NCBI GenBank assembly: GCA_913020725.1
Contig: CAJWCD010000105.1
Location: forward strand, 1 to 13,257
Length of the DNA stretch: 13,257 nucleotides
DNA from: an uncultured Pseudomonadota bacterium
GTDB taxonomy: Bacteria; SAR324; NAC60-12
Direction of reading: 5' to 3'
The notes under the pieces were generated by a model that was not told where the DNA came from, did no database searches, and saw nothing but the letters and a program-made list of their open reading frames with translations. Below, piece after piece: positions 1-13,257 of the stretch (positions within the stretch are counted from its first letter, which is position 1; the number at the start of each line of letters is the position of its first letter). The translations under genes and the position numbers were made by a program.

Positions 1-196
1 GAAGACTTCGACGAACTCGCCAAGCAGCATGGTGTCCCGGAGGATGTCGAAATCATACCTGAACTTCTTGTGGCCTATCCCCTTTTAAGGGGTCCAGATT
101 GAGTTCGGTGACGGCAAGGAGATTCCGAACCCCGAGGGCACGGCAGCCATAAACACCCTCCTGAATAATTTGAAGGATGGGTTTCAGCTGCAGTGA
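1..196 (+). CDS. 3' fragment of an unidentified gene (window-truncated), possibly with a 1-nt frameshift near 89-92
   Basis: Frame 1 is open 1-102 (EDFDELAKQHGVPEDVEIIPELLVAYPLLRGPD*). Frame 2 is open 89-196 (GVQIEFGDGKEIPNPEGTAAINTLLNNLKDGFQLQ*). Both read as protein-like, and a hairpin follows at 203-244. No family recognised. Confidence 0.35.
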
Positions 197-202
197 TACG
201 GA

Positions 203-244
203 GGTAGACTTGTTGTGTTAAGACCGCATATACCAAAGTCTACC
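203..244 (+). terminator. Stem-loop, possible terminator or 3' structure of the + strand fragment
   Basis: Perfect 9-bp inverted repeat GGTAGACTT (203-211) / AAGTCTACC (236-244), extendable with G-U pairs on the + strand, 6 nt after the TGA at 194-196. No U-tract. Confidence 0.3.
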
Positions 245-324
245 ATGCTAGAGTACAGCAAGATTCCGTTGCTCAAATTGAGCTGATTTTGCAGTCCGCG
301 CAAGTCCACGCCAAGACCAACCTA

Positions 325-355
325 CATTCGTGCTTGGACAAACCCAGCACGAACG
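325..355 (-). terminator. Stem-loop downstream of the minus-strand operon
   Basis: Minus strand CGTTCGTGCT-GGGTTTGTCCA-AGCACGAATG forms a 10-bp stem with one G-U pair, about 30 nt after the DUF2784 stop. No strong U-tract. Confidence 0.4.
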
Positions 356-384
356 AGGAGTTTGGCAAGCCAGCACTAAGGGGG

Positions 385-753
385 TTAACTGGCCATTTTC
401 CAATGCCACAGCACCCCTCCGTACAGCAGTAGATTGATCACCAGCACCCCCGTCCCCAGCCATTGCATCAACTCTAGGGTCAAACCGGGCGGGTAAATCA
501 CGGGCAGCAGCACGGATTCCACAAATCCCCCCTCGTATCCGGACTCCCCGGCCTGTTGTCGCCAGTGGTTTTCCCAATCTGTGAGCGGACAGACCCACCC
601 CCTCCACTCAACAATCACCGCCCAGACCGCTGCCGGAAGGTGCAGCCCCACCAGCCGAGGCCACCACCACAACAACACCGCTCCAGCCACGGCAAAAGCA
701 ATGAAGAGCAAATGTGCGATCAGTAAAGCGTCGGCAATGAGTTGAGCGAGCAT
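385..753 (-). CDS. DUF2784-family small membrane protein
   Basis: 122 aa. ADALLIAHLLFIAF, LHLPAAVWA, CPLTDWENHWRQQAGESGYEGGFV and IYPPGLT match my recollection of the DUF2784 pattern. About three hydrophobic helices. Confidence 0.8.
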   Translation of the reverse strand: MLAQLIADALLIAHLLFIAFAVAGAVLLWWWPRLVGLHLPAAVWAVIVEWRGWVCPLTDWENHWRQQAGESGYEGGFVESVLLPVIYPPGLTLELMQWLGTGVLVINLLLYGGVLWHWKMAS

Positions 754-830
754 TCTGCTTAACGTAAGTTTTGGATAAGCGTACCCGCAGAAGGGTTTAT
801 CTGGATGTTGCTCTCACTGCTCTTGTGTCG

Positions 831-1748
831 CTATCCTCCAAGCAGCACTCCGGAGGCAAGGCTGTACTTGGAGACAAATTCGGCGGCTGAAATCTTCTTG
901 GCATCGTGGGGCCGGACTCGCTGCACGAGGATGCCGCCTCCATTGGCGGCGACGGTGAACCCCTGCTCCGAAATTTCGACCACCTCGCCGGGTGCGCCTG
1001 AGGCTTCGACCTTGGTGCAGTCGTAGATTTTCAGCACATTGCTCTCGTGTGTGGTCCACGCGCCCGGTTGGGGATTGGTGCCCCGGATCAGGTTATGAAC
1101 CTCAGACACCGATTGCGACCAGTCAATTTCCGCGTGTTTGTGTTTGCACCAAGATTCATAAGTTGCTTGCGATTCGTCCTGCTGGACCCGCGGCGGGTTT
1201 CCGGAGCGCACAAGGTCAATCGCTTCCAAGGCAGCCTCAATTCCCAAAGGAAAGATTTTCTGGAAATAGATGGTGCCAAGTGTGTCCTCCGGACCAACGT
1301 CCACCTCCTTCTGCAAGAGGATTTCGCCTTCGTCAAGGCCGTCATTCGCCCAAAAGTAAGTCAGCCCTGTCTTGGTCGCACCACCGATGAGCGCCCAATT
1401 GATGGAGCTTGGGCCGCGATGCTTGGGCAGGAGTGACGGATGGAAACAGATGGAGCCGTGGGTTGGAATGTCACGGGCTGCTGCGGGTACAAAGAGCGTC
1501 ACATACGCCATCACGCAGAGCCCGGAGTTGAACCCCCGCATCTCGTCCAAGACTTCTTGGTCCTTGAAGTTGGGAGGCTGAACGACTGGAAGTCCTTGCT
1601 CCAGCGCAAACTCCTTGATTGGATCCACTGGTTTGCCCTCCTTGTCGGGCGCACAATAGACGGCAACGACTTCGTCCTCGCCTTTTTTCAAGACGGCTTC
1701 CAAGCACTCCTTGCCGAAGGCCTGCTGGCCCATGATGATCAGTCGCAT
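831..1748 (-). CDS. Stand-alone formyltransferase/hydrolase (formyl_trans_N + C), resembling the 10-formyl-THF dehydrogenase N-terminal domain; probably not a true Met-tRNA formyltransferase
   Basis: 305 aa. Folate-binding motif HPSLLPKHRG (His103), GLDEG (Asp139), HNLIRGTNPQPGAWT. The N-terminal GQQAFG and APDKEGKPVDP, and INWALIGG and YFWANDGLD, follow ALDH1L1 (GQSLFG, VPDKDGKADP, INWTLIHG, IFWADDGLD) rather than Fmt (GTPDFA, QPDRPAGRG). Confidence 0.85.
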   Translation of the reverse strand: MRLIIMGQQAFGKECLEAVLKKGEDEVVAVYCAPDKEGKPVDPIKEFALEQGLPVVQPPNFKDQEVLDEMRGFNSGLCVMAYVTLFVPAAARDIPTHGSICFHPSLLPKHRGPSSINWALIGGATKTGLTYFWANDGLDEGEILLQKEVDVGPEDTLGTIYFQKIFPLGIEAALEAIDLVRSGNPPRVQQDESQATYESWCKHKHAEIDWSQSVSEVHNLIRGTNPQPGAWTTHESNVLKIYDCTKVEASGAPGEVVEISEQGFTVAANGGGILVQRVRPHDAKKISAAEFVSKYSLASGVLLGG

Positions 1749-1778
1749 GTTTGCAATTTCCTTGCTTATCTGAGTTGG

Positions 1779-3023
1779 TTAAACCGCTTTTTCCTCTTTA
1801 GCCGCTGCAATCTCGGCATTGCTGAATCCGAGTTCCGTCAGGACTTCATCTGTGTGTTCCCCCAACAGCGGTGAACGTTGCACGTCTGTTGGCGAATCTG
1901 ATAGTTTGATCGGATTTCCAACCGTCAGGTATTTACCTCGCTCCGGATGATCAACCTCGACAATGGTGCCGGTCGCCCGCAGCGACGGTTCCTCGGCTAA
2001 CTCCTTCATGCTGAGGATCGGCCCACAAGGGACATTGAGTGGATTGAGGATGTCCATGACCTCGTACTTGGTTTTGGTCTTGGTCCACTTCTCAATTTCT
2101 TCAAAGAGTTGCTCAAGCTTGGGGAGGCGAGCTTCCGGAGTTGACCATTCCGGATCCTCCAACCAATCCTCGTGTCCGATGACCTTGGCAAGTGCAGGGA
2201 ACGCGGCTGCTTGAGTGATCACATAGCTGTAAGCATCCGGGTCGGTTTCCCAGCCTTTGCACCTCACAATCCAACCGGGTTGCCCTCCCCCTGAAGCATT
2301 GCCTGCACGCGGAGTCGCCTCGCCAAATTCTCCGTTCGGGTACTGCGGGTATTCTGTCAAGGGGCCATGTGCGAGGCGTTGCTGGTCGCGCAGTTTGACC
2401 CGACAGAGGTTCAAGACCCCGTCCTGCATGGCGCAGGTGATACGCTGGCCGCGTCCGCTTTTTTCGCGGTGGTACAAGGCCGTGGTGATTCCAAACGCTA
2501 AGTTCAGTCCGGTGCCAGAATCGCCAATCTGCGCACCCGTCACCATCGGGAATCGATCCAGCTCGCCTGTGGTCGAGGCCGAACCTCCTGTGCATTGTGC
2601 GACATTCTCATAGACCTTGCAGTCTGCGTAAGGCCCCGGCCCAAACCCCTTGACCGAGGCATAGATCATCTGCGGGTTGAGTTCCTGAATCTTTTCCCAA
2701 GGAAAGCCCATCCGGTCGATGGCTCCGGGAGCAAAGTTCTCGACTAAGACATCACAATGCTTGATGAGTTTGGCGAAGATTTCCTTACCTTTGACATGCT
2801 TGGTGTTCAGCGTGAGGCTGCGCTTGTTGTGATTGAGCATCGTGAAGTAGAGGCTGTCCACATCCGGGATGTCGCGTAACTGTCCGCGTGTCGCGTCTCC
2901 AACTCCGGGACGTTCCACCTTGATCACATCGGCGCCAAACCATGCGAGCAATTGGGTGCAAGTCGGTCCCGATTGCACATGGGTCATGTCCAGAATCCGG
3001 ACACCTTCTAAAGCTTTGGTCAT
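1779..3023 (-). CDS. frc: Formyl-CoA:oxalate CoA-transferase (family III CoA-transferase)
   Basis: 414 aa. [51 protein letters not shown], catalytic Asp168 in IGDSGTG (Asp169 equivalent), and glycine loop [10 protein letters not shown]. Closely follows Frc/YfdW. Confidence 0.93.
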
Positions 3024-3024
3024 T

Positions 3025-3059
3025 GCAGTTATCAGTGATTGGTGGTCAGTGGTCAGTGG
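3025..3059. repeat. Degenerate heptamer tandem repeat (5 units)
   Basis: GCAGTTA-TCAGTGA-TTGGTGG-TCAGTGG-TCAGTGG fills most of the 42-bp gap between the ThDP enzyme gene and frc. Confidence 0.7.
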
Positions 3060-3065
3060 TGAATG

Positions 3066-4805
3066 TCACTTGTACATGGTCTGAGCTTTGGTGCCCGGTG
3101 CATACTCGTTCGGATCAACCCAAACATTGATCACCGCCGATTTTCCGGACGATTTCACGGACTCGCGGGCGCGCTGCAAGGCCGGTTGAATTTCGTTCGG
3201 ATCACGGATTTCTTGTCCAGAACCACCGAGCATTTCGGCAAACGTCCCAAAGGGCACATCACCGAGTTTGTTGCCGACATTGCCGCGTTGCTCTCCGTAC
3301 TTGGTGACCTGTCCGTAGCGGATTTGGTTCATGTGCGAGTTGTTGCCGACAATGGCAATGTAGGGTGCGCCGAAACGGTTTGCAGTCTCCATGTCGAAGG
3401 CAGTCATGCCGAACGATCCATCACCATAAAGGCAGATCACTTCCTTCTGCGGATGAGCCAATCCCGCCGCCATCGCAAAGCCGGTGCCCACACCCAGCGA
3501 ACCAAGCGCTCCGGGGTCCATCCAATTTCCGGGACCACGCGGCTGCACGGCTTGGGCGCTGATGGTCACGATGTCTCCGCCATCGCCAATGTAGATTGTG
3601 TCCTCGCTGAGGAACTCATTGATCTCCCAAGCGAGGCGATAGGGGTGGATGGGGTTGGAGTTCGACAGGAACATCGGCATGAGTTTTTCCGTCTTCTCGG
3701 CTTCCTCTGCCCGGAGTCCGTCCAACCAGCCTTGGCGTCCCTTTGCACCGTTGTCCGAGCGACCTGTCGCCGCCTGCAAGGCTGCTGCGAGGATGGCCCC
3801 CGGATCACCAGCCAATCCTAACGAGATGTCTCGGTTCTTCCCTACCGTCCGGTAGTCCTGATCGATTTGAATAAGCGTCGCTTGCTTGCTGATGCGTTTG
3901 CCATAGCCCATGCGGAAATCGAAGGGCGTGCCAACAATGACGATCACATCTGCTTTCTTGAACGCGCTGGAACGAGTGCGATTGAAATAATGGGGATCTC
4001 CGGGGGGCAAAATTCCACGGCTGGCTCCATTCATGTAGAGCGCAACGTTCAGGCTGCGGGCAAGGTCAATGGCGGCTTGGTGACCGCGTGACATGAACAC
4101 TTGGGAGCCGACCAACATCGCTGGACGTTCGGCCTTCACCAAGAGGTCCGCAAGTCTCTCAATATCTTCGGGATCGCCAATGGATTTGACCGAGGCGCGG
4201 TAGCGACCCGGTTCCGGAATCACGGCGCTCTCCTTAGGAATCTCCCGGTCGAGCACGTCACGCGGTATTTCAAGATAGCTCGGCCCGTAAGCTCCGGTAA
4301 AGCATTCGCGCGCTGCCATGGAGATCATGTCCGCTACCCGTTCTGTGGACATGACTCCAGATGCGAACTTGGTGATCGGCGTCATCATGTCAACGTGCGG
4401 CAGGTCTTGCAGCGACCCCATCTTGTGCTGCGTCAGCGAACTCTGCCCGCCAATGTGCAGGATGGGGCTTTCCGAGCGGAAAGCAGTGGCGATGCCCGTC
4501 ATGGCATTGGTGCAGCCCGGACCTGCCGTGGTGACCACACAGCCAAGCTTCCCGGTCTGTCGGGCGTAGCCGTCTGCTGCGTGTGCCGCCGTCTGCTCGT
4601 GCCGGACATCAATGATGCGGATGCCTTCGTCAAGACAGCCGTCGTAAATGTCGATGATGTGACCCCCACAAAGCGTGAAGATGGTGTCCACCCCTTCGCT
4701 CTTCAGAGCTTTGGCGACAAGGTGTCCACCGGAAATAACCTCTTCCGAACGGCTCTTCTTGGCGAGGGTGTCTGTTGCAGTTTGGGAGGCCGGATTGGCT
4801 TTCAT
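3066..4805 (-). CDS. ThDP-dependent acyl-CoA decarboxylase/lyase (putative non-canonical oxalyl-CoA decarboxylase or 2-hydroxyacyl-CoA lyase; ILVBL/HACL2-like)
   Basis: 579 aa. Catalytic Glu in DVRHEQ, TAGPGCTN, ThDP/Mg motif GDGSFGM...GNNS, plus FTLCGGHI and WMDPGALGSLGVG. Lies immediately upstream of frc. The ThDP family is secure; the substrate is inferred. Confidence 0.85.
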   Translation of the reverse strand: MKANPASQTATDTLAKKSRSEEVISGGHLVAKALKSEGVDTIFTLCGGHIIDIYDGCLDEGIRIIDVRHEQTAAHAADGYARQTGKLGCVVTTAGPGCTNAMTGIATAFRSESPILHIGGQSSLTQHKMGSLQDLPHVDMMTPITKFASGVMSTERVADMISMAARECFTGAYGPSYLEIPRDVLDREIPKESAVIPEPGRYRASVKSIGDPEDIERLADLLVKAERPAMLVGSQVFMSRGHQAAIDLARSLNVALYMNGASRGILPPGDPHYFNRTRSSAFKKADVIVIVGTPFDFRMGYGKRISKQATLIQIDQDYRTVGKNRDISLGLAGDPGAILAAALQAATGRSDNGAKGRQGWLDGLRAEEAEKTEKLMPMFLSNSNPIHPYRLAWEINEFLSEDTIYIGDGGDIVTISAQAVQPRGPGNWMDPGALGSLGVGTGFAMAAGLAHPQKEVICLYGDGSFGMTAFDMETANRFGAPYIAIVGNNSHMNQIRYGQVTKYGEQRGNVGNKLGDVPFGTFAEMLGGSGQEIRDPNEIQPALQRARESVKSSGKSAVINVWVDPNEYAPGTKAQTMYK

Positions 4806-4818
4806 TGAGGTCTTATTG

Positions 4819-6339
4819 TCAAGGGGTTTGCTTGTCAGTGCTTGGGAAAAACCGGTTCTTGAGGGGCTTGAACGTCGGCATTGCCAGTAAAATTAAGGCG
4901 ATGACCATGATCAAACCGGCAATCGGTCGATTAAAGAAGATTGAGAACGAACCACCGGAAATCAACAGCGATTGCCTGAGCGCTGGTTCCGCTAACGGCC
5001 CCAGCACAATGGCTAACACTGCGGGCGCCATCGGGTAGTCCAACTTACGCATCAGGTAGCCGACGACGCCAAAAACCAACATCAACCAGACATCGTGCAT
5101 GTCCATCGTCGGCACAAAACCACCGACGACACAGAGGATGAAGATGACAGGTGCTAGGATCGTGAACGGCATCTTCAACACCCAGATGAAGGCTGGGATG
5201 AAGGCGATGTTGATCAAGAGCGCAAACAAATTCGCGACGTACAAGCTGGCGATAAAACCCCAGACGAAATCAGGGTGATCCGTGAACACCAAGGGTCCCG
5301 GCTCAAGACCCCAGATCACCATGCCACCCAACAGGATCGCCGTCGTCGGCGATCCGGGGATGCCGAGCGTCAGCATCGGCAGCATGGCGCCGGTCGAGGC
5401 GGCGTTGTTGGCGGATTCCGGAGCCACGATGCCGTTGATGTTGCCTTTGCCGTAGGTTTCGGGCTCACTGGATGTGGTTTTGGCAAAACCGTAGGCCATC
5501 AACGAACCGGGGGTTGCACCGGCAGCCGGCAGGATGCCGACGAAATAGCCGAGGAACGACCCCATCAACATCGTCTTCCAAGTCCGCGTCAGTTCCACCA
5601 GATTGTCCCAGATTCGCTTGACGGAGATGGTCGCCTGCGAGATCATCGCGTTGCCCTTGGAGATTTCGATCGTCCACAGCATCTCGGCAATGCCGTAGAT
5701 GCCGATGGCCAACACCAGAAAGTTGATGCCGTGGAAGAAGCCGGGGATGTCTCCAAAGATGAGCCTCGGTTCTCCCGAAATGATATCCAAGCCGACGGCG
5801 CCAAACACCAAACCGATGAAGATGGAGAACATCGTCTTCGGAATGTCGTCACCGCCAAGCCCGATGAAGGTGGCGAAAGCCAGTAGCATGAGGGCGAATA
5901 TTTCTGGGGAACCGAAGGTCAGCGCCACCTCAGCCAGTGGCGGCGCAAAGAGCGTGAACAAAACGACCCCGACACTACCGCCGACAAACGATGCCGCCGC
6001 TGCTGCCACCAGTGCCTTGTCGGCCTTGCCCTGCAAGGCCATGGGGCGTCCATCAAAAGTCGTTGCTACTGCGGTAGATGCGCCGGGGATGCCAAGCATG
6101 ATCGAACTGATGGCGCCCCCGTACATGGCTCCGTAATAGATTGCACCGAGAAAGATGATGGCACCCGTCGGCGGCACCAAGAAGGTCATGGGTAACAAGA
6201 TCGCGACACCATTGACGGAGCCCAGTCCCGGCATGGCGCCGATAAAGAGGCCAATGGTGCATCCGAGTATGATGAGCGCGAGGTTCAGCGGCTCAAAGGC
6301 GATGGCAAAGCCATTGAGGAGAAGAGACAGAATGTCCAT
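4819..6339 (-). CDS. tctA: Tripartite tricarboxylate transporter, large permease subunit (TctA family)
   Basis: 506 aa, polytopic. GAMPGLG, IYYGAMYGGAISSIMLGIPG, TTFDGRPMALQG, APESANNA, PMLTLGIPGS and GLEPGP are TctA signatures. Confidence 0.95.
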   Translation of the reverse strand: MDILSLLLNGFAIAFEPLNLALIILGCTIGLFIGAMPGLGSVNGVAILLPMTFLVPPTGAIIFLGAIYYGAMYGGAISSIMLGIPGASTAVATTFDGRPMALQGKADKALVAAAAASFVGGSVGVVLFTLFAPPLAEVALTFGSPEIFALMLLAFATFIGLGGDDIPKTMFSIFIGLVFGAVGLDIISGEPRLIFGDIPGFFHGINFLVLAIGIYGIAEMLWTIEISKGNAMISQATISVKRIWDNLVELTRTWKTMLMGSFLGYFVGILPAAGATPGSLMAYGFAKTTSSEPETYGKGNINGIVAPESANNAASTGAMLPMLTLGIPGSPTTAILLGGMVIWGLEPGPLVFTDHPDFVWGFIASLYVANLFALLINIAFIPAFIWVLKMPFTILAPVIFILCVVGGFVPTMDMHDVWLMLVFGVVGYLMRKLDYPMAPAVLAIVLGPLAEPALRQSLLISGGSFSIFFNRPIAGLIMVIALILLAMPTFKPLKNRFFPSTDKQTP

Positions 6340-6399
6340 CGGTGCTTGGAACTCAGGTCAAGTTACAAAGTCGGTTACTCTGATTGTAGCTTGGCAGGA

Positions 6400-6897
6400 T
6401 TAATAGAAAAAATCGAATATAGGCTCAAACCACGGGTCCGTGAAGCCCTTGGGCAGGGTTTTCTGCAAAGCAATCTCAAAAAACAAAAATGTCGCGATCG
6501 GCGTTACAAACGCGAAGGTACCCGTCAGCAACCATGAATGGCCGCCCATGAATCTCAGGTAAAAGATCAGGAAAAGCGGGATGGCCCCGTAGGCGCCGGT
6601 GATATGGAACAGACCAATCAGCGCGGTGAGAGCGCCAACATTGAGGAGGAACAGCTTGAGTGCACGGCTGTCCATGTAAACTTCTTCTGAGCGGGATTCC
6701 GGTGTTATCCGTTTTGCCCAGCGATAGGCGATGGCGAAGCAACACACCAACATTCCTGCCGCCAGCCAGAACGGCCATGCGCCGCCGCCAGGCCCTTCAC
6801 CGGGAATCCAGCCGATCGGGAGTTCGGCGCTTTTCCACATCAAGTAAAGGGAGAAAGCCCCCATGAAGATGCTCATGACGAGTTCTGCCATGCGCAT
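6400..6897 (-). CDS. tctB: Tripartite tricarboxylate transporter, small permease subunit (TctB family)
   Basis: 165 aa, about 4-5 TM helices. GPGGGAWPFW near the N-terminus and FFEIALQKTLPKG near the C-terminus. Located between tctC and tctA, with SD-like GGGAG upstream. Confidence 0.9.
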   Translation of the reverse strand: MRMAELVMSIFMGAFSLYLMWKSAELPIGWIPGEGPGGGAWPFWLAAGMLVCCFAIAYRWAKRITPESRSEEVYMDSRALKLFLLNVGALTALIGLFHITGAYGAIPLFLIFYLRFMGGHSWLLTGTFAFVTPIATFLFFEIALQKTLPKGFTDPWFEPIFDFFY

Positions 6898-6946
6898 TGG
6901 CGATCTCCCTCTGTTCCTTCAAGTGTCTGCTTCGTTCAAAACCAGA

Positions 6947-7930
6947 CTACTTGAGGACGCCCATCTTTTGCAGCATGACCTTGTGGATCGCCTTTTCCCG
7001 GAGCCAGTATTTCATCAGGATGTCGCCGGTGAGGAAACCACCCTGTAGGCTCTTTTTGGCCATATACCCCTGCCATTCGTCGGAACCGTAGATCTGTGCA
7101 AACAACTGGCGGTAATAGGTTGCCGCCTCCTTGCTCATGCCCGGTGCACCAACGACCGTGCGCTGCATAAAGTAGACGAAGTCCTTGCCCAACTCCTTGA
7201 AGGTAGGCGCATCGGCAAACAAAGGCAGTCGTGTCGGTGTGAACGCAGCAATTGCTCTTGTTTTGCCAGCTTGATAAAAGCCAAGCTGCTCGGAAGGATT
7301 GTTGACCGTTGAGTTGGCGTTGTTCCCGGCCAGTTCCTTGGCCACGCGTCCTCCCCCCTTGTAGGGCACATACTTCATGTTGAGGCCATAGGCCTTGTTC
7401 AGGAAGTCGGTCAGCAGATTGTCTTCGGAGTTCTTGCCGGTGCCGGCCATGATCCAAGCATTGCCCTTGGCCTTGGCCGCCCGGACAAACTGATCAACAT
7501 TCATGATGCCGGAGTCCACATTGACCCACAGCAGGAACGTGTCTTCGGCCATCCGTCCGACAGGCGTGAAGGTGGAGATGTCCACCCCAAGTCCCGGCTG
7601 GCGCAGCGGCGTGGTGTAGAAGCTGTTCAACGTGAACATGATGGTGTGGTTCGGGTCTGAGGCGTTCTTGACATGAACGAGCGCTTCAGCACCCGATCCG
7701 CCCGGTTTGTTGATCGGCGTAAACGGCTTCGATGACAACTTATGCTTGCTGATGATGTTCTGCATGTACCGCACTGCCTTGTCCGCGCCACCACCTTTGC
7801 CGGCCATGACGATAAACTCAACCGGCTTTCTCGGCTCCCAAGCCGAGGCGATCATTGGAGCGAACACCAAGGCCAGACCTAACCCAACGACCATGCCGAG
7901 GCTCATCAGTTTATTGGCTAACTTGCTCAT
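6947..7930 (-). CDS. tctC: Tripartite tricarboxylate transporter substrate-binding protein (TctC/Bug family)
   Basis: Signal peptide ending ASA/WEP, then PVEFIVMAGKGGGAD, NKPGGSGA, YVPYKGGG and DAPTFKELG. Start moved from 7969 to the ATG at 7930 (MSKLANK), which has the SD-like AGGAG upstream. Confidence 0.92.
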   Translation of the reverse strand: MSKLANKLMSLGMVVGLGLALVFAPMIASAWEPRKPVEFIVMAGKGGGADKAVRYMQNIISKHKLSSKPFTPINKPGGSGAEALVHVKNASDPNHTIMFTLNSFYTTPLRQPGLGVDISTFTPVGRMAEDTFLLWVNVDSGIMNVDQFVRAAKAKGNAWIMAGTGKNSEDNLLTDFLNKAYGLNMKYVPYKGGGRVAKELAGNNANSTVNNPSEQLGFYQAGKTRAIAAFTPTRLPLFADAPTFKELGKDFVYFMQRTVVGAPGMSKEAATYYRQLFAQIYGSDEWQGYMAKKSLQGGFLTGDILMKYWLREKAIHKVMLQKMGVLK

Positions 7931-7968
7931 AATCTTCTCCTGAAATGAGTTAATGAAAAATGTAAACA

Positions 7969-7991
7969 TTCTGAAACCCCCTGTTTCAGAA
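7969..7991. promoter_or_regulatory. Operator-like palindrome at the predicted transcription start
   Basis: TTCTGAAAC-N5-GTTTCAGAA, a perfect 9-bp inverted repeat beginning 6 nt downstream of the predicted -10 box. Confidence 0.6.
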
Positions 7992-7997
7992 CCAGTT

Positions 7998-8038
7998 AAT
8001 ATACTAGCGCAAATTTTCGGGAGTCAAAACTTTTTTTG
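7998..8038 (-). promoter_or_regulatory. Sigma70-type promoter of the tct-ThDP enzyme-frc operon
   Basis: Minus strand: A8 tract (8031-8038, UP-element-like), TTGACT (8027-8022), 18-nt spacer, TATATT (8003-7998). Confidence 0.65.
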
Positions 8039-8361
8039 GGGGGGCAGACTCTACTGCGCACCTGTTCAAGATGAGCGGTCCACACCCTTCTTCGCGAACC
8101 GGGGAAATTCCTGCGGTCATGGATTTCTCGATGGCCGTCAATTCGGAAAAGTCATGAGGCTGATGGAGGAATCCGGCAGTGGCAAGTCCACGGTCGTGCT
8201 GCGGGGTAAGTCAGGGTTACAAAAAGCGCCCAAGTCAAAGAAGCGAGGGGAGGTTGACGCACAAGGATTCCTGTGGAGGGCGGAAGCTGCCACAGATCCA
8301 GAAGAGACGTATTCTGCATGAGGCACGATCAGAATGCGGAGCGAGACTGGTTTGCTCTTCC

Positions 8362-9072
8362 TCAATACTCATACTCATCATGGACGCTCCCATCCGACTT
8401 GAGGAAGGGAGGAACACGCCCGACCAATTCCTCCAGCATGATCAGTTCCTGATCGGAGTGGTTGAACATTGGTGCGAGAGCAATCCGTTTTTCCGCTGCG
8501 TAAATGAAGCGTGGGGCCTCGTGATGCTGGGTGGTCACGGTTTCGGTGATGTCCGGAGTTTCCTTGATCTGCAAATGGGAAGTTCCATAACAGGTGCAAA
8601 TGTAGGTTTTCTCGGAGTCGCTCTCCAAGTAGGCACCGGTTCCCCGGATGGCGATCACGGCGGTGGGCGTTCTCAACATACGCTTTCCCCGTGCGAAGAC
8701 CGAGAGGATCGCACCGAAGCTGAGTTGGAATCCAGAGATTTCGTTTGGTTTCGTACTTGCTGCCGGTGTCAGGACGACCCGGCTGTTCTTGTGCAGCAGA
8801 AAGGCATCCTTGCCGACGACAAAGACGGCAGATCCATCCGGGCCTGTACTCAAGGAGGCGTCATTGGGAACTTTCAGCCTCCCGGTGGCGGTCAGTTGTT
8901 TGGAGGTGATCCGCTGACCGTTGATGAGAACTTCGCCTGTAACCTTTCTCACGCCACTGCACAGGGTCACTGGAGCACAGCCACCCAAAAGCAAACTGAC
9001 GGCTCCCATCGCACCCAACATGGAGAGCAGGTTCAGCATCTCCCGCCTGTCGTATCGTTTCCAGTTTGACAT
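8362..9072 (-). CDS. Predicted Tat-exported lipoprotein with FecR-like beta domain
   Basis: 236 aa. Twin-arginine-like DRREML, hydrophobic stretch and lipobox LLGG/C. STGPDGSAVF and RTPTAVIAIRGT are typical of FecR-like domains. SD-like AAGGA upstream. Confidence 0.75.
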   Translation of the reverse strand: MSNWKRYDRREMLNLLSMLGAMGAVSLLLGGCAPVTLCSGVRKVTGEVLINGQRITSKQLTATGRLKVPNDASLSTGPDGSAVFVVGKDAFLLHKNSRVVLTPAASTKPNEISGFQLSFGAILSVFARGKRMLRTPTAVIAIRGTGAYLESDSEKTYICTCYGTSHLQIKETPDITETVTTQHHEAPRFIYAAEKRIALAPMFNHSDQELIMLEELVGRVPPFLKSDGSVHDEYEY

Positions 9073-9180
9073 GGTCTTCCTTGGTTAGAGCAAAAGTTTC
9101 CACCATCATTCAAGAGTATGTCCAGTAGCTGTGCTCTGCAAGGTTCTTGACGAGAGGATTTAGGAAAGACTCAAAAGTCC

Positions 9181-10206
9181 TCAGTGGGTGAAGCGATACG
9201 CCGAGTCGTAGTAGAGGTAGGGATTGAGCGCGAGGTTGCGGGCGAGCAGGGGCAGGTGATCAGTGGCGGGCGTAGCGGGTTCGCGGACGATGCCCCAGCG
9301 TTCCGTTTCGGGATTGAGTTCGACTCGGTAGGTGCCGAAATCCACAAAGGCGCGCTGCTGCGTTTGGTGGAGGTAGAGCAGTTCCGGAGCGAACTCCAAC
9401 CGGGGGGTTCCAAGGATTTGGATGCCCGTGTCGTTGAGCTGAAGCTGGTAGTTGAGCAGTCGGGGCGGCACCCACGCAGCAGTCAAGAGCGAGGTTTCCT
9501 GAAGGCGCTCTGAGTGATCCTGAATCACGCGGGTTTCGGTGCTGACGTTTTTCAGTTTTCCCTGCACTGCGAGTGGGGCCAATTCCCGGAAATTGATGAA
9601 GCGTTGGTAGTTGCGGCGCAGAAATCCCGTGGCGGTCCTGCGCTTCATGCGCAGTCCGATGGAATTCAGAGAGTAGCGGGTCAGGAATTCCGGGGGATGT
9701 TGATAATTCAAATCCTCGACAAAGAACAAGCCTGTGTCGTTGATGAGTTCTGTCGTGAGCAGGGCACCGGACGGCGTGTTGATCTGCACTTGGAGTTGCA
9801 TCTCGTCCGCGAGCCGGAAGGCGCCCCGCAGTTTCTGGAACTCGAAGTGGACCCGCCCTGCGATCAGCACCCGGGTCCAGTGCGGACGCTCCGCTTGAAA
9901 TCCGGAGTGGTTGGGATTTTGGGCAAGCCCCGCCTCCAGCCGCTGGTACGCTTTTGCAAATTTATGCTCCTGCAAATAATGCTGATAGCGCCGGAAATTG
10001 TCGTCCGCGACCTTGAGGTTCGCCCGCTCTAGGGCTTCCCGGATTTCCACATCCTCCGGATCATCAACATAAGCGATGCGGTACTCGATGGCGGCTTCCT
10101 CCCAACGGCCTTGAGCCTCCAGCTCCTGCCCTTGGTCGTAGTGGTACGAGCAACTTGCAAGCAACCCGCAGAGCAAAACGAAAATCGTAATTCGCAAGGA
10201 TTTCAA
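9181..10206 (-). CDS. Hypothetical lipoprotein with N-terminal TPR-like repeats
   Basis: Likely TTG start at 10206 (or 10197), just after the guaB stop: LKSLRITIFVLLCGLLAS/C lipobox, then TPR-like HYDQGQELEAQGRWEEAAIEYRIAYVDDPED and AYQRLEAGLAQNPNH. The extension to 10467 overlaps guaB and is rejected. Confidence 0.75.
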   Translation of the reverse strand: MKSLRITIFVLLCGLLASCSYHYDQGQELEAQGRWEEAAIEYRIAYVDDPEDVEIREALERANLKVADDNFRRYQHYLQEHKFAKAYQRLEAGLAQNPNHSGFQAERPHWTRVLIAGRVHFEFQKLRGAFRLADEMQLQVQINTPSGALLTTELINDTGLFFVEDLNYQHPPEFLTRYSLNSIGLRMKRRTATGFLRRNYQRFINFRELAPLAVQGKLKNVSTETRVIQDHSERLQETSLLTAAWVPPRLLNYQLQLNDTGIQILGTPRLEFAPELLYLHQTQQRAFVDFGTYRVELNPETERWGIVREPATPATDHLPLLARNLALNPYLYYDSAYRFTH

Positions 10207-10222
10207 TTGAACATACAAAAGG

Positions 10223-12056
<1,834 letters not shown>

Positions 12057-12057
<1 letters not shown>

Positions 12058-12370
12058 TGATGGTTTACCTCGACACCTCCGTGCTGGTGCCAATGTTTTC
12101 CAGGAAGCGGGGAGTGATGCTGTGTTGGAGAGAGTTTCTCAGGAATCCGAGTTGTGGATCAGTCGCTGGACAACCGCCGAATTTTGTAGTGCCGCAGCCT
12201 TCAAGATCAGACGAAGGGATTGTGACCTTGTTGCTGCCAATCGTTCTGTTCAGAAAATGTTTGAGATGGTGAAATCCAAAGCACTCCAGAGAGCGGATGT
12301 CATCGCAGAAGATTTGGAGACCGCAGGAACCTTATGTTTGGCCTACGAAGCTGGACTGCGTGTCGCCAGA
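12057..12370 (+). pseudogene. vapC: PIN-domain (VapC-like) toxin, frameshifted and C-terminally truncated
   Basis: MMVYLDTSVLVPMF (PIN motif 1) in one frame continues as QEAGSDAV...WISRWTTAEFCSA...EDLETAGTLC...GLRVA in another, with one base missing in the T-run at 12096-12099. The expected DALHLA-type motif after GLRVA is absent. Confidence 0.75.
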
Positions 12371-12438
12371 GTTGACCTCACCGAGAGTTCATTTCTCGGC
12401 AAAACTCCACAAATTCAACGCTTCCCCAAGTCAAAACC

Positions 12439-13131
12439 ATGCTGGACTGGAATCCGTACATCATCCTGCTGAACGTTGCCTACACGATTTGGCTGGCGGC
12501 TTTTGTGGCCAAAGACATCGTCTGGCTGCGAATGTTTACCATCACCGGCAACGTGGTGGTCTTGCCGTACTATCTCTATTTCTTTGAGAAACCGCTCTGG
12601 AACCCCATCACCTGGGTGGGCATCTACACAGTGATCAACGCGGTCATGCTGTTCCTGCTCTATCTCGAACGCAGGCCAGTGAAACTCAGCAAAGCCGAGC
12701 AGAAAATCCGGGCACTGACGTTCAAATCCCTAGAACCGCGGGTGTTCAAGAAACTGATGGATCAGGGCGTGTGGGACCGGATACCGCCCCACGTCGAGTT
12801 GGTGGCGCGGGACAGTGATCTGGACAACCTGCTGCTGGTGGTGGAAGGTGAGGCCGAGGTGGTGTTGAAACACGGAGAGCATCGCACCATTCCCACGGGT
12901 GGGTTCATTGGCGAGCAGTCCTTCATCACGGGCGGGAAGACCTCGGCGGATGTCAGCACCGGTGCAGAGGCAACCACGATTCTGCGCTGGAACAAGCAGG
13001 AACTCCGCAAGTATCTTGGACGTCACGAAGCGCTCAAGCACACCTTCGACCTGATCCTGACTGCCGACCTGATCTACAAACTGCGTGGCATGGATCAGGA
13101 TGGGCCGGAAATCGTCAACTCCCATATCTGA
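12439..13131 (+). CDS. Popeye-like membrane protein with C-terminal cyclic-nucleotide-binding (CRP-like) domain
   Basis: 230 aa. Three N-terminal TM helices with KDIVWLR and WNPITW...IN, linker ERRPVKLSKAEQKI...FKSLEPRVFKKL, beta-roll LLLVVEGEAEV...GGFIGEQSF...SADV, and C-terminal ADLIYKL. Confidence 0.8.
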   Translation: MLDWNPYIILLNVAYTIWLAAFVAKDIVWLRMFTITGNVVVLPYYLYFFEKPLWNPITWVGIYTVINAVMLFLLYLERRPVKLSKAEQKIRALTFKSLEPRVFKKLMDQGVWDRIPPHVELVARDSDLDNLLLVVEGEAEVVLKHGEHRTIPTGGFIGEQSFITGGKTSADVSTGAEATTILRWNKQELRKYLGRHEALKHTFDLILTADLIYKLRGMDQDGPEIVNSHI

Positions 13132-13207
13132 TTTTCCAGCACCAAGTTCGGCTTGTGGGGAGTCTGAAGCGGCAAAACACGCATCACGGCTTGATTGTAG
13201 TGGTGGC

Positions 13208-13257
13208 TGGCGCGCCTGGAAGGATTCGAACCTCCGACACCAGGGATCGAAACCCTG
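13208..13257 (-). tRNA. tRNA-Arg(UCG), 3' part (5' end beyond window)
   Basis: Minus strand: anticodon arm CAGGG-TT[TCG]AT-CCCTG, variable loop GTGTC, T arm GGAGG-TTCGAAT-CCTTC, acceptor strand CAGGCGC, discriminator G, encoded CCA. Confidence 0.92.

Follow-up and report, generated by a model that had tools for sequence, protein, structure and literature searches.

Gene organization and flanking signals

The window, i.e. the whole stretch of DNA that was analyzed, comprises 13,257 nucleotides of a SAR324 genome. The gene set considered here consists of seven minus-strand ORFs in the order tctC-tctB-tctA-ThDP-frc-FT-DUF2784, where FT designates a formyltransferase and the tct genes a tripartite tricarboxylate transporter (TTT) (Table 1). 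The original prediction had described seven co-oriented genes with gaps of 49, 60, 13, 42, 30 and 77 bp, and the order and all six values were reproduced. An AGGAGA site is located 5 nt upstream of the downstream candidate start of tctC, which on this sequence evidence is more likely the true start.

Table 1. Features of the locus, listed from the 5' to the 3' end of the gene cluster.
Feature	Position	Strand	Remarks
Sigma-70-like promoter candidate	7998..8027	-	10/12 matches, 18-nt spacer; best site of the window
9-bp inverted repeat, possible operator or leader hairpin	7969..7991	.	downstream of the promoter candidate
tctC, TTT solute-binding protein	6947..7930	-	PF03401; ORF open from 7969, likelier start 7930
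tctB, small membrane subunit of TTT	6400..6897	-	PF07331
tctA, large membrane subunit of TTT	4819..6339	-	PF01970
ThDP enzyme, highly conserved clade without a name; predicted second type of oxalyl-CoA decarboxylase	3066..4805	-	below Oxc and HACL cut-offs
frc, formyl-CoA:oxalate CoA-transferase	1779..3023	-	TIGR03253, 693 bits versus cut-off 504
FT, stand-alone, ALDH1L1 N-terminal domain-like; predicted 10-formyl-THF:CoA formyltransferase	831..1748	-	305 aa
DUF2784 membrane protein	385..753	-	PF10861; co-oriented, not conserved with the cluster
Hairpin, possible terminator	327..353	-	arms 327-337 and 343-353; 32 nt beyond the last stop codon

A promoter and a palindrome had also been proposed at the 5' end, and a hairpin at the 3' end. 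Both 5' elements are present, but promoter-like sites occur at chance level in the window (6 found versus 5.3 expected), and folding of the 5' leader is no stronger than that of shuffled sequences (z -0.5). The left arm of the inverted repeat carries two substitutions in the near-identical locus L105. The 3' hairpin is present as well, with a folding z of -2.2 versus shuffles for region 280-400, but it lies just beyond the interval 385..8038 and is not among the calls of a terminator scan of the window, in which promoter and terminator counts did not exceed those of shuffled sequences. Shuffled controls also match the folding of the FT-DUF2784 gap and of two further intergenic regions. The cluster is present in RNA libraries. 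RNA contigs that span the frc-FT gap extend into FT by just 29 nt, which is under the bridging threshold. RNA runs X2 and X4 give no cover for bins 7957-10608, which was not counted as evidence.

Conservation of the cluster

The conserved-neighbourhood survey that had been suggested earlier revealed that the tctCBA-ThDP-frc-FT order recurs in relatives, and frc is found in 75/80 ThDP-centred loci. The DUF2784 gene cannot be retained as part of this unit: it was found in none of the 80 ThDP-centred loci and in one of the 80 FT-centred loci, that one being a near-identical copy, and it does not follow FT in the same-genus genome G001. The surveyed genomes are mostly incomplete MAGs, kinship and habitat are not independent among them, and first-look counts rest on a limited number of scored candidates in each genome. 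All 13 genomes with the ThDP clade fall within the 14 with FT among 41 kin genomes.

No literature on FT, the ThDP clade or this architecture, and no assay of the TTT, the ThDP enzyme or FT, was found in the main texts of open-licence PMC papers and bioRxiv preprints. Subscription papers could cover any of these, and enzyme lists in the supplements of HACL/OXC screening studies could cover the ThDP clade. The accessible parts of PMC11461619, PMC7176365, PMC11961710, PMC11271303 and PMC2864759 mention neither the two proteins nor the architecture.

A canonical CoA-transferase and a different, putative decarboxylase

The textbook oxalate module consists of OxlT, Oxc and Frc and ends in formate. 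As had been proposed, only Frc is canonical at this locus: it scores above its curated cut-off (Table 1), and the other parts belong to other families. Its closest solved relative is E. coli YfdW, to which the catalytic Asp could be aligned, and its glycine-rich loop reads SGGGQ instead of GGGGQ. The catalytic Asp of the GDS motif and the glycine-rich loop are what we take to be the Frc signature.

The ThDP enzyme remains far below the cut-off of the Oxc model TIGR03254 (213 versus 739 bits), is 26% identical to a canonical Oxc, and also scores below NF058623, a model for actinobacterial 2-hydroxyacyl-CoA lyases (367 versus 600 bits). Its nearest solved relatives are AcHACL, the closest, and HACL/S enzymes. 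The expected replacement of the decarboxylase by another family thus corresponds to an AcHACL-like branch. All statements on active sites refer to sequence alignment and not to structure. The Tyr-Glu pair of Oxc is replaced by Leu132-Gln133, and Arg496 stands opposite Oxc Tyr483 in a pairwise alignment, so the enzyme would need a different mode of oxalyl binding. The equivalents of AcHACL H44, T88, L127, Q128 and the CoA-contacting R273 are kept, with His49, Thr93, Gln133 and Arg278 at the first, second, fourth and fifth of these positions; H49, T93 and Q133 are invariant in the clade and R278 occurs in at least 90%. The enzyme differs from AcHACL by its score below the family cut-off, by its oxalate genomic context, by an invariant Gln494 in place of Ile492, and by Ile495, invariant in 27 sequences, which aligns with Glu493. 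This acid/base glutamate of AcHACL is not needed for decarboxylation (PMC8760513).

The distribution of the two families is informative. Only one of 50 genomes with the ThDP clade has a canonical Oxc above cut-off. In Cupriavidus (78 genomes), Oxc alone occurs in 52 genomes, the ThDP clade alone in 19, both in one and neither in six; the surroundings are shared, with panE, gntR, frc, cbbR-like and oxlT genes around each type. The ThDP clade occurs alongside annotated oxlT and frc in Phyllobacterium, and alongside frc and an OFA-family transporter in Streptomyces. From this complementary distribution within the same oxalate region, the ThDP enzyme is predicted to stand in for Oxc, and oxalyl-CoA is very likely its substrate.

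The transporter

The TctA, TctB and TctC Pfam families are encoded together in one run, as in known tripartite tricarboxylate transporters, but TctC has only distant relatives among solved binding proteins (best E 2e-19). No oxlT above cut-off was found in this genome. In the surveyed loci, oxlT accompanies none of the 31 with tctA versus 16 of the 49 without, in line with the proposed transporter swap, the TTT occupying the place that OxlT holds elsewhere. This TTT is not confined to the ThDP clade, being found with canonical Oxc as well. Genomic context suggests that it probably carries oxalate. In the accessible part of a paper on TTT and oxalate, the binding of oxalate by Bug proteins figures only as speculation.

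The formyltransferase

The best solved match of FT is the N-terminal domain of ALDH1L1 (2e-62, versus 1e-41 for Fmt). It shares its two Pfam domains with Fmt but scores below the Fmt model TIGR00460 (164 versus 201.5 bits), and a separate true fmt is present in the genome, on contig C29. His103, Ser105, Asp139 and Tyr197 are found in 40/40 FT sequences; the equivalents of the folate-binding Phe and Arg are F86 in 36/40 and R111 in 34/40, with Lys in the other six. The position of the catalytic Asn of Fmt, two residues before the His, is occupied by Gln in 26 and Cys in 14 of these 40 sequences, and by Asn in none. In a quick tree, a branch with 100% SH-aLRT separates 28 Asn-type rows from the FT and ALDH1L-type rows; since the Fmt group is defined by the Asn itself, this is one branch without an independent label. 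A sister relationship of FT and ALDH1L is unsupported by the tree. The structure model of FT has a mean pLDDT of 94.7.

As in the ALDH1L1/FDH N-terminal domain (PDB 4qpd, 1s3i; PMC4388273), FT has the His/Ser/Asp triad, the equivalents of Phe89, Arg114 and Tyr200, an insertion near residue 161 and no Fmt-type Asn. It differs in standing alone, without the fused carrier and aldehyde dehydrogenase domains, and in its predicted acceptor, CoA instead of protein-bound phosphopantetheine. Among longer FT homologues, 35/38 are fusions with Fhs (formate-THF ligase). The likeness to ALDH1L1, the triad, the folate residues and these fusions agree with the earlier view of a folate-linked fourth enzyme, and we consider with good confidence that FT moves formyl between folate and CoA. 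Such chemistry has precedents. According to the accessible text of PMC11730586, LctF of lactacystin biosynthesis, an Fmt-like protein (32% to Fmt) feeding a PKS/NRPS, produces formyl-CoA in vitro out of 10-formyl-THF and CoA, the reaction also proposed for FT. The same formyl transfer from 10-formyl-THF to CoA is proposed for HypX's N-terminal domain in the accessible part of PMC6802093, but this domain is distant from FT (E 2e-9), its CoA stays bound and its formyl-CoA is decarbonylated to CO.

FT adjoins folD in three loci (L165, L176 and L179) and lies near serine-cycle genes on the La 6 plasmid. A tie of FT to oxalate is not universal: of 39 FT-centred loci in which 3 kb or more of upstream sequence is available, ten lack both frc and the ThDP gene. 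No association of FT with panE was seen (7/40 versus 10/40).

Proposed priming of the cycle and alternative readings

None of the 11 window proteins scanned is an acyl-CoA ligase or a formate dehydrogenase, as had been noticed before. The route had nevertheless been called self-contained, and this does not hold: Fhs, FolD and an NAD-type formate dehydrogenase are encoded on other contigs of this genome, and Fhs is the usual neighbour or fusion partner of FT. In this genome fhs lies within a methyl-THF/corrinoid cluster, and its product shares 52% identity with Fhs of the cluster type. Fhs is present in 20/40 loci with FT versus 3/40 without. The opposite is seen for an ADP-forming acyl-CoA ligase, found in 1/40 loci with FT versus 18/40 without, and, at the genome level, in 8/9 FT-less versus 5/41 FT-bearing genomes, FT and ligase thus being together in 5/50. 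In one FT-less genome merely a ligase fragment is present at the locus seen, and two ligase matches have an internal stop. The ligase-only state requires seven changes on the ThDP tree. Such exclusion speaks for equivalence of FT and ligase, not for a direction. In five canonical Cupriavidus loci neither gene is found within 20 kb, which means that an in-cluster priming gene is not obligatory. YfdE is the proposed primer of the E. coli cycle, and in quenched mixtures formyl-CoA decayed with a half-life of 1.9 h (PMC3720670). Possible alternative primers here are eight further matches to class III CoA-transferases, none of which exceeds the YfdE cut-off.

The original prediction had formyl-CoA drained into folate, with a priming enzyme encoded elsewhere. 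That FT is found where the ligase is missing fits better with FT itself as primer, and we infer, as the more probable of the two directions, a net transfer from folate to CoA. The reverse net flow on the same substrates is unlikely, yet it is the best of the alternatives. FT would then move the formyl of formyl-CoA to THF, feeding the C1 pool without the ATP cost of Fhs or giving ATP via reversed Fhs, and succinyl-CoA or acetyl-CoA would make good the lost thioester through Frc or another CoA-transferase. Formyl transfer should be reversible, sucC or sucD is present in 8/40 FT loci, the folD and serine-cycle neighbours mentioned above would suit such a flow, and promiscuous Frc enzymes may dispense with a priming enzyme (PMC3720670). 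However, net withdrawal needs a thioester source, and FT sits where the ligase is missing; a fusion of FT with Fhs would be of little use if FT served to bypass Fhs; and the in vitro demonstration in the accessible text on LctF (PMC11730586) concerns folate to CoA only.

The ThDP enzyme could also be a 2-hydroxyacyl-CoA lyase, acting for example on glycolyl- or lactyl-CoA, with TTT importing the 2-hydroxy acid, Frc activating it, and FT and Fhs disposing of formyl-CoA. Its affinity with AcHACL and HACL/S and the four residues matching AcHACL would agree with this. We regard it as improbable, given the loss of the catalytic Glu493, the score below NF058623, the one-for-one swap with Oxc in Cupriavidus, the oxlT and panE companions, and the lack of any aldehyde-handling gene among 35 recurring neighbour ORFs scanned. 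A role of FT as a hydrolase, either PurU-like on 10-formyl-THF or on formyl-CoA, by which THF would be released once formate from oxalate overloads the folate pool, has similarly little probability. The isolated ALDH1L1 N-domain, whose residues FT keeps, does hydrolyse in the presence of thiol (PMC4388273), but a hydrolase fused with Fhs would form an ATP-wasting loop, and the exclusion with the CoA ligase would stay unexplained. Finally, a second Met-tRNA formyltransferase, as the source labels and the two shared Pfam domains would have it, is hardly credible for a protein below the Fmt cut-off, lacking the catalytic Asn and on a separate branch, in a genome with a true fmt.

A predicted oxalate pathway

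On balance, we slightly favour an oxalate pathway in which Fhs and FT prime the Frc/decarboxylase cycle. The TTT would import oxalate, Frc would load it onto CoA taken from formyl-CoA, and the ThDP enzyme would decarboxylate oxalyl-CoA to formyl-CoA. Fhs, on another contig here but a neighbour or fusion partner of FT in many relatives, would convert formate and ATP to 10-formyl-THF, and FT would top up the cycle by making formyl-CoA from 10-formyl-THF and CoA. The sum of both, formate + CoA + ATP = formyl-CoA + ADP + Pi, would be the one apparently achieved by the ADP-forming acyl-CoA ligase in clusters of the alternative type. Because the Frc/decarboxylase loop is CoA-neutral, priming would be required only for start-up and to compensate for hydrolysed formyl-CoA and for oxalyl-CoA drawn into biomass. 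Without OxlT antiport, energy would stem from formate oxidation by the NAD-type formate dehydrogenase (contig C10). No glyoxylate carboligase or malate synthase G above cut-off was found in this 93%-complete genome.

The same cycle is predicted as for the OxlT/Frc/Oxc pathway of Oxalobacter formigenes and E. coli (yfdXWUVE), with likewise a canonical Frc and, immediately upstream of frc, a ThDP gene. In contrast to that pathway, neither an Oxc-family gene nor oxlT passes its cut-off here and the importer is a TTT; E. coli is proposed to prime via acetyl-CoA (YfdE, PMC3720670), whereas priming via folate is predicted here. The oxalate cycle and the folate-to-CoA chemistry (LctF, HypX) are already known. 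Our wider proposal is tentative: marine bacteria, including SAR324, may use oxalate by a complete pathway that has escaped recognition and whose parts, Frc excepted, arose independently. It would combine an AcHACL-branch decarboxylase, a TTT importer and FT-Fhs, often in one polypeptide, which would act as a reversible formate:CoA ligase, ADP-forming and bridged by folate, both priming the cycle and recovering thioester energy as ATP or formyl-THF.

If this is right, two widespread mislabelled families, 'thiamine pyrophosphate-binding protein' and 'methionyl-tRNA formyltransferase', would have a named function, and TTT would be a candidate for oxalate import. For builders of formyl-CoA-based one-carbon elongation pathways, a natural way from formate to formyl-CoA through Fhs and FT, even as a single fused protein, would be of interest. 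There would be a second oxalyl-CoA decarboxylase, in 20/78 Cupriavidus genomes, Streptomyces and many marine MAGs, unseen by oxc markers, and surveys based on oxc and oxlT would miss such organisms.

Organization and conservation of the gene cluster

The seven co-oriented open reading frames and their six gaps are as originally described. Pfam and NCBIfam models assign the products to TctC, TctB and TctA (the TTT transporter), a three-domain ThDP enzyme, Frc, a two-domain formyltransferase (FT) and a DUF2784 protein. The predicted promoter candidate, palindrome and 3' hairpin are all present, but only the hairpin rises above shuffled sequences, and modestly. At least one fifth of the window's words were found in each of 20 RNA runs, 19 of them labelled seawater metagenome. 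RNA contigs from the four runs that were mapped cover parts of every cluster gene and bridge tctC-tctB-tctA, tctA-ThDP, ThDP-frc and FT-DUF2784. Contigs cannot prove that the genes share one transcript, and the libraries may contain DNA, so co-transcription is likely but unproven.

Features discussed in the text, with their locations
Location	Strand	Feature	Remark
Window 831-1748	-	FT	Predicted 10-formyl-THF:CoA formyltransferase
Window 3066-4805	-	ThDP enzyme	
Window 8362-9072	-	Small protein	No Pfam match; grouped by Atlas with FecR-domain clusters (scores 0.95-0.98)
Window 9181-11785	-	guaB (IMP dehydrogenase) and downstream TPR-bearing protein	TPR-bearing protein of unknown family
Window 12439-13131	+	POPDC/cyclic-nucleotide-binding membrane protein	
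L064:13014-15152; L081:5307-7433		710-aa 'acetate--CoA ligase family' protein	Below every curated NCBIfam cut-off; gene broken in loci L042 and L202
G000:C68:8356-9411 (L185:5357)		PanE-like protein of this genome	Divergent; gene directly upstream of sucA-sucB-lpd

Among the best 80 ThDP-centred loci of the GTDB genomes scanned, 75 contain frc, 40 FT (one partial, at the locus edge) and 31 tctA. All three tct genes upstream with frc and FT downstream occur in 13 loci, from Alpha- and Gammaproteobacteria. The predicted neighbourhood thus recurs as a real six-gene unit, tctCBA-ThDP-frc-FT, but DUF2784, found in none of these 80 loci, is a local addition. In 41 kin genomes the ThDP clade is present in 13, all within the 14 that have FT. 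The isocitrate dehydrogenase kinase/phosphatase gene aceK lies in eight of the 80 oxalate loci (L009, L023, L024, L034, L035, L038, L065 and L076).

The transporter gene oxlT is absent from all 31 loci with tctA, versus 16 of 49 having it without tctA; for the 33 loci with full flanks the counts are 0/16 and 9/17. No oxlT scored above cut-off in this genome. TTT, a putative oxalate transporter, also occurs beside canonical oxalyl-CoA decarboxylase (Oxc), in Paracoccaceae strain La 6, a cultured carrier of oxc-frc-FT-fhs-tctCBA, and in metagenome loci, and with the version of the cluster carrying an ADP-forming acyl-CoA ligase (L030, L036, L067), while OxlT is found with FT (L050, L063). Transporter, decarboxylase and fourth enzyme are therefore exchanged independently.

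A predicted second type of oxalyl-CoA decarboxylase

Among named proteins, the one closest to the ThDP enzyme comes from a SAR324 MAG (89%), which makes SAR324 the probable host. The enzyme is 26% identical to a canonical Oxc and scores below both relevant cut-offs (213 versus 739 bits for Oxc, 367 versus 600 for the actinobacterial lyase model). The nearest solved structure is that of AcHACL, an actinobacterial 2-hydroxyacyl-CoA lyase. We take human ILVBL to be HACL2. On that basis the earlier 'ILVBL-type' label fits, AcHACL being connected with human HACL2 in PMC8760513. By alignment, AcHACL residues H44, T88, Q128 and R273 are retained, whereas its catalytic Glu493 is replaced by an invariant Ile495, next to an equally invariant Gln494. 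According to the same paper, decarboxylation requires no base such as Glu493 (PMC8760513).

Oxc exceeds its cut-off in one of 50 genomes carrying the ThDP clade, which were selected from the 80 (25 with FT at the locus, 25 without; long contigs favoured). Of 78 genomes from the genus to which Cupriavidus sp. 30B13 belongs, 52 carry Oxc alone (two as partial matches), 19 the ThDP clade alone, one both and six neither. In the Cupriavidus loci compared, panE, gntR, frc, FAH-family, cbbR-like and oxlT genes surround Oxc and the ThDP clade alike. We infer that the ThDP enzyme is a second type of oxalyl-CoA decarboxylase, a prediction for which the distribution relative to Oxc is the strongest evidence.

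The formyltransferase and priming of the Frc cycle

A true fmt is present elsewhere in this genome, and FT resembles the ALDH1L1 N-domain more closely than it does Fmt. It retains the triad and folate-binding residues of that domain named in PMC4388273, which also describes an Asn as crucial in Fmt, ArnA and GART; this Asn is never present in FT. Two more motifs are common to FT and ALDH1L-type proteins. In a quick tree of 70 rows, a 100% branch sets 28 Asn-type rows on one side; FT is among the others, its placement there not resolved. More stand-alone Asn-less formyltransferases (P0159-P0231) lie outside the oxalate clade, some branching beside ALDH1L.

Among 38 longer FT homologues, 35 are fusions with formate-THF ligase (Fhs), 31 of them full length; the long alignments show pairwise identities of 66-100%. 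These proteins (P0121-P0157) are about 880 aa, with FT first, and come from several sources. Counts over 80 FT-centred metagenome loci, a good many of which are short, are 51 for frc, 38 for Fhs, 24 for the ThDP clade, 16 for canonical Oxc and none for the ligase. An oxalate gene is absent from 10 of the 39 FT-centred loci with at least 3 kb upstream. In three loci folD adjoins FT. In Binatia G055 and G056 (L190, L191), the oxalate cluster contains the ADP-forming ligase; FT is at a separate site, where genes for a PaaK-like CoA ligase and a protein of the xanthine dehydrogenase family lie downstream of it.

This 710-aa ligase may act on oxalate or formate, as an oxalate- or formate-CoA ligase. 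It occurs in 1/40 loci with FT versus 18/40 without, and in five of 41 FT-bearing versus eight of nine FT-less genomes, kin and habitat being non-independent so that any p-value would be inflated. The ninth FT-less genome has a ligase fragment only, at the locus seen. On the ThDP tree the ligase-only state needs seven changes, at least five forced by strong branches, and is therefore not one lineage. This genome has no ligase orthologue (best about 26-34%).

Fhs and a formyl-THF:CoA transferase would sum to an ADP-forming formate:CoA ligase, which would explain the FT-Fhs fusion and the FT/ligase exclusion together. The Frc loop is CoA-neutral and formyl-CoA labile, the reason for which YfdE was proposed as a priming enzyme (PMC3720670); here FT would act as primer. 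The folate-to-CoA direction of formyl transfer was demonstrated in vitro for LctF (PMC11730586) and proposed for HypX (PMC6802093). Because of the exclusion, the fusions, the YfdE proposal and these two precedents, we read FT as the predicted priming enzyme. Against this, FT and ligase occur together in five genomes and are both missing from the surroundings of five canonical Cupriavidus loci, and other CoA-transferases of this genome could prime. Those Cupriavidus canonical-Oxc loci (L196-L199, L203) have two frc paralogues, of which the second may act as primer.

Place in the genome and in the oxalate pathway

The operon had been considered self-contained. Fhs (C177), FolD (C24), an NAD-type formate dehydrogenase (C10) and a PanE-like protein (C68) are encoded on other contigs, so it is not. 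The genome also has genes for GlyA, for a protein like serine-glyoxylate aminotransferase and for glycerate kinase. A methyl-THF:corrinoid methyltransferase gene precedes fhs, which suggests a methyl-compound demethylation cluster at that locus (L087). PanE2 acts as an oxalyl-CoA reductase in Methylorubrum. The C68 protein, a possible candidate for this role, is 55% identical to the PanE-like protein of the La 6 oxalate cluster, a relative of which comes after frc in Paracoccus alcaliphilus.

The Frc/decarboxylase cycle and folate-to-CoA chemistry are established; searches of an open-licence collection of papers gave no account of the three replacements or of their being interchangeable. The cluster is real and conserved, a variant of the known oxalate pathway with predicted activities. 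The natural FT-Fhs fusions are candidates that could serve as they stand for turning formate into formyl-CoA with a single protein.

Follow-up and report, generated by a model that had tools for sequence, protein, structure and literature searches.

The closest described match of the protein analyzed here is the N-terminal domain of ALDH1L1 and ALDH1L2 (PDB 4QPD, 1S3I, 2BW0). In the accessible parts of PMC4388273 the key residues of ALDH1L1 are Phe89, which stacks on the pterin, His106, Arg114, Asp142 and Tyr200, while Ile104 takes the place of the catalytic Asn of Fmt, ArnA and GART, and in vitro hydrolysis by the N-domain requires millimolar mercaptoethanol. CoA as formyl acceptor, the central proposal of the original prediction, has precedents in LctF, a stand-alone Fmt-like protein from lactacystin biosynthesis that converts 10-formyl-THF and CoA to formyl-CoA in vitro (PMC11730586, available excerpts), and in HypX/HoxX (PDB 6J1F), where the available sections of PMC6802093 propose formyl transfer from 10-formyl-THF to CoA without a direct assay. 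For the Frc/Oxc cycle of E. coli, the accessible text of PMC3720670 proposes a priming role for ACOCT (YfdE).

The formyltransferase (FT) is encoded at 831..1748 on the minus strand of the window, the whole stretch of 13,257 nucleotides that was analyzed, which is contig C105 of a genome of 3.45 Mb (93% complete); several of the nearest named FT loci are in SAR324 MAGs at 74-78% identity. The ORF of 305 aa contains a Formyl_trans_N and a Formyl_trans_C domain and was assigned as a stand-alone ALDH1L1-N-like formyltransferase from its domains, NCBIfam scores, PDB matches, an alignment and an AlphaFold model. It is the last gene in the minus strand order tctC, tctB, tctA, ThDP enzyme, frc, FT, where domain matches identify the substrate-binding protein TctC (6947..7969, the true start maybe a few codons inside the ORF), the small subunit TctB (6400..6897) and the large subunit TctA (4819..6339) of a tripartite tricarboxylate transporter. 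These are followed by the ThDP enzyme (3066..4805) and by frc (1779..3023), encoding formyl-CoA:oxalate CoA-transferase, which scores above the TIGR03253 (693 bits, cut-off 504) and PRK05398 cut-offs and has the GGGQ loop and the IGDSG segment. The gaps are 13 bp between tctA and the ThDP gene, 42 bp between the ThDP gene and frc, and 30 bp from the frc stop to the FT ATG, the last one as originally stated. A candidate Shine-Dalgarno sequence, AAGGA (1759..1763, minus strand), lies within this gap, 10 nt before the ATG.

From the short gaps and the conserved gene order, tctABC-ThDP-frc-FT is predicted to be one operon; to this extent the claim of a shared operon stands. Contigs from four seawater RNA runs match the operon, including parts of FT, and reveal neither the expression level nor a single transcript; none of the RNA pieces listed bridges the frc-FT junction by 31 letters, and a promoter scan gave chance level. 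In 28 of 42 related loci a gene for a GntR-type regulator separates tctA from the ThDP gene; the window (6143-6399 region, 13-bp gap) lacks it. At 385-753, 77 bp past FT on the same strand, a DUF2784 membrane protein is encoded; the clusters of neighbours listed, with a cut-off of three loci, for related loci do not include it. The remainder of the window holds, on the minus strand, a 236-aa protein with no Pfam match (8362-9072), a TPR-like probable lipoprotein (9181-10467), whose listed ORF overlaps guaB by approximately 245 bases and likely has a later true start, and guaB itself, encoding IMP dehydrogenase (10223-11785). On the plus strand a protein with POPDC-like and cyclic-nucleotide-binding domains is encoded (12439-13131), and the contig end (13190-13257) resembles a partial tRNA on the minus strand, where ARAGORN calls none.

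By sequence comparison FT is not Fmt and is closest to the N-domain of ALDH1L1. Against the TIGR00460 fmt model it scores 164 bits, below the cut-off of 201.5, and a true fmt with 25% identity to FT is present on contig C29 of the same genome (G000; 243.9 bits, above the cut-off), with def on C67 and purN on C15. The possibility that FT was the only fmt of the genome was rejected when a family search found the gene on C29, which tblastn of FT against its own genome had missed. The best PDB sequence match of FT is the zebrafish ALDH1L1 N-domain with 214 bits, compared with 146 bits for the best Fmt. FT shares with ALDH1L1-N the segments GQxxFG, HPSLLPxHRGxSxINW, FW-x-xDGLD, YxxxxFP and ATYE. 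Alignment with the Fmt proteins of E. coli and G000 agrees with the predicted loss of the GTPDFA motif and of the basic loop: the N-terminal motif is MGQQAFG (IGQSLFG in ALDH1L1) instead of GTPxFA, and APDKEGKPVDP is found where Fmt has the basic RPxGRG loop. Thus FT shares the fold, the two-domain layout and the folate site with Fmt, but it differs in the Asn, the GTP motif and the basic loop. A TIGR00655 match with an ACT domain would mark PurU; no TIGR00655 match was found at C105 at E<=1e-20, nor did FT show one in the NCBIfam comparison. No carrier or ALDH domain is encoded among the 11 window proteins scanned, as had been claimed, and neither PF00550 nor PF00171 was found in 38 longer FT homologues. 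Database labels do call members of the FT family Fmt, the mislabelling that had been foreseen. The A1 profile used in searches over-reaches near E 1e-79; its one new match in a Pseudomonadota search, G725, was a true fmt adjoining def and was discarded as an FT.

Two trees were built, one of 67 rows by a quick method (34 of 101 rows left out) and one of 33 rows by a careful method without a mixture model, which carries a long-branch warning. Fmt, ArnA and PurN share one branch in both (99 SH-aLRT and 97/94, respectively), and FT with its relatives forms a separate branch (92 and 93/92), placing FT outside the Fmt/ArnA/PurN branch. The trees leave the fork between the FT branch, the ALDH1L proteins, HypX and unplaced bacterial relatives without resolution; in the 33-row tree the ALDH rows form their own 100/100 branch, with FT outside it in a neighbouring branch. 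HypX falls on the FT/ALDH side with a long branch. The AlphaFold model of FT (pLDDT 96.7) has higher TM-scores to Fmt structures (0.90-0.94) than to ALDH1L1-N (0.83-0.88), whereas Foldseek E-value and identity rank ALDH1L1-N best (37-38% structural identity); judged from the model, the fold alone would not separate the two. Some stand-alone bacterial formyltransferases (P0189, P0200, P0232, P0163, P0165 and P0175) lie near the ALDH1L branch and bear on the origin of ALDH1L1; P0200 joins that branch at 95 in the quick tree, a placement lost in the careful one.

The active site was compared in 89 de-replicated sequences from FT loci. His103 (1440-1442 on the minus strand) and Asp139 (1332-1334) are kept as predicted and invariant, together with P104, S105, G112, S114, W118, F132, G141, Y161 and F162 (all 89/89), and R111 and Y197 are found in 88/89. 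Read against ALDH1L1 in the accessible text of PMC4388273, FT residues H103, S105, R111, D139, Y197 and C101 correspond to His106, Ser108, Arg114, Asp142, Tyr200 and Ile104, so that the two share the His/Ser/Asp triad, the Arg, the Tyr and the missing Asn, and F86 (Phe in 73/89) matches the pterin-stacking Phe89. The column of Cys101 (1446-1448, TGT) has Asn in E. coli Fmt, in the Fmt of the genome itself, in ArnA and in PurN, Ile, Val or Cys in ALDH1L proteins, and Val in HypX. Among the FT sequences it is Gln in 47, Cys in 42 and Asn in none, with both variants in the same gene context, and some deep FT relatives keep Asn. The original prediction was therefore right in that a Cys replaces the Asn of Fmt, but this Cys is not conserved; loss of the Asn is the family trait, not Cys101. 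A mechanism built on Cys101 was rejected because of the Gln variants, and C101A would be a poor mutant to prioritize since the position is variable. Near Tyr197, Cys201 is present in 81/89.

FT differs from ALDH1L1 in being bacterial, in being stand-alone or fused to Fhs without carrier and ALDH domains, in forming its own branch, and in its acceptor, which would be free CoA rather than a tethered phosphopantetheine. HypX, as presented in the available sections of PMC6802093, has a similar proposed His/Asp transfer and likewise no Asn two residues before the His, but it is only approximately 17% identical to FT, and there CoA is a bound prosthetic group with a crotonase domain and the product is CO; FT has neither the crotonase domain nor the hydrogenase-maturation context. 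LctF catalyses in vitro the reaction that is proposed for FT, in the proposed direction (PMC11730586, available excerpts), but it supplies a polyketide starter and is shorter than FT (approximately 27.6 kDa tagged, against 305 aa); its clade may differ. Two matches on Streptomyces plasmids were siderophore formyltransferases, not LctF.

Association of FT with frc, which had been put forward as a check, is evident. The frc gene is directly upstream of FT in 78 of the best 80 GTDB loci, about half of which are near-identical HIMB59-like loci, while contig ends truncate the remaining two, and in 9/9 FT loci from relatives of the genome. Among 400 alphaproteobacterial genomes (one unpublished genome left out), frc above the cut-off was found in 38 and FT in 32, with both in 30; thus 30/32 FT carriers have frc and 30/38 frc carriers have FT, compared with FT in only 2/362 genomes without frc (Fisher p 1.6e-34 after exclusion of the centre genome as well, kin not being independent). 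In 40 frc loci of this sample, FT follows frc in 18, and one more is cut at the contig end. Of 15 further alphaproteobacterial FT loci, 14 have no frc directly upstream and two have fhs directly downstream. Loci L173, L174 and L175, from small genomes where Fhs was not found, have the order oxc-frc-PAS protein-frc-FT with two Frc paralogues of possibly different specificity. P0153 (Frc-FT), with a junk-like tail and seen on one contig, was not counted as a fusion, and P0157 (cation efflux and FT, one contig) was left aside.

The claim that both genes upstream of FT handle formyl-CoA is well supported for frc by its score, while for the ThDP enzyme it is an extrapolation. The ThDP enzyme is below the cut-off of every NCBIfam model shown, with 213 bits against 739 required for Oxc (TIGR03254) and 367 against 600 for HACL; canonical Oxc proteins, as in L006 and L016, score above 1000 bits, and none was found in the genome. 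The nearest solved relative is an actinobacterial 2-hydroxyacyl-CoA lyase. In the slot before frc, canonical Oxc is found 17 times and the window-type enzyme 19 times in 42 thinned loci (8 and 10 in 18 unbiased loci), never together in one slot, a pattern consistent with the ThDP enzyme doing the Oxc job. Since it is not a canonical Oxc, oxalate should be regarded as the presumed substrate of the operon. With approximately 25% identity to canonical Oxc, the enzyme is a candidate for a second class of oxalyl-CoA decarboxylase or for a 2-hydroxyacyl-CoA lyase.

The second partner of FT appears to be Fhs. Of 38 longer FT homologues, 35 carry both the FT and the FTHFS domain, 31 of them at full length (870-900 aa), and the linkers are rich in Pro, Ala, Lys and Ser in the 28 where a motif located the joint. 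One natural fusion is PZN85788.1. The fusions, which carry Phe or Tyr at position 201, group with the frc-FT-fhs loci L131 and L136 in the 67-row tree; no fused ORF was present in 80 loci from a metagenome scan with the fusion P0123. P0122 (FT-Fhs, 709 aa) was not counted as a fusion because of a junk-like tail and occurrence on one contig. Unfused fhs is directly downstream of FT in 27/42 thinned loci, 11/18 unbiased frc loci and 6/9 relatives, the annotated plasmid of strain La 6 has the order gntR-oxc-frc-fmt_2-fhs_2, with QEW23307.1 as the FT orthologue, and in L184, from a relative of the same family, fhs lies next to the operon in divergent orientation. The HIMB59-like loci all lack an adjacent fhs next to FT, and in the genome studied here a search for fhs found it beside folate genes on another contig, C177. 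Fhs is present in 31/32 alphaproteobacterial FT genomes and was not found in G314, G803, G911, G830 and G786. Adjacency and fusion would outweigh co-occurrence as a link, since Fhs is also present in 6/8 frc genomes without FT. In the metagenomic locus L196:4966-9686, which reads ThDP-frc-fhs, FT is missing from its place after frc, from which it follows that fhs can adjoin frc simply to use formate.

Collectively, these comparisons make it probable that FT performs formyl transfer between folate and CoA. Between them, Frc and Oxc regenerate a single thioester with no net gain. In the operon, TctABC would import a small carboxylate, probably oxalate in view of frc and of Oxc in the same slot elsewhere, Frc would move CoA from formyl-CoA to oxalate, the reaction established for its family, and formyl-CoA would be regenerated by the ThDP enzyme with loss of CO2, formate passing to formate dehydrogenase. 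Such a cycle would give no net thioester and would need a starter and a replacement of losses. Fhs would convert formate, THF and ATP to 10-formyl-THF, from which FT, by means of His103, Ser105 and Asp139, would transfer the formyl group to the thiol of CoA, as proposed for ALDH1L1 and HypX. The net reaction would be formate + CoA + ATP = formyl-CoA + ADP + Pi with folate as a carrier, and the pair of FT and Fhs would amount to an ADP-forming formate-CoA ligase. Action in series fits the FT-Fhs fusion, and with the transporter and Frc present, priming and topping up would be the useful direction. For the full proposal, namely a reversible 10-formyl-THF:CoA formyltransferase that works with Fhs in series to prime and top up the formyl-CoA cycle, with chemistry, direction and role all as stated, we see the chances as evenly balanced.

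The proposed priming of the Frc/Oxc cycle is shared with YfdE/UctC, as presented in the accessible text of PMC3720670, and with ADP-forming acyl-CoA ligases, which share the slot after frc. The folds are unrelated to that of FT, whose thioester would come from formate and ATP via folate. An ADP-forming acyl-CoA ligase occupies this slot in 5/40 frc loci, never with FT in the locus, and by genome it is found in 1/29 with FT and Fhs against 5/9 without (uncorrected Fisher p 0.001-0.008). With kinship taken into account, six independent pairs gave a mean of 2.3 in the expected way and 0 in the other (sign test p 0.25-1), and the exchange of ligase for FT is then no longer significant. In one of the five loci the ligase gene is incomplete, at the end of a contig, three of the five genomes without FT and Fhs are sisters, and G113, G314 and G803 carry both FT and ligase. 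The ligase, of approximately 710 aa (PF19045) and directly after frc in L118:6779-8905, L123, L125, L134, L152 and L281, is a candidate oxalate- or formate-CoA ligase.

Both directions of the FT-Fhs pair are compatible with the fusions and the adjacency, and the pair may run the opposite way, with formyl-CoA from glyoxylate oxidation or 2-hydroxyacyl-CoA cleavage giving 10-formyl-THF and Fhs running backwards to yield ATP by substrate-level phosphorylation. The ThDP enzyme being nearest to 2-hydroxyacyl-CoA lyase and the GlcD/GlcF-like genes of the genome speak for this direction, and conversion of glyoxylate via oxalyl-CoA to formyl-CoA is reported for Cupriavidus necator in the available part of PMC7486775. 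Of 150 genomes belonging to the G436 phylum, three have FT but no frc above the cut-off. In two of these, G494 and G521, FT is the first gene of a cluster that continues with the four subunits of a 2-oxoacid:ferredoxin oxidoreductase and with GlcDEF-like genes; fhs comes next in G521, and in G494 it lies behind the Glc genes on another contig. Loci of this kind (L182:4400-13300, L181:2500-8144, L278, L279) may encode a glyoxylate-to-formyl-CoA oxidoreductase; oxidative decarboxylation of glyoxylate could then supply formyl-CoA, from which FT and Fhs could yield ATP. Against this direction for the operon studied here, the transporter and frc indicate a free acid entering, and with free oxalate and Frc as activator the draining of formyl-CoA would yield no net ATP. 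The genome has no convincing acylating glyoxylate dehydrogenase (best 29-30% identity to ApbA-type neighbours elsewhere), and the oxidoreductase subunits are below all specific NCBIfam cut-offs. We consider this direction unlikely, if worth keeping in mind. A 'PanE2' label for a reductase of La 6 and its 55% match in the genome was dropped, as the ApbA match is weak and the ApbA-type gene of L143 is 24% identical.

The original prediction had FT loading THF from formyl-CoA for purine, serine and methionine synthesis, as an ATP-free bypass of Fhs. This fares poorly with Fhs in the genome and in 31/32 alphaproteobacterial carriers, adjacent to FT in many loci and fused to it in 31 proteins, where a bypass would be redundant. 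Nor would the shortcut be ATP-free, because draining formyl-CoA to folate loses a thioester, which has to be restored with ATP, and formyl-CoA removed from the Frc cycle removes the activator of the next oxalate, so that no ATP would be saved. In its favour, serine-cycle genes belong to the cluster on the La 6 plasmid, and in the Pseudomonadota-wide sample G803, G911, G830 and G786 have FT near oxc or frc with no Fhs found. The Fhs-less genomes tested have FolD, and in three of the four FT is preceded by a pair of frc paralogues, of which one could provide a net thioester, but FolD could equally supply 10-formyl-THF for priming. The shortcut is plausible in these four genomes and distinctly unlikely as the general role. 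A reversible FT fits all three settings, that is, the frc loci, the clusters of the G494 and G521 type and the genomes where Fhs was not found.

FT could also be a hydrolase, either a 10-formyl-THF deformylase substituting for PurU or a formyl-CoA hydrolase, releasing THF or CoA, which we regard as quite improbable. ALDH1L1-N has been assayed as a hydrolase in the accessible parts of PMC4388273 and no PurU above the cut-off is present in the genome or in G031 and G063, but the hydrolysis there requires the millimolar thiol, G911 and G786 have PurU as well as FT, a deformylase fused to Fhs would run an ATP-burning cycle, and formyl-CoA hydrolysis would stop the Frc cycle. Transfer to another acceptor, such as the phosphopantetheine of a carrier protein, a small thiol or an amine, might be suggested by Gln101 replacing the Asn in half of the family, by the conserved Cys201, by the many FT genes that lie away from frc and by the deep relatives with Asn. 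It appears very unlikely, since Cys replaces the Gln in 42/89 in the same gene context, the fusions lack Cys201, the clustered neighbours of FT include no recurrent carrier protein or ALDH, and none of the longer homologues has such a domain. That FT is a second methionyl-tRNA formyltransferase, in spite of the same two Pfam domains, the database labels and the high TM-scores to Fmt, can hardly be entertained with its score below the TIGR00460 cut-off, its missing Asn, GTP motif and basic loop, its position outside the Fmt/ArnA/PurN branch and the true fmt elsewhere in the genome.

The FT family is real, widespread and mislabelled as Fmt, and by its sequence and gene context FT is probably a 10-formyl-THF:CoA formyltransferase acting with Fhs. 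The reaction and the fold are already known, whereas the family and its role are undescribed in the literature found; a search mostly outside subscription papers found none that deals with the FT family, with its fusions to Fhs or with a role of this kind in oxalate metabolism. A wider and rather doubtful extension would be that FT and Fhs, fused in some bacteria, form an unrecognized formate-CoA ligase, ADP-forming and mediated by folate. It would prime the use of oxalate by marine bacteria and, in reverse behind a glyoxylate oxidation that forms formyl-CoA, would give ATP by substrate-level phosphorylation, and the animal ALDH1L1 N-domain would have been recruited from this bacterial family. 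In this reading the pair would be a one-carbon counterpart of acetate kinase and phosphotransacetylase.

The role of FT is read from genomes only, and LctF already shows the reaction in the excerpts of PMC11730586. Engineered formyl-CoA routes use a side activity of acetyl-CoA synthetase and two phosphoanhydride bonds (PMC10170137, accessible part). If the proposed role is true, a natural route from formate to formyl-CoA would cost one ATP, and FT would fill the priming step of the Frc/Oxc cycle. The FT-Fhs fusions would permit a one-protein assay of the ligase model, and the first, thiol-dependent step of ALDH1L1 could be studied on FT as a simple model. Approximately 8 of 100 sampled alphaproteobacterial genomes would then carry, filed as a second fmt, a gene that links the folate and CoA one-carbon pools.
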